DNA of 64,000 nucleotides, taken from Acidimicrobiales bacterium (GTDB lineage Bacteria > Actinomycetota > Acidimicrobiia > Acidimicrobiales > DATDAH01). The position numbers and the translations under genes are program-made. Location: assembly GCA_044221555.1 (NCBI GenBank), contig JBGAOY010000015.1, positions 1,721-65,720 on the forward strand, in the 5' to 3' direction. This document shows, piece after piece, positions 1-64,000 of the stretch (its first letter is position 1; each line of letters starts with the position of its first letter). The notes beneath the pieces are model-generated. The model was not told where the DNA came from, searched no databases, and saw only the letters and a program-made list of their open reading frames with translations.

Positions 1-315
1 GGGCGCCAGGGCGGGATGCAGGGCATGGCTGTCCACGCCGTCGAGGGCGACGAGGTCCTGCTCGGCGACGGCGAGGGTCGGCCGGGCGTCGCGGTAGCGG
101 CCGTCGGCCGGCACGAGGCTGTTGAGCCCGTCGTTGCCGCCGGCCAGCTCGAGCACCACGAGGATGCGCCCGGGCCGGACCGCGGGCACGGCGTCGCGGT
201 GCTGGACCTCGTCGTCGACCAGCCGTGACCACACCACCGTCCCGGCCAGGGCCGCGCCCGCCGCGCCACCGGCCAGGCCGAGGAATCGCCGTCGGGAGAT
301 GCCGTGGTCGTTCAC
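1..315 (-). CDS. DUF1501-family protein with Tat signal (N-terminal part; runs off window edge)
   Basis: Manual translation from GTG at 315 (overlaps upstream TGA): MNDHGISRRRFLGLAGGAAG...ILVVLELAGGNDGLNSLVP; SRRRFL Tat motif, DUF1501-type GGNDGLN motif, follows DUF1800 gene. Confidence 0.85.
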   Translation of the reverse strand, partial: MNDHGISRRRFLGLAGGAAGAALAGTVVWSRLVDDEVQHRDAVPAVRPGRILVVLELAGGNDGLNSLVPADGRYRDARPTLAVAEQDLVALDGVDSHALHPALAP

Positions 316-1604
316 GCCATCACCAGGTCGGGTGAGGCCAGGGCCACCGTGAGCAGGCCGACCCCTCCGTCCCGGCTCGTGGCAGGGACGAGGGTCTCCA
401 GGGCGTCCTGAGTGGCGGGGGTGAAGCCCTCGGGACGGCCCAGCGCGTCGGCCAGCTCGTGGAGGTCGCCCGCGGCCGCGGCGGCGCGGGCAGGGTTGTC
501 CTCTGCAGTCGCCACGGCGACGGCACCGGCCAGGCTGTACCGCTGCGCCGTCGTCGACGAGGCCAACCACGTCGTGCCGCCGGGCCACCCGCCGACGTTC
601 GGGGGCCACATGGGGAGGTGGCCGGCATCGTGGAGGCCCCAGTACCGGTCCTCGTCGCCGAGGACGGCTCCCGTGGCTCGTTGCGCAGCGACCAGCCAGG
701 GCAGCGGCCCGAGCACGAGGGCGGAGGCCCGGCCCTCGGCCACCGCCTCGAGCACCGCTCGGGCCAGCGTGCGGAGATCGAGGTCGGCCTCGCGGAACCG
801 CTCGGCCAGGCGGTCGAGCAGCTCCGGCTCGGCATCGGGGCCGAGCACCGCTCGCCCGAAGCGACCGGCCACGAAGCCGGCGCACGCCTCGTGGGCGACC
901 ACCGCCTCGATCACCGTGTCGACATCGTGCACCCCCGCCCGCCCGAGGTAGCGCTGCGGGGTGTCGTCGTGACCGGAGGGGTCGAGGTACGACGAGGCCC
1001 GCGTCGGATCGACCGCGGACCCCGTGTCGTCGAACCGGACGCGCCACCCGGTCAAGGCCCGGGCGCCGGCCACGACGTCGGCCTCGGTGAAGTTCCCCAC
1101 CCCGAGCGCGAAGAGCTCGAGGAGCTCGCGTGAGTAGTTCTCGTTGGGATGCCGCCCGGTGCTGTCGACCCCGTCGAGGTAGCTCAGCATCGCGGGGTCG
1201 ATCGTGGTCGCCCGCAGGAGGTCGGGGAACGACCCCAGGCCGCCGCGCCGGAACAGGTTGATCTGCGCCGTCATCTTGGGCGGGAAGGCCACCACGCCGA
1301 GACCCGACACGAGGTGGCCGTGCCAGTACCAGGCCATCCACTCCTCGAGGGAACGGCCCGCGGTGATGAGGTGGTCGAGCCAGCGGTTCACGGCGGTGAT
1401 CGAGCCGGTGACCGTGTCGTAGAACGGGAAGGTCACATCGGCCCACAGGTCGTCCGGCTCCGCGGGGATGTCGTGACGGCCGGGGTCGACCAGGCGGTCG
1501 ATGACGGCGTCGACGCCCAGCGCCGTGAGCTCGTCGAGCTGGCCAGGAGCGAGTCCGAAGCCGGTCCGGCGGTACAGGCGTGCGATCGCCTCCCGTTCGC
1601 TCAC
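312..1604 (-). CDS. DUF1800-family protein
   Basis: Motifs RLYRRTGFG, WYWHGH, PNENYSRELLELFALG, ARALTGW; standard partner of DUF1501. Confidence 0.85.
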   Translation of the reverse strand: MSEREAIARLYRRTGFGLAPGQLDELTALGVDAVIDRLVDPGRHDIPAEPDDLWADVTFPFYDTVTGSITAVNRWLDHLITAGRSLEEWMAWYWHGHLVSGLGVVAFPPKMTAQINLFRRGGLGSFPDLLRATTIDPAMLSYLDGVDSTGRHPNENYSRELLELFALGVGNFTEADVVAGARALTGWRVRFDDTGSAVDPTRASSYLDPSGHDDTPQRYLGRAGVHDVDTVIEAVVAHEACAGFVAGRFGRAVLGPDAEPELLDRLAERFREADLDLRTLARAVLEAVAEGRASALVLGPLPWLVAAQRATGAVLGDEDRYWGLHDAGHLPMWPPNVGGWPGGTTWLASSTTAQRYSLAGAVAVATAEDNPARAAAAAGDLHELADALGRPEGFTPATQDALETLVPATSRDGGVGLLTVALASPDLVMA

Positions 1605-1707
1605 AGCGCTGCCAATTCCGTCGAGTCCTCCAGGGCCCTCCGTCAGACGAGCGCTTCGACCACTCGGTCGAACCGCACCGCCGTCCGGCGCTCGGTGGGC
1701 GCCGATG

Positions 1708-2451
1708 CTACCGGTCGTCGGCGTCGTCGGTCGGTCGGTCGGTCGATCCTCCGACGGTGTCGGATCGGCGGGGTCGCTCGCGGCCCAGGTTGCCGACGAG
1801 GGCGGCGACCAGCGTGACCAGGAAGATCTGGCCGATGAGGGCCTCGAGCACCGCGAGCGAACGGGCCCACTGGCTCACGGGCGCGATGTCGCCGTAGCCG
1901 AGGGTGGCGAGGGTGACGTAGCTGAAGTACCCCAGACCGGCCTGCGCGCTGGGGCCGAGGTTGCCCTTGAACGCACCGGGATCGATGGACCAGAGCCCGT
2001 GGAAGAAGAACCCGAACGTGAGGCCCAGCAGCAGGTACACACAGATCGCGCCCAGCACGGTCTGGCCGTTGATGCGCGGGTGCTGGAAGATCCGGCGCAG
2101 GATCACGAGCGGGCAGGCGACCAGCAGCGCGCCGAGCAGCAGGCTGGGGAGCCCGGTGGTGGCCGTGGTCTGGGTGGCGGCGTCGCCGGCGATGAGCAGC
2201 ACCGACAGCACCACCATGAACCAAGCGATGCGGGTGGCGGTGGCGTGGGCCTGCGAGATGTGCAGCGCCAGCAGCAGCATCACCCCCATCAGCGCGGCCT
2301 GGACCACCGGTCCCCACCGGGTCTCGTCGAGCAGTGGCAGCATCAGGATCTGCAGCAGGATCACGCTCAGCAACAACCCGTAGCTGTCGGCCAACCGCTC
2401 CACGTCACGCAGTCGCCCCACGCCCGTGTTGGTAGCACACGCCGGTCCCAT
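1708..2451 (-). CDS. Potassium channel family (two-TM pore) membrane protein; start may be GTG 2421
   Basis: Several TM helices; selectivity filter YFSYVTLATLGYGD. Confidence 0.85.
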   Translation of the reverse strand: MGPACATNTGVGRLRDVERLADSYGLLLSVILLQILMLPLLDETRWGPVVQAALMGVMLLLALHISQAHATATRIAWFMVVLSVLLIAGDAATQTTATTGLPSLLLGALLVACPLVILRRIFQHPRINGQTVLGAICVYLLLGLTFGFFFHGLWSIDPGAFKGNLGPSAQAGLGYFSYVTLATLGYGDIAPVSQWARSLAVLEALIGQIFLVTLVAALVGNLGRERPRRSDTVGGSTDRPTDDADDR

Positions 2452-2478
2452 CCGCGGCCCCCGATACGCTCGGCAGCC

Positions 2479-2634
2479 ATGGATCAGCGCCCCCCACCCG
2501 ACCCGGCCAAGCTCCTGGCGTTCTGGATGGAATGGGAGAAGGGCGAGACCACGCCCGGCACGGTGATGAAGAACCTCAAGGTGGGCGGCCTGCGAGACCT
2601 GCTCGAAGCGATGGTCGAACCCCCCGCGCCTTGA
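2479..2634 (+). CDS. Small protein, 51 aa (MDQRPPPDPAKLLAFWMEWEKGETTPGTVMKNLKVGGLRDLLEAMVEPPAP)
   Basis: Protein-like composition, GC3-rich codons, TACGCT -10 box (2465-2470) 8 nt before ATG, fills gap before Nudix gene. Confidence 0.7.
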   Translation: MDQRPPPDPAKLLAFWMEWEKGETTPGTVMKNLKVGGLRDLLEAMVEPPAP

Positions 2635-2649
2635 TCCGACGGAGCGGGG

Positions 2650-3342
2650 ATGGGTGAGGTGAGCGGCGCTCGGGGCGGGTCGCAGGTGATTCCTCGCCCG
2701 GCCGACGTGCGCCCAGGCGGCCCGGCACCCTGGGCGGACCTGGCGCCCGAGGAGCGGCGGGTGACCACCACCCGCGTGGCCGAGGCCGTGCGCGGGCTCG
2801 GTGACCCCGTCCCCATCCCCGGCGGCGCCCCGCCAGGGGCACGGCCCTCAGCGGTGCTGATCCCGATCTACGACGACGGCGACGGCGCGGTGGTGGTGCT
2901 CACCCGGCGGGCCCAGCACCTGCGCTCGCACAAGGGCGAGGTCAGCTTCCCCGGCGGGCGCCAGGAGCCGGGCGAGGCGCCGCACCAGACGGCCCTTCGA
3001 GAGTCCGAGGAGGAGACCGGCCTGCCCGCCCACGCCGTCGAGCTGGTGGGAGAGCTCGACCCGCTGGCCACGTTCTCGAGCGGGTCGCTGATCGTCCCGT
3101 TCGTGGGGATCCTGGCGGGCGGGCGGCCCGAGCTGGTGGCCCAGGAGTCGGAGGTCGAGGCCATCCTGCACGTGCCCCTGGCCGACCTCCTGCATGCCGA
3201 CGCCTACCGCGAGGAGCTGTGGCGGTTCCCCCAGGGCTACCACCCGCTCTACTTCTTCGAGATCGTGGGCGACACCATCTGGGGGGCCACCGCCCGGATC
3301 CTGCACCAGCTCCTCTCCATCGTGACGGGCACGGGGCGATGA
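2650..3342 (+). CDS. Nudix hydrolase, CoA pyrophosphatase (NudL/PCD1-like)
   Basis: LTRRAQHLRSHKGEVSFPGGRQE...ALRESEEETG Nudix box with CoAse upstream motif. Confidence 0.9.
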   Translation: MGEVSGARGGSQVIPRPADVRPGGPAPWADLAPEERRVTTTRVAEAVRGLGDPVPIPGGAPPGARPSAVLIPIYDDGDGAVVVLTRRAQHLRSHKGEVSFPGGRQEPGEAPHQTALRESEEETGLPAHAVELVGELDPLATFSSGSLIVPFVGILAGGRPELVAQESEVEAILHVPLADLLHADAYREELWRFPQGYHPLYFFEIVGDTIWGATARILHQLLSIVTGTGR

Positions 3343-4778
3343 CCGACCACGATCCCCGCAGCTTCCACATGACCCCCGACGAGTTCCGCCGGCGGGGCGC
3401 CGAGGTGATCGAGTGGATCGCCCGGTACATGGAGCAGGTCGAGGACTACCCGGTGCGCTCACCGGTCGCTCCCGGCGACGTGCGGGCCCAGTTGCCGCCG
3501 CACCCACCCGAGCAGCCCGAGCCCTTCGACGCGGTGATGGCCGACCTCGACCGCATCGTGATGCCCGGCGTCACCCACTGGCAGTCGCCCAACTTCTTCG
3601 CCTACTTCCCGGCCAACACCTCTGGACCGTCGATCCTGGGGGAGCTGGTGTCCGCCGGCCTCGGCGTGCAGGGGATGCTCTGGGCCACCAGCCCGGCCTG
3701 CACCGAGCTCGAGACCCACGTGCTCGACTGGGTGATCGACCTCCTGGGGCTCCCTGAGCGGTTCCGCTCCGCGGGCGCCGGAAGCGGCCGGGAGGGGGGG
3801 TCGGGAGGCGGCGTGATCCAGGACTCGGCCTCGAGCGCCACGCTGTGCGCGCTGCTGGCCGCCCGCCACCGCACGGCGCCCGACAACGACCTCGGCGGGC
3901 TGGTGGCCTACACCTCCACCCAGGCCCACTCGTCGGTGGAGAAGGGTGCACGGGTGGCGGGCCTGCCCGCCGATCGACTGCGGTCGATCGCGGTGGACGA
4001 CGCCTTCGCGATGCGCCCTGCTGCCCTGGCCGCGGCCGTGGAGGCCGATGTGGCCGCGGGCCTGCGCCCCTTCTTCGTCTGCGCCAGCGTGGGCACCACG
4101 TCGTCGACCGCCCTCGACCCCGTCCCGGCCATCGCCGACGTGTGCGAGCGCCATGGCCTCTGGCTGCACGTCGATGCGGCCATGGCCGGCTCGGCGGCAG
4201 TCGCGCCCGAGTTGCGCTTCGTGAACGAGGGCCTCGAACGGGCCGACAGCTACGCCTTCAACCCCCACAAGTGGCTGTTCACCAACTTCGACTGCGACTG
4301 CTTCTACGTGGCCGACCGCTCGGCGCTGATCGAGGCGCTGTCGGTGCTGCCCGAGTACCTGCGCAACACCGCCTCCGACACGGGCGCGGTGATCGACTAC
4401 CGCGACTGGCAGGTGCCGCTGGGCCGGCGGTTCCGAGCCCTCAAGCTGTGGATGGTGATCCGCCACTACGGCGCCGAGGGGCTCCGCCACCACGTGCGTC
4501 GCCATGTCGAGCTCACCCGCGAGCTCGTGGGTTGGATCGAGGCCGACGATCGCTTCGAGCTGGCGGCGCCCGTCCCGCTCAACCTGGTGTGCTTCCGTCA
4601 CGTGGGCGGCGACGAGGCCAACCAGCGCCTCCTCGACACCCTCAACGCCTCCGGTGGCCTCTATCTCACGCACACCCGACTCGACGGCCGACTCACCCTG
4701 CGCCTCTCGATCGGCCAGACCCACACCGAGCGCCACCACGTGGTGGCGGCCTGGGAGCGCATCACCGCGCTGGCGTGA
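3339..4778 (+). CDS. PLP-dependent group II decarboxylase (aromatic-L-amino-acid decarboxylase-like)
   Basis: HWQSPNFFAYFP, WLHVDAAMAG, FNPHKW (PLP lysine), LGRRFRALKLW; ATG 3339 overlaps Nudix stop. Confidence 0.9.
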   Translation: MTDHDPRSFHMTPDEFRRRGAEVIEWIARYMEQVEDYPVRSPVAPGDVRAQLPPHPPEQPEPFDAVMADLDRIVMPGVTHWQSPNFFAYFPANTSGPSILGELVSAGLGVQGMLWATSPACTELETHVLDWVIDLLGLPERFRSAGAGSGREGGSGGGVIQDSASSATLCALLAARHRTAPDNDLGGLVAYTSTQAHSSVEKGARVAGLPADRLRSIAVDDAFAMRPAALAAAVEADVAAGLRPFFVCASVGTTSSTALDPVPAIADVCERHGLWLHVDAAMAGSAAVAPELRFVNEGLERADSYAFNPHKWLFTNFDCDCFYVADRSALIEALSVLPEYLRNTASDTGAVIDYRDWQVPLGRRFRALKLWMVIRHYGAEGLRHHVRRHVELTRELVGWIEADDRFELAAPVPLNLVCFRHVGGDEANQRLLDTLNASGGLYLTHTRLDGRLTLRLSIGQTHTERHHVVAAWERITALA

Positions 4779-4817
4779 GCAACTCGTCGGCCCCGGTCGG
4801 CGCCCGCTCGGGTCGGG

Positions 4818-6560
4818 TCAACGCGTGTGGCCGGCCTCGTCGTCGTCGGCGGCGGCGGCCAGGGACCGGAGCGTCGGCTCGAGCTCGGCCCACATCGCCT
4901 CGGACACCAGGTGGGCGCCGAGCTCGTTGGTGTGGACCTCACCGATGTAGACGTCCGCCTGGTGCCCGTCGAGCGCGTGGGAGAGGCCGATGACGTCATC
5001 GGGGAGGGCGTCGTGGACGTCGGGTGGCCACCCCGCCTGGATCGGCTGCCAGAAGCTGCGCACCGGCGTGTCGTTCCTTCGAGCCAGTTCGGTGACCGTT
5101 CGGTGGGCCCGACCGTAGATCGCCAACGCGGCCTCCTGCTGTGCGGTCGGACCGGCACTGCTGGGAGCGGCCCGCCAGGACGGTGGTTCCTCTGCGCCCA
5201 GGACCTGCTCCGCCACCCGCCACAGGGCGCTGTTGCGCCGGTACGACTCCGTGAGCTCGGCGACGCCCGAGAGGTAGCCGGGCTCGGTCTCGTGCTCGTC
5301 GTGGAAGTCCGAGGCGAGGGCCTGGAGGGCGGAGGCACCGTAGTGGGTCGGCTGTTCCGAGTAGTCGGTGCGCTGCACGAGGAACTCGTTGAACCCGTCG
5401 TAGAACACGATCAGGTCGAACCGGTGGCCGGCGGCGAGGAGCCGTTCGAGATAGAGGTACTCCTGCCAGGCCACCCACGCCGGGAACCCGTAGTTGTGCA
5501 CGTCCAACGCCACGCCGTGAGACTCGGCGATGCGGGCGATCTCGGACGGGATGGTGTGCTGGTCGCGCTGTCCGATGCCGAACATCGTCGACCCGCCGAA
5601 GAAGGCCACCTGGAGGGCCGGCGCGCCGGCAGCGCGGTCGGGTCGGTAGGACCGTCGCTCGCCCCCGGCGACGTTCAGGTAGGTGCCCTCGTAGTCGTGC
5701 GGGGCCGAGATCAGGTACGGGACGTAGGTCGGGTCCTGCAACTGGAAGTCGGCGAGCTCGTCGGCGAACGGGCGCGCCCAGGGCTCACCACCGATGTTCG
5801 GCATGCCCATGACCGCGCGAGCGCTTTCCCGCTTGACGACCAGGAGGTCGCCGCGATCCGAGGGGCGCAACAGCCCCGTGCCCGACAACGCGGCGCCGGC
5901 GGCGACGTCGAGGACCATGGCCACGAGCAGGAATCCAGCCACGGTCAGCACCGTCCTCGTCCGTGAGCGGCTGACGTCGATGGAGGTCGATGGGGTGGGC
6001 GCCTGTGGGTGCGGCGGACCGAGCCCTGCGGCCCGCTCGACCGGCACGCCGGGCCCGATCGATCCGCCCGGCTCGACCGCCCGGGCGGACCGGGTCGTGG
6101 ACGGGCGGCGCCCGCAATGCGGATGCCGGAAATGCACCGTGCCGGCGGGCTCCCGTGCGATCCACCCCTCCCCGTCGGCGTGGAGCATCGCCCTCCTACG
6201 ACGGTGTCGGACCGGGCTGCTGATCAGCCACGCGGGGAGGACGACGAGCCCGAAGGCGAGCGTCACGGACACGGTGGTCAGCGCGCCGATGGTGGCGCGG
6301 ACGGCGGATCCTGTGGCGACTCGAAGGGCGCGCGTCGTCCTCCGTCCGAGCGATGGTGCGAGCACCCCGACCTGGGTCGCCATCACCCCGACGACGACGA
6401 TCGCGCCGATGACGACGTCGGCGCCGGCTGTCCCCGGTCGAACCGCCATGGCGAGGAGAAGCGCCAGGCCGGCGGCCCCGGCGGCGAGCGCGAGTACGTG
6501 TCCTCTCGCTCGTGGCCTCCCGTCGTCCGAGGCGATCGGGACGGGTGCTCCTTGGACCAT
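4818..6560 (-). CDS. Membrane-anchored SGNH/GDSL-fold protein with SxtJ-like N-terminus (paralogue 1)
   Basis: AFFGGSTMFG (block I), FYDGFNE (block III), GEVHTNE (block V, Asp replaced by Gly); start 6560 chosen from GGGAG SD and TATCAT -10. Confidence 0.7.
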   Translation of the reverse strand: MVQGAPVPIASDDGRPRARGHVLALAAGAAGLALLLAMAVRPGTAGADVVIGAIVVVGVMATQVGVLAPSLGRRTTRALRVATGSAVRATIGALTTVSVTLAFGLVVLPAWLISSPVRHRRRRAMLHADGEGWIAREPAGTVHFRHPHCGRRPSTTRSARAVEPGGSIGPGVPVERAAGLGPPHPQAPTPSTSIDVSRSRTRTVLTVAGFLLVAMVLDVAAGAALSGTGLLRPSDRGDLLVVKRESARAVMGMPNIGGEPWARPFADELADFQLQDPTYVPYLISAPHDYEGTYLNVAGGERRSYRPDRAAGAPALQVAFFGGSTMFGIGQRDQHTIPSEIARIAESHGVALDVHNYGFPAWVAWQEYLYLERLLAAGHRFDLIVFYDGFNEFLVQRTDYSEQPTHYGASALQALASDFHDEHETEPGYLSGVAELTESYRRNSALWRVAEQVLGAEEPPSWRAAPSSAGPTAQQEAALAIYGRAHRTVTELARRNDTPVRSFWQPIQAGWPPDVHDALPDDVIGLSHALDGHQADVYIGEVHTNELGAHLVSEAMWAELEPTLRSLAAAADDDEAGHTR

Positions 6561-6723
6561 GGGCTGGCTCCCGATACCGCCATGATAGTGGCCGATGTTC
6601 AACGAGACCTGACCACCATTTGGTGCCCATTCCGCCGGGCCGACCATCGTCATTTCCCGATGATCGTCCACGGGGCACCCCGGCGCGAGCCGGAGACGGT
6701 GACCGACGGGTAGCGTTGCCCAC

Positions 6724-7119
6724 ATGTCGGTGACCGTGACCTTCGAGGGCGACGACCACGCTCACGTCGTGAAACAGGTGCAGGAGTGGCTCGCCACGGT
6801 CGAGGCCGAGCCCGACGGGCCGCTGTCGCCGGCCGAGGCCATCGCCCAGGGGGCCGAGGTGACCAAGGATGCGCTGCGCATCATCGCCCAGGCCGCACCG
6901 CGTCCGATCGCGCAGAACGACGTGTTCCAGCGGCTCACGGGCATGGGCTACAAGGCCACCGATGCCACCAAGAACGCGCTGGTCAGCGGCGTGGGCGCCA
7001 TCGAGGATGCGACCGGCGGCGGTGTGGTCAAAGAGGTGCGCGACACCGGGCGGGGCGCGATCTACGAGATGAACGTGGCCGTGGCCAAGCAGATCCTCAA
7101 GCAGCTCCACGGCGCCTGA
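6724..7119 (+). CDS. Hypothetical protein, 131 aa
   Basis: Typical codon usage; TAGCGT -10 at 6711-6716, 7 nt before ATG. Confidence 0.75.
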   Translation: MSVTVTFEGDDHAHVVKQVQEWLATVEAEPDGPLSPAEAIAQGAEVTKDALRIIAQAAPRPIAQNDVFQRLTGMGYKATDATKNALVSGVGAIEDATGGGVVKEVRDTGRGAIYEMNVAVAKQILKQLHGA

Positions 7120-7131
7120 GCGCCCGGCTGG

Positions 7132-8892
7132 TCAACGACGGTCGGCCAGCGCCTCGACCTGCGGGCCCAGCTCGTCCCACAGTGCCTGTGCCATGAGGTG
7201 GGCGCCGGCTTCGTTGGTGTGCACCTCGTCGATGTACAGCTCGTCCTCGTGGCCGTCGAGCGCATGGGAGACGTCGGTCACCTCGTCCGGCAGGCGGTCG
7301 ATGACACTGGGGTCCCAGCCTGCTTTCGTGGGCTGCCAGAAGAAGTGGACCGGGGTGTCGCTGTCCGCCAGGACGGCGTCGGTGAGGTCGATCGCCCGGC
7401 GGTAGATGCCGAGGGCGGCGTCCCGACGCTGGTCAGGAGTCGCGGTGGAGGTGTACGCGCCCTCGCCCACCGGGTCACCACCACGGAATCGATCGACCAG
7501 GCGGCCCACGGCGCTGAAGCGCGCGTAGGCGGCACCGACCTCGCGGAGCCCCGCCGTGACGGTCTGGGAGGTCTCGTGCTCGTCGTGGTACTCGCCGGCG
7601 AGCTGGTTGACCGTGCCCGCGCCCAGGTGGGTCGGATCGGTCGAGTACCCGGTGTTCTGGACGAGGAACTCGTTGAACCCGTCGTAGAACACCACCAGGT
7701 CGTACTCCTCGCCGGCGGCCACGAGGCGCTCGAGGTACTGGAACTCCTGCCAGCTGACCCAGCCGGGCAGGCCGTAGTTGTGCACTTCCACGGGCACGCC
7801 GGCGTCCTCGGCGAGGCGGGCGAACTCCGACGGGATGGTGTGCTCGTCGCGCTGACCCACGCCGAACATCACCGAGCCGCCCAGGAAGGCGACCCGCAGT
7901 GGGCTCCGGCCGTCGGGGACCGGCGGTTCGTAGGACACGCGCTCGGTGTCGGTCGCGTTGAGGTACCGGCTCTCGAACGCGTGCGGGCCGTTGACCAGGT
8001 ACGGGACGTAGGCCTCGTCGCCCAGTTGGTAGTCGGTGAGCGCCTCGCCGTACTCGGCGGCCCACGGCTCGGACGCGATCGGGGGGGCGGCCATCGTCGT
8101 GCGGACGGCGTCTTCGACGTAGCGCTCGACCTCGCCCCGGTCATCGGGCGGCAGCCCCGCGAGCGTGAGGACGCTGCCGACCACCAGATCCACGATGACC
8201 AGCGCCGCGACCACGGCCAGCGCGGTCACGAGGCGTGGGCGCCGCCGGCGCCACCGACGGGGGGGACGCTGGGGATCCGCGGTGCCGGGCGACGCGGCAG
8301 CGATGTCCTCGCCGCCGGGGCTCGGGGCGGCGGCGGTGCCCTCGGCAGCATCGACGGCATCGTCCTCGGCCGCTGGCTCGGCCTCGACCTCGACCGCTGG
8401 CTCGACCCCTGGCTCGACCCCTGGCGCGGGCTCCTCCACGAGCCGTGCCCGTTGCGGCTCACGTCCGAACATCCGCGGCGCGGCGTCCGTCCGGCTCAGG
8501 GCCTCCCGGGGGATCCAGCCGTGGCCGGCCAGGCCCCTCGGCCGACCCAGGGGCCGCCGGAACACGAGCCCCACCAGCGACACGGGGACGATCACCAGGG
8601 CGAACACCACGGTGAGGAGCGTCCAGGACAGCACCAGCCCCACCACGTGGGCGAACGCGTGAGCGCTGCGGGCCAGGCCTGCCTCGAGGCGGTGGGCGAA
8701 GCCCGGCGAGAGCAGGCTGGCCTGGAACAGCGCGAACACCGCGGCGATCAGTGCCAGTGCAGCCACGAGGTGGCCGGTGAGCAGGAGCGCGACGATGACG
8801 CCGAGCGCGCCCAGCGGCGCGAGGCGTACGAAGACGCGCTCGCGCCGGCCCGACGTCGGGGCATCGAGCGGCCCCCAGCCGGGGGCGCTCAC
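7132..8892 (-). CDS. Membrane-anchored SGNH/GDSL-fold protein with SxtJ-like N-terminus (paralogue 2)
   Basis: AFLGGSVMFG, FYDGFNE, IDEVHTNE; clear similarity to 4818-6560. Confidence 0.75.
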   Translation of the reverse strand: MSAPGWGPLDAPTSGRRERVFVRLAPLGALGVIVALLLTGHLVAALALIAAVFALFQASLLSPGFAHRLEAGLARSAHAFAHVVGLVLSWTLLTVVFALVIVPVSLVGLVFRRPLGRPRGLAGHGWIPREALSRTDAAPRMFGREPQRARLVEEPAPGVEPGVEPAVEVEAEPAAEDDAVDAAEGTAAAPSPGGEDIAAASPGTADPQRPPRRWRRRRPRLVTALAVVAALVIVDLVVGSVLTLAGLPPDDRGEVERYVEDAVRTTMAAPPIASEPWAAEYGEALTDYQLGDEAYVPYLVNGPHAFESRYLNATDTERVSYEPPVPDGRSPLRVAFLGGSVMFGVGQRDEHTIPSEFARLAEDAGVPVEVHNYGLPGWVSWQEFQYLERLVAAGEEYDLVVFYDGFNEFLVQNTGYSTDPTHLGAGTVNQLAGEYHDEHETSQTVTAGLREVGAAYARFSAVGRLVDRFRGGDPVGEGAYTSTATPDQRRDAALGIYRRAIDLTDAVLADSDTPVHFFWQPTKAGWDPSVIDRLPDEVTDVSHALDGHEDELYIDEVHTNEAGAHLMAQALWDELGPQVEALADRR

Positions 8893-8900
8893 GAGGGTCG

Positions 8901-10637
8901 TCAGATGCTCATCTCCACCGTCGCCGGACGCGGCTCATCCGGCTCATTGTCGCCCAAGTGGGTCGGGTCGGGCCGGGCACCCCCGTCCTGGTCGCGGTGG
9001 CGGTTCCTCGTGACCAGCCCTGCCGCGAGCACCGCGACCAGTGGGACCACCGGGTAGCGGTAGTGGGGATCGATGACCCCCACGAGGATGGCGAGGGTGT
9101 ACAGCACGATCGGCACCCAGATCGGCAGGGCGCGTCGGCAGGCGGGCACGAGGGCCAGGCCGAGCAGCGCCAGGGCACCGACGAGCCACCCCCACAGGTT
9201 CGCGAGGTCGCCGAGGGGACCGTGCCAGCGCCCGGCCCAGCCGGGCTCCGAGTAGTTGCGGGCGCCGTCCACCACCCGGCCCTCGCTGCTCCAGGTCTCC
9301 CACAGCTTGTCGCTGTACAGCCGGGTCGCCTGCACGGGGTGCGTCGTCGCCCACCGCACCGCCTCGCCCATGGCCCTCCGGTACCAATGGGCCTCGTCGG
9401 GCTCGGTGAGCTCGACGCCCGGCGGCGGGGCGGCCCCGAGCCGCTCGAGCATCGGGAGGAAGCGGCGGTCGTCGAAGGGAGAGCCGCCGTAGCAGTCGGC
9501 TTGGATCCGGGGGCTCAGCTTGTCGGGCTCCCAGAGCGGCAGGGCATCGTCGTGGTTGCCGAAGCAGGCCGCGCCGGCGTTGTTGGTGGACGCGGGGCTC
9601 CAGACGCCGACCTGCACGCCGTTGCGGATGGTCCACGGCACCAGGACGACGAGGGTGGCCAGGGCCACGAGCCCCGTCGCCCGGGCCACGCCCCGCCAGG
9701 CGCCGGTCTGGGCGCGGATGGCCAGCGCCGGCGCGGCGAGGCCGATGAGGCCGGGGCTGCGCACCAGGAACGCCGCGCCGGCGAGCAGGCCCACCAGGAG
9801 CCAGCGCCGATGCCACCCGTCGCGTGCCCCCACCGTGGCCAGCGCCAGGATGCCGAGGAGGAACGGTGTGAACGCGGTCTCGCTGTGGGCCGTCGAGGTC
9901 CAGTACACGAGCGCGGGGCACAGGGCCACCAGCCAGGCGGCGGTGTTGCGGGCCTGCGGTCCGATCCACCGCGCCGCCAGGAAGCCCGACAGGACGATGG
10001 TGATCGTCCCCGCGACCACGTTCACCAGCGACGCCACGAACGCGGCGCCGGCCCAGCCCGTCTCCCGGCCCACCCACACGAACGGGGCCAGCAGCGCCGG
10101 GTAGCCGGGGGGCCAGTAGGCGCTCGGGCCGCCCCCGCCGCCGAACCGGGGGCTGATCCCCTCGGTGAGGCCGATGGCGATGCGCAGGTACTCGGCCGGG
10201 TCGCGCAGCTCGTTCGGCGTCCGGGTGGCCCAGATCACCCAGAGCAGGCGCAGGCCCGCACCGACGACGATTGCAGCGACGAAGCCCGCCCGCCGCGAGG
10301 GCCGCGGCACCCGCGGCCTGGGGATCGACCGGGCCGTGCCCGCGAGCCGTTCCCCGAGGCGTCGACCACCGCCCCGCGAGCCGGACGCGTCCGAGCCGGC
10401 GACGGACGCCGCGACGGTGGTGCTCGCCGCGACGGTGGTGCTCGCCGCGGCCTCCGGGGCCGGCGTGGCGTCCATCGGCCGAGCCGGAGGTGGCGGTGCG
10501 ACGCGACTCGCCGACCGCCTCGCCGCCCGGCGGGCCCGCCACGCGGGCCACCCGAAGGTCACCACCTGGGCCAGGAGCGCCACCCCGACCACGACGGCCA
10601 CCCCAACGGCGAGCCGCTCGCCCAGGGCCGCGGTCAT
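8901..10637 (-). CDS. GT-C-type (ArnT/PMT-like) membrane glycosyltransferase
   Basis: Multi-TM; RDPAEY, AYWPPGYP, SETAF, LVPWTIRN, RYPVVP motifs; TAACGT -10 6 nt before ATG. Confidence 0.7.
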   Translation of the reverse strand: MTAALGERLAVGVAVVVGVALLAQVVTFGWPAWRARRAARRSASRVAPPPPARPMDATPAPEAAASTTVAASTTVAASVAGSDASGSRGGGRRLGERLAGTARSIPRPRVPRPSRRAGFVAAIVVGAGLRLLWVIWATRTPNELRDPAEYLRIAIGLTEGISPRFGGGGGPSAYWPPGYPALLAPFVWVGRETGWAGAAFVASLVNVVAGTITIVLSGFLAARWIGPQARNTAAWLVALCPALVYWTSTAHSETAFTPFLLGILALATVGARDGWHRRWLLVGLLAGAAFLVRSPGLIGLAAPALAIRAQTGAWRGVARATGLVALATLVVLVPWTIRNGVQVGVWSPASTNNAGAACFGNHDDALPLWEPDKLSPRIQADCYGGSPFDDRRFLPMLERLGAAPPPGVELTEPDEAHWYRRAMGEAVRWATTHPVQATRLYSDKLWETWSSEGRVVDGARNYSEPGWAGRWHGPLGDLANLWGWLVGALALLGLALVPACRRALPIWVPIVLYTLAILVGVIDPHYRYPVVPLVAVLAAGLVTRNRHRDQDGGARPDPTHLGDNEPDEPRPATVEMSI

Positions 10638-10773
10638 GCCTCGACGTTACCCCGGACCGGGCGGCTCGACGGGGTCGGAAACCCGTGAGCGACGTCCTCG
10701 AAGCGTCCCGTCGCCTGACTAGACTGACCACCTTCGAGAGACGCACGAACGACAACACGAGGGGTGAACCGGC

Positions 10774-11937
10774 GTGGCTGAGATCGAGATCGGGATCGGC
10801 AAGTCGGGGCGACGGGCCTACGGCTTCGACGACATCGCGATCGTCCCGAGTCGCCGCACCCGAGACCCGGAGGACGTGGACATCTCCTGGGAGATCGACG
10901 CCTTCCGCTTCGAGCTGCCCCTGATGGGATCGGCCATGGACGGGGTGATCAGCCCCGCCACCGCGATCGAGATCGGTCGCCTGGGTGGTGTGGGCGTGCT
11001 CAACCTCGAGGGCCTGTGGACCCGCTACGAGGACCCCGACCAGCTGTTCGCCGAGATCGCGGAGCTGCCGCCCGAGAAGGCCACCCTGCGCATGCAGGAC
11101 ATCTACTCGGCGCCCATCATCCCCGAGCTCATCGGTGAGCGCATCCGCCAGATCAAGGATGCCGGGGTGGTGTCGTGCGCCTCGGTCACCCCGCAGCGCA
11201 CCGAGGCCTTCTCGAAGGCCATCCTCGACGCCGAGCTCGACCTGCTGGTCATCCAGGGCACCGTGGTGTCGGCCGAGCACGTGTCCAAGACGGCCGAGCC
11301 GCTCAACCTCAAGCGCTTCGTGCGCGAGCTCGAGATCCCGGTCATCGTCGGTGGCTGCGCCAGCTACCAGGCCGCGCTGCACCTCATGCGCACCGGTGCC
11401 GCCGGCGTGCTCGTGGGCGTGGGCCCCGGCCACGCCTGCACCACCAGGGCGGTCCTCGGGCTGGGCGTCCCCCAGGCCACGGCCATCGCCGATGCCCGCG
11501 CCGCCCGCATGCGCCACCTCGACGAGACCGGCGTCTACGTGCACGTGATCGCCGACGGTGGCATGGGCACCGGCGGCGACATCGCCAAGGCCATCGTCTG
11601 CGGCGCCGACGCGGTCATGATCGGCTCGCCCCTCGCGGCCGCCAGCGAGGCCCCCGGCCGCGGCTACCACTGGGGCATGGCCACCTTCCATCCCACGCTG
11701 CCCCGCGGCGCCCGGGTCCAGACCGTCACCCGGGGCACGCTCGAGGAGATCCTCGTCGGCCCCGCCCACGAGAACGACGGGCGCATGAACCTCTTCGGCG
11801 GCCTGCGCACCTCCATGGCCACGTGCGGCTACGAGTCGGTCAAGGAGTTCCAGAAGGCCGAAGTGATGGTGGCGCCGGCGCTGCAGACCGAGGGCAAGAG
11901 CCTGCAGAAGTCCCAGGGCGTGGGGATGGGTCACTGA
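10774..11937 (+). CDS. guaB3: GuaB3-family IMP dehydrogenase-related protein
   Basis: [32 protein letters not shown] start, GPGHACTTR loop, no CBS pair, upstream of guaA. Confidence 0.9.
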
Positions 11938-11950
11938 CCCGGAGCTCCCG

Positions 11951-13510
11951 GTGACCGACCGCGGCGTGGAGGTCGGGGCCACCCCCACGGTCCTGGTCGT
12001 CGACTTCGGGGCCCAGTACGCACAGCTCATCGCGCGCCGTGTGCGCGAGGCCCACGTCTACAGCGAGATCGTCCCCCACGCCATCACCGCGGCCGAGGTG
12101 GCCGAGCGGGCGCCGGTCGCCATCATCTTGTCGGGTGGCCCGGCCTCGGTGAACGTCGAGGGGGCGCCCCGGCTCGACCCGGCGATCTACGACCTCGGCA
12201 TCCCGGTGCTCGGCATCTGCTACGGCGCCCAACTCGTCGCCCTGCAACTCGGGGGCGAGGTGGCGGGCACCGGCAAGGGTGAGTACGGGCGAACCACCCT
12301 CGAGGTGGTCAACCCGGGCCTGCTGATCCACGACTACCCCCCGGCCACCCAGGAAGTCTGGATGAGCCACTTCGACTCCATCGTGGCCGCGCCCGAGGGC
12401 TTCACCGTCACCGCGAAGACCGCGGACGTGCCCGCGGCGGCCTTCGAAGACCCCGATCGGGGCCTGTTCGCCGTGCAGTTCCACCCCGAGGTCGGCCACA
12501 CCCCGCAGGGCCAGGCCATCCTCGAGCGCTTCCTGTACGAGGGCGCCGGGTGCTCGCCGTCGTGGACCATGCGCTCGATCATCGACCAGTCCGTCGAGAA
12601 CATCCGGGCCCAGGTCGGCGACGAGAAGGTGATCTGCGGTCTGTCGGGTGGCGTCGACTCGGCCGTGGCCGCCGCCCTCGTGCACAAGGCGGTGGGCCAC
12701 CAGCTCACGTGCGTGTTCGTCGACACCGGCCTCATGCGCCGCGACGAGGGCGAGCAGGTGGTCGAGACCTTCCGCCGCAGCCAGGGCATCGAGCTGATCC
12801 ACGTGCAGGCCGCCGAGCGCTTCTTCGAGCGCCTCACCGGCATCGTCGACCCCGAGGAGAAGCGCAAGACCATCGGGGAGCTGTTCATCCGGGTCTTCGA
12901 GGAGGCAGCCGGGGGCCTGTCCGACGCCCGTTTCCTGGTGCAGGGCACGCTCTACCCCGACGTCATCGAGTCGGGCACCCCCGACGCCGCCCGCATCAAG
13001 AGCCACCACAACGTGGGCGGGCTGCCCGACGACATGGACTTCGAGCTGGTCGAGCCTCTACGGGCCCTGTTCAAGGACGAGGTCCGCGAGGTCGGCCGCG
13101 AGCTCGGGCTGCCCGACGAGATCGTGTGGCGCCAACCGTTCCCCGGCCCCGGCCTGGGTGTGCGCATCATCGGCGAGGTCACGCCCGACCGGGTGGCCAT
13201 CCTGCAACACGCCGACGCCATCGTGCGCGAAGAGGTGAAGGCCGCCGGCCTCGAGCGTGAGATCTGGCAGGCGTTCGCGGTGCTGCCCGACATCCGCAGC
13301 GTCGGCGTGATGGGCGACGAGCGCACCTACGCCTACCCCATCATCGTGCGGGCGGTCACCAGCGAGGACGCCATGACGGCCGACTGGGCCCGCATCCCCT
13401 ACGACGTGCTCGAGAAGTTCTCGTCGAGGATCATCAACGAGGTGCGCGGCGTGAACCGTGTCGTCTACGACATCACGTCGAAGCCGCCGGGGACGATCGA
13501 GTGGGAGTAG
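11951..13510 (+). CDS. guaA: GMP synthase (glutamine-hydrolysing)
   Basis: [50 protein letters not shown]. Confidence 0.98.
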
Positions 13511-13520
13511 TGGTGGCGGT

Positions 13521-13543
13521 CGTCAGCCGCTGACCGGCTGACG
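13521..13543. terminator. Hairpin between convergent guaA and tatA
   Basis: CGTCAGCCG-ctgac-CGGCTGACG perfect 9-bp stem. Confidence 0.5.
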
Positions 13544-13583
13544 CCTCCTCCCGCGCTGCACGGGGCGACGGGCGGCGGCGTGC

Positions 13584-13826
13584 TCAGCGCTCCACGTGGG
13601 TCGCCCGGGGGTCGGTGACGACCACGGGCTCGGTGACCACGGCGGGCTCAGCGACGACGACGGGCTCAGCGACGACGGGGACGGCCTTGGCGGGCTCGTC
13701 GGAGCCGGCCTTGAACTCGCGCTGGGCCTGGCCCAGGGAGCGGGCCAGGTCGGGGACCTTGCGGGCGCCGAAGAGCAACATGACGACGGCGAGGATGATC
13801 AGGAGTTCGGGGGCTCCGAGGCTCAT
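13584..13826 (-). CDS. tatA: Twin-arginine translocase TatA/TatE subunit
   Basis: MSLGAPELLIILAVVMLLFGARKVPDLARSLG; GAAAGGA SD; C-terminal 18-bp EPVVV repeats. Confidence 0.93.
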   Translation of the reverse strand: MSLGAPELLIILAVVMLLFGARKVPDLARSLGQAQREFKAGSDEPAKAVPVVAEPVVVAEPAVVTEPVVVTDPRATHVER

Positions 13827-13857
13827 GGGAGTTCCTTTCACGGGACTGTGACTGGTG

Positions 13858-13884
13858 TACGGAGCGACCGGCGGCGGCGGATGA
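13858..13884 (-). promoter_or_regulatory. ECF-sigma-type promoter for tatA (TCATCC-N16-CCGTA)
   Basis: Reverse complement of 13879-13884 and 13858-13862, 16-nt spacer; same motif before tatB and the ferritin-like pair. Confidence 0.6.
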
Positions 13885-13897
13885 GAGGAGGTTCACC

Positions 13898-13924
13898 TCG
13901 TCCGGAACCGTCCCCGGCTCCGTA
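13898..13924 (+). promoter_or_regulatory. ECF-sigma-type promoter for tatBC (TCGTCC-N16-CCGTA)
   Basis: 13898-13903 and 13920-13924, 16-nt spacer. Confidence 0.55.
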
Positions 13925-14001
13925 TCGGGGGCATGACCGCCCTCCCTCGCCCGTGTCCCCCGGCCCTGGCGGCCGTCGCCGCCCGACGCGGGTAGACCGC
14001 C

Positions 14002-14280
14002 GTGTTCAACATCGGCGGTGCCGAGCTCCTGGTGATCCTCCTGGTCGCCCTGCTCGTGCTCGGCCCCGACAAGCTGCCGCAGGCCGCGCGCCAGGTGGGA
14101 CGCGCCGTCGGTGAGTTCCAGCGCATCGCCGGCGGCTTCCGAGACGAGATCCGCAGCGCCCTCGACGGGGAGGAGGACGCGGCCGGCCGGGCCGGGAAGG
14201 TCGACGACGCCGGCCGCCGCTCGACCACGGCGCGGGCGCCCGAACCGTCGTCCCCCGCCGATGGGCAGGTGCCGACGTGA
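14002..14280 (+). CDS. tatB: Twin-arginine translocase TatB
   Basis: MFNIGGAELLVILLVALLVLGPDKLPQAARQVG. Confidence 0.93.
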   Translation: MFNIGGAELLVILLVALLVLGPDKLPQAARQVGRAVGEFQRIAGGFRDEIRSALDGEEDAAGRAGKVDDAGRRSTTARAPEPSSPADGQVPT

Positions 14281-15050
14281 CCGCCACCACCGCACGGCCC
14301 GTCGCCCGGGCGCCCGAGCCATCCCAGATGACGCTCTTCGAGCACCTGTCCGAGCTGCGCAACCGGCTGTTCAAGGCCGTGGTGGCCGTGGTGCTGGGCG
14401 GCGTCATCTGCTGGCTCTTCTACAACCAGATCCTCGACGTCCTGGTCCAGCCCTACTGCGACATCCAGGGCGGGGACTGCAGCCTCTTCGTCACCGACCC
14501 GCTCGAGGGCTTCCGGACCCGACTGCAGATCGCGGGTTACGGCGGTGTGTTCCTGGCCATGCCGGTCATCCTGTGGCAGGTCTGGCGCTTCATCACCCCC
14601 GGGCTCCACGAGCACGAGAAGCGCTACGCACTGCCCTTCGTGGCGTCGGCGGTGACGTTGTTCGCGATGGGTGCCGCCCTGGCGTTCTGGACCCTCCCCA
14701 AGGCCCTCGACTTCCTGATCAGCATCGGCGGGAGCGACCTGCAGGAGATCTACTCCCCGGCGAAGTACCTCAGCCTCATCACCTACATGATGCTGGCGTT
14801 CGGGGTGGGTTTCGAGTTCCCGATCCTGCTGGTGTTCCTGCAGATGGCCGGCATCGTCTCACCCGAGAAGCTGGCCGGGTCGCGGCGCTGGGCCATCGTC
14901 ATCATCTTCGTCGGGGTGGCGGTGCTGACCCCCAGTGGTGACCCCTACAGCCAGATCGTGCTGTCGGTCCCGATGGTCCTGTTCTACGAGGTGTCGATCC
15001 TGATCGGTCGAGCCTTGCGACGCCGTCGGGTCGCCGCGATCGAGGCCTGA
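14277..15050 (+). CDS. tatC: Twin-arginine translocase TatC
   Basis: MTLFEHLSELRNRL, FITPGLHEHEKRY, FEFP, LTPSGDPYSQ. Confidence 0.96.
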   Translation: MTATTARPVARAPEPSQMTLFEHLSELRNRLFKAVVAVVLGGVICWLFYNQILDVLVQPYCDIQGGDCSLFVTDPLEGFRTRLQIAGYGGVFLAMPVILWQVWRFITPGLHEHEKRYALPFVASAVTLFAMGAALAFWTLPKALDFLISIGGSDLQEIYSPAKYLSLITYMMLAFGVGFEFPILLVFLQMAGIVSPEKLAGSRRWAIVIIFVGVAVLTPSGDPYSQIVLSVPMVLFYEVSILIGRALRRRRVAAIEA

Positions 15051-15052
15051 GG

Positions 15053-15079
15053 TCATCCGTCGGACCGGATGGCTCCGGA
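15053..15079 (+). promoter_or_regulatory. ECF-sigma-type promoter for ferritin-like pair (TCATCC-N16-CCGGA)
   Basis: 15053-15058 and 15075-15079, 16-nt spacer, upstream of GAGGAG SD and ATG 15124. Confidence 0.55.
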
Positions 15080-15123
15080 TGCCAACCAGTACCCCCGACC
15101 ACACCACGACGAGGAGACACACC

Positions 15124-15981
15124 ATGAGTGTCGATGACAGGGGGCTACGAGAGTTGATCTCGGAGTCCCAGGACCTGCAGAGCGACGCACTGCGAGGTGC
15201 CCGGGCGAACGCCTCCGCGGTGCAGGAGATCGGTGCGTCCCGACGGGGCCAGACGCCGGACCTGGACAAGACCAGGCACGTCAACCGCGAGCGCCGCCGA
15301 CTGCTGCGCAACGGTGGCTTCGGCATGGGGGCGCTCGCCGCCCGTGGGCTGCTCGGATCGGCCTTCGGTGCCGCGGTGATGAACATCGTGGCCAGCCCGG
15401 CCGGTGCCCAGGAGGACGTCGACGTGATGATCCTCCAGACCGCGGCGTCGTTGGAGAACCTGGCCGTGGCGACCTACGAGGCTGCGCTGACCCTGCCCTT
15501 CATCAAGAACGGCAACGCGGTGGTCAAGACCTTCGCCATGACCACCATGGACCAGCACACCGAGCACGGCGCCTCGTTCAACGCCCAGGCCGCGAGCCTG
15601 GGCGGTGAGCGCCAGACGGAGGCGAACCCCAAGTACGCCCCGATCGTGGAGGACGCCAAGCCCGGCTTGGACTCGCCGCTGAAGGTCGTCGACCTGGCCG
15701 CCACCCTCGAAGAGGTGGCCACGGACACGTACCTGGCCAACCTGTCGCTGGTGCAGGACGCGGAGACCCGCACCCTGTTCGCCAGCGTGATGGGTGTCGA
15801 GTCGCAGCACCTCGCCGTGCTGCGAGCCGTCAAGGCGCTCCTCGAGGCCGATGCGGCCGATCTGATCGCCTTGCCGCCCGACATCGCCGCCTACCCGGCG
15901 GCCGCCGGCAGCGTGGCCTTCCCCGAACCGTTCGAAGCGCCAGACATGGCCAGCCCGCCCGAGGAGGGTGCCGTCCGATGA
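15124..15981 (+). CDS. Ferritin-like domain protein with long-n-region Tat signal
   Basis: Internal ERRRLLRNGG, AGA-Q cleavage site; four-helix motifs LENLAVATYE, QHTEH, LEEVATDTY, VESQH. Confidence 0.8.
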   Translation: MSVDDRGLRELISESQDLQSDALRGARANASAVQEIGASRRGQTPDLDKTRHVNRERRRLLRNGGFGMGALAARGLLGSAFGAAVMNIVASPAGAQEDVDVMILQTAASLENLAVATYEAALTLPFIKNGNAVVKTFAMTTMDQHTEHGASFNAQAASLGGERQTEANPKYAPIVEDAKPGLDSPLKVVDLAATLEEVATDTYLANLSLVQDAETRTLFASVMGVESQHLAVLRAVKALLEADAADLIALPPDIAAYPAAAGSVAFPEPFEAPDMASPPEEGAVR

Positions 15982-16673
15982 CCACCGAGACCGAAGCGAT
16001 CAACCCTGTGGGGCCCCCTGCATCCAGCGGGCTCAGCCGCCGCAAGTTCCTCGCGGTGAGCGGCATGACCGCCGGCGTGGCCGTCATCGCCGTCGCCTGC
16101 GGCAGCGACGACAACGCATCGGGCACCGACCCGACGACGGCCACCACGGCCGCCGCCGGTGGCAGCACGACGGTCACCGCAGGAGGTGGCGGGGGTGACC
16201 TCGCCATCGCCGCTGGCGCCGCCGGGCTCGAGGTGCTGGCCGTGAACACCTACGGGGCTGCGCTCGACGCGGCCACCGCCGGTGATCTCGGTGACGTGCC
16301 CCCCGCGGTCGCGGAGTTCGCGACCAAGGCCAAGGACCAGCATCAGGCCGCGCTGGACGCATGGAACGGCGTGCTCACGGACAACGGCGAGTCGGCCGTG
16401 AGCGATCCGCCGGCCGACCTCGAGGCCACCGTCAACGACGCGTTCGCCGAGGTCACCGACGTCACCGGTGTCGCCGAGTTGGCGTTGATGCTCGAGGGCA
16501 TCGCCGCGGACACGTACCTGGACGCCCAGTCCATGCTGGAGGGCGGCGATGCCAAGCAGTTGGCGGGCTCGATCCAGGTGGTCGATCGCCAGCACATCGC
16601 GATCCTCAACTACGTCCTGGGTGAGTATCCCGTGCCCGACACCTTCCAGTCGGCGGAGAACTCCGTCCTCTAG
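15978..16673 (+). CDS. Ferritin-like domain Tat lipoprotein
   Basis: SRRKFL then IAVA-C lipobox; LEVLAVNTY, LEGIAADTY, VDRQH. Confidence 0.8.
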   Translation: MTTETEAINPVGPPASSGLSRRKFLAVSGMTAGVAVIAVACGSDDNASGTDPTTATTAAAGGSTTVTAGGGGGDLAIAAGAAGLEVLAVNTYGAALDAATAGDLGDVPPAVAEFATKAKDQHQAALDAWNGVLTDNGESAVSDPPADLEATVNDAFAEVTDVTGVAELALMLEGIAADTYLDAQSMLEGGDAKQLAGSIQVVDRQHIAILNYVLGEYPVPDTFQSAENSVL

Positions 16674-16681
16674 GTGGGCCT

Positions 16682-16719
16682 CGGGCGGGGATCGGGAGGG
16701 CGAACCCGGTCCCCGCCCG
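16682..16719 (+). terminator. GC-rich hairpin after ferritin-like operon
   Basis: CGGGCGGGGATCGGG-agggcgaa-CCCGGTCCCCGCCCG. Confidence 0.5.
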
Positions 16720-16873
16720 GTGTGTGCTCGCGCACCCCGGATCGGTGCTGTGTAGCCGGTCCGGGGTGCGTCGCGTCCCCGCCGCGGCCGGTGTGCTCGG
16801 GCCATTCGCCTCTGGCCCACCGCCGCCGGCGGGTCGACAGTGGAGGCACACCCTCGATGCAGGAGCGGTACTG

Positions 16874-18214
16874 ATGCTCTCCCACCGGCACGTCCCCCGA
16901 CTCACCGCCGTGGCCGTGGCCCTTGCGGCCCTTGCCCTCGTGTCGTTCACCGCCGGCGCTTCGGCCGGCGCCGCGGGTCGCGGGTCCGCCCCTGCGCCCG
17001 TCGTGGAGACGGCACTGAGCGGTGTGGCCCACGTCACCACCGGCGAGAACCACAGCTGCGCCTTGATGGCCAGCGGCCAGGTGCGCTGCTGGGGTCGGAA
17101 CGCCGACGGCCAGCTCGGTGACGGCACCCGCACGTCACGCAGCCGTCCCGTCACCGTGCTGAATGCCGCTGGGTCCGGCCCCCTCACCGGCGTGGCCCAG
17201 GTCATCGCCGGCGCGAACCACACCTGCGCCCGGTTGACCAACGGCAAGGCCAGCTGCTGGGGCGACAACGCCGACGGTCAACTGGGTGACGGCACCACCA
17301 CCGATCGCCTGCGACCCACGAAAGTGGTCGGCTCGTCGGGGACGGGCGCGCTCCGGACCATCACCCTGCTCACCGCCGACGGCTCCCATTCGTGCGCCCT
17401 CCTCGCGTCGACCGAGGCGAGGTGCTGGGGGGACGACACGTACGGGGCCCTCGGCGACGGCCTCGGCAGCACCGGCGAGCGGGTGATCTCGGCCGTGCCC
17501 GTGGCCGTCGTCGCCACGACCGACCCCGGGTCGCTGACCGGCATCACCCACCTCGTCACCGGGGGCGGCCACTCCTGCGCCGTGCTCGCGAACGGGCAGG
17601 CCCGGTGCTGGGGCATCAACGGGTTCGGCGAGCTCGGCGACGGGGTCATCGGCATGGATGGCGCACCTCGACCGGTGGTGGTGCTCAACGGCACCGGGAC
17701 CGGCCCCCTGACCGGCGTCAGCCTGGTGAGCGCCGGTGTGGCCCACAGCTGCGCGGTGATGACCAACGCTCGGGCCCGGTGCTGGGGTTCGGACACCGCG
17801 GACTACGTCCACTACGGGCAGCTGGGCACCCGCAGCGATTCGAGCTACCCCGCGACGGTCCTGAACAGCAGCGGCTCGGCGCCCCTCACCGGTGTGTCGA
17901 TGATCCGGGCCGGTGACGGGCACACGTGCGCCCGCCTGTCGGCCGGCCTCGCAGCGTGCTGGGGGGCGAACTACGACGGCCGCCTGGGCATCGGCCGCAG
18001 CGGCATGGACGCCGACCGCGACGTCCCCGTGCTGGTGCAGAACACCGCCGGCACCGCCGCACTGACGGGTGTCTCCGAGGTCGCCGCCGGCGGCGCGCAC
18101 AACTGCGCCCGCCTCTCGGCGGGTCTGGCGGCGTGCTGGGGCTCGAACTCGTACGGCCAGCTGGGCGACGGCACCCACACGCAACGGACCCGGCCCGTGC
18201 TCGTCATCCTGTAG
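16874..18214 (+). CDS. Secreted RCC1/BLIP-II-repeat beta-propeller protein
   Basis: Signal peptide; about seven repeats of GxxHxCA...CWGxNxxGQLGDG; SD CAGGAG before ATG 16874. Confidence 0.85.
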   Translation: MLSHRHVPRLTAVAVALAALALVSFTAGASAGAAGRGSAPAPVVETALSGVAHVTTGENHSCALMASGQVRCWGRNADGQLGDGTRTSRSRPVTVLNAAGSGPLTGVAQVIAGANHTCARLTNGKASCWGDNADGQLGDGTTTDRLRPTKVVGSSGTGALRTITLLTADGSHSCALLASTEARCWGDDTYGALGDGLGSTGERVISAVPVAVVATTDPGSLTGITHLVTGGGHSCAVLANGQARCWGINGFGELGDGVIGMDGAPRPVVVLNGTGTGPLTGVSLVSAGVAHSCAVMTNARARCWGSDTADYVHYGQLGTRSDSSYPATVLNSSGSAPLTGVSMIRAGDGHTCARLSAGLAACWGANYDGRLGIGRSGMDADRDVPVLVQNTAGTAALTGVSEVAAGGAHNCARLSAGLAACWGSNSYGQLGDGTHTQRTRPVLVIL

Positions 18215-18289
18215 CGCCGCGTCGGCGGCCCGACCCCGCGACCCGTCGGGTTGGACCGCCGTCGCCACGTGCTGTGAGCATGGCGCCGC

Positions 18290-19333
18290 ATGACTCGGGA
18301 GCGGTTGGTGGATCGGAGGCCGGCGCTGACCGCCGACGAGCTGGTGGCGGGCTTCGTGCCGCCTGCTCGTTTCGGGGGCGTCCGCTTCTCGAACTACGTC
18401 CCCAGCCCCGACCATCCCTCCCAGGCGGCCGCGCTCGGCTCCGTCGAGGCCTTCGGCCGTCGGGTCGCGTCGCCCGCCCCCGAACGGGCGCGGCGCTTCC
18501 GGCGCTCGCGCGATGCCGTCGCGTCAGAGCCGCCGGCGCTCTATCTCGACGGGGGCTACGGGGTGGGCAAGACCCACCTGATCGCCGCCCTGTGGCACGC
18601 CACGAACCTGCCCGCGGCGTACCTGAGCTTCGGTGAGCTGACCGCGGTGATCGGGTTCGTGGGCATGGACGAGGCGGTGCGAGCGTTCTCCCGCTACCGG
18701 CTGCTGTGCATCGACGAGTTCGAGCTGGACGACGTGGCCAACACGTTGATGGCGGTCACCTTCCTGCGCCGCGTGCTGCCCTCGGAGGAGCGGCCCGACG
18801 GCACCCGCGTGGCCACCACCTCGAACTCGGTGCCCGACCGGTTGGGCGAGGGCCGGTTCGCGGCCGACGACTTCCGACGCGAGATCGCGGCCATCGCCGG
18901 CCACTTCACCGTGGTGCGCATCGACGGCCCCGACTACCGCGCCTCGTCGATCGTGCCCGTCGAGTCCCTCGATGACGCCGAGGTCGAAGCGGTGGTGGGC
19001 CGGGCCACCGGCCTGGTGACCGACGACGGCGTCGACGCGCTGCTGGCGCACCTGCGGGTCGTGCACCCCGTGCAGTTCGCGGCCCTGCTCGACGGCGTCG
19101 ACACCGTCGTGCTGCGGGGGCTGCGTCCCATCGACAACCAGGGCGACGCGCTGTTGTTCGTCCATCTCGTCGACGAGCTCTACGACGCCGGTCTCACGGT
19201 GGCGGCGACGGGGTGCGGCGTGCACGACCTCTTCCCCGAGACGTACCGCCACGGCGGCTACCGCAAGAAGTACGGCCGCGCCGAGAGCCGCCTCACCGCG
19301 CTTCTGGCCGAGGCGACGGCGGCGACGGGCTGA
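18290..19333 (+). CDS. zapE: AFG1/ZapE-family ATPase
   Basis: YLDGGYGVGKTHL Walker A, LLCIDEFELDD, TTSN, GPDYR. Confidence 0.85.
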   Translation: MTRERLVDRRPALTADELVAGFVPPARFGGVRFSNYVPSPDHPSQAAALGSVEAFGRRVASPAPERARRFRRSRDAVASEPPALYLDGGYGVGKTHLIAALWHATNLPAAYLSFGELTAVIGFVGMDEAVRAFSRYRLLCIDEFELDDVANTLMAVTFLRRVLPSEERPDGTRVATTSNSVPDRLGEGRFAADDFRREIAAIAGHFTVVRIDGPDYRASSIVPVESLDDAEVEAVVGRATGLVTDDGVDALLAHLRVVHPVQFAALLDGVDTVVLRGLRPIDNQGDALLFVHLVDELYDAGLTVAATGCGVHDLFPETYRHGGYRKKYGRAESRLTALLAEATAATG

Positions 19334-19424
19334 TCGCCGATCACGTCGGCCTCGTTCCAGGAACGTCAGGTTCCTGTCGATGGGCGCAGCGGTGCGGGTC
19401 AGGCCCGACCGTGCCGAACGATGG

Positions 19425-20357
19425 CTACGTGCCGGCCAACCGAGCCACGACGGGGGCCAGGTCGTCCATGGAGTCGGCGCTGATGCCCAGGTAGCTGATC
19501 CCGAAGCGCTCGCGCTGCTCGACGAGGTCGTCGATGATCTGCTCGACGGTGCCGGCCAGCGAGTGGGGGCTGGACAGGGCCGCCTCCGGCGTGAGGCCGA
19601 ACGCCGGGGCCAGCTGCTCGGCCAGCGCGGCGCGGTCGTCGGTGATGACGGCCAGGTGGATGCGCACCTGGAGCTCGATCTCGTCGAACCGCTCGCCGGC
19701 GGCATCGCGGATCCACTCGAGCTTCTCGGCGGTGTGCTCGGCGGTGCCGTCGGGGCCCACGGTGGCGTCGATGCGGCCCCCGTGGAGGTTGAAGTTCAGC
19801 CCGATGATGTCGGCCTCGCGGGCCGCGAGCTGGAGGATCTTGCGTCCGCCGCCGCCGACGAGGATCGGCGGATGGGGCCGCTGCACCGGTTTGGGCGAGC
19901 CCTCGAGGCCGGCGACGGTGTAGTGCTCGCCGGCGAGCGTGACCGGCCCGTCCGCGAACAGGCCCTTCAGCACGGCGATGGCCTCGGCCAGTCGCTCGAT
20001 GCGCACGCCGGCCGGATCGAGCGGGATGCCCGCCTGCTCGTAGTCGGTGGTCATCCAGCCGGCACCGACGCCCAGCTCGAGGCGGCCGCCCGACAGCAGG
20101 TCGAGGGTGGCCGCCTCCTTGGCCAGCACGACCGGGTGCCGGTAGTCGTTGGCGTAGGTCAGCGCACCGATGCGCAGGGTGCTGGTGGCCGCGGCCGCGG
20201 CCATGAGCCCCACGGTGGGGGCGAACTGGGCGTCGAGGTGGTCGCCCATGGTGAAGGTGGAGAAGCCCAGGTCCTCGGCCTTGCGGGCGATGGACGCCCA
20301 TTCGGCGGCGTCCGCCGCGTGGCCGACCTGGACACCGAACCGGAAGGGTCTGAGCAC
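19425..20357 (-). CDS. LLM-class (probably F420-dependent) oxidoreductase
   Basis: AEDLGFSTFTMGDH, YRHPVVLAKEAATLDLLSGGRLELGVGAGW, PKPVQRPHPPILVGGGG. Confidence 0.88.
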   Translation of the reverse strand: MLRPFRFGVQVGHAADAAEWASIARKAEDLGFSTFTMGDHLDAQFAPTVGLMAAAAATSTLRIGALTYANDYRHPVVLAKEAATLDLLSGGRLELGVGAGWMTTDYEQAGIPLDPAGVRIERLAEAIAVLKGLFADGPVTLAGEHYTVAGLEGSPKPVQRPHPPILVGGGGRKILQLAAREADIIGLNFNLHGGRIDATVGPDGTAEHTAEKLEWIRDAAGERFDEIELQVRIHLAVITDDRAALAEQLAPAFGLTPEAALSSPHSLAGTVEQIIDDLVEQRERFGISYLGISADSMDDLAPVVARLAGT

Positions 20358-20363
20358 CCGCAG

Positions 20364-20373
20364 AGAGTACTTT
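20364..20373. promoter_or_regulatory. Overlapping back-to-back -10 boxes (TACTTT on +, TACTCT on -) for two divergent leaderless genes
   Basis: 22-bp intergenic gap; each hexamer lies 6 nt from its start codon (20380 +, 20357 -). Confidence 0.6.
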
Positions 20374-20379
20374 CACGCC

Positions 20380-21183
20380 ATGTCAGACACCGCAGACCCG
20401 CTGGACGACTTCGAGGCGCGCATCGTCACCTACGACGGCGAGACCCGGACGGTGTTCCGCAAGGGCGAGGGCCCCGGTGTCATCGTCATCTCCGAGATCC
20501 CGGGCATCACCCCGGCCGTGGCCGACTTCGCCCGGCGGGTCGTCGACCTCGGGTGCACGGTGGCGATGCCGTCGCTGTTCGGCACGCCGGGCAAGCCGGT
20601 CTCGGTGCCCTACGCGGTCTCGTCGCTGGCCGGGGCGTGCGTGTCGAAGGAGTTCGCCACGTGGGCGGCGGGCCGGACCTCGCCCGTCACGGTGTGGCTC
20701 CGTCATCTCTCCCGCGACCTGCACGACGAGCTCGGTGGCCCGGGTGTGGGCGTGGTGGGCATGTGCCTGACGGGTGGCTTCGCGCTCGCCATGATGGTCG
20801 ACGACGAGGTCGTGGCCCCGGTGCTCAGCCAGCCGTCCCTGCCGTTCCCGGTCGGCGCCCGCCGCAAGGCCGACCTCGGCATCTCCGCGGAGGACCTGGC
20901 TCGGGTGAAGGAGCGGGTGGACGAGGGGATCTGCGTGCTCGGCCTGCGCTTCACGGGCGACCCGGTGATGCCCGCCGACCGCTTCGCCACCTTGCGCCGC
21001 GAGTTGGGCGACGGCTTCGTGGGTGTCGAGATCGACTCCTCCAAGGGCAACCCCCACGGCATCCCCACCAACGCCCACTCGGTGCTCACCGAGCACCTGG
21101 TGGACGAGCCGGGCCATCCCACCCACGATGCACTGAACCAGGTGCTCGACCTGTTCCGCGAGCGCCTGCTGGTCGACGTCTGA
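20380..21183 (+). CDS. Dienelactone hydrolase family protein
   Basis: VIVISEIPGITP, GVVGMCLTGGF nucleophile elbow, AHSVLT. Confidence 0.85.
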   Translation: MSDTADPLDDFEARIVTYDGETRTVFRKGEGPGVIVISEIPGITPAVADFARRVVDLGCTVAMPSLFGTPGKPVSVPYAVSSLAGACVSKEFATWAAGRTSPVTVWLRHLSRDLHDELGGPGVGVVGMCLTGGFALAMMVDDEVVAPVLSQPSLPFPVGARRKADLGISAEDLARVKERVDEGICVLGLRFTGDPVMPADRFATLRRELGDGFVGVEIDSSKGNPHGIPTNAHSVLTEHLVDEPGHPTHDALNQVLDLFRERLLVDV

Positions 21184-21290
21184 TCAAGGCCTGGACCGCT
21201 CGACGGCGCGTTTGGCCCGCGGGCAACGGCGCGGGTCGATGCCACGCGTGGCGAACCACAGCCATGTGACCCCCAGGTAGGGTGAGCGCC

Positions 21291-23618
21291 GTGCCCCCCG
21301 ATACACCGCCAGGCGATCTGTTCGCCGGGCCGGCCACGGGTCACCAGCTCCTCGAGGGGTTGAACCCCGCGCAGCAGGAAGCGGTCCTGCACCACGAGGG
21401 ACCCCTGTTGGTGGTGGCCGGAGCGGGCTCCGGCAAGACCCGGGTGCTCACCCACCGCATCGCCCATCTGATCCACGAGCACGGCGTGTCGCCGTTCGAG
21501 ATCCTGGCCATCACCTTCACGAACAAGGCCGCCGACGAGATGAAGCAGCGGGTCGCCTCGCTGGTCGGGCCGGTCGCCGCCAAGATGTGGGTGTCGACGT
21601 TCCACTCGGCCTGTGTGCGCATCCTGCGTCGCGACGCGGCCCGGTTGGACTACCCCTCGTCGTTCACCATCTACGACCAGTCCGACGCCCGCCGGCTCAC
21701 CGGCTACGTCATCCGCGACCTCAACCTGGATCCCAAGCGGTTCCCGCCGAGAGGTGTGCACGCCACCATCAGCGCGGCCAAGAACGACCTGGTCCGCGCC
21801 GACGAGTACGCCGACCGGGCCCAGGTGATCTACGAGCGCAAGGTGGCCGACGTGTACTCGGAGTACCAGCTGCGCCTGCGCCGGGCGGGGGCGATGGACT
21901 TCGACGACCTGCTCATGGTGGCCGTGGAGCTGTTCCAGAAGAACCCCGACGTGCTCGAGCACTACCGCCGGCGCTTCCGCCACATCATGGTGGACGAGTA
22001 CCAGGACACGAACCGGGTGCAGAACGAGCTCGTGCTCCTCCTGGCCGGAGGCGGCCCGAGCGGTCCATCAGAGCGGGGAGGAGGCCACAGGAACGTGTGC
22101 GTGGTGGGCGACAGCGACCAGTCGATCTACCAGTTCCGCGGCGCCGACATCCGCAACATCCTGGAGTTCGAGGAGGCCTTCCCCGACGCCACCGTGATCG
22201 TCCTCGAGCAGAACTACCGGTCGACCCAGACCATCCTCGACGCCGCCAACGCGGTGATCGCCAACAACATGGGGCGCAAGCCGAAGGAGCTGTGGACCGA
22301 CCAGGGCGGCGGCATGGCCATCGCCCGCTACCACGCCGACGACGAGGGCGACGAGAGCCAGTGGGTGGCCCACGAGATGTCGCGCCTGCACGACGACGGC
22401 GACGCCCGCTGGGGCGACTTCGCTGTGTTCTACCGCACGAACGCCCAGAGCCGCGTGATCGAAGAGCAGCTGATGCGCCAGGGCATCCCCTACAAGGTCA
22501 TCGGCGGCACTCGCTTCTACGACCGGCGTGAGGTGAAGGACGCGCTCGCCTACATGAAGGCCGCGGTCAACCCCGTCGACGAGGTGAGCATCAAGCGGAT
22601 CCTCAACGTCCCCAAGCGGGGCATCGGTGACAGCACCATCGGTCGTCTCGACGCCTGGGCCAAGTCGCACGACGTGGCCTTCATCGACGCGCTGCGGGCG
22701 GCGACCGAGGCCGGCGTGAAGGGGACGGCGGTGAAGGGCATCGCCGCCTTCCTCGAGCTGTTCGACGACCTGGGCCGCGTCGCCGCCGACGGTCCGGCGC
22801 CGCTGCTGCAGGCCGTGCTCGACCGCACGGGGTACGCCGACGAGCTCGAGGCCGAGCACAGCGTCGAGGCCGAGGGGCGCCTCGAGAACCTGGCCGAGCT
22901 GGTGGGCGTGGCCCAGGACTTCGAGAGCGTCGACGAGTTCCTCGAGCAGGTCAGCCTGGTGGCCGACACCGACGAGCTCGACGAGGACGATTCCTTCGTC
23001 GTGCTGATGACCCTGCACTCCGCAAAGGGCCTCGAGTACCCCAACGTGTTCCTCATCGGGCTCGAGGACGGGGTGTTCCCGCACCTGCGCTCGCTGGGCG
23101 AGCCCGACCAACTCGAGGAGGAGCGGCGCCTCTGCTACGTCGGCATCACCCGGGCCAGGGAGCGTCTGTTCCTCAGCCACGCCTGGAGCCGGATGCTGTA
23201 TGGCTCCACGCAGTACAACCCGCCCAGCCGCTTCCTCGACGAGATCCCCGAGGCGCTGGTCGAGGTGGTCGAGGGGAGCCGCGTCGTCGGTCGCCGGCGC
23301 CAGGCGTCGACCTTCGCCGGATCGGGCTCCGGCAGCGGGTCGGCCTCGTCGGGGTCGTCGTCGTACTCGTCTCACTCGCCGATCAGCGCGCATCGCGACG
23401 AGGTGGTCGAGCGGGCCCTTCGCCCGGCGCCTCCCACGCCGAGTGGTGCCGACGGGCTGGGACTCCGGGTGGGCGACGACGTGCGCCACAACACCTTCGG
23501 CGAGGGCGTCATCATCGACATGGAGGGCACCGGCGACAAGACCCAGGCCACCGTGCACTTCCGCGACGTCGGCCAGAAGATCCTGCTGCTCAGCTGGGCC
23601 CCGCTCGAGAAGGTGTAG
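21291..23618 (+). CDS. pcrA: ATP-dependent DNA helicase PcrA/UvrD1
   Basis: AGAGSGKTRVLT, VDEYQDTN, GDSDQSIY, LHSAKGLEY, EERRLCYVGITRA; GTG 21291 follows TAGGGT -10 (ORF track start 21282). Confidence 0.97.
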   Translation: MPPDTPPGDLFAGPATGHQLLEGLNPAQQEAVLHHEGPLLVVAGAGSGKTRVLTHRIAHLIHEHGVSPFEILAITFTNKAADEMKQRVASLVGPVAAKMWVSTFHSACVRILRRDAARLDYPSSFTIYDQSDARRLTGYVIRDLNLDPKRFPPRGVHATISAAKNDLVRADEYADRAQVIYERKVADVYSEYQLRLRRAGAMDFDDLLMVAVELFQKNPDVLEHYRRRFRHIMVDEYQDTNRVQNELVLLLAGGGPSGPSERGGGHRNVCVVGDSDQSIYQFRGADIRNILEFEEAFPDATVIVLEQNYRSTQTILDAANAVIANNMGRKPKELWTDQGGGMAIARYHADDEGDESQWVAHEMSRLHDDGDARWGDFAVFYRTNAQSRVIEEQLMRQGIPYKVIGGTRFYDRREVKDALAYMKAAVNPVDEVSIKRILNVPKRGIGDSTIGRLDAWAKSHDVAFIDALRAATEAGVKGTAVKGIAAFLELFDDLGRVAADGPAPLLQAVLDRTGYADELEAEHSVEAEGRLENLAELVGVAQDFESVDEFLEQVSLVADTDELDEDDSFVVLMTLHSAKGLEYPNVFLIGLEDGVFPHLRSLGEPDQLEEERRLCYVGITRARERLFLSHAWSRMLYGSTQYNPPSRFLDEIPEALVEVVEGSRVVGRRRQASTFAGSGSGSGSASSGSSSYSSHSPISAHRDEVVERALRPAPPTPSGADGLGLRVGDDVRHNTFGEGVIIDMEGTGDKTQATVHFRDVGQKILLLSWAPLEKV

Positions 23619-23668
23619 CCGGTCCGGCCACCGTGGGGCGCGCCCTCCGTCAGCGTCGGGTGGCGGGG

Positions 23669-24313
23669 TCAGTTCTCGTCCGCGTCCTCGGTGGGGTCGG
23701 CGGTCCACAGGAAGCGGGCCGACGCGGTCGGGACCGTCGTGTTCGTGAACCCCTCGACCGTGTCGGGGATGTCGCGCAGGGTGAAGACGAACCGGAAGGT
23801 CTGCGCGTCGGGCGACTCGGTGACCGCGAACGCCTCCACGCCCCGTCGGGCGGCCGAGAGCCCGGCCAGCGTCCCTTGGAAGACGGTGCCGGTGGGGGTG
23901 AAGCCGTCGCAGTCGTGGAACGTGCCGCCGGTGCCCCGTTCGACCCGTACGTCGAGCAGCGACGCCAGCGACCCCTCGGCCTCGCTCGACAGGCTCACGG
24001 TCACGGGCAGCACGTTGCCGTCGTAGCTGACCACGATGCAGTCACGCTCGGGTCGGCCGGGGACCATGTCGTCGACGGCGAAGAGCGAGGTCCCGGAGTC
24101 GTCGTCGGTCAACTGGACCGAGCCTGCGGACAACTGGGCGTCGGCGTGCGCGTCGGTCGGCGTCAGCGCGGCCCGCGACCGGGTCACGACCAGGATGCTC
24201 ACGATCAACAGCGCGATCGCGGTGGCCAGGGACCGAGCGGTCGTCCGACCGGTGCTGGCCTCCTCCTCGGCGATGTCGATGGGGCCGTTCTCGCGTTCGA
24301 GGATCCGGCTCAT
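23669..24313 (-). CDS. TasA/CalY-like exported protein with SipW-type signal (paralogue 2)
   Basis: Hydrophobic stretch then SRAALTPT...LSAGSVQLTDDDSGTSLF...MVPG..RDCIVVSYDG; similar to 27705-28289. Confidence 0.7.
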   Translation of the reverse strand: MSRILERENGPIDIAEEEASTGRTTARSLATAIALLIVSILVVTRSRAALTPTDAHADAQLSAGSVQLTDDDSGTSLFAVDDMVPGRPERDCIVVSYDGNVLPVTVSLSSEAEGSLASLLDVRVERGTGGTFHDCDGFTPTGTVFQGTLAGLSAARRGVEAFAVTESPDAQTFRFVFTLRDIPDTVEGFTNTTVPTASARFLWTADPTEDADEN

Positions 24314-24463
24314 TCCGCCCGCTCCTGCCGACTTCGTCGCCGGGCCGCTCGGGCCCCGCCGTCGTACCTGCGGCTCATGTGGCGTGCACCTCCTCCGTCG
24401 GTGCCCCTTCGGGATCCGGTTCGGTGGGTGCGGGTCCTCCGCTCGGCGGCGCAGCCTCTGGCA

Positions 24464-26920
24464 TCACGCGCGCACCCCCGCGGGGACGCGCGCCTCGAGC
24501 GGCGCGGCGGGCACGCCCCCGAGCAGCACCGCCACCTGCTCGGGCGTGGCCGGCCGGTGGAGCAGATAGCCCTGGATGAGGTCGGTGCGCATCTCCCGCA
24601 GCAGCTGGAGCTGCTCCTCGCTCTCGATGCCCTCGGCGATCACCCGCAGCCCGAGATCGTGGGCGAGCCCGACGATGGAGCGCACGATGGCACGGTCGTG
24701 GGTGTCTTCGGAGGCGAGCCCGTCGACGAACACCTTGTCGATCTTCAACACGTCGAGCGGCAGCTCGCGCAAGTGGCGCAGCGACGTCTGGCCCTGTCCG
24801 AAGTCGTCCAGCGCGAGGCGCACCCCACGTGCCCTGAGGTTGCTCATCAGCCCCACCAGCTCGCTCCCCAGCGACACCACGTTCTCCGTGACCTCCAGGA
24901 GCAACGAGGCCGGCGGCATGGCCGTCTCGCCCATGATCCTGTCGAGGTCGGCCGAGAACCCGGGGTGGTTCAGCTGGCTGGGCGACACGTTCACACCCAG
25001 CATGAGGCGGTTCCCGCGGGGCGCCTCGCGCCACAGGGCGTGCGCTCGCATCGCCGTGCGCAGCACCCAGCGGCCGAGGTCGACGATGAGCCCCGACTCC
25101 TCGGCCATCGGGATGAGGGTGCTGGGCGGGATCGCCCCGTGCCGGGGATGGTCCCATCGCACGAGGGCCTCGACGGCGACGATCGACTGGTCGTAGGCGC
25201 GGTAGACGGGCTGGTACACGAGGCGCAGTTGGTCTCGCTGCAAGGCGGTGCGCAGGTCGGCCTCCAGCTGCAGCCGGGTCACCGAGGCGGTGTCGTGGCC
25301 CGCCTGGTAGAGCGCCCAACGGGCCCGGCCACTGGCCTTGGCGCGGTACATGGCCTGGTCGGCCCGGCGGACCAGCTCCGCCGGGTTGGTGAACGGCCGG
25401 GGGGCCATGGCGATGCCCACGCTGGCCGAGATGGCCACCTCGTGGCTGGCCACCACGAACGGCTCGTGGAGCGAGCGCACCAGCCGCTCGGCGACGGTGG
25501 TCGCATCGTCGGGGCCCGCCACCCGGTCGAGCAGCACCACGAATTCGTCGCCTCCGAGCCGGCCCACGATGTCGTCCGCGGAGACGTGGCCCGCCAGCCG
25601 CTGCGCCACCGCGATCAGCAGCTCGTTGCCCGCGTCGTGGCCGAGGCTGTCGTTGACCGGCTTGAAGCGGTCGAGGTCGATGAACAGGACCGCGGCCTGC
25701 TCGTGGGCGGGCGCCGGTCGGGTGACCGACTCCTCGAGGCGCTGGAGGAAGCGGGCCCGGTTGGGCAGGCCCGTGAGCCCGTCGTGGAACGCCCGGTGCT
25801 CGAGCTGGTCGCGCATGGCCCGCTGCTCGGCCACCAGCTGGCCGTTCCGCATGGCCACCCCCGCCTGCGCGGCCAGCAGCTCGAGGCACTCGTACTGCGC
25901 GGTCGACACGTGGGCGCCGGCGCGCGCGCCGGCCCGCAGCGACGCCGATGCGCCCAGGGCGTGGAGGGGGCTGGCCGCCACCACCTCGAGCCCGTGGGCA
26001 TCCAGGTCGTCGAGCTCGGCGGCCACCTCGCTGGCGCGGTCGGTGACCATCGTGCGGTGGGTCTCGGCGGCGGCCACCGCACCACCGGCCGGACGTTCCG
26101 GGGCGGGAAGGGTCAGCTCGCCGGCGGACTGCGCCCCGGTGACGAACCACTCGCCGGAGGGGCGTCGCACGGCCAGGTCGACGGTGTCGAATCCCAGGCC
26201 CAATGCAGACGTGGTGACCGCGTTGACCACCTCGACCTCCAGGCTGGTCACCCGGTGGCCGGCCTCGGCCACGGTCTCCAGGAGATGGCCCCGTTCCGAG
26301 GCGCGCTCCCAGGCGTCGCGTTGGCCCCGGATGTCGATCAGCAGCTGCTCGGAGAGGTAGCCGGCAGGGATGGTGACCAGCAGGATGACGCCGATGCGCT
26401 GCACGGCCACCTCGACAGCGACCAGGACGTCGGTCTCCGAGGTCCCGGCGGCGTTGACCATCAACACGAGGTAGGCCAGCGACACCAGCGCCCACACGAC
26501 CATGGCGCCCCGCAGGCGGTAGCGGAGCGCCCCCTCGAGCACCGGCACGACCAACAGCACCCACATCACGTCCCGGCCGGTCACGTCGAGCGCCGTGGCC
26601 AGGGTGAGCACGAGGAAGGCGTCGGCGGAGATCTCGGCCAACGAGAGCACGGCCTGCCGGCGGCGGCTGTCGGCGTGCTCGGCGGCGATCGACACCAGGC
26701 TGATCAGGCCGGCCACACCGGCCAGCAGCAGTCCCACCATCCATCCGGAGAAGGGCAGGGCGGGATCGCCCGGCCCGGGCCGGTACGTCGCGAATTGCAT
26801 GAACAGCAGCGCGGCGGCGATGAACCGCATGCGCCGGAGGGCCGAGCTGATCACCTGGGACGACCGGCGGGGGTCCTCCCGGCCCGCCCGGCCGCCTGCG
26901 CCCGCCTCCGCCTCAGCCAT
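24464..26920 (-). CDS. Membrane GAF-GGDEF-EAL diguanylate cyclase/phosphodiesterase
   Basis: N-terminal TM bundle, DGLTGLPNR, RLGGDEF, VEALVRW, DDFGQG, LKIDK, AEGIE, QGY. Confidence 0.93.
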   Translation of the reverse strand: MAEAEAGAGGRAGREDPRRSSQVISSALRRMRFIAAALLFMQFATYRPGPGDPALPFSGWMVGLLLAGVAGLISLVSIAAEHADSRRRQAVLSLAEISADAFLVLTLATALDVTGRDVMWVLLVVPVLEGALRYRLRGAMVVWALVSLAYLVLMVNAAGTSETDVLVAVEVAVQRIGVILLVTIPAGYLSEQLLIDIRGQRDAWERASERGHLLETVAEAGHRVTSLEVEVVNAVTTSALGLGFDTVDLAVRRPSGEWFVTGAQSAGELTLPAPERPAGGAVAAAETHRTMVTDRASEVAAELDDLDAHGLEVVAASPLHALGASASLRAGARAGAHVSTAQYECLELLAAQAGVAMRNGQLVAEQRAMRDQLEHRAFHDGLTGLPNRARFLQRLEESVTRPAPAHEQAAVLFIDLDRFKPVNDSLGHDAGNELLIAVAQRLAGHVSADDIVGRLGGDEFVVLLDRVAGPDDATTVAERLVRSLHEPFVVASHEVAISASVGIAMAPRPFTNPAELVRRADQAMYRAKASGRARWALYQAGHDTASVTRLQLEADLRTALQRDQLRLVYQPVYRAYDQSIVAVEALVRWDHPRHGAIPPSTLIPMAEESGLIVDLGRWVLRTAMRAHALWREAPRGNRLMLGVNVSPSQLNHPGFSADLDRIMGETAMPPASLLLEVTENVVSLGSELVGLMSNLRARGVRLALDDFGQGQTSLRHLRELPLDVLKIDKVFVDGLASEDTHDRAIVRSIVGLAHDLGLRVIAEGIESEEQLQLLREMRTDLIQGYLLHRPATPEQVAVLLGGVPAAPLEARVPAGVRA

Positions 26921-27518
26921 GGCGAGACCGTCGGGTCGGGCGCAGCGCGGCCCAGAGGGCGAGCAGGGTGCCGAGCACCCACAGGCTCAGCAGGGGCAGG
27001 TTGCCCTCCTCCACCCAGACCCGGGGGAGGCCGACGGCGGGCACCAGCAGGCGTCCCACCCCCTCTACGTCGGCCGGCTTCACCCGGTACGAGTCGCTGA
27101 CGCGGTTGGCATCGCCTCTCGTCTGGTAGGTGCCGTTGGGGTTGACCTTGTCGATGCGGTGGGTCAGGCGGCCACCGGGCCGGACCGGGTCGGCGAAGGT
27201 GATGACGGCACCCTCCTCGAGGCCCCGGCCCCCGTCCTCCGGGGTGGCCGACAGCACGATGTCGCCCTGGTTGATGCTGGGCTGCATCGATCCGGTGGTC
27301 ACCACGAGCGGCGTCCAGCCCACGAGCAGGCGCACGACGAGCACCCAGACGACGAGGCAGGCCACGATCGAGAGGTAGAACCAGCAGATCAGGCTGGCCG
27401 CCGGCGCGGCGCGAGCCAGCACGCCCGGGCCCCGCTCGCCGGTCCGCCCCTTATCGGTGGCGGGTTCGTCCGCCACTGATGGAACGGCCGGCCCGGTGAC
27501 GGTCATCTCCAGTGCCAT
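26913..27518 (-). CDS. sipW: SipW-type (ER-type, Ser-His) signal peptidase I
   Basis: VVTTGSMQP, THRI, TRGDAN; ATG 27518 is inside the longer track ORF. Confidence 0.85.
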   Translation of the reverse strand: MALEMTVTGPAVPSVADEPATDKGRTGERGPGVLARAAPAASLICWFYLSIVACLVVWVLVVRLLVGWTPLVVTTGSMQPSINQGDIVLSATPEDGGRGLEEGAVITFADPVRPGGRLTHRIDKVNPNGTYQTRGDANRVSDSYRVKPADVEGVGRLLVPAVGLPRVWVEEGNLPLLSLWVLGTLLALWAALRPTRRSRHG

Positions 27519-27603
27519 GCGATCCTCGCCCATCCATCGGCCGCAAGGCTCACGAGGCGAGGACTTGACGCGACATTCGCCGGGCCGGGTGTTCCGAGTG
27601 GTG

Positions 27604-27627
27604 CAAATGGGCCAATCGGACCATTTG
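27604..27627. promoter_or_regulatory. Operator-like inverted repeat between the divergent sipW and tasA-like operons
   Basis: CAAATGGGCC-aatc-GGACCATTTG, 9/10 arm match, relatively AT-rich. Confidence 0.45.
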
Positions 27628-27704
27628 GATACGGCCGGTTGCGGCCGACAGGGAGCGCACGAGTGGGGCGGACGCGGTGCACCCGAGATCGGAGCAGTCG
27701 GACT

Positions 27705-28289
27705 GTGGAGAAGAAGCGGCAGGATCAGGCTCGCCGGGCGTGGCTCTATCGGGGATTGGCGGTCGTGGCCTCGCTGGGCTTCGTGAGCGTCCTCGTGGTC
27801 AGCAGCTCGCGGGCGGCGTTCGTGGACACCACGGACAACGCCACCAACACGTTCAGTGCCGGTGACGTCGTCTTGAACGACGACGACACCGGCAGCGTGC
27901 TGTTCAACGTCGCCAACCTGGCGCCGGGCGACAGCCGGACCCGTTGCATCGCCGTCACCTACACCGGGTCCCTGACCGCCGACGTGCACCTCTACGGGAC
28001 CGTGGGGGGGACCGGCCTGGCCCAGTACCTGGACCTCGACATCGACGTCGGCAGCGGCGGCGACTTCGCCTCCTGCACCGGCTTCGCGTCGTCCTCGACC
28101 CTCTTCAACGGAACGCTCGCGGCCTTCGGTGGCGCGCACACCAACTTCGTCAACGGCCTCGGCGGCTTCGCCGGCGCCACGAACCCGACCACCCGGACCT
28201 ACCGGGTGACGGTGACCCTGCAGGACGTCAACGCCGCCCAGGGCCTGTCGGCGACGGCCGGGTTCACCTGGGAAGCCCAGAACGTCTGA
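27705..28289 (+). CDS. TasA/CalY-like exported protein with SipW-type signal (paralogue 1)
   Basis: Basic n-region, h-region, SRAAFVDTTDNATNTFSAGDVVL matching the AxFxD..N.F.AG SipW-cognate pattern; NLAPGDS, C-terminal FTWEAQN. Confidence 0.8.
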   Translation: MEKKRQDQARRAWLYRGLAVVASLGFVSVLVVSSSRAAFVDTTDNATNTFSAGDVVLNDDDTGSVLFNVANLAPGDSRTRCIAVTYTGSLTADVHLYGTVGGTGLAQYLDLDIDVGSGGDFASCTGFASSSTLFNGTLAAFGGAHTNFVNGLGGFAGATNPTTRTYRVTVTLQDVNAAQGLSATAGFTWEAQNV

Positions 28290-28307
28290 CGGGTCGCGGT
28301 CGATCCG

Positions 28308-30776
28308 GTGGACCGCGGACCCGTGACACCCACGCCTCCGCCCGGGCCCGAGCGGCCCCGTGGAGCGGGCGACGGGCCCGAGCGGCCCCGTGGAGCGGGC
28401 GACGGGCCCGAGCGGCCCCGTGGAGCGGGCGGCGGGCGGGCGCCCACCGTCGGGCGGTTCGCGGCCGGCCTCGTCGGGCTGTTCGTCGTCACCACGGTCG
28501 GCTGGATGGGGCTGTGGGCGGCGGCGACCACGTTCCTCTACGGCTCGGTGCCGGTGGTGGTGTCGTCGGGGTCGATGGCCCCCGCCCTCGACGTGGGCGA
28601 CCTGGTGGTGGTCGAGCCGTACCACGGGCAGGGCATCCACACCGGCACCGTGGTGGTGTTCGACGACCAGGCTGCGGGCCGATCGACCATCCACCGTGTG
28701 GTGAAGGTGAAGGACGACGGCACCTTCACCACACGCGGCGATGCCAACCCCGTCGCCGACTCGACGCCGCTCGAGCTCTCTGAGGTCGATGCCTCGGGTC
28801 GATTCCTGCTGCCCCGCATGGGCCTTCCGATCGTGTGGGCCCAACAGGGCCGCTGGTTGCTGGTGGTGCTGGCGCTGGCCGGCCTGGTGCTCGCGGTGTG
28901 GCTGGCCCGGTTCGCGTTGCTCGACATCCACGACCCCTGGCTGGCCGGCACGGTGCCCGAGCCGGGCACGGGGCCCACCCTGCCGCAGCGCCTCGTCGAC
29001 GCGCTGGAGCGGGCGCGGGTCACGATCGGTGAGGTGGGGGTGCCCCGGGGGCTGGCCCATGTGGCCCGCCGGCGGACGGCCGAGGTCGCGGCGGTGCTGT
29101 TGGCCGTCGTCCTCGCCCACGCCACGGTCACCGCGTACGCCGCCTTCGCCGACACCACGGCGAACGGCCCCAACCAGTTCGCCGCCGACACGCTCACGCC
29201 CCCGAGTGGACTGTCGGTGGCCGCCTCGGGGTGTGGGGGCGCGTCGGCCATCGTCGAGGTCGACTCAGCGACGGCCGTGAACTCCGCCAGCGGCGCCAGC
29301 GTCGTCGTCAGCCGTCCCGCCACCGCGCAGGTGGGCAACCTCCTGGTGGCGCAGGTCGCGTTCCACACGCACAGCTTCGTGGGAACGATCAGCCCGCCCT
29401 CGGGGTGGACGACCGTCCGGGTGGACAACGACAGCAACCACGAGATCCAGGGGGTGTTCTGGAAGTTCGTGTCGGCCTCCGAGCCGGCGACCTACACCTT
29501 CACCAACACCACCGCGGACACCGGCCGGGAGGGCTCGGGCGGGATCGTCGCCTATGACGGTGTCGACACCGTCACGCCGATCGACGCGCATGGTGCCACC
29601 GTGTACCCCGCGGGCGGGTCGTCCATCACGGCTCCCTCCCTCAACACGACCGTGCCCGGCACCCGGCTGCTCACCCTCGTCGGCCAGCGGGCCAATGGGC
29701 CGGTGACTCCGCCCACCGGCATGACCGAGCGCTTCGAGGTCACGTCGAGCAACCAGAACCTGGTCGAGTTCTCGGACCAAGCCGTCTCCGCCGCCGGCGC
29801 CACCGGAACCCGCACCGCGACGTCGGCGGACAACGGCTCGTCGGTGGCCCAGTCGGTGGCGCTCCGCCCGCTCCAGGTCGCCAGCGTGGGCTCGGCGGGG
29901 GTGGGCAGCGCGACCAACGGCGACACCTCGACGATCTCGCTGCCGGTCCCTGCGGCCGCCGCCGCCGGTGACGTGCTGGTCGCCCACGTGGTGCTGCACA
30001 GCCACGTGTTCGGTGCGAATCCTCTGCCGGCGCCGTCGGGGTGGACGCGGGTCCGCACCGACAGCGACAACAGCCACGTGATCGCGGCGGTGTTCTGGCG
30101 GGTGGCCACGGGCTCCGAGCCGGCGTCCTACACGTTCACCAACAACTCGGGGGACACCACCCAGCAGGCCACCGGGGCGATCATGGCCTACCGCGGTGTG
30201 GACACGGCCCATCCCATCGACGCCCACGCGGGGACGACCGCGGTCACCGGCGCCGACACGCTGGTCGCCCCCTCGGTCACCACGACACGGCCCAACACGC
30301 GCCTGCTCTCGCTCGTGGGCGTCTACGGCAACGACCAGGGCCCGGCCACGCCACCGGCATCGATGACCGAGCGCTACGAGGACACCGTGGTGAGCGAGCT
30401 GTCTGTGGTCGAGACGCTGGGCGAGGCCGCCGACGAGCGCCTGCCGGCCGCCGGTGCCAGTGGCACCCGCTCGACGACCGTTCCCAACACGGACACGTCG
30501 GTGGCCCAGGCCATCGCCCTTCGACCCGACACCGGTGAGCCGAACGCCGACCTGACGTGGACGCCGTCGGCGTCGGCGGCAGTGGACGGCTACATCGTCG
30601 AGCGGTGGATCGGGGGAGTGCTGGACAGCTCGACCACGGTCACCCCGGGCACCGCTTCGTCGTACACCGACGGCCCCCTCGTGTCGGGCACGACCTACAC
30701 CTACCGGGTGATCGCCACGGCTGGGAACTGGCGATCGGCGCCGCTGACCACCACGTACACGCCGGCCAACTGCTGA
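28308..30776 (+). CDS. SipW-type signal peptidase fused to a SipW-signal-bearing adhesin-like protein (two ~210-aa beta repeats within an FN3-like domain)
   Basis: VVSSGSMAP, TIHRVV, TRGDAN; internal TAYAAFADTTANGPNQFAAD; two repeats each ending ALRP; C-terminal LTWTPS..GYIVER..YTYRVIATAGNWRS. Confidence 0.8.
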   Translation: MDRGPVTPTPPPGPERPRGAGDGPERPRGAGDGPERPRGAGGGRAPTVGRFAAGLVGLFVVTTVGWMGLWAAATTFLYGSVPVVVSSGSMAPALDVGDLVVVEPYHGQGIHTGTVVVFDDQAAGRSTIHRVVKVKDDGTFTTRGDANPVADSTPLELSEVDASGRFLLPRMGLPIVWAQQGRWLLVVLALAGLVLAVWLARFALLDIHDPWLAGTVPEPGTGPTLPQRLVDALERARVTIGEVGVPRGLAHVARRRTAEVAAVLLAVVLAHATVTAYAAFADTTANGPNQFAADTLTPPSGLSVAASGCGGASAIVEVDSATAVNSASGASVVVSRPATAQVGNLLVAQVAFHTHSFVGTISPPSGWTTVRVDNDSNHEIQGVFWKFVSASEPATYTFTNTTADTGREGSGGIVAYDGVDTVTPIDAHGATVYPAGGSSITAPSLNTTVPGTRLLTLVGQRANGPVTPPTGMTERFEVTSSNQNLVEFSDQAVSAAGATGTRTATSADNGSSVAQSVALRPLQVASVGSAGVGSATNGDTSTISLPVPAAAAAGDVLVAHVVLHSHVFGANPLPAPSGWTRVRTDSDNSHVIAAVFWRVATGSEPASYTFTNNSGDTTQQATGAIMAYRGVDTAHPIDAHAGTTAVTGADTLVAPSVTTTRPNTRLLSLVGVYGNDQGPATPPASMTERYEDTVVSELSVVETLGEAADERLPAAGASGTRSTTVPNTDTSVAQAIALRPDTGEPNADLTWTPSASAAVDGYIVERWIGGVLDSSTTVTPGTASSYTDGPLVSGTTYTYRVIATAGNWRSAPLTTTYTPANC
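28344..28433 (+). repeat. 3 x 30-bp tandem repeat encoding GPERPRGAGD
   Basis: GGGCCCGAGCGGCCCCGTGGAGCGGGCGAC at 28344, 28374, 28404 (last ends GGC). Confidence 0.95.
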
Positions 30777-30845
30777 GCCGGCGCTCGCGCTCGACCTCTC
30801 CCGGCCCCTGCGGCGCCCAGTCGTCGACCGATAGGGTCGGCGCCC

Positions 30846-32327
30846 GTGAACCCCTTCGCGAGGGCCCGGTTCGTCGTGGCCCGTGATCAGACCCTCGGTA
30901 CCCTGCTCGCCCGGTTGGCGGCGTTCCACGGCGACGGCCGCCTCGTCACCGAGGCCGGCGGCGAGGAGCTCACCTACGCCGCCGCCGCCGATCGGGTGGC
31001 GCGCTGGGCGGGGGCGGTGGCCGAGCGGGTGTCGCCGGGCGATCGCGTGGTGCTCGTCCTCCCGAACGGCTACGACCTGCTCCTGGCCTGCCTGGCGGTG
31101 TCGCGGGCGGGTGCCATCCCGGTGCCGGTCAACGACCGCATGCGCCCCGACGAGGTCGAGCACGTGGTGGAGGACTCCGGCGCCCACCTGATCGTCCGCG
31201 ACCTGGCCGACCTCGACGGTGCCGAGCCCCTGGCCGACGCGGTGGCGGCCGACCCGTCCGACGTGGCCGCGCTCTTCTACACCTCGGGCACCACCGGCAA
31301 GCCGAAGGGGGCCGAGCTCACCCACCGGGCCCTGATCGGCGGTGTGACCGCCGGTGCCGCCAACCCCGACTGGCTACGCCACGACGAGGCGGTGGTGGGG
31401 CTGCCCATCGCCCACATCATGGGCTTCGCCGCCCTCGTCGGTCTGGGCTGCGCCGGCATCGCCGTCTACTTCGTCCCCCACTTCCGGCCCATCGACGTGC
31501 TCGACGCCCTCGAGACCCGCAAGTCGTCGCTGTTCATCGGCGTGCCGGCGATGTACCGGATGATGTCCGAGGCCGGTGCGGCCGAGCGCGACCTCAGCTC
31601 CGTGCGGGCCTGGATCTCGGGCGCCGACGCCATGCCGCCCGACCTGGCCGCCGAGTTCCGGCGCTACGGCGCCATCGCCCACCTCCCCGGCATCGGCTCG
31701 GTCGGCGACGCCCTGTTCGTCGAGGGCTACGGCATGGTCGAGACCGGTGGTGCGGCCGCGGCGAAGCTGTCCATGCCCGTGGTCGGCGAGTCCCTGCTCC
31801 CGCTGCCCGGGTACACCTTCCGCGTGGTCGACGAACTCGGCCACGACGTGGCGGTGGGCGGCGAGGGCGAGCTGTGGATGAAGGGGCCCGGCGTCCTGAA
31901 GGGGTACTGGGGCAGCCCCGAGGCCACCGCCGACGCGGTGACCGCCGACGGCTGGCTGCGCACCGGCGACCTGGTGCGCAAGGGGATGTTGGGAACGGCC
32001 ACCTTCGCGGGCCGCAAGAAGGACGTGTTCATGCACGGCGGCTACTCGGTGTACGCCCGCGAGGTCGAGCAGGCGCTCGAGGAGCACCCCGAGGTGCTCG
32101 AGGCCGCCGTGGTGGGGCTCCCCGACGAGCGCAAGGGCGCCATCCCCGCGGCTGCGGTGCGGGTGTCCGACGGGGCCGCGCTCACCGCCGACGAGCTCGT
32201 CGAGTGGGCGGGCGAGCGCCTGTCGTCCTACAAGGCGCCGCAACGCGTCCTGGTGGTGGACGACCTGCCCCGCACGGGCACCACCAAGGTGCAGAAGAAG
32301 GAAGTCATCGCCCTGTTCGATGCGTGA
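30846..32327 (+). CDS. AMP-binding acyl-CoA synthetase family protein
   Basis: YTSGTTGKPKG, EGYGMVETG, WLRTGDL, PRTGTTKVQK. Confidence 0.9.
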   Translation: MNPFARARFVVARDQTLGTLLARLAAFHGDGRLVTEAGGEELTYAAAADRVARWAGAVAERVSPGDRVVLVLPNGYDLLLACLAVSRAGAIPVPVNDRMRPDEVEHVVEDSGAHLIVRDLADLDGAEPLADAVAADPSDVAALFYTSGTTGKPKGAELTHRALIGGVTAGAANPDWLRHDEAVVGLPIAHIMGFAALVGLGCAGIAVYFVPHFRPIDVLDALETRKSSLFIGVPAMYRMMSEAGAAERDLSSVRAWISGADAMPPDLAAEFRRYGAIAHLPGIGSVGDALFVEGYGMVETGGAAAAKLSMPVVGESLLPLPGYTFRVVDELGHDVAVGGEGELWMKGPGVLKGYWGSPEATADAVTADGWLRTGDLVRKGMLGTATFAGRKKDVFMHGGYSVYAREVEQALEEHPEVLEAAVVGLPDERKGAIPAAAVRVSDGAALTADELVEWAGERLSSYKAPQRVLVVDDLPRTGTTKVQKKEVIALFDA

Positions 32328-32357
32328 CCCGCACGCTGACGGGTGGCCGGGGGCTCG

Positions 32358-32810
32358 CTAGGGGGACGTGCGCAGGTCGACCACCAGGCGCTCGTCGGCG
32401 GTGACCTCGACGGGGTACTGGGTGAGGCCCTCGCCGTCGGCGGGGAAGGTGACGGCGTCGTCGCAGCTCGAACGGAACCCGGCGGTGTCGGCGTCCCACA
32501 CGGCCAGGCAGTCGTCGGTGCCGGGCACGCGCGCCTCGAACGCCAACCAGCCCTGGTTCTGGGAATCGCCGAGGTGCTGGACGTAGATGTCGCGGCTGCC
32601 GCCGGACGCGTCGTTGAACGCGAGCGGCCGCCCGTCGCCGTCGGCGATCTCCCGGGCCAGGCCCTCGGTGTACCCGGCGTTGAACTCGTCGTCGCCCACC
32701 CGCACGTCGGCCTGTCCGGACGAGGCGAGCTGCAGCACCAGCCACCCCGTGCCCAGGCCGACCACAACGGCCACGACGGCGATCAGGACGGCTTTGGTGC
32801 CCTTGCTCAT
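32358..32810 (-). CDS. Membrane-anchored protein resembling a Rieske fold without Fe-S ligands
   Basis: N-terminal TM; [14 protein letters not shown]....[23 protein letters not shown]...LVVDL. Confidence 0.6.
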
Positions 32811-32831
32811 GCCCTCTTACTATCGGCCGCC

Positions 32832-33254
32832 GTGGATCACCGCTACCGGGTCGTCGTGGCCAAGACCGGCCTCGACGGTCACGACCGCGGTGTGAAGGTG
32901 ATCGCCCGGGCCCTGCGCGACGCGGGGTTCGAGGTCATCTACACCGGCCTGTTCCAGACCCCGGAGCAGGTGGCGGCCGCAGTGGTGCAGGAGGATGCCG
33001 ACGCCGTGGGGCTCTCGGTGCTCTCCGGCGCCCATCTCACGCTCTTCCCCCGGGTCATCGCCGAGTTGGCCGCGCGCGGCCGCGACGACGCCCTGGTCTT
33101 CGGCGGCGGGATCATCCCCGACGCCGACATCGCCACCCTCAAAGCACAGGGTGTGGCCGAGGTGTTCAACCCGGGCACCTCGATCGACACCATCACCGAT
33201 TGGCTCGCCGCGGCCCTCGCCGAGCGCGAGCGACGACTGGAGGATCCCACCTAG
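32832..33254 (+). CDS. Stand-alone cobalamin-binding domain (methylmalonyl-CoA mutase C-terminal-like)
   Basis: [42 protein letters not shown]. Confidence 0.92.
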
Positions 33255-34402
33255 TGGACCTGTACGAATATCAGGGGAAGCAGTTCTTCGCTTCCTACGA
33301 CATCCCCGTCTCGCCCGGCGAGGCGGTCACCACGGTGGACGACGCCGTCGCCGCGGCCGACCGCATCGGCTACCCGGTGGTGGTGAAGGCCCAGGTGCAG
33401 GTCGGCGGGCGCGGCAAGGCCGGCGGCATCAAGCTGGCCGACGACGCCGCGTCGTGCCGCGAGCACGCCCAGAACATCCTGGGCATGGACATCAAGGGCC
33501 ACACGGTCGAGATCGTGTGGATCGAGCTGGCCTCCGACATCGCCGAGGAGTACTACGCCAGCTTCACCCTCGACCGGGCCGCCAAGAAGCACCTCGGCAT
33601 GCTGTCGGCCGAGGGCGGCGTGGAGATCGAGGCGGTCGCGGCCGACAACCCCGACGCCATCGCCAAGATCCACATCGACCCGGTCGACGGGCTGACGCCC
33701 GAGGCCTGCCGTGAGTGGGTCGTCGCGGCCGACCTGAACCCCGACGTCACCGACGGCACGGTCGACATCCTGCTCAAGCTCTACCGGGCCTACACCGAGG
33801 GCGACGCCGACCTGGTGGAGATCAACCCGCTGATCGTGAAGCCCGACGGCGCCGTGCACGCGCTCGACGCCAAGGTCACCCTCGACGGCAACGCGCTGTT
33901 CCGCCACCCGGACTACGAGCAGTACGACGCCACCCAGGTGCGTGACGAGCGTGAGCAGGCCGCCCACGAGAAGGGGCTGCAGTACGTGGGCCTCGACGGC
34001 ACCGTGGGCATCATCGCCAACGGCGCCGGCCTGGCCATGAGCACCGTCGACGTGGTGAGCCAGGTGGGCGGGTCACCCGCCAACTTCCTCGACATCGGCG
34101 GCGGCGCCAACGCCGACGTGATGGCCGGCGCGCTGGAGGTCATCAACAACGACGAGAAGGTGCGGTCGATCTTCATCAACATCTTCGGGGGCATCACCCG
34201 CGGCGAGGAAGTGGCCAACGGCATCGTGCAGGCCCTGGGCCGGGTGGAGATCAACTCGCCCATCGTCATCCGTCTCGACGGCACCAACGCGGACGAGGGC
34301 CGGGCCATCCTGGCCGAGCACGCCTCCGAGAACCTCACGTCCGAGCCCACCATGCTCGACGCCGCCCGCCGTGCCGTGGCCCTCGCGGCCGAAGGAGCCT
34401 GA
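33254..34402 (+). CDS. sucC: Succinyl-CoA synthetase beta subunit
   Basis: MDLYEYQGK, KAQVQVGGRGKAGG, GNGAGL-like ANGAGLAM, NFLDIGGGA, NIFGGI. Confidence 0.97.
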   Translation: MDLYEYQGKQFFASYDIPVSPGEAVTTVDDAVAAADRIGYPVVVKAQVQVGGRGKAGGIKLADDAASCREHAQNILGMDIKGHTVEIVWIELASDIAEEYYASFTLDRAAKKHLGMLSAEGGVEIEAVAADNPDAIAKIHIDPVDGLTPEACREWVVAADLNPDVTDGTVDILLKLYRAYTEGDADLVEINPLIVKPDGAVHALDAKVTLDGNALFRHPDYEQYDATQVRDEREQAAHEKGLQYVGLDGTVGIIANGAGLAMSTVDVVSQVGGSPANFLDIGGGANADVMAGALEVINNDEKVRSIFINIFGGITRGEEVANGIVQALGRVEINSPIVIRLDGTNADEGRAILAEHASENLTSEPTMLDAARRAVALAAEGA

Positions 34403-34407
34403 TCCTG

Positions 34408-35292
34408 ATGGCAATCTTTGTCGATGAGAACACCAAGGTCGTCTACCAGGGCCTGACCGGCAGCCAGGGCCGCTTCTACGGCCTGCGCAACCGGGACTAC
34501 GGCACCCAGGTGGTGGCCGGCACCAACCCCAAGAAGGCCGGCGAGGACGTGGACGGCATCCCCATCTTCGCCTCGGTGGGCGAGGCGGTGGAGGCCACCG
34601 GCGCCGACGTGTCCTGCATCTTCATCCCGGCCCCCGGCGTGAAGGCCGCGGTCATGGAGGCCGCCGAGGGCGGCGTGAAGATGATCGTGGTCATCACCGA
34701 GGGTGTGCCCGCCCACGACGAGGCCCTCTTCTACAACCAGCTCAAGCGGGACTTCCCCGACGTGCAGCTGCTGGGCCCGAACTGCCCCGGCATCATCAGC
34801 CCCGGCAAGTGCAACATCGGCATCACCGCCGGCGAGATCGCCATGGGCGGCGGCCCGGTGGGCATCGTGAGCCGCTCGGGCACCCTCACCTACCAGGCGC
34901 TGCACGAGCTCACCCAGAAGGGCATCGGCCAGACCACCTGCGTGGGCATCGGCGGCGATCCCGTCCCCGGCACCACGTTCATCGACTGCCTCGAGCGCTT
35001 CGAGGCCGACCCCGAGACCAAGGCCGTCATGATGATCGGCGAGATCGGCGGCTCGGCCGAGGAGGAGGCAGCGGAGTTCATCGCCAACTCGATGACCAAG
35101 CCGGTGTCGGCCTACGTGGCGGGCGTGACGGCGCCCCCCGGGAAGAAGATGGGCCACGCAGGCGCCATCGTGTCGGGCGGCAAGGGCACCGCGGCGGCCA
35201 AGATGGACGCCCTGCGGGCCGCCGGCGTGCAGGTGGGCCAGAACCCCACGGAGGCCGGCGAGCTGATGGCCGACATCGTGGGGGCGCTCTAG
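34408..35292 (+). CDS. sucD: Succinyl-CoA synthetase alpha subunit
   Basis: QGLTGSQG, GPNCPG, SRSGTLTY, GIGGDP, MGHAGA. Confidence 0.97.
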   Translation: MAIFVDENTKVVYQGLTGSQGRFYGLRNRDYGTQVVAGTNPKKAGEDVDGIPIFASVGEAVEATGADVSCIFIPAPGVKAAVMEAAEGGVKMIVVITEGVPAHDEALFYNQLKRDFPDVQLLGPNCPGIISPGKCNIGITAGEIAMGGGPVGIVSRSGTLTYQALHELTQKGIGQTTCVGIGGDPVPGTTFIDCLERFEADPETKAVMMIGEIGGSAEEEAAEFIANSMTKPVSAYVAGVTAPPGKKMGHAGAIVSGGKGTAAAKMDALRAAGVQVGQNPTEAGELMADIVGAL

Positions 35293-35310
35293 GGGGAGGG
35301 GGCTGCCCCC

Positions 35311-35416
35311 GCGGGTCGGCGGGTCCTGTCCCCGATCCGGTATCCAGGACCGCCGCCAAAACCAGAAACGGCGGCGGCTCCTGGACCCTCCGGATCGGCG
35401 CCACCCGCCGACCCGC
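35311..35416. repeat. Long interrupted palindrome between convergent sucD and the glycan island
   Basis: Paired arms GCGGGTCGGCGGGT/ACCCGCCGACCCGC, CGATCCGG/CCGGATCG, TCCAGGA/TCCTGGA, CCGCCGCC/GGCGGCGG. Confidence 0.85.
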
Positions 35417-35427
35417 TACCCCGTTCT

Positions 35428-36948
35428 TCAGGGGTCGGTGGCCGCGTACGGTGGGGGGTTGGGGACGATCTCGTCCCACTCGACCAGCACTTCGTTCGGT
35501 TGTTGTTGGACGAAGCCGTCGGGGGTGTCGGGGATGCGCAGGGTGCCGCCGCCCTCGTCGCCGAAGGTGAGGCGCAGGGCCCACTTGCCGTCGCCGTTCT
35601 GGATGCCGCCGACCGCGTTGCGGTAGATGCGGGTGGGGCCGATCACGAAGTGGCTGGCGCCGGGGTCGCCCTCGCTGTTGGCCTCGATGTAGTGCAGCGC
35701 GGCCACGGCGTCGTCGCCGGCCTGGATCCACGAGCCGAGCGAGATGCGCTGGCCGACGAGGCAGACGAGCACGAAGAGGGCGACGCCCGAGCCGATGGCC
35801 AGGCGGGCGACGCGGTGCGAGGGCAGCGAGGCGTGGCTGCGCACCCAGGCGTAGCGGATCATGCCGACCACCACGAGCGCCGAGCCGATGGACGACGCCG
35901 CGTAGAGACGGTCGTTCTGGCCGTGTGAGCCGAGCGGCAGGGTGAAGCCCACCCACCCGCCGATGGCCATCAGCGCGATGCCGGCGAGCACGAGCGCGGG
36001 GCCGGTCTCGCGGTCGCGCTCGCCCTTCACCCACGCAACGGCGCACACGACGACGCCCACCGCCGCGACCGCGGCCAAGGCCAGGCGGAGCACCGCGGGC
36101 GGGGCGGCGCTGGCCAGCAGGCCGGTGCCGAAGTGGCCCGACCAGAACACCACGGGGTCGATCATCCGGAGCTCGAGCGGGTAGATCGAGTGGGTGGCCG
36201 ACCACCCGGCGGCGGCCAGGCTGAGGGCGATCACCACGGCCCGCTGCCAGACCGTGACCGGCCGGCCGGGTGCCCGCAGCTGCCACCGGCCGGGCACCAG
36301 CACCGGTGCCAGCAGGCAGATCGGCGTGAACAGCTCGTAGCACAGCACCGACGCGGCCAGCAGCAGGCCGGCGGCCACCCAGCGGCCGTGGGTGAGCGCC
36401 AACACGCCGGCGAGGGTGAGCACCAGCGCGACGAGGCCGTTGCCGCTGGCCCCCCACAGGGCGATGGTGTTGTGGTTCGGCACCAGCACCCACACGGCGG
36501 CGACCGCCACCGCCACCAGGGGCGACAGGTAGCGACCGAGCAGCAGGTAGAGGAGCACGGTGGCCAGCAGGTAGAGCGCGGTCACGAGGGCGAACAGCAC
36601 CAGCGGATGGGTGTCGGCGATGGCGTACAGAGCGGTGAGCGAGGCCCAGGTGCCGGGCCGGCTCTCGAGCATCGGGCGGGTCATGGCGCCGTTGAAGTGG
36701 CGGTACCCGGCCAGGCTCCAGTCGTCGAGCACGAAGCCCACGCCCTGCGCGGCGTACCAGGCCGCCCGGGCCAGGACGAGGGCAGCGAGGGCACCGACCG
36801 CCCACGCCGGACGCTCCAGGCGGCCGGCGACGCCCGAGGAGCCGGTGCGGCTGCCGGTGCCCGTGCTGCTGCCGGTGCCCGTGCTGCTGCCGGCGCCGGT
36901 GGGGTCGTCGTCGTCGTTGTCCCGCGTCTCGTCGTCGGCCGGGCTCAT
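35428..36948 (-). CDS. GT-C-like polytopic membrane protein (paralogue A)
   Basis: GFVLDDWSL acidic loop after first TM, SRPG, CYEL, DRLYA; many TMs; ATG overlaps epimerase stop. Confidence 0.65.
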   Translation of the reverse strand: MSPADDETRDNDDDDPTGAGSSTGTGSSTGTGSRTGSSGVAGRLERPAWAVGALAALVLARAAWYAAQGVGFVLDDWSLAGYRHFNGAMTRPMLESRPGTWASLTALYAIADTHPLVLFALVTALYLLATVLLYLLLGRYLSPLVAVAVAAVWVLVPNHNTIALWGASGNGLVALVLTLAGVLALTHGRWVAAGLLLAASVLCYELFTPICLLAPVLVPGRWQLRAPGRPVTVWQRAVVIALSLAAAGWSATHSIYPLELRMIDPVVFWSGHFGTGLLASAAPPAVLRLALAAVAAVGVVVCAVAWVKGERDRETGPALVLAGIALMAIGGWVGFTLPLGSHGQNDRLYAASSIGSALVVVGMIRYAWVRSHASLPSHRVARLAIGSGVALFVLVCLVGQRISLGSWIQAGDDAVAALHYIEANSEGDPGASHFVIGPTRIYRNAVGGIQNGDGKWALRLTFGDEGGGTLRIPDTPDGFVQQQPNEVLVEWDEIVPNPPPYAATDP

Positions 36949-37919
36949 CCCTGCCCTGTCTGCTGTTGCGCTCGGTGCCACTCGACGGTTCGGGCGAAGC
37001 CCTCGGCGAAGCCGGTGCGGGGCCGCCACCCCAGGTCGCGCTCGATGCGGTGCCGGTCGGCCACCCACACGTCGGTGTCCCACGGCCTCGGGGCCATCGT
37101 GTCCCACGCGGGCTCCACGTCGACGCCCAGCACCTGTCGAGCCACCGCCACCGCCTCCCGCAAGGTCGTCTGCACGCCGGTGCCCACGTTGTACACCGGG
37201 CCGGGGGCCGGTCGCCCGGTGGCTCTCGTGCCCGAGGCGGTGGCCGCAGTGGCGGCGCCGGCGTCGGCGGTGGCGGCGGCCAGCACGAGGGCGTCGACCA
37301 CGTCGTCCACGTGCACGAAGTCGCGGGCGGTTCCCGGGTGGGCGAGCGGGGGCAGCCGGCCCTCGAGGGCGTGCTCGACCAGTTGCGGGACGAACCGGCG
37401 GGGGTCCTCCCACGGCCCGTACACCGAGTAGAGGCGCAGGGTGGTGAACCCGGCCAACCGGCAGGCCAGGGTGCCCCAGGCCTTGGTGAGCCCGTAGTAG
37501 CTGTCGGGCTGGGGGGCCTCGTCCTCGGTGGGCGCGTGGTCGCGGGGGCCGTACTCGGACGACGAGCCGGTGTTGACGAGCACCCTCACCCCGGCGGACA
37601 CGCAGGCGTGGACCAGGTTGTCGGTGCCGATCACGTTGGTGGCACGGATGGACGGCTCGTCGGTCTGCCACGGGTAGGCGCCGTGGGCGGCCAGGTGGAA
37701 CACCTGGTCGGGGGCCATCACGTGCACCAGCGCGGCCAACTCGTCGCGGGCGCCCAGGTCGACCTCGCGCCAGTGGAGGTCGTCGAGCACGTCGTCGAGG
37801 CGCCAGGTGTGGTGTTCGGGGCGGACGAGCAGGTGCACCTCGTGGCCCTCGGCCAGCAGGCGTCGCACCAGGTTGGCACCGACGAACCCGGTGCCACCGG
37901 TCACCGCCACCCGGGCCAT
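36945..37919 (-). CDS. NAD-dependent epimerase/dehydratase (extended SDR)
   Basis: VTGGTGFVG, FHLAA, TGSSSEYG, YYGLTK, RDFVHVDD. Confidence 0.9.
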   Translation of the reverse strand: MARVAVTGGTGFVGANLVRRLLAEGHEVHLLVRPEHHTWRLDDVLDDLHWREVDLGARDELAALVHVMAPDQVFHLAAHGAYPWQTDEPSIRATNVIGTDNLVHACVSAGVRVLVNTGSSSEYGPRDHAPTEDEAPQPDSYYGLTKAWGTLACRLAGFTTLRLYSVYGPWEDPRRFVPQLVEHALEGRLPPLAHPGTARDFVHVDDVVDALVLAAATADAGAATAATASGTRATGRPAPGPVYNVGTGVQTTLREAVAVARQVLGVDVEPAWDTMAPRPWDTDVWVADRHRIERDLGWRPRTGFAEGFARTVEWHRAQQQTGQG

Positions 37920-38088
37920 CAGCGGGCCGGGCCGGGCACCCGCCGGCCCACCGGTCGGAACCGTCCAGGTCGTCGGGCCCGCCGGTCGTCGTGGCCCGAC
38001 GTGGGGGCGGCGTCCCTGGCCCGGCAACGCGCCACCAGCGCGGCGGCCGTTCGAGGTGGGGCGGACTCGGCCCGCGTGGAGCGACGGC

Positions 38089-38122
38089 CCATCAGTCGAG
38101 GAACGCCATCAGTCCAGGAACG
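38089..38122. repeat. 17-bp tandem duplication of the sulfotransferase-like gene end
   Basis: CCATCAGTCGAGGAACG followed by CCATCAGTCCAGGAACG (1 mismatch). Confidence 0.9.
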
Positions 38123-39044
38123 ACGTGTAGCCGAAGGCGTCGAGGTACTGCCACGTGGCCGAGCGCACCCGCTCGACCTCGTCGGCGGTGAGCTCGGCCG
38201 CCGTGGCCCGGTTGGCCTCGGGGGTGGCGGCCCGGATGGTGCCCCACGGGTACACCTCGTCGAGGGGCTCGCCGTTCCAGCTGGGCGCGGCCAGGGCCGG
38301 GTGCGGCTCGAGCCCGAGCGCCTCGCACACCGGGGTGAGCGCCTCGAGGGCGTCGGCCATCACGTCCTCGGCCCGCACCACGTGCACCCGGCCGGGGTAC
38401 CGCTGCTGGCCCAGCAGGGCCTGGTACTGGCAGGTGGTCCACGCCTGCAGGTAGGCGTCGATCGCCATCGGCACGGGGCGCTTCTTGGTGTCGGCGTAGG
38501 CCGACCAGGGGTTGCGCACCACGTGCAGCACGTGGGCGCCGGGCAGGTCGCCGAGGATGCGGTCGGCGTCGACGGTGATGATGGGGCTGTAGCCCACGTA
38601 CACCTGCTCGTCGCCGCTCGACCGCCAGTCGCGCCACGTCTCGAAGGTGGCGCGGAAGAAGGCGGCCACGTTGGCGGCCCGTGACCGGCCCGACGCCTCG
38701 ACCAGCCGGCAGTAGGCGGCGGCCCGCTCGTCGTCGTCGAGGTCGAAGGCCACGTGGCGGAACTTGCTGACGTGGGGGGTGCGGGCCCGCACCTTGGTCT
38801 CCTCGTCGATGATGGCGCGGAAGTCCTGTGCAGGGCCGGCGTCGAGCGCGAACTCGGGCCAGCGGTACTTCACCGGGAACATCGCGGCCAGCCCGTCGTG
38901 CACGTGCCGCGTGCCCACCTGGGACTCGAACGGGTACACGGCCAGCTGGGGGTGGCCGTCGAGCGACCGGTGGGTGACGTTGCCGCCGTTCTCGTACATG
39001 GCGCCCAGCATGAGCAGGCGGAAGTCGGTGGCGTCGGCGCTCAT
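38109..39044 (-). CDS. Sulfotransferase-fold protein with divergent 5'-PSB loop
   Basis: N-terminal LMLGAMYENGGNVTHRSLDGHPQL, VLHVVRNPWSAY, VVRAEDVMAD; start overlaps upstream stop. Confidence 0.65.
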   Translation of the reverse strand: MSADATDFRLLMLGAMYENGGNVTHRSLDGHPQLAVYPFESQVGTRHVHDGLAAMFPVKYRWPEFALDAGPAQDFRAIIDEETKVRARTPHVSKFRHVAFDLDDDERAAAYCRLVEASGRSRAANVAAFFRATFETWRDWRSSGDEQVYVGYSPIITVDADRILGDLPGAHVLHVVRNPWSAYADTKKRPVPMAIDAYLQAWTTCQYQALLGQQRYPGRVHVVRAEDVMADALEALTPVCEALGLEPHPALAAPSWNGEPLDEVYPWGTIRAATPEANRATAAELTADEVERVRSATWQYLDAFGYTSFLD

Positions 39045-40174
39045 GACGCAGGTCCCTTCACCTGGAAATCGTAGAACAGGCGTCGCCGGCGGGCGGCACC
39101 CCGGCCGGGTCCGGCCGGCAGCCCGCTCGTGAGGTCGGTGGGGATGGGTTCGATGGCGAACAGCTGGTCCCCGGCGGGCCAGCGCAGGCTGGAGACCACC
39201 TGACCGCTGTCCAGGTTGACTGCGTGGATGCCACAGACGCAGCGATCGGGGTCGAGCCCGGGCGCGTAACGTTCGAAGCGCGGGAGTACGCGGGACGTTC
39301 CGACGAAGGCCATGCCGCCGCAAACGGCAATGCCGCGGGTCCAGCCGGGGAGTGTGGCAATGGGTGTGCAATCGCCGGTGCGAGTGTCGACGCGCACCAC
39401 TTCGCCGTACCCGCTGTTCGCCACGATCAGGTTCGTCCTGTCGAGGAGCCTCGCTGAATGGGGGCGAGTCAGGCCGCGTGCGATGGGAGCTCGACCTGCG
39501 CCCGAGAACACCACGCCGCGTCCGTCGACCGGAAAGTCGCGGTGACCGGGCCGGCGCCGGCCCGGCGCTTCGGTCGACGCGGTGAAGTAGGAGGTCCTCA
39601 GAGAGTGACCAGCGGCGATCGAGTTCAACTGGAGGTGGTTGATCGTGAAGGCGTCGTCCCGGTCGTCGAGGCATGCCGGCCACCAGGTCCGCTCGTAGGA
39701 CCCGTCCGACCGGACAGGGCCGACCGAGTTCTCGCCGACGGCGTTCGCCGAGAGGCGGCCGCCCACCATCGCCAGGTCGTGCAGGTAGAGCCGCCCCGGG
39801 AGCGTGCGACTGCGAACGGGGACGAGTGGGCCCGCTCCATCGCCCCAACCGGGCGCGTCGACGGGAACGAGGTCGTGCACCTGGTTGGGGTTTCGGGTGC
39901 AGGCCACGTGGACCACGCCACGTTTGGCGTCGAACGCCAATCCCGACGGGTGGGGGAGTGGGAGATGGGTCACCTCACCTCGTCCACCCACCCCGGCAAC
40001 GGCGAGCAGGAGGTGCTCGTACTCGCGCGTGACGAGCAGCGTCACGTCGAGTGCGTCCAGCAGGTCCCAGAACGGGCCTTGCACCCGGTGCCGCAGGAGC
40101 ACGGGATCGACGGCGGACTCCCAGCCGCCCACCACGTCGAGGGGATCGCGCCAGGCGGCGTCGGCGTCACTCAC
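39041..40174 (-). CDS. TIGR03032/DUF4915-like beta-propeller protein
   Basis: LHDLA, HLQLNSIA, GLTRPHSARL, NSGYGEV, GWTRGIA...AFVGTSR; GGAAGG SD before GTG 40174. Confidence 0.75.
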   Translation of the reverse strand: MSDADAAWRDPLDVVGGWESAVDPVLLRHRVQGPFWDLLDALDVTLLVTREYEHLLLAVAGVGGRGEVTHLPLPHPSGLAFDAKRGVVHVACTRNPNQVHDLVPVDAPGWGDGAGPLVPVRSRTLPGRLYLHDLAMVGGRLSANAVGENSVGPVRSDGSYERTWWPACLDDRDDAFTINHLQLNSIAAGHSLRTSYFTASTEAPGRRRPGHRDFPVDGRGVVFSGAGRAPIARGLTRPHSARLLDRTNLIVANSGYGEVVRVDTRTGDCTPIATLPGWTRGIAVCGGMAFVGTSRVLPRFERYAPGLDPDRCVCGIHAVNLDSGQVVSSLRWPAGDQLFAIEPIPTDLTSGLPAGPGRGAARRRRLFYDFQVKGPAS

Positions 40175-40210
40175 GTCGCGCCTTCCCACACTGAAACGAC
40201 TTGACGGCGA

Positions 40211-40254
40211 TTCTGGAGGAAACACCAGTCACCCGTGACTGGTAGTTCCCCCAA
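40211..40254. repeat. Short REP-like palindrome
   Basis: ACCAGTCAC-cc-GTGACTGGT perfect core (40224-40243) with imperfect GGAGGAA/TTCCCCC flanks. Confidence 0.55.
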
Positions 40255-40282
40255 AGACCCGAGGGACGGCGGCGCGCGGGGA

Positions 40283-40963
40283 TCACCGGAACTGCCGCCG
40301 CAGCTCGAAGGCGCCCCGGTAGAGCCGCAGGGCCGTGCGCACATCGGTGGTCGACCGGCCGCCGTGGCGCCGGCTGGAGAACAGGGGCAGCTCGATCATC
40401 GGGTAGCCCTCGGCCCGGCAGATCAGGGCGAACTCGGTGTCGATCAGATCGTCGTCGCGGGTGAGCTGCAGCAGGCATTCGAACGCGCGGGGGAACACCT
40501 TGGGGGTGCCGTTGATGTCCCACGCCGACAGGTCGAACAGTGCCCGGCACTCCAGGTTGTAGAGCAGCGAGCCCAGGCGCCGGGTGCGGCCCTCACGGAT
40601 CTTGCGGTTGGCCTTCACCACGACGTCGGGCAGCACGGCGGCGTAGTGCAGGGCCTGGCGCAGGTCGTCGGGGTCGGTGCGCGCCGTGTTGGTGTAGCAG
40701 AGGGTGTCCCCGGAGGCCTGGGCGAGGCCATGACGCACCGCGGCACCCCACCCGCCCCTCGGGCTGGGAAGTGACCGCACCACCTCGTGGCGGTCGGCCA
40801 GGCCGGCGCAGATCGCCTCGGAGTCGTCCCGGCTGCCGTTGGGGATCAGGAGCAGCTCGGCGGACGCAGGGAGCCCCCCCACCGCCTCGACGTACTCGTC
40901 CACCACCAACCCGATGTGGTCGGCCTGGTTGTGGACGGGGAGGACCACGGAGATCTCAGGCAT
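40283..40963 (-). CDS. GT2 glycosyltransferase (polyprenyl-phosphate glycosyltransferase-like)
   Basis: SVVLPVHNQAD, NGSRDDS, GWGAAVRHG, DTEF. Confidence 0.8.
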   Translation of the reverse strand: MPEISVVLPVHNQADHIGLVVDEYVEAVGGLPASAELLLIPNGSRDDSEAICAGLADRHEVVRSLPSPRGGWGAAVRHGLAQASGDTLCYTNTARTDPDDLRQALHYAAVLPDVVVKANRKIREGRTRRLGSLLYNLECRALFDLSAWDINGTPKVFPRAFECLLQLTRDDDLIDTEFALICRAEGYPMIELPLFSSRRHGGRSTTDVRTALRLYRGAFELRRQFR

Positions 40964-41927
40964 CGGGCCCGTGTCCTGCCGCGAGCGCCTCGGTGACGAC
41001 CGTGACGAGGGCCGCGGCGCTGAGGCCGGCGCGCTCGTGGAACCACGCCTGGCTCCCGACGGGCCCGCCGGGCCGGAGGCGCACGCCCTGGCGGATCAGC
41101 CGGCACCCGAGGCCGTGGTCGGCCACCACCTCGGCCACCAGCGAGCCCAACCCGCCGACGGCGTGGTGGGCCTCGGCGGTGACCACCAGGGGCACGCCGC
41201 GGAGGAGGCGCACCAGGTCGTCCACCGGGGCCGGGGCGATGCTCGCCGCCACCACGGAGGTGCACGCCACACCGTCGGCCCGCAGCCTGGCGGCGGCCTG
41301 CTCCACCGCCACGGCCACCGCGCCGGTCGACACGATGACCACCCGGTCGCCGCCGGCCGGATCGGCGGCGGCGTCCTGGTCGGTGCCGTGCACCACCTCG
41401 GCCCGGCCCAGCGTGAAGCGGCCGTCCAGGCCAGGCACGGTGGTGGTGTCGTCCTTGCCCACCCGGTAGTAGACGGGGCCCGGCAGGTCCCAGGTGGCTC
41501 GCACCGCGGTCTCCAGTTGGCGGTGGTCGGCCGGGGCCAGCACGGTGAGGCCGGGCAGCAGGCGCAGCACGCCGAGGTCCTCGAGGCCGTGGTGGGTGGC
41601 GCCCTGCACCCCGTAGTCGAACCCCCCGCCCACGCCGATCATCCGCACCGGCAGGCCGTGCAGCACGGGGCCGTTGCGGATGAACTCGTACGGGCGCAGC
41701 GACGCGAACGTGGCCAGCGAGTAGGTGAACGGGACCAGGCCGGCCTCGGCCAGGCCTGTGGCCAGGCCGATCATGTTCTGCTCGGCCACACCGACGTTGA
41801 AGAACCGCTCGGGGAACCGCTCGGCGAACGGCTCGACCACCGTGAAGCCGAGGTCGCCGGTGAGCAGCACGACCCGCGGGTCGCGCTCGGCCAGGTCGAC
41901 CAGCGTGTCGAGGAGGGCGCGGCGCAT
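40956..41927 (-). CDS. Transketolase-like C-terminal subunit
   Basis: LTGDLG, RFFNVGVAEQNMIG, GATHH, EAHHAVGGLG. Confidence 0.9.
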   Translation of the reverse strand: MRRALLDTLVDLAERDPRVVLLTGDLGFTVVEPFAERFPERFFNVGVAEQNMIGLATGLAEAGLVPFTYSLATFASLRPYEFIRNGPVLHGLPVRMIGVGGGFDYGVQGATHHGLEDLGVLRLLPGLTVLAPADHRQLETAVRATWDLPGPVYYRVGKDDTTTVPGLDGRFTLGRAEVVHGTDQDAAADPAGGDRVVIVSTGAVAVAVEQAAARLRADGVACTSVVAASIAPAPVDDLVRLLRGVPLVVTAEAHHAVGGLGSLVAEVVADHGLGCRLIRQGVRLRPGGPVGSQAWFHERAGLSAAALVTVVTEALAAGHGPDA

Positions 41928-41936
41928 GCGTCCGCC

Positions 41937-42749
41937 CTAGCGGGCGGTGACCTCGTCGAGCGCCTGGAGGAACTGGCTGTCGGACATGGGCCAGTAGTGC
42001 CAGCCCAACTGCCCCTCCATGAACGACACGCCCTTGGCGAACACCGTGCGGGCCACCAGCACGTGCGGCGCGCCGGCGTGGGGGTCGAGGCCGCCCAGCG
42101 TGTCGGCGAGCCCGGCGGCGTCGTGCCCGTCGACCTCGTGCACGTCCCAGCCGAACGCCCGCCACCGCTCGGCCAGGGGGTCGAGCGAAAGGACCTGCTC
42201 GGTGCGCCCGAGGGCCTGCTGGCCGTTCAGGTCGACCACCGCGACGAGGTTCCCCAGGCGGTGGTGAGCGGCGAACATCACCGCCTCCCACACCGCGCCC
42301 TCGTTGCACTCGGCGTCGCTGAGCAGGGCGAAGGCCCGCCGCTCGGAGCCCTGCAGGCGCCCGGCCAGGGCCGCGCCGGCGGCCAGCGAGAGCCCCTGAC
42401 CCAGTGAGCCGGTGGAGAAGTCGATCCCCGGCAGGGCCACGTCGGGGTGCACCCCGAGCAGGGTGCCGTCGCCGCAGAAGGTGTCGAGGTCGTCCTGGTC
42501 GATCCAGCCGCTGAGCAGCAGCGCTGCGTAGAAGGCCAGCACCGCGTGGCCCTTGGAGATGACCACGCGGTCGCGGTCGTCGTCGTCGGGGTCCACCCCC
42601 GCCAGCACGCCGCCGTACAGCGCGGCCACGATGTCGGCCACGCACAGCGCAGAGCCGATGTGGCCCACGCCGGCCCGGTGCGACTGCTCGAGCACGATGC
42701 GCCGGATCTCGCGAGCCATCGGCGCGAGGGCCCCGGTCGGCCCGGTCAT
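41937..42749 (-). CDS. Transketolase-like N-terminal (ThDP-binding) subunit
   Basis: GHIGSAL, SKGHA, GVHP, STGSLGQGLS, SDAECNEG..WEA...DLNGQQ, TVFAKG. Confidence 0.9.
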   Translation of the reverse strand: MTGPTGALAPMAREIRRIVLEQSHRAGVGHIGSALCVADIVAALYGGVLAGVDPDDDDRDRVVISKGHAVLAFYAALLLSGWIDQDDLDTFCGDGTLLGVHPDVALPGIDFSTGSLGQGLSLAAGAALAGRLQGSERRAFALLSDAECNEGAVWEAVMFAAHHRLGNLVAVVDLNGQQALGRTEQVLSLDPLAERWRAFGWDVHEVDGHDAAGLADTLGGLDPHAGAPHVLVARTVFAKGVSFMEGQLGWHYWPMSDSQFLQALDEVTAR

Positions 42750-44134
42750 CGGGACGCCTCGGCCAGCACGTCGGACCAGAGCACCACCGTCTCGCCCGGT
42801 CGGGGCTCGAGCTCGGCGGCGTCGTTGGCGGTGCGCAGGTTGCCGTCCTTCGCGCCGAACCACACCCACTGGGCCCACTTCCCGTGACCGCCGGAGATGC
42901 CCAGCACGCCGTTGCGGTACGGCGGTGTGGGCCCCACCACGAAGTCGCGCCGGGACGCGTCGGGGTAGTGGCGCTCGAGGTAGCGCAGCAGCGCCACGGA
43001 GTCGTCGCCGGCCTGGCTCCACGACCGGAGCCCCACGACGGTGCCGACGAGGCACACCGCGACGAACGTGACCGCGGCCGTGAGGCCGAGCGCGCGGCTG
43101 TGCTGGCGGGCGAAGCGGTAGAGCCCCACCGCGACCAGCGCCGAGCCGATGCTCGACACCGCGTACAACCGGTCGGCCACGCCGTGCGAGGCGATGGGGA
43201 GGGTGATGGCGACCCATGCGCCCACTGCCATCACCGCCAGCCCCACGACCACGAGGCCGGGGCCCGACTCACGGCCCCGCTCGCCACGCGCCCACGCCAC
43301 CACCGCCACCACCGTGGCCACCAGGGTGATGGCGAGCGCCGAGAACCGGAGCACGGACGGGGCGTCGGCGGTGGCGAAGAGCCCGCTGCCGAAGTGGGCC
43401 GACCAGAACACCACGGGGTTGGGCACCAGCACCTCGGGGTCGTACACGGAGTTGGCCGCCGACCACACAGCCGCCAGCGCCACCGCGCCGGCCACCACGC
43501 CCCGCTGCCACGGTCGCACCGAGCGGGGTGCGGGGACCCGTTGCCACGTCGCCGGCAGGAGGACGGCGCCGAGCAGCAGCACGGGCGTGGACAGCTCGTA
43601 GCACAGCACCGACAGCGGCAGCACCAGCGCAGCCGCTTCCCAGCGGCCCCGCGTCAGGAGCAGCAGGCCACCCAGGGCGAGGGTCATCCCCACCAGCGAG
43701 TTGGTGGTGGAGCCCCACACGGTGATGGTCGTGTGGGTGGGGAGCAGCACCCACACCGCGGCGACGGCCAGGGCCGTGGTGGGCAACACGAACCGGGTCA
43801 GCACCGCGTAGAGGGCCAGCACCACGGCCAGGTACAGCACGCTGACGACGGCGAACAGGGCGACGGGATGCAGGCCCGCGAGGCGGAAGACCGCGGTGAA
43901 CACCACCCACGAGCCGGGCCGGCTCGCGAGGATGAAGTGGCCCTGACGGCCGTCGAGCAGCTCGGCGCCGGCCAGGCTCCAGTCGTCGCTCACGAAGCCG
44001 GGACCGAGCGCGAGGTAGACCGCGGCCCGCGCGCCCACCAGCGCCGCCAGCACGCCGGCGGCCAGCAGGTGGGGACGGGCGAGCGGCGGGCTAGAAGGGC
44101 TGCGGCGGGGTGGAGCCGTGGGTCGGCGAGTCAT
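42746..44134 (-). CDS. GT-C-like polytopic membrane protein (paralogue B); start uncertain
   Basis: GFVSDDWSL, SRPG, CYEL, FWSAHFG, DRLYA, SWSQAGDD shared with 35428-36948. Confidence 0.65.
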   Translation of the reverse strand: MTRRPTAPPRRSPSSPPLARPHLLAAGVLAALVGARAAVYLALGPGFVSDDWSLAGAELLDGRQGHFILASRPGSWVVFTAVFRLAGLHPVALFAVVSVLYLAVVLALYAVLTRFVLPTTALAVAAVWVLLPTHTTITVWGSTTNSLVGMTLALGGLLLLTRGRWEAAALVLPLSVLCYELSTPVLLLGAVLLPATWQRVPAPRSVRPWQRGVVAGAVALAAVWSAANSVYDPEVLVPNPVVFWSAHFGSGLFATADAPSVLRFSALAITLVATVVAVVAWARGERGRESGPGLVVVGLAVMAVGAWVAITLPIASHGVADRLYAVSSIGSALVAVGLYRFARQHSRALGLTAAVTFVAVCLVGTVVGLRSWSQAGDDSVALLRYLERHYPDASRRDFVVGPTPPYRNGVLGISGGHGKWAQWVWFGAKDGNLRTANDAAELEPRPGETVVLWSDVLAEASR

Positions 44135-44549
44135 CGCCCTCCTGCATCTTCAGGAACGCCCCCGCGCACACGCCGGCCGCGGCGAGCAGCGCCAGGAAGA
44201 GGCCGAACTTGCGGTCGAGGTCGGTGCCGAGCCCGGTGTCGTCACCGAGCAGGAGCCGGAGCAGCACGAGCACGGCGGCCACGCCGGCGCCGATCAGCAG
44301 CACCTGGCTGAGCGGCAGCGGGAGGTCGGGCAGGGTGACGTTGTCGGCGAAGCGGGTGATCAGGACGATGGCCGCCGCCGCCATGATGAGCAGCAGCGGG
44401 ATGACGCCGGTGAAGAAGTAGCTCCACCCACTGCGGTTGAAGGCCCCGAAGCCGGAGATGCCGTACCAGGGCAGGAACATCGTGATCAGGTACACGATGC
44501 CCGAGCCCACGAGCACCTTGTCGCCGGTGGTGAGTGCTTCCAGATCCAT
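44091..44549 (-). CDS. Small 4-TM membrane protein
   Basis: Hydrophobic, FLPWY motif; GGAGG SD. Confidence 0.75.
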   Translation of the reverse strand: MDLEALTTGDKVLVGSGIVYLITMFLPWYGISGFGAFNRSGWSYFFTGVIPLLLIMAAAAIVLITRFADNVTLPDLPLPLSQVLLIGAGVAAVLVLLRLLLGDDTGLGTDLDRKFGLFLALLAAAGVCAGAFLKMQEGDDSPTHGSTPPQPF

Positions 44550-44573
44550 ACGAGGGTTACCTCCGCTTGCGGT

Positions 44574-45083
44574 TCAGTGCGATGGGGACGAGGTGCGGTC
44601 GTCGGCCGCCGCCACGAGGTGCGCTCGGGCGTCGAGGGCGCCGGCACCCGCCATGCCACCGGCCGCCACGAGCGCCACGAGGATGCCATACGACGGCTCC
44701 ATCTCGATCGTGGCATGGAACACCAGGGCGGCGGCGTTCCCGGGCGCGGGTTGTCCGAGCACGAGCCCGGCCACGACGAGCGCGAGGGCGGTGACCCCGA
44801 GGGCGACGGGCACCCACCAGGGCAGGTCGGGCCGGCCGCCGTCGCGTGCGACGCGCGGCGCCGCCAGCACGACCGCGAGCACGACGCCGAGCAGCAGGGG
44901 GAGCCACGACCAGGGCACCGAGACGTCCCACCCGTTGGCGGTGGCGAGGGGCACGCCCTCGAGCAGCCCGGTCGTGTCGCCGTGCACCGCCGGCCGGAAC
45001 CACGGCAGGAACATGGCGACGGAGAACACCAGCACCGACACGACGGCCAGGATCGCAGCGGCCCCGGGGTCGTGGTCGTGCAT
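44574..45083 (-). CDS. Small 4-TM membrane protein, probable paralogue of 44091-44549
   Basis: FLPWF...NGW motif; TAGGTT -10 7 nt before ATG 45083. Confidence 0.65.
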   Translation of the reverse strand: MHDHDPGAAAILAVVSVLVFSVAMFLPWFRPAVHGDTTGLLEGVPLATANGWDVSVPWSWLPLLLGVVLAVVLAAPRVARDGGRPDLPWWVPVALGVTALALVVAGLVLGQPAPGNAAALVFHATIEMEPSYGILVALVAAGGMAGAGALDARAHLVAAADDRTSSPSH

Positions 45084-45148
45084 CGGCGCCAACCTACTCG
45101 ACGCCATCCGGGACGAGCCCCCGACGGCGAGGGATCACACCCCGCACG

Positions 45149-45312
45149 AGTGCCCCGTCAGACAACCTATGCGTGTTCTCGACGGCCGGATGACGCCGCT
45201 CGCTGCGTTCCGCTTCGTCGCCGAACGCAGAAGAGTGGGACTCCTCAGCGCGCCTTGCGAGCGACGCCCCCGGCTCGCCGACAACAGGGCAAACGTTGCC
45301 TGACGGAGCACT
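45149..45312. mobile_element. MITE/REP-like 164-bp foldback element
   Basis: Terminal inverted repeats AGTGCCCCGTCAGACAAC / revcomp AGTGCTCCGTCAGGCAAC (16/18), imperfect pairing continues inward, internal hairpins TGCGTTC/GAACGCA and GAGT/ACTC; no ORF. Confidence 0.6.
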
Positions 45313-45326
45313 AGTAGGTTCAGACC

Positions 45327-45908
45327 GTGCGCATAGCGGTGCTGGCATCGGGCAGCGGGACCATCCTCGAGGCCATCCTCGCGGCCGACCTCGCGGTGGC
45401 CCTGGTGCTGGTCGACCGGCCCTGCCGGGCCACGCAGGTGGCCGCAGAGCACGGCGTGCCCGCCGAGTTGGTCGAGCGTGACGGGTTCGGGCCCGACTTC
45501 GACCGCGACGCCTACACCCGGCGGGTGGTCGAGGTGCTGCGGGCCCACGAGATCGACCTGGTCGTGATGGCCGGCTTCGGCACCATCCTGGCCGAGCCCG
45601 TGCACGCCGCCTACCCGTCGCGCATCCTCAACACCCACCCGGCGCTGCTGCCGGCGTTCAAGGGCTGGCACGCCGTCGAGGCGGCGCTGGATGCCGGGGT
45701 GAAGGTGACCGGCTGTACGGTCCACCTGGCCACCCTCGAGGTGGACGAGGGCCCGATCCTGGCCCAGGAGGCGGTGCCGGTGCTCCCCGACGACACCGTG
45801 GACACCCTGCACGAGCGCATCAAGGACGTCGAGCGCCGGCTCTACCCGGCCACCATCCGCGCGGTCGTCGACGACGCCGCCCTGCTGACCCCCACGAGGA
45901 ACCAATGA
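45327..45908 (+). CDS. purN: Phosphoribosylglycinamide formyltransferase
   Basis: AVLASGSGT, LAGF-like MAGFG, LNTHPALLPAFKG, TGCTVH, DEGPIL. Confidence 0.97.
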   Translation: MRIAVLASGSGTILEAILAADLAVALVLVDRPCRATQVAAEHGVPAELVERDGFGPDFDRDAYTRRVVEVLRAHEIDLVVMAGFGTILAEPVHAAYPSRILNTHPALLPAFKGWHAVEAALDAGVKVTGCTVHLATLEVDEGPILAQEAVPVLPDDTVDTLHERIKDVERRLYPATIRAVVDDAALLTPTRNQ

Positions 45909-47440
45909 GCGACGCCACCGCCAAGCGGGCCCTGCTGTCCGTCTACGACAAGACGGGGCTGGTGCCCTTCGCCCAGGGCCTCTCCGAGCTGGGCTGGGAG
46001 CTCGTGTCCAGCGGGGGGACCGCCGCCGCCCTCGCCGAGGCCGGCCTCGAGGTGCTGGCCGTCGAGGCGGTGACGGGGTCGCCCGAGATGCTCGGCGGTC
46101 GGGTCAAGACGCTGCACCCGAAGATCCACGGCGGCATCCTGGCCGACCGCTCGAAGCCCGAGCACCTGGCCGACCTGGCCAGCCAGGACATCGGCCCCAT
46201 CGACCTGGTGGTGAGCAACCTCTACCCGTTCGTCGCCGAGCCGTCGGTGGAGATGATCGACATCGGCGGGCCCACCATGGTGCGGGCCGCGGCCAAGAAC
46301 CACGACCACGTGGCCATCCTGGTCGACCCGTCCGCCTACCCGGCGGTGCTCGACGAGCTGCGCCGCACCGGAGCGGTGTCGCCGGCCACTCGGCGGGCGC
46401 TGGCCCGCGCCGCCTTCGCCCACACCGCCGCCTACGACGCCGCCATCGTGAACTGGCTCGACGAGCGCGAGGCGGGTGTCGGCGAGGCGGTGACCGACCC
46501 GCTGCCGGCCACGCTGCACCTGGCCCTCGACCGGGCCCAGGACCTGCGCTACGGCGAGAACCCCCACCAGGTGGGCGCCCGGTACCGCCACACCCATGGC
46601 GCGGGCTGGTGGGACACCGCCACCCAGCACGGCGGCAAGGAGCTCTCGTACCTCAACCTCTACGACACCGAGGCGGCGTGGCGCCTGGTGCACAGCCTGG
46701 GGGAGGGTCCCGCGGTGGCGGTGATCAAGCACGCCAACCCGTGCGGGGTCGCGGTGGACGACGACATCACCACCGCGTACGAGCGGGCCCACGCCTGCGA
46801 CCCGGTGTCGGCCTTCGGCGGCATCGTGGCGGTGAACCGGCCGGTGCCGCTGGCCCTGGCAGAGGCGCTGGCCCCCGTGTTCACCGAGGTCGTGGTGGCG
46901 CCGGCGTTCGACGACGACGCCCTCGAGGTGCTGTCGGCCAAGAAGAACCTGCGGATCCTGTCGGCCCAACCACCCAACCCGGCGCCGCTCGAGATGCGCT
47001 CGATCGACGGTGGCCTGCTGGTGCAGACCGCCGACCGGGTCACCGTCGACCGCAGCGCCTGGCGGGTGGCCACCAAGGTGGCGCCCACCGAAGCGCAGTG
47101 GCTCGACCTCGAACTGGCGTGGCGGGTGGTGGCGCGCACGTCGTCCAACGCCATCGTGCTGGTGAAGGACGGCCAGGCCGTGGGCATCGGCTGCGGCCAG
47201 CAGAACCGGCGCGACGCCGGGCGCCTCGCCTGCGAGAAGGCCGACGGCCGCGCCGCCGGCGGGACCTACGCCAGCGACGCCTTCTTCCCCTTCCCCGACG
47301 GACTCGACGGCGCGGTCGATGCCGGGGCGGCGGCGGTGATCCAACCGGGAGGGTCCATCCGCGACGACGAGGTGATCGCTGCGGCCGACGAGCACGGCCT
47401 CGCCATGGTCTTCACCGGCGAGCGCCACTTCCGCCACTGA
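45905..47440 (+). CDS. purH: Bifunctional AICAR transformylase/IMP cyclohydrolase
   Basis: [54 protein letters not shown]. Confidence 0.98.
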
Positions 47441-47448
47441 TGCGCCCG

Positions 47449-47475
47449 TCGATGCCCTCGATGCCCTCGATGCCC
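47449..47475 (+). repeat. 3 x 9-bp tandem repeat TCGATGCCC between purH and folD
   Basis: Units at 47449, 47458, 47467. Confidence 0.9.
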
Positions 47476-47501
47476 GAGCATCCGATGATCTGGCGGCGAC
47501 C

Positions 47502-48368
47502 ATGACCGCGCGCGTGCTCGACGGCGAGGCGGTGGCGGCCGAGATCAAGGCCGACCTGCGGGTGCGGGTCGACGCGCTGGCCGAGCGGGGCGTCACGCCG
47601 GGCCTCGGCACGATCCTGGTGGGTGACGACGGCCCCAGCGCCAACTACGTGGGCATGAAGCACCGCGACTGCGGCGAGTTGGGCATCGGCTCGGTGCACG
47701 AGCACCTCCCGTCGAACGCCAGCCAGCAGGACGTGCTCGACGTGATCCGCCAGTTCAACGCCGACCCCCTGGTCGACGCCTACCTCGCCCAGTACCCCTT
47801 TCCCGCCGGCCTCGACTACGAGTCGGCCCTGCTCAGCGTCGACCCGGCCAAGGACGTGGACGGCCTGCACCCGGTCAACCTGGGCAAGCTGGTGATGGGG
47901 GTGGACGCACCGCTGCCCTGCACCCCCCACGGCATCCAGGTGCTGCTCGAGCACTACGGCGTGCCGATCGCCGGCCGTCACGTGGTGATCGTGGGTCGTG
48001 GCCTCACCATCGGCCGCCCGCTCGCCAACCTGCTGTCGCTCAAGCGGCCCAACGCCAACGCCGCGGTCACCGTGGTGCACACCGGGGTGGCCGACCTGGG
48101 CGCCTACACGCGCCAGGCCGACATCCTGGTCGCGGCTGCGGGGTCGCCCGGGATGATCACCGCCGACATGGTGAAGCCCGGCGCCGCGGTGGTGGCGGCC
48201 GGCGTGTCGTTCGAGGGGCGCAAGCTGCTGTCCGACGTGGCCGACGAGGTGGCCGAGGTGGCCGGTTGGCTGTCCCCCCGCATCGGCGGCGTGGGGCCGA
48301 TGACTCGGGCGATGCTGCTGCGGAACACGGTCGAGGCCGCCGAGCGGCGGGCCGCCGCCGGCGACTGA
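47502..48368 (+). CDS. folD: Methylenetetrahydrofolate dehydrogenase/cyclohydrolase
   Basis: [34 protein letters not shown]. Confidence 0.96.
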
Positions 48369-48410
48369 CCGTTGGCCCGGCGCGGTCGGCTCCCGTAGCC
48401 TCGGGCAGCC

Positions 48411-49274
48411 ATGACCCGGATCTCCGACCTGCTCGCCGCTGGCCGCACCTATTCGTTCGAGTTCTTCCCCCCGAAGACCGACGAGGCCACCGCCGTCCTC
48501 GAGCAGACGATCCTCGAGCTCGAGCCGCTGGCCCCGTCGTTCGTGTCGGTCACCTACGGCGCCGGCGGCAGCACCCGGGAGCGCACCCGTGACGTGGTGC
48601 TGCACATCGAGCGCGACACGTCGATGACGGCGATGGCCCACCTCACCTGCGTGGGCCACACCCGCCAGGAGCTGGTCGACATCCTCACCGAGTACCGCGA
48701 CGCGGGCATCGAGAACATCCTGGCCCTGGCCGGCGACCCGCCCGAAGGCGTCGAGCCGGGTCCCGCCGAACTGGCCTACGCCCTCGACCTCGTCGAGCTG
48801 GCCCGCGACAGCGACCACTTCTCCATCGGCGTGGCCGCCCACCCGGAGCTGCACCCCCGCTCGCCCGACCGCGCCTCCGATCGTGAGCACCTGGCCGCCA
48901 AGCTGCGGGTGGCCGACTTCGGCATCACCCAATTCTTCTTCCGGCCCGAGCCCTACCTCACCATGATCGACGAGCTGGGGGCCCTGGGCGTCACCACCCC
49001 GGTGCTGCCGGGCATCATGCCCGTCACCAACGCCGGCCAGGTGAAGCGCTTCGCCGAGATGGCCGGCGCCGAATTCCCCGCCGACCTGGCCGAGCGGTTG
49101 GTCGACGCGAGCGACGACCCGGCCGAGGTGCGCCGCATCGGCGTGGAGGTGGCCACCGAGCTGTGCCAGGACCTGCTCGACGCCGGTGCGCCCGGCCTGC
49201 ACTTCTACACGCTCAACCGGTCGACCGCGACCCGCGAGATCTACGCCAACCTCGGCCTGCCGGACGTCGGCTGA
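48411..49274 (+). CDS. metF: Methylenetetrahydrofolate reductase
   Basis: [43 protein letters not shown]. Confidence 0.96.
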
Positions 49275-49318
49275 GCGCGCGGGAACGCCGGCGGCGACGG
49301 GCCGGTAGCGTTCTGCGG

Positions 49319-50734
49319 ATGAGGGACTACGACAAGCTGTACATCGACGGGGCCTGGGTGGAGCCGGTCGGCACCGGCACGATCGAGGTCATCAACGCGT
49401 CCACCGAAGCGGTGATGGGGCACATCCCCGAAGGGGCCGCGGCCGACATCGACCGGGCGGTCGCCGCCGCCAAGGCCGCGTTCGAGACCTGGGGGTTCAC
49501 GGCCAAGGAGGAGCGGGGCAAGTACCTCCAGCGCCTGGCCGAGGGCCTGCAGGCCCGCAGCGCCGAGATCGGCGAGGTGATCAGCCAAGAGGTCGGCATG
49601 CCCCTCATGTGGTCCAACATGATCCAGGCCGGCCTGCCCGTCGGGAACATGGCCAACTACGTCGAGATCCTGAGCGCGTTCGAGTTCGAGGAGGAGATCG
49701 GCAACTCCCTCGTGGTGAAGACACCGGTGGGCGTGGTCGGCGCCATCACGCCGTGGAACTACCCACTCCACCAGATCGTGTGCAAGGTCGCCCCCGCGCT
49801 GGCCGCCGGCTGCACCGTGGTCCTCAAGCCCAGCGAGGTGGCCCCCCTCAACGCCTTCATCATGGCCGAGGTCATCGACGAGGTCGGGCTCCCGGCCGGC
49901 GTGTTCAACCTGGTCACCGGCACCGGCCCCGTGGTCGGCGAGCGCCTGGCCGAGCACCCCGACGTCAACATGATCTCGTTCACGGGGTCGACCACCGCGG
50001 GCAAGCGGGTGGCCAAGGTCGCGGCCGACACGGTGAAGCGGGTCACGCTCGAATTGGGCGGCAAGTCGGCCAACATCATCCTCGACGACGCCAACCTGGA
50101 GAAGGTCGTGCCCAAGGGGCTCTTCGCCTGCTTCATGAACTCGGGCCAGACCTGCACCGCCCACACCAGGATGCTGGTGCCCCGCGACAAGCAGGACGAG
50201 GTGGTCGAACTGGCCCGGGCTGCCGCCGAGGCCTTCCCGGTCGGCCCCGCCAGCAGCGAGGCCACGCTCGGGCCGGTGATCTCCGACACCCAGCGCGAGC
50301 GCGTCCGCAGCTACATCCGCAAAGGCATCGAGGAGGGCGCCACCCTGGTCACCGGCGGGCCCGACGCGCCCGAGGGGCTCGACACCGGCTACTTCGTGCG
50401 GCCCACGGTGTTCGCCGACGTGTCACCCGACATGACCATCGCCCAGGAGGAGATCTTCGGCCCCGTGCTGTCGATCATCCCCTACGAGGACGAGGACGAC
50501 GCCATCCGCATCGCCAACGGCACCCTCTACGGCCTCGCCGGCGGCGTGCAGTCGGCCGACCCCGAGCGGGCCGAACGCGTGGCCCGGCGCATGCGGGCCG
50601 GCCAGATCGACGTCAACGGCGGCTCGTACAACATCCTGGCCCCCTTCGGAGGGTTCGGTCAGAGTGGGTACGGGCGCGAGAACGGCGTCTACGGGCTCGA
50701 GGAGTTCCTCGAGGCGAAGTCGATCCAGCGCTGA
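49319..50734 (+). CDS. Aldehyde dehydrogenase
   Basis: [37 protein letters not shown]. Confidence 0.95.
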
Positions 50735-50836
50735 ATACTTCTCGCGTCGTGATCCGCTGGAACCCGGCGGCCCCCTCCCGGTCGGTCCGTCGTCGCCGGT
50801 TTCTGCCTGCATCTGTGTCTTGGGTAGGTTCGTCGT

Positions 50837-51826
50837 ATGAGCAGAGATCCGGTTCGGGTGGCGGTTACGGGTGCGGCGGGGCAGATCGGGTACGCCATTC
50901 TGTTTCGCATCGCTTCGGGGCAGTTGCTGGGGCCGGACCAGCCGGTGATCCTCCACCTGCTCGAGATCACGCCGGCGCTCGACGGGCTGCGGGGCGTGGT
51001 GATGGAGCTCGAGGACTGCGCCTTCCCGCTGCTGGCCGGCGTGGTGCAGACCGACGACGCCAACCAGGCCTTCGACGGGGTGAACTACGCGCTCCTGGTC
51101 GGCTCACGGCCCCGGACGAAGGGCATGGAGCGGGGTGAGCTGCTCGCCGCCAACGGGGCCATCTTCACCGCGCAGGGCAAGGCCCTGTCCGACAACGCGG
51201 CCGACGACGTCCGCATCCTGGTGGTGGGCAACCCGGCCAACACCAACTGCCTCATCGCCATGAACAACGCCCCAGCCATCCCGGCGCAGCGGTTCTCGGC
51301 CATGACCCGGCTCGACCACAACCGGGCCCTCGCCCAGGTGGCCCAGAAGGCCGGTGTGCCGGTCAGCGACGTGACCAACATGACCATCTGGGGCAACCAC
51401 TCGGCCACCCAGTACCCCGACCTGTTCCACGCCAAGATCGGTGACCGCAACGCCGCCGAGGTGATCGACGACGAGGCGTGGCTCGTCGACGACTTCATCC
51501 CCACGGTGCAGAAGCGTGGCGCGGCCATCATCGAGGCCCGCGGCCTGTCCAGCGCCGCCTCGGCCGCCAACGCCGCCATCGCCCACGTGCGCACCTGGGT
51601 GGACGGAACCCCCGAGGGCGACTGGGTGAGCATGGGCATCCCGTCGGACGGCTCCTACGGGGTGCCCGAGGGCCTGATCTCGTCGTTCCCGGTCACCACC
51701 GGCGGAGGCGACTGCGCCATCGTCCAGAGCCTCGACCTCAACGACTTCTCCAGCGAGCGCATCGACGCGTCGGTGGCCGAGCTGATCGACGAGCGTGACG
51801 AGGTGGCGGCGCTCGGCCTGATCTGA
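50837..51826 (+). CDS. mdh: Malate dehydrogenase
   Basis: [53 protein letters not shown]. Confidence 0.97.
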
Positions 51827-51854
51827 CTCGCTCGTCCCGGCGACCCTCGACGCA

Positions 51855-51879
51855 CCAGCGGTCGATGTGCGACCGCTGG
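51855..51879. terminator. Hairpin between convergent mdh and adh
   Basis: CCAGCGGTCG-atgtg-CGACCGCTGG perfect 10-bp stem. Confidence 0.55.
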
Positions 51880-51902
51880 CACGTCGTGTTGGTGATGGCG
51901 GG

Positions 51903-52946
51903 TCAGGATCGGGTGAGGATCACCTTCAGCGCGCCGGTGTCGGCGGCCCGCCCGAACACGTCGTAGGCCTCCTCGACCTGGGAGAGGGCGAAGTGGTGGG
52001 TGGCGAAGCGGTTGGCGTCCAACTGGTCGCCCTGCAGCAGGCGCAGGAGCGTGGGAGTGGAGTAGGTGTCGACCAGACCCATGGTGATGGTGACGTCCTT
52101 GATCCACATCTCCTCGAGGTGCAGGGTGACCGGCTCGCCGTGGACGCCGATGTTGGCCACGTGCCCGCCGGGTCGCACCAGCGCCGCCGCCAGTTCGAAG
52201 GTGGCGGGCACACCGACGGCCTCGATGGTGACGTCGGCGCCGAGCCCGCCGGTCAACTCGGCGAGCACGGCGGCGGGGTCTTCACGGCCGTTGTTCACCG
52301 TGACGTCGGCGCCGAAGGCCTTGGCCGCCTCGAGGCGGCTGTCGGCCAGGTCGATGGCCACGACGTGGGACGGGCTGTACAAGCGGCTCCCCATGATCGC
52401 GGAGAGCCCGATGGGCCCGGCACCCACCACCGCGACCACGTCACCCGGTTGGATGCCGCCGTTGAGGACGCCCACCTCGTAGCCCGTGGGGAGGATGTCG
52501 GCGAGCATCAGCAGCGCCTCGTCACCGACCCCGGCCGGCGCCGGATAGGTGGAGGTGTCGGCGAAGGGCACCCGCACGTACTCCGCCTGGGTGCCGTCGA
52601 TCTTGTGGCCCAGGATCCAGCCGCCGCCGCCCACACATTGTCCGTAGCGACTCTCCCTGCAGAACCGACAGGCGCCACAGGCGGAGATGCAGGACACGAG
52701 CACCCGGTCGCCGACGTGCACGTTCTTGACGCCGGCGCCCACCGACTCGACGGTGCCCACCGCCTCGTGGCCGAGGATCCGGCCGTCGGTGACCGCGGGG
52801 ACGTCGCCCTTGAGGATGTGCAGGTCGGTGCCGCAGATCGTGGTGGCGTCCACGCGGACGACGGCGTCGGTGTCGGCCTCGGTCTCGGGCTTCGGCACGT
52901 CCTCCCAGGCCATCGAGTCGGGGCCGTGGTAGACGAGGGCCTTCAT
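51903..52946 (-). CDS. Zinc-dependent alcohol dehydrogenase (MDR family)
   Basis: ICGTDLH, GHEAVG, CISACGACRFC...C, GAGPIG. Confidence 0.93.
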   Translation of the reverse strand: MKALVYHGPDSMAWEDVPKPETEADTDAVVRVDATTICGTDLHILKGDVPAVTDGRILGHEAVGTVESVGAGVKNVHVGDRVLVSCISACGACRFCRESRYGQCVGGGGWILGHKIDGTQAEYVRVPFADTSTYPAPAGVGDEALLMLADILPTGYEVGVLNGGIQPGDVVAVVGAGPIGLSAIMGSRLYSPSHVVAIDLADSRLEAAKAFGADVTVNNGREDPAAVLAELTGGLGADVTIEAVGVPATFELAAALVRPGGHVANIGVHGEPVTLHLEEMWIKDVTITMGLVDTYSTPTLLRLLQGDQLDANRFATHHFALSQVEEAYDVFGRAADTGALKVILTRS

Positions 52947-53509
52947 CACGTGAGCCAGTTGTGCTTGCGCACGATGTTGGTCCGGGCCCAGATCCGCCCG
53001 AGGCCGAGGGTGTTGCCGGCCCCGACGACGGCGAGGCCCAGCAGGACGAGGGCGTAGACGATGTGGTCGTCCATGAAGGGGTTGTTCTCGGGCGGGAGGC
53101 TGGCGGTCCACATCAGGACCAGCAGCAGCGCGCCGGAGACGGCGGCGATGCGCATGCCGATGCCCAGGAGCAGGGCGACCCCGATGCACAGCAGGCCGAG
53201 CATGAAGCCCCAGTTGGCCCACGCGTCGCCGGCGAAGCTCTGGTAGAAGCCGGCGAAGGGGCCGGCGGCATGGCTGAGGAACCCGGCGGTGGGCGAACCG
53301 CCGTCGATCCAGGCCTCAGCGCCTGGGGTCTCGTGGCCGAGGCCGAAGGTCTTGTCGAGGAAGGGCCACAGGAAGGTCCAGCCCAGGCAGATGCGCACGG
53401 CGGCCCACAGGTAGTTGGCGGTGCCGGCCGGCAGCATCTTGGCGGTGGTGGTCTCGTTGGGGTCGCGCAAGGCGTCCGGTGCGGTCAGTCGTTCGAGCGT
53501 GGTGGTCAC
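52946..53509 (-). CDS. DoxX-family membrane protein
   Basis: RICLGWTFLWPFLDK, AWIDGGSPT.GFL, GMRIAA, NPFMDDH; CAGGAG SD before GTG. Confidence 0.8.
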   Translation of the reverse strand: MTTTLERLTAPDALRDPNETTTAKMLPAGTANYLWAAVRICLGWTFLWPFLDKTFGLGHETPGAEAWIDGGSPTAGFLSHAAGPFAGFYQSFAGDAWANWGFMLGLLCIGVALLLGIGMRIAAVSGALLLVLMWTASLPPENNPFMDDHIVYALVLLGLAVVGAGNTLGLGRIWARTNIVRKHNWLT

Positions 53510-53844
53510 GTGCGGCTCCTGTGCTGAGGAGAGGCCACGTCCGCCAGAGGTGCGTTCGTCCTGTCGGACCCAGCGTCTCGCGGGTCGATCGAGCAGGCGC
53601 CACCGGGGTCCGGGGCAACGCTTCCGGGGCGTTCTCACCGCAGCGAGCGCACCCCGACACAGGTATGGATACCTCCTGCTGTGTCAGCGGTCACCATACG
53701 CTGTCGTGGCATGCACGTGGCTCTTCGTGCGGATCGTCATACAACAGACATCTTCATTCATGCCATCGGGAGAGGGAGCATCTCGAGACGGAGCGTCTCG
53801 TCACGGGGATCCCTGGTCCCAGGCACCGGTAGTCCTTCCGATGC

Positions 53845-54681
53845 TCACTTCAGGAACTTGCTGGTGGTGTTGTCGGCCAGCACCTTGCCGCCGGTCTGGC
53901 AGGTGGCGCAGTAGTTCACGGTGTAGCTGCGGTACTCGACCGCCCGCACCACGTCGCCGCAGACCGGGCACGTCTCACCCTCGCGGTGGTGCACGGCGCC
54001 GGGGCGCTCTTTGGACGAGCTCATGTCGTCGCGGGCCCGCTCGGACGCCAGTGACGATTCGATCTCGGCGTGGATGGCCGTGGCGAGCCGCTCGACCTCG
54101 TCGGGGCCGAGCTTCGCCGCGTTGGCGAACGGCGACAGCTTGGCGCTGTGGCAGATCTCGTTGGCCAGGCGCCGGCCGATGCCCGCCAGCGCCTGCTGGT
54201 TGCGCAGCACCCCGTGCACCCGGCCCGAGTGCTGCGCCAGGATCGCGCCGAGGGCGGCAGCGTCGAGCGTCTCGGCATCGGGGCCGAGGCCCAGGACGGG
54301 GTCCTGCGTCTCGGTGTCGCCGGCGACCGCCCACACGCCGGCCCGCTTCTCGGTGCCGGCCTCGGTGAGCAGCAGGGCCCGGTCGTCGGCGAACACCCAG
54401 CGGGCCAGGCCGCCCCGGGGCTTGGCGCTCTGCTTGGGATCGGGCTTGAGTCGGCCGCCCTGCATCAGGTGCACCACGAACGTGAGCGGCGGGAACTCGA
54501 GCAGCAGGTACTTGCCCCGCCGCCCCACCCGCTGCAGCTCGGTGCCCACCGCTTCGTCAGGGTTCGGGGCGTAGGTCTTCAACGCGGTGAAGGTGAGCGG
54601 ACGGAACGACGCCAGTTCGGCGCCGCCGAACTCGGCGGTCAGGCGCTCGGCGTGGGCCGCGATCTCCGGCATCTCGGGCAC
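53845..54681 (-). CDS. Fpg/Nei-family DNA glycosylase
   Basis: N-terminal PEMPEI, RRGKYL, HLMQGG, GIGRRLANE, CPVC...CATCQ zinc finger; TAGCGT -10 6 nt before GTG. Confidence 0.92.
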   Translation of the reverse strand: MPEMPEIAAHAERLTAEFGGAELASFRPLTFTALKTYAPNPDEAVGTELQRVGRRGKYLLLEFPPLTFVVHLMQGGRLKPDPKQSAKPRGGLARWVFADDRALLLTEAGTEKRAGVWAVAGDTETQDPVLGLGPDAETLDAAALGAILAQHSGRVHGVLRNQQALAGIGRRLANEICHSAKLSPFANAAKLGPDEVERLATAIHAEIESSLASERARDDMSSSKERPGAVHHREGETCPVCGDVVRAVEYRSYTVNYCATCQTGGKVLADNTTSKFLK

Positions 54682-54775
54682 CACGCCACGCTACTGGCGG
54701 CACCCGGTCCGTCCTTCCCGAGGCAGCGGGCGCGCCCGCCGCGCGCCGCTGGCCTCGGCGTCGAGGGGTCGGCGC

Positions 54776-54895
54776 GTTCTCGAGGCAATGCCCCCCGGGT
54801 TCCGGGGGCTATTGCCTCGGGTTCGGTGGTGGGCCGTTCTCGAGGCATCGACAGGCGGGTTCCGGGGGTCATTGCCTCGAGTTCGGCGGTCGGTG
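54776..54895. repeat. Two tandem 60-bp palindromic units (REP/BIME-like)
   Basis: GTTCTCGAGGCA...GGGTTCCGGGGG..ATTGCCTCG.GTTCGG at 54776 and 54836; each folds via CGAGGCA/TGCCTCG. Confidence 0.85.
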
Positions 54896-54914
54896 GGGGG
54901 CGTACCCTGGGGGC

Positions 54915-55289
54915 GTGTGGATCGTCGGGTTGGACCACGTGCAGGTGGCGGCGCCGGCCGGCGCCGAGGGCCAGGCCCGCCGCTTCTACGGTGAGCTGTT
55001 GGGCCTGCCCGAGATGCCCAAGCCGCCTGAGCTCGCCGGCCGCGGCGGCGTCTGGTTCCAGTGCGGCGCCCAACAACTGCACGTCGGTGTCGACGAGCCC
55101 TTCGTACCGGCCCGCAAGGCCCATCCGGGCATCGCCGTGGCCTCCATCGCCGACCTCGAGGCGCTCGCCGAGCGCCTCACTGCCGCCGGCATCGACGTGC
55201 GCTGGGACACGGTCGTTCCCGGCGTCCACCGCTTCCACACCGACGACCCCTGGGGCAACCGCCTCGAGTTCGTGGCGCAGAACGACTGA
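54915..55289 (+). CDS. VOC/glyoxalase family protein
   Basis: GLDHVQVAAP, FYGELLGL, QLHVG, DPWGNRLEF. Confidence 0.88.
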   Translation: MWIVGLDHVQVAAPAGAEGQARRFYGELLGLPEMPKPPELAGRGGVWFQCGAQQLHVGVDEPFVPARKAHPGIAVASIADLEALAERLTAAGIDVRWDTVVPGVHRFHTDDPWGNRLEFVAQND

Positions 55290-55336
55290 CTCCCGGGCCG
55301 TCCGTCCGACCAGGCGCGGGTGCTCGGTCCGTCGAA

Positions 55337-55380
55337 CTGGCTCCCGAAAGGACCGCTATGACGGTCGTTTCGGGAGCCAG
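55337..55380. terminator. Strong hairpin between convergent genes
   Basis: CTGGCTCCCGAAA/TTTCGGGAGCCAG plus inner GACCG/CGGTC. Confidence 0.65.
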
Positions 55381-55391
55381 AACAACGGCAG

Positions 55392-55772
55392 TCAGTACGT
55401 GGTGTCGGCCCGCACCGCCGCCAGGGCGTCGCCCACCGCGGCCATGGCGGGGGCTGCCTCGATGAGGGCGCCGGCGTCGCCACCCATGGTGATGCGGCCG
55501 GTCATGAACGCCTCCTGAGCGCTCAGGTCGCCGTTGGCGACGGCGGCGGCGGTGGCGTAGTCCTGGGTGAACGTGACGGTGGGAGAGGGGTGGGCCCCCT
55601 GCCGCACCGTCCGGGCGGCGTCGGTGATCGCCACGTGCCACACCACCGGCCCGTCGGGGCCATCGTCCACCTGCTGTTGGATGACGAGTGCCGGTAGGGC
55701 GGAGCCGTCGAACTCGGGCTCGAGCGCCGCCGCCACGGCGGTGAACCACTCGTCGCTCAGGTAGCGGGCCAT
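55392..55772 (-). CDS. SCP2 sterol/lipid-binding domain protein
   Basis: MARYLSDEW, VTFTQDYATA, AFMTGRITMGGD. Confidence 0.8.
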   Translation of the reverse strand: MARYLSDEWFTAVAAALEPEFDGSALPALVIQQQVDDGPDGPVVWHVAITDAARTVRQGAHPSPTVTFTQDYATAAAVANGDLSAQEAFMTGRITMGGDAGALIEAAPAMAAVGDALAAVRADTTY

Positions 55773-55850
55773 CCCCCGAGCTTGGCACGGGGGGCACACC
55801 GCGCCGGTGTCGGAACGGAGCGGGCCCACCGTGGCCTACAGTCACCGCGC

Positions 55851-56183
55851 ATGCCAGAGATCGGGCGAGGCGAGGCCGTGTTCCCCCACGAGCCGGTGAC
55901 GGGCGAGTGGCGGCTGCTCGACGGCCCCGACGACGTGCTCGCGCTGATGGACACCGGTGCCGACGGCATCGTCGCCGCGGTGCGCGACGCCGGCGCCACG
56001 TTCCTGGCGCCGATCTACCACGAGCTCACCGGCATCGTCTGCACGGGAGGCACGGTGCGCAGCCACATCGGCATCGTCAGCCGCGAGTTCCAGGTGCCGT
56101 GCGTGATGGGCGCCGCCTTCCCCGACGGCGAGCCTGCCGACGGCGACCGGGTCACCCTCGACGACGGCGTGATCCTCTCTTGA
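55851..56183 (+). CDS. Stand-alone PEP-utilising enzyme mobile (phosphohistidine swivel) domain
   Basis: GIVCTGGTVRSHIGIVSREFQVPCVMG matches GG..SH.AIV.RE..IP.VVG; 110 aa. Confidence 0.85.
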   Translation: MPEIGRGEAVFPHEPVTGEWRLLDGPDDVLALMDTGADGIVAAVRDAGATFLAPIYHELTGIVCTGGTVRSHIGIVSREFQVPCVMGAAFPDGEPADGDRVTLDDGVILS

Positions 56184-56280
56184 TCGCTCGTCCGCTGGCG
56201 CCTCGTCACATCGCCCACCCATCGCTCCTCGCGGGCTCGGGGGTGGCACGCTCGTCCCTCGCTCGCCGCACCGGGGTTCG

Positions 56281-57441
56281 GTGCCGCCGATGACCGGGAA
56301 GCCGACGGCCGAGAAGCCGATGACCGCCGACGACATGAAGCGGGAGGCGAATCGGCTCATCGCATATCACGCCCCCATCTCTCAGCAGCTCACCGAGGAG
56401 CGCACGTCGCTCGAGTCGAAGCTCATCCCGGTGACGGCCTACATCGTCGTGGCGTGCGTCGAGGCGTGGTACCGCTACCCCGACATGATGCGTCGCATCG
56501 AGACGGCCATGGCCGCCGGCGACATCGGTCGGGCCGGGCGCCGCCCGGGCAGTCAGGTCAACACCGTGTACCTCTGGTCGATCGCCAACTTCTGGCTGCT
56601 CGGCCGCAAGGTGATGGCCATGGTCGACCCGGCGGCCACGAACGACCCGGAGCCCGCGTTCACCGTGCTCGACTTCTGGGAGCGGGCGGCGATGGCCTTC
56701 CGGGGTGACGACGGCACTCGCCAGGCCCACGACGCCGGCGGCGTGGTGCGGCCCTACGACGACGCGGTCCTGGCCACGCTGCTCGACGGCGCCGGCCCGG
56801 TGGACGACGAGCGCCGTGGCACGATCAAGCGGCTCAACGCCACCCTCATCAACTACCTGTTCCTGCTGTACTTCGACACCCGGGTGGGCTCGGGCGACAC
56901 CGGGCCCTACCCCCTTCCCGACGGCCGCACCCTCGTCGTCCGGGACTACTACCGGATGGGCCACAGCGACTTCTGGTGGTCCGACGTGGCCGCCGCCGTC
57001 CCGTACCAGAACCTCACCGCGGCGCTCGTGCTCGACGACGTGGCGGTGAAGATCACCGACTTCGGCACCGCCAACACGACACCCGAGGACTACCTCGACC
57101 GCCTCGTGCGCTTCGGCCTGTTCACCACGGACGGCAGCGACGACGGCTCGCTGCGGCCCGTGCCCGACGACGACATCCCCGGCATCCTCGCCGAGGTGCG
57201 CACGGCCCAGGCCCAGCACTACCGAAACATCGCGGCCATGACGCGTGACGAGAAGATCGCCTGCGGCGCCTACGTGTACTTCTCGTTCCTCAAGCCCTTC
57301 GCCGACGCCGCTGGTGTGGGCGATCAGCTCGACTGGACCGTCCCCCGCGACATCCCCGACCCGCTCTACCAGTTGTTGTCGGCCATGGAGGGCGAGAACG
57401 CCGGCGTGGGCGACGAGGAGTACTACTCGCCCCTCACCTGA
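56281..57441 (+). CDS. Hypothetical soluble protein, about 380 aa (start may be 56290 or 56320)
   Basis: Typical codon usage; no family recognised; co-oriented after swivel domain. Confidence 0.8.
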   Translation: MPPMTGKPTAEKPMTADDMKREANRLIAYHAPISQQLTEERTSLESKLIPVTAYIVVACVEAWYRYPDMMRRIETAMAAGDIGRAGRRPGSQVNTVYLWSIANFWLLGRKVMAMVDPAATNDPEPAFTVLDFWERAAMAFRGDDGTRQAHDAGGVVRPYDDAVLATLLDGAGPVDDERRGTIKRLNATLINYLFLLYFDTRVGSGDTGPYPLPDGRTLVVRDYYRMGHSDFWWSDVAAAVPYQNLTAALVLDDVAVKITDFGTANTTPEDYLDRLVRFGLFTTDGSDDGSLRPVPDDDIPGILAEVRTAQAQHYRNIAAMTRDEKIACGAYVYFSFLKPFADAAGVGDQLDWTVPRDIPDPLYQLLSAMEGENAGVGDEEYYSPLT

Positions 57442-57611
57442 GGATCGGATGGGCCGCCGCAAGGTGCCGCGGCCTCGGCGCGGGGTGGCGCAGGCTCGCA
57501 CCAGAACGCCGCCTCGAGCTCGACCGTGGCGGTGAGGAGGTCGGCCTTCGGGTCACCGGGTGCGACGGGGTCGGGGTCCGTCGCCGGTGGTGGAGGGCCT
57601 ACGCTCCGGCG

Positions 57612-58583
57612 ATGGCCGACCTGACCGACGACCTGCTCACCGAACACCCTGCCAACGAGGGGCGCCACGTCCCCGACGACGAGCGCTACTGGAACGAGTC
57701 CTGGTACCTCGACTTCACGACGGACGACGGTCGGCTCGGCGGCTATGTCCGCACCGGGCTCTACCCGAACCTGGGGGTCTGCTGGTACTGGGCGTGCGTC
57801 GTCGGCGAGGGTCGTCCCCTCGTCACCCTCATCGACCACACCGTGCCCATCCCGGCGGCGCCGGCCCTCGCGGTCCGCAGCGACGGGCTGTGGACCGATT
57901 ACGTGGTCGAGACGCCGTGGCGCCACGTGTCGCTGGGGCTCGAGGGCTTCGGGGTCACGCTCGACGACCCCGCGGAAACCTACGGCCCGGGTGCTCCTGG
58001 CGACCTGCGGGGCGAGCGCACCGCGCTGGGTCTCGAGTTGGACTGGGAGACCGAGGGCGAGCCGTTCCCGTTCCCCTTCGGCATCACCCGCTACGAGGTG
58101 CCCTGCCGGGTGCACGGCGAGGTGCTGGTGGGCGACGAGCGCATCGAGTTCGAGGGGTCGGGCCAGCGCGACCACTCGTGGGGGGTGCGGGACTGGTGGG
58201 CGATGTCGCACAACTGGTCCGAGGGGGCACTCGACGACGGCACCCGCTTCCACGGCACGCACGCCCTGCCCGGATGGGGCGACTGGTCGATCGGCTACGT
58301 GCAGCCTCCCGGGGGCACCCCCCAGGGTGACTTCGGGATCTACCACACCGACACCGAGTTCGACGCCGACGGCCTGCCGCTCGGCGCGCACATGACCCTG
58401 CCGGATCTCGACCTGGCGGTGGAGGTGGTGGCCCATTCACCGGTGCTGCTGGTGTCCCCCGAGGGCGACGTGGCCCGGTTCCCGCGGTCGCTCGTGCGCT
58501 ACCGCGAGCAGGGCGGCGAGCGCCGGGGCGCGGGCTGGATCGAGTACGGGCAACCGCAGACGCAACCGCCGGCGGCCACCTGA
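57612..58583 (+). CDS. Hypothetical aromatic-rich beta protein (AttH/CrtC/tocopherol-cyclase-like fold suspected)
   Basis: YWNESWYLDF, RYEVPCRVHG, GQRDHSWGVRDW; TACGCT -10 6 nt before ATG. Confidence 0.6.
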   Translation: MADLTDDLLTEHPANEGRHVPDDERYWNESWYLDFTTDDGRLGGYVRTGLYPNLGVCWYWACVVGEGRPLVTLIDHTVPIPAAPALAVRSDGLWTDYVVETPWRHVSLGLEGFGVTLDDPAETYGPGAPGDLRGERTALGLELDWETEGEPFPFPFGITRYEVPCRVHGEVLVGDERIEFEGSGQRDHSWGVRDWWAMSHNWSEGALDDGTRFHGTHALPGWGDWSIGYVQPPGGTPQGDFGIYHTDTEFDADGLPLGAHMTLPDLDLAVEVVAHSPVLLVSPEGDVARFPRSLVRYREQGGERRGAGWIEYGQPQTQPPAAT

Positions 58584-58680
58584 CGGCCGATCGGCGCCGG
58601 GTCATGGACGGGCGCTGGACGATGGCTGCCCGACGTGGTCGGCGCGCCGTGCCCGGACGGCTGGCGGCGCCGCTCGGCCG
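58584..58680. repeat. Long hairpin between convergent genes
   Basis: CGGCCGATCGGCGCCG pairs with CGGCGCCGCTCGGCCG (15/16). Confidence 0.65.
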
Positions 58681-58701
58681 CGTAGCCCGAACGGAGCGCG
58701 T

Positions 58702-59394
58702 TCAGTCGGTGGGAACCTCTTTGCCCTCGCCGAAGATCTCGGCTTCGTGCTCCTCGAGCTCCTCGGGCGATGGCGTCGGCTCGCGGCGGGCCTTGATCAC
58801 CTCGACGAGGATGGGCACGAGTGACAGGCCGACGATGGCCAGGATGGCCAACTCGAGATGGTCCTCCACCCACGGCACCCGGTTGCCCAGCACGTAGCCG
58901 AGCGTGGTGATGCCCACCGCCCACAGGAAGCCGCCGACCACGTTGTAGACCACGAAGGTGCGGTACTTCATCTTCCCGACGCCGGCCACGATCGGGGCGA
59001 ACGTGCGCACCACGGGGACGAAGCGGGCCAGCACGATGGTCTTCGAGCCGTGGCGGTCGAAGAAGCCCTGGGCCCGCTCGATGTACTCCTGTTTGAAGAT
59101 GCGCGAGTCGGGCCGGCGGAACAACGCCGGGCCCACCTTGTTGCCGAACAGGTAGCCCACCTGGTCGCCCGCCACCGCGGCCACCCAGCAGCCGATCAGC
59201 AGGACCGGCAAGGGGGCCAGGCGGCCCTGCGACGACAGCAGGCCGGCGGTGAACAGGAGCGAGTCGCCGGGGAGGAAGAAGCCGAAGAACAGGCCCGACT
59301 CGGCGAAGACGATGAGGAACAGGCCGATGGCCCCCGCCACATCGAGGATGTGCTCGGGGTCGAGGCTGCTCGCGGCGATCACGGTGGAGAGCAT
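58702..59394 (-). CDS. DedA/VTT-family membrane protein
   Basis: FAESGLFFGFFLPGDSLLFTAG, GDQVGY, ARFVPVVRTF. Confidence 0.93.
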   Translation of the reverse strand: MLSTVIAASSLDPEHILDVAGAIGLFLIVFAESGLFFGFFLPGDSLLFTAGLLSSQGRLAPLPVLLIGCWVAAVAGDQVGYLFGNKVGPALFRRPDSRIFKQEYIERAQGFFDRHGSKTIVLARFVPVVRTFAPIVAGVGKMKYRTFVVYNVVGGFLWAVGITTLGYVLGNRVPWVEDHLELAILAIVGLSLVPILVEVIKARREPTPSPEELEEHEAEIFGEGKEVPTD

Positions 59395-59436
59395 GTCAGG
59401 TCAGTCCTCGTGGTGATCGCCGCGGCAGCCCCGGCC

Positions 59437-61824
<2,388 letters not shown>

Positions 61825-62158
61825 CGTGTTTCCTTTGGTCGCAGGCAGCCCTGTGCCACCTGTGGGACATGGGGGTGGGCGCGGGGGTCTGTTCAGACCG
61901 CCGTCATGCCGCAAAGAGGATGGCCGACGGGGCCCGCCCGAGGCCAATTCACGAGCGCACGAGCGTCGGCCGATGTGTCGCAGAGAGACACGGTGGGCCG
62001 GGTGGGGGTTCTGCGGGGGAAGTGCGGAGCGGGCGGTCCTGGCCGGCTCGGGCGGTCCGGAGCGGTGTGCCCCAGGGTTCGGACGGCCCGCAGCCGAGGG
62101 TCTGGCGCCCATGTAGCCTCGCTCGGACGTCCGGGGAAACGACGGGGAGGCAGAACGA

Positions 62159-64000
62159 ATGGCGGAGGACGCAGTGCTCAGGTGCGAGAACGGGCACCCG
62201 AACGAGCCGGGGGCGGTGTTCTGCGGGCAGTGTGGCGCCCCGCTCGTGGCGGCGACGGCCACGCCCACGGGTGGCGCGAGCGAGCCTGAGGCGTCGCCCC
62301 CGACCGCCGACCAGGGCGCCGCGGACAGCCCGCCGGCCTCCGCAGACAGCGCGCCTGGTGCTGCGGGCAACGAGCCTCGGGCCGCGGACAACGAGTTGGG
62401 CATCCCCGGCCTGACCCGGGTCGAGCCCTTGGCCCGTGGCGGTCAGGGCACGGTCTACCGGGCCTACGACCCCGAGCACGACCGGCAGGTCGCCGTGAAG
62501 GTGCTGCAGGGCGTGTTCGACGACGAGTCGAAGGCGCGCTTCAACCGCGAGCGCCGGGCCATGGGCTCGGTGTCGACCCACCCGGGGATCGTGACGATCT
62601 ACAACTCGGGATTCACCTCCGCAGGGCTCCCCTACGTCGTGATGGAGTACATGGAGGGCGGCAGTCTCGCGGACTCCCTCGTCGCCAACGGCCCGATGGT
62701 GTGGACCGACGTGCTCGAGATCGGGGCCAAGGTCGCTGACGCGCTCGAGACCACCCACCGCGCCGGTGTGATCCACGGCGACGTGAAGCCCGAGAACCTC
62801 CTCGTCTCGGCCTACGGCGAGACGAAGCTCACCGACTTCGGGGTGGCGTCGCTCACCGCCGCGACCACCACCGGTGGTAGCTCGAAGGTGGGGATGACCG
62901 TCGACCACGCACCGCCCGAGGTGCTGAGCGGCGCGCGGCCCACCGAGTCGGCGGACATCTACGCCCTCGGTTCGACGCTGTTCACCATGATCGCCAACCG
63001 CGTCCCGTTCCGGCTGCCGGGCGACGGCACCCTCGCAGCATCGATCAGTCGCTCGCTCACCGAGTCCGTCCCGGATCTGCGCAACAACGGGATCCCGGCG
63101 CCGGTCTGCGCGGTCATCGAGCAGGCCATGGCCAAGAACCCGGCCGAACGCTTCGGGAGCGCGGCGGCGATGGGCGCCGCGCTCACCCAGGTGCTCGGCC
63201 AGGAGGGCCGGTACGGCGCCACGATCATCACCGGCCAGGCGCCGCCGCCCGTGCCGACCTCGCCGACCGCACCTCCGCCGGTGGTCGAGCCGACCCCGCC
63301 GCCCACGCCGCCGTCGAAGCGGGGGCGCCGCATCGCCGTCGCGGTCGGCGTCGTGCTCCTCCTCATCGCCGGCGCGGCCGGCGCCGCCCTGGTGCTCGGG
63401 GGCGGCGACGACGGCGCTGATCAGGCGGCCGACGCGGAACCTGCCGTCACGACCTCGTCGTCGACGAGCACCACCTCGTCGACCACCACCACGACGGCCC
63501 CGACCACGACCTCCGAGGCCACCACGACCACCGAGGGCGGTGGCGGCGGCGGTGGCGGCGGCGATGCCGTGTTCCTCGTGGACGAGCAGCCGGTGGCGCT
63601 GGCGCTGCTCGATGTCGCCGGCGAGCGCGAGGAGCGCCTCGACGACGACGGCGCCCCGCTCTGCTGCCTCGAGGCGGGCCCCCAGGACCTGAGCGGCACC
63701 ACCTACGACGACAGCCTCACCGCCGAGCTGCAGAGCTGCTTCGGTCCACAGCTGTCGATCGAGTACGACCTCGGCCGTGACTTCAACCGATTCCGTGCGG
63801 TGGTGGGCCTGAGCGACGACTCGAATTCGTCCGGCTCGGTCCGGTTCGAGACCATCGTGGACGGCGAACGGGTGGACGACCGGCGGCTGAGCCTGGGTGA
63901 TTCGCAGCTCGTGGACGTGTCGGTGGCCGACGGCCTGCGGCTGGAGCTCCTCATGACGTTCCCAGACACCAGCGGTGGCGGCTGCGAGGAACCCACGCTC
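62159..64000 (+). CDS. Hanks-type Ser/Thr kinase with N-terminal zinc ribbon, TM and NPCBM-like extracellular domain (runs off window edge; not in ORF track)
   Basis: Manual translation: CENGH...FCGQCG; LARGGQGTVY, VAVKVL, IHGDVKPEN, DFG, APPE; TM IAVAVGVVLLLIAG; Thr-rich linker; YDLGRDFNRFRAVVGLSDD. Confidence 0.9.
   Translation, partial: MAEDAVLRCENGHPNEPGAVFCGQCGAPLVAATATPTGGASEPEASPPTADQGAADSPPASADSAPGAAGNEPRAADNELGIPGLTRVEPLARGGQGTVYRAYDPEHDRQVAVKVLQGVFDDESKARFNRERRAMGSVSTHPGIVTIYNSGFTSAGLPYVVMEYMEGGSLADSLVANGPMVWTDVLEIGAKVADALETTHRAGVIHGDVKPENLLVSAYGETKLTDFGVASLTAATTTGGSSKVGMTVDHAPPEVLSGARPTESADIYALGSTLFTMIANRVPFRLPGDGTLAASISRSLTESVPDLRNNGIPAPVCAVIEQAMAKNPAERFGSAAAMGAALTQVLGQEGRYGATIITGQAPPPVPTSPTAPPPVVEPTPPPTPPSKRGRRIAVAVGVVLLLIAGAAGAALVLGGGDDGADQAADAEPAVTTSSSTSTTSSTTTTTAPTTTSEATTTTEGGGGGGGGGDAVFLVDEQPVALALLDVAGEREERLDDDGAPLCCLEAGPQDLSGTTYDDSLTAELQSCFGPQLSIEYDLGRDFNRFRAVVGLSDDSNSSGSVRFETIVDGERVDDRRLSLGDSQLVDVSVADGLRLELLMTFPDTSGGGCEEPTL

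What the first reader, a model, noticed from the sequence alone, without database searches (positions are those of the whole stretch)
13584..16673. Tat translocase and its ferritin-like cargo share one ECF-sigma promoter motif
Seen: TCATCC-N16-CCGTA before tatA (minus, 13884-13858), TCGTCC-N16-CCGTA before tatBC (13898-13924) and TCATCC-N16-CCGGA before the ferritin-like pair (15053-15079), all with an identical 16-nt spacer. Known (from memory, verify): mycobacterial SigK-type ECF promoters read roughly CCATCC...CCGAA. In most Actinobacteria tatAC and tatB are unlinked housekeeping genes. Inference: a stress-inducible, dedicated Tat system co-regulated with two metal-binding four-helix cargo proteins. 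The sigma/anti-sigma pair is not in this window.
Basis: partly seen in the sequence, partly recalled or inferred. Interest (0 to 1): 0.7.

Follow-up and report, generated by a model that had tools for sequence, protein, structure and literature searches.

The report
SigK-type promoters drive Tat paralog and cargo
An activated-sludge actinobacterium carries a second copy of its Tat protein-export machine beside two exported ferritin-like proteins, and all three transcription units start with the same alternative-sigma-factor promoter, a wiring that recurs in shuffled gene orders across its whole order.

Summary
They share a longer consensus, TC(A/G)TCC-N13-GCTCCG(T/G)A. This consensus has only five exact matches in the 5.9-Mb genome, all intergenic. 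Three are in the window. A fourth precedes a molybdoenzyme–fasciclin operon, and fasciclin genes are the classic SigK target.

The one congener that has this locus keeps all three boxes while the spacers have diverged (1/33 versus 19/48 changes).

Across Acidimicrobiales, C(A/G)TCC-N16-CCGNA lies on the sense strand:
- upstream of 10 of 28 fer1 orthologues;
- upstream of 22 of 80 housekeeping tatC genes;
- at other spacings in only 0–3 loci, and never antisense.

The gene maps show a recurring module: SigK-like sigma and RskA, cupredoxin, fer1, fer2, and tatA/B/C. The likely cognate sigma/RskA pair of this genome lies on another contig (C32), next to a cupredoxin and a second ferritin-like pair.

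The window's tatBC is a recent duplicate (TatC 78% identical) of the housekeeping tatBC, which lacks the motif here.

I read this as a real SigK-type ECF regulon that co-induces Tat capacity and cofactor-bearing Tat cargo. Transcription starts, the inducing signal and cargo function remain unproven.

The parts
13584..13826 (-). tatA paralogue (80 aa)
   Evidence: Pfam TatA_B_E 55.5 bits. NCBIfam tatAE TIGR01411 59 bits, above the 53.9 cut-off. 61-69% identical to the two other TatA proteins of the genome. Metatranscriptome contigs cover 13500-13835.
13858..13884 (-). SigK-type promoter-like site before tatA: TCATCC-N16-CCGTA (extended -10: GCTCCGTA)
   Evidence: Both boxes are unchanged in the congener G011 while 8 of 16 spacer bases differ. 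Two RNA contigs end at 13835, inside the predicted transcription start.
13898..13924 (+). SigK-type promoter-like site before tatBC: TCGTCC-N16-CCGTA
   Evidence: CGTCC and CTCCGTA are kept in G011 while 6 of 16 spacer bases differ. The same CGTCC-N16-CCGTA box precedes tatB in L116 and tatC in L030, L048, L057, L058 and L060.
14002..14280 (+). tatB paralogue (92 aa)
   Evidence: NCBIfam tatB TIGR01410 63.4 bits, above the 56.5 cut-off. 78% identical over 55 aa to the housekeeping TatB at C11.
14277..15050 (+). tatC paralogue (257 aa); its start overlaps the tatB stop
   Evidence: Pfam TatC 235 bits. TIGR00945 209 bits, above the 132.7 cut-off. 78% identical to the C11 TatC. In the tree it is sister to the genus's housekeeping copies.
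15053..15079 (+). SigK-type promoter-like site before fer1-fer2: TCATCC-N16-CCGGA (extended -10: GCTCCGGA)
   Evidence: Boxes unchanged in G011 with 5 of 16 spacer changes. (g)TCATCC-N15/16-(C/A)CG(A/T)A lies at the same place before most fer1 orthologues of the order. An RNA contig starts at 15104, and none spans 15010-15103.
15124..15981 (+). fer1: ferritin-like (PF13668) protein with a conserved ~60-aa N-terminal region, an RRxLLR motif, a hydrophobic stretch and an AxA site
   Evidence: Pfam Ferritin_2 59.7 bits. Orthologues found in 67 of 301 genomes of the order. Invariant E111, Q144-H145, H148, E196 and Q228-H229. In the AF2 model the core, residues 99-241, has pLDDT 75-91. The best PDB fold matches are ferritin-like, bacterioferritin and Dps structures, at weak E-values of about 0.03.
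15978..16673 (+). fer2: ferritin-like (PF13668) predicted Tat lipoprotein (SRRKFLAV ... IAVA-CGS)
   Evidence: Pfam Ferritin_2 60.8 bits. The SRRxFL motif plus the lipobox Cys is present in every orthologue whose match reaches the N-terminus.

Best explanation
The three sites are promoters read by a SigK-type ECF sigma factor (ECF19-like) that is held in check by an RskA-type membrane anti-sigma factor. In this genome the most likely cognate pair is encoded on contig C32 (sigma at C32:3437-4015, RskA at C32:4012-4863). That pair sits in an operon with a cupredoxin and a second ferritin-like pair.

Proposed mechanism (inferred): when RskA releases the sigma factor, RNA polymerase starts at three points in the window. 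Two are divergent starts for tatA and tatBC, and the third is for fer1-fer2. It also starts at the sigma gene's own promoter and at a molybdoenzyme-fasciclin operon (C20). The cell then makes extra Tat translocase together with folded, cofactor-bearing envelope proteins that need it: the Tat lipoprotein fer2, fer1, a Tat-type cupredoxin lipoprotein and a molybdopterin oxidoreductase.

The window's tatA/tatBC set is a recent duplicate of the housekeeping genes that has taken over this inducible role. In other Acidimicrobiales the same promoter type sits directly in front of the housekeeping tatC, or of tat genes placed next to fer1-fer2.

Shown: motif presence, its rarity, its strict spacing and orientation, its conservation, the gene linkage and the paralogy.

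Inferred: that it is a promoter, which sigma reads it, the inducing signal (probably an envelope redox or metal stress) and the cargo's chemistry.
For: 1. Rarity. The 14-position consensus has 5 exact hits in the genome, all intergenic, against 0.03 expected in intergenic DNA.
2. Footprint. In the congener's syntenic locus the boxes changed at 1 of 33 positions and the spacers at 19 of 48 (Fisher P=1.4e-4).
3. fer1 orthologues. C[AG]TCC-N16-CCGNA lies on the sense strand within 250 nt upstream in 10 of 28 loci. It is never antisense, and other spacers give 0-3 loci. Most of the remaining loci have N15 or one-mismatch variants at the same place.
4. Housekeeping tatC. The same pattern is found in 22 of 80 loci, against 0-1 for spacers 10-22 and 0 antisense. 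It lies in coding DNA in some lineages and in non-coding DNA in others.
5. Gene maps. The module sigma-RskA / cupredoxin / fer1 / fer2 / tatA(BC) recurs with sites before the sigma gene, tatA, tatB, the cupredoxin gene and fer1. L116 has the same divergent tatBC<>tatA promoter pair plus a fer1 promoter.
6. The sigma. Sigma genes next to fer1 orthologues are 56-64% identical to the C32 sigma. Its best NCBIfam model is SigK at 177 bits, against 141 for the next model. It is followed by a zf-HC2 + RskA_C anti-sigma gene and preceded by CCATCC-N16-CCGAA.
7. Canonical target. An exact-consensus site precedes an Oxidored_molyb + Fasciclin operon. That operon carries the motif in several other genomes and is often next to SigK-like/RskA genes. 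A fasciclin (mpt83)-sigK-rskA cassette with a conserved SigK site is the described core of SigK regulons (PMC7509140).
8. RNA. tatA, tatC, fer1 and fer2 are represented in sludge metatranscriptomes. Contigs stop at 13835 and start at 15104, each 15-20 nt inside the predicted transcription start, and none covers the boxes.
Against: - There is no transcription-start mapping, no expression data under defined conditions and no sigma-binding data. The RNA evidence is low-depth assembled contigs.
- The -10 boxes in the window (CCGTA, CCGGA) differ from those at the sigma genes of this genome (CCGAA). Three SigK-like sigma/RskA pairs exist, so the assignment to C32 rests on orthology of neighbours in other genomes.
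- The C32 sigma scores below NCBIfam's SigK cut-off (177 against 226 bits) and has no cysteines.
- The loose pattern is not enriched genome-wide.
- One exact site (C67) has no obvious downstream gene.
- The published SigK consensus could not be read in the papers held.
Confidence: 0.8

Rival explanations
1. The sites are real SigK-type promoters, but they are read by one of the two other SigK-like sigma factors (the C39 pairs that flank a fasciclin gene), or by several paralogues with overlapping specificity, rather than by the C32 sigma.
For: - Three sigma/RskA_C pairs exist.
- The C39 sigma-1 gene and the C39 fasciclin gene carry GCATCC-N16-CCGA(A/T).
- The exact window-type consensus also precedes a fasciclin operon, which in other genomes sits beside a SigK-like sigma gene.
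- All three sigmas have the SigK model first or a near-tied second among their NCBIfam matches.
Against: - Only C32-type sigma genes (56-64% identity) were found next to fer1 orthologues. The C39-type query gave only weaker hits, 30-34% identical, to those same genes.
- The C32 sigma scores much higher on the SigK model than the C39 sigmas (177 against 108-109 bits).
Confidence: 0.12
2. The bipartite motif is the binding site of a conventional transcription factor (activator or repressor), not a promoter.
For: No transcription start is mapped. A small LuxR-type regulator gene lies divergent from a second fer1-fer2-tatA cluster in the congener.
Against: - The motif is asymmetric and strictly oriented towards the downstream gene (0 antisense hits).
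- It has a rigid 15-16 nt spacing of the kind seen between -35 and -10 elements.
- It lies 30-160 nt before start codons.
- It also precedes the ECF sigma genes themselves, which looks like autoregulation.
- It precedes fasciclin genes, the classic SigK targets.
Confidence: 0.05
3. The three matches are chance similarities in GC-rich intergenic DNA and have no function.
For: The pattern was defined after it had been seen.
Against: - Clustering P is about 4e-5 to 1e-4, and the extended consensus is found only in intergenic DNA.
- Boxes are kept while spacers change in the congener.
- Enrichment is specific to spacing and strand in two independent sets of orthologous loci from many families.
Confidence: 0.03

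Closest known systems
Mycobacterial SigK-RskA regulon (ECF19; mpt83/mpt70 fasciclin cassette)
   Same: - An ECF sigma factor paired with an RskA-type membrane anti-sigma factor.
- A small regulon with a conserved bipartite site before the sigma locus and before fasciclin-domain genes.
- SigK sites are reported as conserved across Actinobacteria (PMC7509140, citing Veyrier 2008).
- This genome has fasciclin/sigK/rskA clusters with (C/G)CATCC-N16-CCGA(A/T) and a fasciclin operon with the window's exact consensus.
   Different: - The targets here include Tat translocase genes, two PF13668 ferritin-like proteins, a cupredoxin and a molybdoenzyme. I found none of these described as SigK targets.
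- The C32 sigma lacks the redox-sensing cysteine pair and scores below NCBIfam's SigK cut-off.
- The organism is an Acidimicrobiia from activated sludge, not a member of the Corynebacteriales.
Bacillus subtilis phoD-tatAd-tatCd (a second, cargo-linked, starvation-induced Tat translocase)
   Same: Both have an extra Tat translocase encoded next to its presumed cargo and expressed with it under a dedicated regulatory signal, alongside a constitutive Tat system elsewhere in the genome. The B. subtilis facts are from my own knowledge.
   Different: - Control in B. subtilis is by the PhoPR two-component system, not an ECF sigma factor.
- The B. subtilis system is TatAC only, whereas here a full TatA + TatB + TatC set is present.
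- The cargo here is a ferritin-like pair, not a phosphodiesterase.
- Substrate specificity of the window's paralogue is untested.
PF13668 (Ferritin_2) proteins: FeMP metabolite phosphatases and desiccation-related proteins (RvFeMP-1, DRB0118, PCC13-62)
   Same: fer1 and fer2 match PF13668 above the gathering score. They have a four-helix bundle core and conserved carboxylate/histidine positions. Characterised family members bind two metal ions and are linked to stress tolerance (PMC11616004).
   Different: - There is no sequence hit to any solved structure.
- The ligand pattern (QHxEH, ExQH) differs from the one described for RvFeMP-1.
- fer1 and fer2 are exported or lipid-anchored and occur as an obligate pair.
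- Phosphatase activity is untested.

Membership tests
ECF sigma factor, SigK/ECF19 type (candidate regulator, C32:3437-4015) | Sigma-70 regions 2 and 4 only (ECF architecture) | tested here: met
   Pfam Sigma70_r2, Sigma70_r4_2 and Sigma70_ECF in a 192-aa protein.
ECF sigma factor, SigK/ECF19 type (candidate regulator, C32:3437-4015) | Adjacent RskA-type anti-sigma factor | tested here: met
   The next gene has zf-HC2, RskA_N and RskA_C (57 bits, above the 29.4 cut-off).
ECF sigma factor, SigK/ECF19 type (candidate regulator, C32:3437-4015) | Scores above NCBIfam's curated SigK subfamily cut-off (NF007228) | tested here: not met
   It is the best of 76 models at 177.4 bits, but the cut-off is 226. 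I therefore call it SigK-like, not SigK.
ECF sigma factor, SigK/ECF19 type (candidate regulator, C32:3437-4015) | Redox-sensing cysteine pair (C133/C183 of M. tuberculosis SigK; conserved in 56% of ECF19 according to PMC7509140) | tested here: not met
   The C32 sigma sequence contains no cysteine. This feature is not universal in the group.
SigK regulon | Conserved bipartite site before the sigma locus and before a fasciclin (mpt83-like) gene | tested here: met
   CCATCC-N16-CCGAA before the C32 sigma gene. GCATCC-N16-CCGAA and GCATCC-N16-CCGAT before the C39 sigma and fasciclin genes. TCATCC-N16-CCGGA before the C20 molybdoenzyme-fasciclin operon. The site recurs in the order.
SigK regulon | Transcription of the window's genes depends on the sigma factor, with starts just after the -10 box | not testable with these tools
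   Only low-depth metatranscriptome contigs are available. Their ends at 13835 and 15104 are compatible with the prediction but not decisive.
Twin-arginine translocase (TatABC) | TatA, TatB and TatC family membership above curated cut-offs | tested here: met
   TIGR01411 at 59 bits (cut-off 53.9), TIGR01410 at 63.4 (cut-off 56.5) and TIGR00945 at 209 (cut-off 132.7).
Tat substrates (cargo claim) | N-terminal S/T-R-R-x-F-L-K motif, a hydrophobic region and a cleavage site | tested here: met
   fer2 has SRRKFLAV plus the lipobox A-C-G. These are present in every orthologue whose match reaches the N-terminus. The test is sequence reading only; export itself is untested.
Tat substrates (cargo claim) | The same, for fer1 | tested here: inconclusive
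   An RRxLLR motif, a hydrophobic stretch and an AxA site are present in most orthologues. They come after a conserved ~60-aa N-terminal region, and several orthologues lack the RR pair. fer1 could instead be an N-in membrane anchor.
Ferritin_2 (PF13668) | Match above the Pfam gathering score; four-helix bundle with a dinuclear-metal ligand set | tested here: met
   59.7 and 60.8 bits against the 24.7 cut-off. Invariant Glu/His positions. The model core resembles bacterioferritin and Dps (TM 0.65-0.77 normalised to the target, at weak E-values of about 0.03). Metal content and activity are not testable here.

The most novel reading that the evidence does not exclude
Acidimicrobiales may have an order-wide envelope-stress module, not described before as far as I could find. 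In it, a SigK-like sigma/RskA pair switches on the Tat export machine itself together with a fixed set of cofactor-bearing exported proteins: a cupredoxin, a heterodimeric PF13668 ferritin-like pair and a molybdoenzyme-fasciclin pair. These proteins would form an extracytoplasmic redox or metal-handling system. In this genus the module has captured its own duplicated TatABC, and the conserved 60-aa region ahead of fer1's twin-arginine motif would serve as a dedicated targeting or quality-control handle for that translocase.
Probability: 0.3. Interest if true: 0.75.

Novelty: new variant of a known kind. Interest (0 to 1): 0.6.

Why it matters
- **SigK's function.** SigK/RskA is a well-studied mycobacterial regulator whose signal and physiological role are still unknown (PMC7509140). 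A related regulon whose members are all folded, cofactor-bearing exported proteins plus their translocase gives a concrete functional hypothesis: remodelling of envelope redox or metal chemistry.
- **Tat regulation.** This would be an example of a translocase being regulated together with its cargo by an ECF sigma factor. It includes a natural case of duplication and division of labour between a housekeeping and an inducible Tat system.
- **PF13668 proteins.** It points to a function and a partner set for bacterial PF13668 proteins, which are almost uncharacterised.
- **Practical use.** The consensus (G)TCATCC-N16-CCG(A/T/G)A can be used to annotate this regulon in Acidimicrobiia, which are abundant in wastewater treatment plants.

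Tried and rejected
- **Genome-wide spacing test of the loose pattern.** It showed no enrichment at N16, so that argument was dropped. I used the extended consensus and comparative tests instead.
- **Looking for the motif before every ECF sigma gene of the genome.** My crude gene calls show it only before the C32 sigma gene. The C39 sites had been seen by eye, inside an over-extended gene call.
- **Published SigK consensus.** Veyrier 2008 (PMC2258859) is not held, the supplements of the ECF reclassification paper are not held, and no other held paper gave the sequence. The comparison with mycobacterial SigK sites therefore rests on memory plus internal calibration at this genome's own sigK/rskA/fasciclin loci.
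- **Metatranscriptomes.** Eight RNA runs were laid. They contain only sparse assembled contigs, which show presence of transcripts but do not map transcription starts.
- **Sigma-70 and terminator consensus scan of 13500-16900.** Nothing was found, which is uninformative at 72% GC.
- **Sequence search of fer1 against solved structures.** No hit. NCBIfam has no model for fer1 or fer2.
- **Earlier notes of this scan.** Nothing bears on this locus.
- **Idea that the motif between tatB and tatC in relatives reflects a conserved peptide.** Rejected. The site lies in coding DNA in some lineages and in intergenic DNA in others, and only the two boxes are conserved.


Full report
**1. The observation**

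The three boxes are in the sequence exactly as described.
- TCATCC-N16-CCGTA lies on the minus strand at 13884-13858, 31 nt before the tatA ATG at 13826.
- TCGTCC-N16-CCGTA lies at 13898-13924, 77 nt before the tatB GTG at 14002.
- TCATCC-N16-CCGGA lies at 15053-15079, 44 nt before the fer1 ATG at 15124.

The fer1 start is the ATG at 15124, not the longer ORF from 15079. The stretch between them carries a 5-nt indel relative to the congener, and the Shine-Dalgarno-like GAGGAG and the ATG are conserved.

The genes are tatA (13584-13826, minus), tatB (14002-14280), tatC (14277-15050) and two PF13668 Ferritin_2 genes (15124-15981 and 15978-16673).

**2. Is it more than chance?**

Three of the 18 hits lie within 1.2 kb, which gives a corrected P of about 4e-5 to 1e-4.

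All three sites also share GCT before the second box. This gives TC(A/G)TCC-N13-GCTCCG(T/G)A. That consensus is expected 0.32 times in the genome and 0.03 times in the roughly 618 kb that my crude gene calls leave non-coding. It occurs five times, always in non-coding DNA. The two hits outside the window are:
- C20:50750, directly before an operon encoding a membrane-anchored molybdopterin oxidoreductase and a fasciclin-domain protein;
- C67:155499, just after another tatA gene.

**3. The organism and its Tat genes**

Related loci come from Acidimicrobiales/Microthrixaceae metagenome-assembled genomes. DNA runs that hold the stretch come from activated sludge and wastewater.

The genome has two tatC genes and five tatA/B-family genes. 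The second tatBC is at C11:248083-249338. It sits between pafBC-like genes and a large helicase gene, and 75 of 80 related tatC loci have the helicase gene beside tatC, most with the pafBC-like genes upstream. That copy is therefore the housekeeping one, and in this genome it lacks the motif.

The window's TatC is 78% identical to the C11 copy, and its TatB is 78% identical over the conserved 55 residues. In a TatC tree the window copy and its orthologue in a congener lie next to the genus's housekeeping copies. This indicates a recent duplication.

**4. Conservation in the orthologous locus**

Among the 17 other genomes of the family, only one (G011, same genus) has the locus. It is syntenic: guaA, tatA, then divergent tatB-tatC-fer1-fer2. 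All three sites are at the same places there.

The boxes differ at 1 of 33 positions and the spacers at 19 of 48 (Fisher P=1.4e-4). The two genomes are close, with 82-85% identity over the aligned stretches, which include the flanking gene ends. This footprint is therefore supportive, not decisive.

**5. Conservation across the order**

This is the strongest evidence.

*fer1.* Orthologues (44-63% identical, always followed by a fer2 gene) occur in 67 of 301 sampled genomes of the order. In 28 fetched loci, C[AG]TCC-N16-CCGNA lies on the sense strand within 250 nt upstream of fer1 in 10. It is never antisense, and spacers 10-22 other than 16 give 0-3 loci. Most of the remaining loci have the same site with a 15-nt spacer or one mismatch, for example cgtCATCC-N16-ACGAA, at the same distance.

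*Housekeeping tatC.* In the 80 related tatC loci, C[AG]TCC-N16-CCG[AT]A lies on the sense strand within 300 nt upstream of tatC in 22. Every other spacing gives 0-1, and the antisense strand gives 0. In some lineages the site is inside the variable 3' end of tatB, and in others it is intergenic. Only the boxes are conserved, so it does not reflect a conserved peptide.

*Gene maps.* One search shows a recurring module: RskA and sigma on one strand, then, divergently, (tatA) - cupredoxin - fer1 - fer2 - (tatA/tatB/tatC). Sites precede the sigma gene, tatA, tatB, the cupredoxin gene and fer1. Locus L116 reads tatC<tatB< site-site >tatA>cupredoxin> site >fer1>fer2. This is the same logic as the window with the genes shuffled.

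**6. The missing regulator**

No sigma factor is encoded on the window's contig. The genome has three ECF sigma genes followed by RskA_C anti-sigma genes.
- Two of them flank a fasciclin gene on C39. GCATCC-N16-CCGAA precedes one of the two sigma genes and GCATCC-N16-CCGAT the fasciclin gene; no clear site precedes the other.
- The third, on C32, is preceded by CCATCC-N16-CCGAA. It heads a cluster of sigma, RskA, cupredoxin and two further Ferritin_2 proteins. The same cluster is present in G011.

Sigma genes found beside fer1 orthologues in other families are 56-64% identical to the C32 sigma. They are only 30-34% identical to the C39 type. The C32 sigma's best NCBIfam model is SigK at 177 bits, against 141 for the next model, but this is below the curated cut-off of 226 bits. 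It has no cysteines, so it lacks the redox switch of M. tuberculosis SigK.

I conclude that the C32 pair is the most likely regulator of the window's genes. Cross-recognition by the C39 paralogues is the main alternative.

**7. Calibration against known SigK biology**

I could not read the published SigK consensus.

PMC7509140 states that a fasciclin (mpt83)-sigK-rskA cassette with a SigK binding site is conserved across Actinobacteria and beyond. It also states that the inducing signal is unknown.

This genome provides an internal calibration. Its own sigK/rskA/fasciclin loci carry the CATCC-N16-CCGA(A/T) site. The molybdoenzyme-fasciclin operon, which carries the window's exact consensus, shows the motif at N15/16 in about ten other genomes and is often adjacent to a SigK-like sigma gene, in two of the three cases with an RskA gene. 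At orthologous promoters the fourth base of the second box varies among A, T and G. The window's CCGTA and CCGGA therefore fall within the tolerated range.

**8. The cargo**

*fer2.* fer2 has SRRKFLAV followed by a lipobox cysteine. Every orthologue whose match reaches the N-terminus keeps both, so it is a predicted Tat lipoprotein.

*fer1.* fer1 has an RRxLLR motif, a hydrophobic stretch and an AxA site. These follow a conserved ~60-aa N-terminal region, and some orthologues lack the arginine pair. Its export route is therefore less certain.

*Other regulon members.* The C32 cupredoxin (…VTRRLFALAV…AACGS) also reads as a Tat-type lipoprotein. The molybdoenzyme has an RRRFL motif after its membrane domain.

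*Fold.* The AF2 model of fer1 is confident only in its core, residues 99-241 (pLDDT 75-91). The best PDB fold matches to the model are ferritin-like, bacterioferritin and Dps structures, at weak E-values of about 0.03. Glu and His positions are invariant.

*Function.* The only characterised PF13668 members are dinuclear-metal metabolite phosphatases linked to desiccation tolerance (PMC11616004). The function here is open.

**9. RNA**

Sludge metatranscriptome contigs cover tatA, parts of tatC, fer1 and fer2 at low depth. Two runs of one study have contigs that end at 13835, where the predicted tatA start is about 13849-13853. One contig begins at 15104, where the predicted fer1 start is about 15084-15088. 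None covers the boxes or the 13856-13969 spacer. This is compatible with the model but does not map transcription starts.

**10. Verdict**

What is new relative to described SigK regulons is the target set: the Tat translocase itself, a ferritin-like pair, a cupredoxin and a molybdoenzyme. Its conservation, in rearranged form, across an order is also new.

The principle of an extra, cargo-linked, inducible Tat system is already known from B. subtilis phoD-tatAdCd (from my own knowledge). I therefore rate this a new variant of a known kind.

Still inferences:
- promoter activity itself;
- the identity of the sigma factor;
- the inducing signal;
- the substrate specificity of the paralogous translocase;
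- the chemistry of the ferritin-like pair.

Noticed in passing
G000 contig C67:155473-155499 (minus strand), outside the window (locus L139): An exact copy of the consensus (TCATCC-N13-GCTCCGGA) lies a few bases after the stop of a third tatA gene and directly before a GGGTGAG-cccc-CTCACCC hairpin. The next same-strand gene is about 720 nt away, and a WYL/HTH-type regulator gene lies antisense. It could drive a small or antisense RNA, or it could be a relic.
   Followed up: partly
window 15124-15330 (first ~65 codons of fer1) and the orthologues in L109-L136: A conserved ~60-aa N-terminal region (consensus IDxxxLxELIxESQDLQxDAxR; D4, S15 and D17 invariant) precedes the twin-arginine-like motif. 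This is unusually long for a signal-peptide n-region. It has no Pfam match and low AF2 confidence. It could be a targeting or chaperone handle, or a cytoplasmic domain of an N-in membrane anchor.
   Followed up: partly
L015-L086 (housekeeping tatB-tatC loci of other Acidimicrobiales), about 40-160 nt upstream of tatC: 22 of 80 loci carry CATCC-N16-CCGAA or CGTCC-N16-CCGTA between tatB and tatC, or inside the 3' end of tatB. This suggests an internal ECF-type promoter for the housekeeping tatC.
   Followed up: yes
G011:C43 (locus L107, about 5537-7776): The congener has a third ferritin-like cluster, fer1'-fer2'-tatA' (62-67% identical to the window's proteins). It is divergent from a small LuxR-type HTH gene that carries ATCATCC-N16-CCGAA. 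No matching site was seen before fer1' itself.
   Followed up: partly
G000 contig C31:3579-5158: A further tatA gene lies immediately upstream of another ECF sigma gene and a zinc-finger anti-sigma gene, with WhiB-like genes nearby. This recalls the sigE-rseA-htrA-tatB neighbourhood of mycobacteria (from memory).
   Followed up: no
G000 C55:216959 (+), C1:41989 (-), C21:34981 (+), C11:560484 (-), C12:22088 (+): Weaker candidate sites (CATCC-N16-[CA]CG[AG]A) lie upstream of a glutamate-cysteine-ligase-like gene, a WhiB-like gene, an MFS transporter gene, a DivIVA-like gene and a small unknown gene. They are possible further regulon members or chance hits.
   Followed up: no
whole genome, intergenic DNA: CATCC-N20-CCG is about twice as frequent in intergenic regions as it is at neighbouring spacings (58 against 23-40). 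This may reflect a dispersed repeat element unrelated to this finding.
   Followed up: no
window 16874-18214 (+): Immediately downstream of fer2 is a secreted RCC1-repeat (beta-propeller) protein of 446 aa. It has its own upstream region and no motif.
   Followed up: no

Follow-up and report, generated by a model that had tools for sequence, protein, structure and literature searches.

The 64,000-nt stretch of Acidimicrobiales DNA analysed here (the window) contains a cassette of five genes (Table 1). One encodes an 822-residue protein in which a SipW-type signal peptidase is fused to a large passenger, and the others encode a TasA/camelysin-like subunit (A) immediately upstream, a second, stand-alone SipW-type peptidase, a membrane GGDEF-EAL protein and a further TasA-like subunit (B) with 39% identity to subunit A (E 4e-25). 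The cassette is syntenic in the relatives examined, even where the flanking genes are different. The subunit A gene keeps its place in all of them, and in this lineage the fusion gene always lies directly 3' of a TasA-like gene. The idea that a second SipW is needed because the fused one acts only once was dropped as unsupported, given that a related contig carrying the cassette in unfused form (L011) has two SipW genes too.

Table 1. Features of the fusion gene and of the neighbouring cassette genes. Nucleotide positions are those of the window, residue numbers (aa) are those of the 822-residue frame, and a slash in a sequence marks the predicted signal peptidase cut.
Feature	Residues	Nucleotides	Strand	Basis or remark
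TasA-like subunit B		23669..24313	-	signal ...VVTRSRA/ALTPTD
Membrane GGDEF-EAL protein (c-di-GMP turnover)		24464..26920	-	start overlaps stop of stand-alone SipW
Second, stand-alone SipW-type peptidase	201 aa	26913..27518	-	
TasA/camelysin-like subunit A		27705..28289	+	PF12389, 29 bits (cut-off 22.5); signal ...VVSSSRA/AFVDTTDNATNTFSAG
Whole fusion gene	822 aa	28308..30776	+	open frame
30-bp tandem repeat, 3.2 copies (GPERPRGAGD x3)	cytoplasmic N-tail	28343..28437	+	
TM1, N-in to out	51-78	28458..28541	+	hydropathy; AF2 helix 48-78
SipW/SEC11-type catalytic domain	79-182	28542..28853	+	TIGR02228; Foldseek
Catalytic residues	S89; H129; D145; D151	28572-28574 (S89); 28692-28694 (H129); 28740-28742 (D145)	+	
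TM2, out to in	183-205	28854..28922	+	hydropathy; AF2 helix
Cytoplasmic linker	206-252	28923..29063	+	D..DPW motif at start, then variable
Predicted internal signal peptide	253-278	29064..29141	+	ARRR n-region, 11-aa h-region, HATVTAYA c-region
Predicted cut (TAYA/AF)	after A278	29141/29142	+	
Predicted new N-terminus AFADTTANGPNQFAADTL	279-296	29142..29195	+	like TasA-type donor strand
FN3 strand A (TPPSGLSVAASGC), invariant C309		29196..29240	+	fn3 HMM match of joined parts
Inserted beta domain, copy 1	312-522	29241..29873	+	AF2, pLDDT 95.2
Inserted beta domain, copy 2	523-741	29874..30530	+	AF2; missing from ~570-aa relatives
Rest of FN3, invariant C822, then stop codon	742-822	30531..30776	+	Pfam fn3

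The initial annotation had described this locus as one 822-aa ORF with a transmembrane segment and SipW catalytic domain, more transmembrane or linker sequence, a complete internal SipW-type signal at about 29075-29190 and about 540 aa of beta domains, and all of these elements were recovered. The frame is open on the plus strand throughout. Relatives begin with 'MTP' where codon 6 aligns, which makes the GTG at 28323 the probable start. The peptidase and passenger halves are joined without a stop in more than 28 full-length relatives (47-95% identity), with the continuous frame present in 19 relatives from one search and about 15 more from another; the ORF is therefore real. A stop in relatives had been named as the sign of two merged genes, and none was seen in 28 full-length relatives. 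The same 28 sequences, with their fully conserved catalytic residues, indicate that the fusion is genuine and under selection. The GPERPRGAGD repeat of the N-tail differs in copy number between relatives. Some of the close relatives are Microthrixaceae. A search for related loci with an alignment of closer relatives returned relatives from Acidimicrobiales only.

Residues 77-196 match the archaeal/ER-type signal peptidase I family (TIGR02228, 71.3 bits; cut-off 51.85), Pfam Peptidase_S26 (PF10502) is passed at 23.9 bits (cut-off 22.9), and the predicted peptidase structure matches human SEC11 (7p2q_A) with a Foldseek probability of 1.00 and 32% identity. The catalytic residues S89 (GSM), H129 (IHRV) and D145/D151 (GDAN..D), with His and not Lys, are 100% conserved in 28 fusions. 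Against the Bacillus SipW equivalog (NF046067) the fusion scores 38.5 bits, below the cut-off of 190, and by these profile scores the enzyme is SipW-type and not an orthologue of Bacillus SipW. Membrane anchors flank the catalytic domain on both sides, as in SipW. The topology prediction that the initial annotation had proposed as a check gives TM1, TM2 and a third hydrophobic segment with a core of just 11 residues (260-270), against 18 or more in each of the first two. An invariant pair, R255-R256 (part of RRR in this protein), lies on the cytoplasmic side of this short h-region, which would bring the cut site and the catalytic domain to the same membrane face. The linker is the least conserved segment (0.53 across 28 fusions). 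The DPW motif at its start is present in stand-alone SipWs too, and the cytoplasmic pattern R[WFY]A..[DN]PW after TM2 was rejected as a fusion hallmark, being found in 31 of 75 fusion-sized and 25 of 70 stand-alone-sized representatives (p=0.5).

The string quoted for the internal signal, RRRTAEVAAVLLAVVLAHATVTAYA-AFADTTANGPNQFAAD, occupies residues 254-294 (nt 29067-29189), in agreement with the position given by the initial annotation. The signal has an n-h-c layout (RRR, an 11-aa core and A276-Y-A278/A279-F280) with a SipW encoded alongside. Conservation in this region is selective: the h-region, the c-region and the linker drift, while the positions around the putative cut stay (-4 T, -3 A, +1 A and +2 F invariant, -1 A 96% conserved), and across 28 fusions conservation extends to +18, with A279 and F280 invariant and T284 and N286 each at 96%. 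Two sub-clades of fusions can be told apart by their c-regions (AHATVTAYA or LASSRTAWA), and both share -3 A, an aromatic residue at -2, -1 A, +1 A and +2 F. Seven stand-alone homologues of the C-terminal module (P0052, P0079, P0082, P0074, P0056, P0043 and P0040) begin with the same signal, there at the true N-terminus (in P0052, for example, '...PAASA/AFSATTTNPANTLSADRLLPPSGL'), and contig L011 carries the passenger (P0043) and both SipW genes as separate genes in the same cassette. In the cultured Blastococcus aggregatus DSM 4725, where the layout is unfused, the frame of a substrate gene runs over the sipW stop. The internal segment is thus a residue-by-residue homologue of genuine N-terminal signal peptides. 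We take it to be a true substrate signal because it is N-terminal in the stand-alone modules, because the related contig has the cassette unfused and because the cut-site and catalytic residues are conserved. Counting against a substrate reading, the profile for SipW-cognate signals (TIGR04088) did not match the isolated residues 253-311 even at E<=10; the signal of the neighbouring TasA-like subunit also stays below its cut-off, at 14.3 bits (cut-off 19). In the full-length AF2 model, pLDDT is below 50 at the junction (residues 273-295). The N-terminal semi-tryptic peptide predicted for a cut passenger is AFADTTANGPNQFAADTLTPPSGL...

The proposal of a TasA-like N-terminal strand after the signal was supported in sequence: the 18 residues that follow the putative cut are identical to the mature N-terminus of subunit A at 9 of 18 positions, in register. 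Against a background of 71,343 18-mers from the window, in which the next best match had 7 identities, this likeness is beyond chance and unique in the window at the sequence level. In TasA and TapA the corresponding N-terminal residues form an interlocking strand (PMC9674648, PMC10151520), and the TapA N-terminus made by SipW (from A44) drives TasA filament formation (PMC10151520). Phe at P2' makes TasA a poor substrate of LepB and a substrate of SipW (PMC10269814). The post-cut motif AF..T.N..N.F is also found in fusions with many unrelated passengers, so its role could lie in recognition by the peptidase or in export, and not in docking to a fibre.

The passenger is all-beta and consists of one FN3 domain split by two inserted beta domains of ~210 aa each. 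In the whole protein, Pfam fn3 (PF00041) matches residues 745-815 at 25.6 bits (cut-off 25); when strand A (residues 293-311) is joined to residues 745-822, the score rises to 32.6 bits and the match covers HMM positions 2-83 instead of 17-83. C309 and C822, for which a disulfide is predicted, are invariant among fusions. Copy 1 of the inserted domain has no Pfam match, and its single-domain model found no PDB match with Foldseek. In a viral structure library the beta-domain model matches actinophage minor tail proteins (TM about 0.8, E 3e-12); Foldseek matches of the whole fusion model are dominated by generic FN3/Ig arrays. As far as predicted models go, the fold common to the inserted domains and these tail proteins suggests a role in surface binding or adhesion, and this otherwise unannotated fold hints that the two share a ligand in the actinobacterial envelope. 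The TasA/camelysin family (PF12389) has no match in residues 279-822, where only the N-terminal strand resembles subunit A; lacking a TasA-like domain, the passenger could terminate a fibre but not lengthen it. A search for TapA homology gave fn3 only in Pfam/NCBIfam, and PDB fold matches that were generic or not significant, so any likeness of the passenger to TapA is one of function and position by analogy.

The guess that similar fusions may exist in annotations proved correct. Among the 150 nearest SipW cluster representatives (83 long, 67 short), a junction profile matched 30 of the long and none of the short ones, and the passengers behind the same junction motif include FG-GAP-like repeats, propellers and proteins of up to 1959 aa. 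The design of an enzyme joined to a substrate is thus real, conserved and common. The sources label such fusions just 'signal peptidase I', and genome annotation thereby hides a class of surface proteins in Acidimicrobiia. For counting fusions, a class-wide genome search is unusable, as DNA of 73% GC inflates open-frame lengths; the 201-aa stand-alone SipW, for example, sits inside a 1629-aa open frame. A literature search found no published description of this design.

On balance, and with somewhat better than even confidence, we read the gene as an enzyme-substrate polyprotein of a c-di-GMP-linked TasA-type fibre cassette, in which a SipW-type peptidase would cut the chain and free a TapA-like fibre initiator or anchor. 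In the course of events that we infer, the chain would insert N-in, TM1 would put the catalytic domain outside and TM2 would lead back to the cytoplasm. After a loop of ~50 aa, the internal signal would carry the remaining chain across the membrane. The cut after A278 might be made by the protein's own domain in cis, by a neighbouring copy or by the divergently encoded stand-alone SipW; the signal peptide would stay with the peptidase as a third membrane helix, and the 544-aa passenger would be set free. Its new N-terminus (AFADTTAN..NQF) would mimic the strand at the N-terminus of subunit A, and by this mimicry the passenger would act like TapA, donating a strand that starts or ends a fibre. 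The phage-tail-like beta domains may attach to a surface, perhaps the wall of the producing cell itself. A more specific version of this reading, in which such fusions are self-priming fibre machines, is a doubtful one: each peptidase would first cut its own signal in cis and keep it as a third helix, so that exactly one strand-bearing initiator or anchor is freed where the same enzyme or its partner SipW processes the TasA-like subunits, and the phage-tail-like domains would hold the fibre on the wall.

It is unlikely that the third hydrophobic segment is an uncleaved signal-anchor. The passenger would then be tethered to the peptidase as a membrane-bound base, an adhesin or a substrate-recruiting module, and the conserved TAYA/AF motif would sit in the active site as a pseudo-substrate or a regulator. 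With its 19 uncharged residues, the stretch 260-278 could span a membrane, and the Streptococcus pyogenes protein SipA is reported to be a signal-peptidase-like pilus-assembly factor that does not cleave (PMC4049620). Speaking against an anchor are the intact catalytic residues of the fusion, the use of the same segment as a normal N-terminal signal in stand-alone homologues, the shortness of the hydrophobic core relative to TM1 and TM2, and a conservation that falls on -4, -3, -1, +1 and +2 and not on that core.

Equally improbable in our estimate is that cleavage occurs outside any fibre context, with the passenger as just another of the many secreted or surface proteins that depend on SipW, the AF..T.N..N.F motif as a SipW recognition or export determinant and the fusion merely guaranteeing targeting and processing. 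The variety of passengers behind the junction motif would fit this, as would three contigs (L010, L012 and L013) with stand-alone homologues and no SipW- or TasA-like gene called within ~6 kb or on the short contig. The position of the fusion gene after a TasA-like gene throughout the lineage's conserved cassette points instead to fibres, as do conservation to +18, far past the usual reading range of a signal peptidase, and the correspondence of these residues to the interlocking strand of TasA and TapA.

Very unlikely is a restart of translation in the linker at GTG-245, which would give two proteins from one frame and a passenger with an ordinary N-terminal signal. GAGGTG does lie 3 nt upstream of this in-frame GTG, and the product would begin with MPRGLAHVARRR... 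followed by the signal. That spacing is short for initiation, however, residue 245 is not conserved, no SD-like motif precedes an in-frame linker start in three relatives (L005, L007 and L008), and a stop codon, although harmless if the halves were translated separately, has arisen in no relative. With the SD-like motif present in this genome only and in none of the relatives, a conserved internal start was rejected. A sequencing or assembly error that joined two genes has next to no probability and is refuted as the origin of the ORF by relatives with the same open frame, which recurs unbroken in over 30 independent assemblies of diverse origin, among them NCBI and ENA records and JGI and Logan assemblies.

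Signal peptidases are usually seen as stand-alone housekeeping or dedicated enzymes; here one shares a chain with a substrate. If the more specific, self-priming reading is true, the fusion would be the first demonstrated case of a bacterial signal peptidase synthesised in one polyprotein with its substrate, and it would offer a general, chaperone-free way to set the number and position of fibre starts. Should cleavage occur, one initiator or anchor per processing enzyme would be a simple natural coupling, with a bearing on the nucleation and attachment of TasA-type donor-strand fibres, which are still debated for TapA. Candidatus Microthrix, of the family Microthrixaceae, is known for sludge bulking, and fibre and adhesion systems are of practical interest in this family.

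The closest known system is the tapA-sipW-tasA operon of Bacillus subtilis, which likewise encodes a dedicated ER-type signal peptidase together with TasA/camelysin-type subunits. Both systems have Ala at P1' and Phe at P2' of the cut site (PMC10269814), and both have an accessory protein whose N-terminus resembles the subunit strand, generated by SipW in TapA and by a predicted cleavage in the Acidimicrobiales fusion. A further likeness is that TapA and SipW of B. subtilis are low-abundance proteins whose genes overlap stop to start (PMC10151520). Among the differences, peptidase and accessory part form a single chain here, in which the peptidase comes first and the signal is internal. Built from a split FN3 and two phage-tail-like domains, the accessory part is not similar to TapA in sequence; the cassette, in an actinobacterial host, pairs two peptidases with two subunits and adds a GGDEF-EAL protein. 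The sipW-calY1-bc1280-calY2 locus of Bacillus cereus has one SipW and two camelysin paralogues (PMC10151520) and thus resembles our cassette in combining SipW with two subunit paralogues in a single locus; it differs in having no fusion and an unrelated accessory factor (BC1280/CapP).

Internal signals and self-cleaving relatives are known from other systems. In flavivirus C-prM, an ER-type signal peptidase processes a mid-chain signal located after earlier membrane segments and so divides one translation product in two. The same arrangement is reported for IGSF1 (PMC5841168). In these eukaryotic and viral polyproteins the peptidase is a separate host complex, whereas here it lies on the same chain, in a bacterium. 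LexA and UmuD (S24, in clan SF like S26) illustrate that serine peptidases of this clan can cleave themselves. A review of the superfamily is available (PMC12984324). LexA and UmuD are soluble proteins with a Ser-Lys dyad that cut an Ala-Gly bond in a linker, while the fusion is a membrane Ser-His(-Asp) enzyme that would cut a signal peptide. SipA/LepA of S. pyogenes is another S26-fold protein dedicated to the assembly of a surface fibre (PMC4049620); it is reported to lack the catalytic residues and has no pilin joined to it, whereas in the fusions the catalytic residues are invariant.

The gene of interest is a reading frame of 822 open codons in a window of about 73% GC. On residues 77–196, NCBIfam model TIGR02228 (archaeal/ER-type signal peptidase I) scores 71.3 bits (cut-off 51.85), and Pfam Peptidase_S26 and fn3 (residues 745–815) also score above cut-off. 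Hydropathy places TM1 at about residues 51–78, TM2 at 183–205, and a third hydrophobic segment whose core takes up just 11 residues (260–270); the string quoted in the initial annotation spans residues 254–294 (nt 29067–29189). The observed order of membrane segment, SipW domain, internal signal and C-terminal beta domains is confirmed at the coordinates first given. The topology is self-consistent by the positive-inside rule: the N-tail and an RRR motif would be cytoplasmic, and the predicted cut site after A278 would share a membrane side with the catalytic domain. The N-tail itself carries a 30-bp tandem repeat (window 28343–28437; 3.2 copies, 98% matches) encoding GPERPRGAGD three times. 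Its copy number changes fast, with three diverged copies in relative P0002 and no more than one in other relatives.

The fusion is the final gene of a five-gene cassette, whose synteny is kept in five related loci (L005, L006, L007, L008 and L009); in L007 the flanking genes differ, so the cassette behaves as a module. On the minus strand, the GGDEF-EAL start and the stand-alone SipW stop overlap by 8 nt (window 26913–26920), which points to a translational link between c-di-GMP turnover and this peptidase. A third SipW-type peptidase gene lies elsewhere in the same genome (L001, G000:C44:371263-371604; TIGR02228, 77.6 bits).

Genes of the cassette in window positions
Feature	Position	Strand	Remark
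TasA-like B	23669–24313	−	
Membrane GGDEF-EAL protein	24464–26920	−	
Stand-alone SipW	26913–27518	−	
TasA-like A	27705–28289	+	divergent from the three minus-strand genes
Fusion	28308–30776	+	follows TasA-like A

A search with residues 45–300 of the fusion, limited to candidates of 452–1438 aa, gave 19 relatives of 516–815 aa that are 47–95% identical across peptidase, linker and internal signal; about 15 further relatives, each of about 780 aa, came from a second search, and JGI names some of them “signal peptidase I”. Members of the close family are found in MAGs of Microthrixaceae, Iamiaceae and other Acidimicrobiales, and a more distant fusion (P0153) in an Ilumatobacter MAG. No relative has a stop codon between the peptidase and passenger halves, so the fusion is not an artefact of a sequencing or assembly error merging two genes. 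Across 28 full-length fusions the catalytic residues S89, H129, D145 and D151 are fully conserved, and conservation is lowest in the linker (206–252). T275, A276, A279 and F280 (positions −4, −3, +1 and +2) are likewise 100% conserved, and A278 (−1) is 96% conserved. The c-regions differ by sub-clade (AHATVTAYA/AF versus LASSRTAWA/AF, slash marking the predicted cut) with the cut-site positions kept in both. Bacillus subtilis TasA has the same pattern, small residue-aromatic-Ala/Ala-Phe, and owing to its Phe at P2′, TasA is poorly suited to LepB and is a substrate of SipW (PMC10269814).

Predicted SipW-type junctions are present in all three cassette substrates: SSSRA/AFVDTTDNATNTFSAG in TasA-like A, TRSRA/ALTPTD... 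in TasA-like B and TAYA/AFADTTANGPNQFAAD in the fusion. The first 18 mature residues of the fusion and TasA-like A are identical in register at 9 of 18 positions; among 71,343 background 18-mers, drawn from every long ORF in the window, the runner-up reaches 7.

Stand-alone homologues of the C-terminal module carry the internal-signal segment at their true N-terminus, as in P0052 (...AVLAVLVAALMLPAASA/AFSATTTNPANTLSADRLLPPSGL...C...TPSC), P0079, P0082, P0074 (Blastococcus MAG), P0056, P0043 and P0040 (565 aa, two repeats). L011, a related locus with the same cassette, has distinct, unfused genes for the module (P0043) and for a second SipW; its stand-alone SipW, TasA-like A and TasA-like B are, by eye, much like those of the window. 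The internal segment of the fusion is thus a genuine signal peptide by descent, with its cleavage determinants retained. At L011:7256-9885, the module gene is separated from TasA-like A by the second SipW plus two additional Peptidase_M73 paralogues, with Wzy-type polymerase and glycosyltransferase genes next. The P0040 gene (L013:426-2123) is flanked by lepA and hrcA-dnaJ on a 4-kb contig without SipW, so some family members are not encoded beside their peptidase. Blastococcus aggregatus DSM 4725 (L020:3158-6459) is a cultured actinobacterium and a possible host for experiments on the unfused layout. Besides two TasA-like genes, it has a stand-alone sipW whose stop is overlapped by the reading frame of the downstream substrate gene, an overlap from which a fusion could readily form.

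AlphaFold2 modelled the full-length fusion at pLDDT 69.8 with both passenger repeats well folded, and one repeat alone (m82161aca2a34) at pLDDT 95.2 and pTM 0.92. For the repeat of about 210 aa (window 29241–30530) no Pfam family was found, and the single-repeat model had no significant PDB fold match (best E 0.03). It matched many predicted Caudovirales proteins (TM about 0.8, probability 1.0, E down to 3e-12), including annotated minor tail proteins of mycobacteriophages, and the modelled fold supports a binding role for the passenger. The repeat also occurs in many other extracellular architectures (RHS-associated, Ig-like, metallophosphoesterase and source-named MshQ proteins), and looks like an unannotated domain family widespread in bacterial surface proteins. 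The fn3 match starts at model position 14 or 17, missing the first 13–16 positions. Joining residues 293–311 (TL.PPSGL...C) to 745–822 extends coverage from 17–83 to 2–83 and scores 32.6 instead of 29.7 bits, and in simpler fusions an L.PPT.LTAT motif leads straight into FN3-like sequence. The two repeats therefore appear to split one FN3 domain at its A-B loop. C309 and the C-terminal C822 are invariant and placed to staple the split domain by a putative disulfide.

That similar fusions exist in annotations was borne out by a phmmer survey of 1.84 billion cluster representatives with the peptidase domain as query. Among the best 150, 83 have an N-terminal peptidase and a length of 280 aa or more; their sources name the fusions “signal peptidase I” or, once, “BamB”. 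A deliberately narrow junction HMM, built from the window fusion's family alone, matched 30 of these 83 (E<1e-3), every time directly after the peptidase, and none of the 67 short proteins; a sub-threshold A/AF or A/AY site is visible in many other long ones. The passengers are highly diverse, up to 1959 aa, and predicted enzyme–substrate fusions of this kind recur widely. P0243 (1959 aa), P0255 (1502 aa) and P0173 (1455 aa), one of them annotated “BamB”, begin with a SipW domain followed by propeller-like repeats, many FN3 domains and a single copy of the domain of about 210 aa, which lies towards the C-terminus in P0255 and in the middle of P0173; the narrow HMM matched none of the three. 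P0130 (364 aa) has two SipW-type domains in tandem (GSMEP, SESMTP), both having membrane segments of their own, and is a peptidase-peptidase rather than a peptidase-substrate fusion.

The loop of about 50 residues would let the third helix extend to the groove next to TM1, which would make cis cleavage sterically possible. To the extent that sequences can show it, the initial reading of the fusion is supported; no published description of a SipW-substrate fusion was found in the literature, and the window's fusion adds unfused comparators, a split-FN3 anatomy and a link to a phage-tail fold. TapA is the proposed analogue of the passenger because it is cut by SipW to start at A44, its residues 44–57 are enough for biofilm formation, its N-terminus is donated to TasA, and TapA and SipW are equally scarce, their genes overlapping stop to start (PMC10151520). 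By its predicted features, the fusion is an enzyme–substrate version of systems of the TasA/SipW/TapA type.
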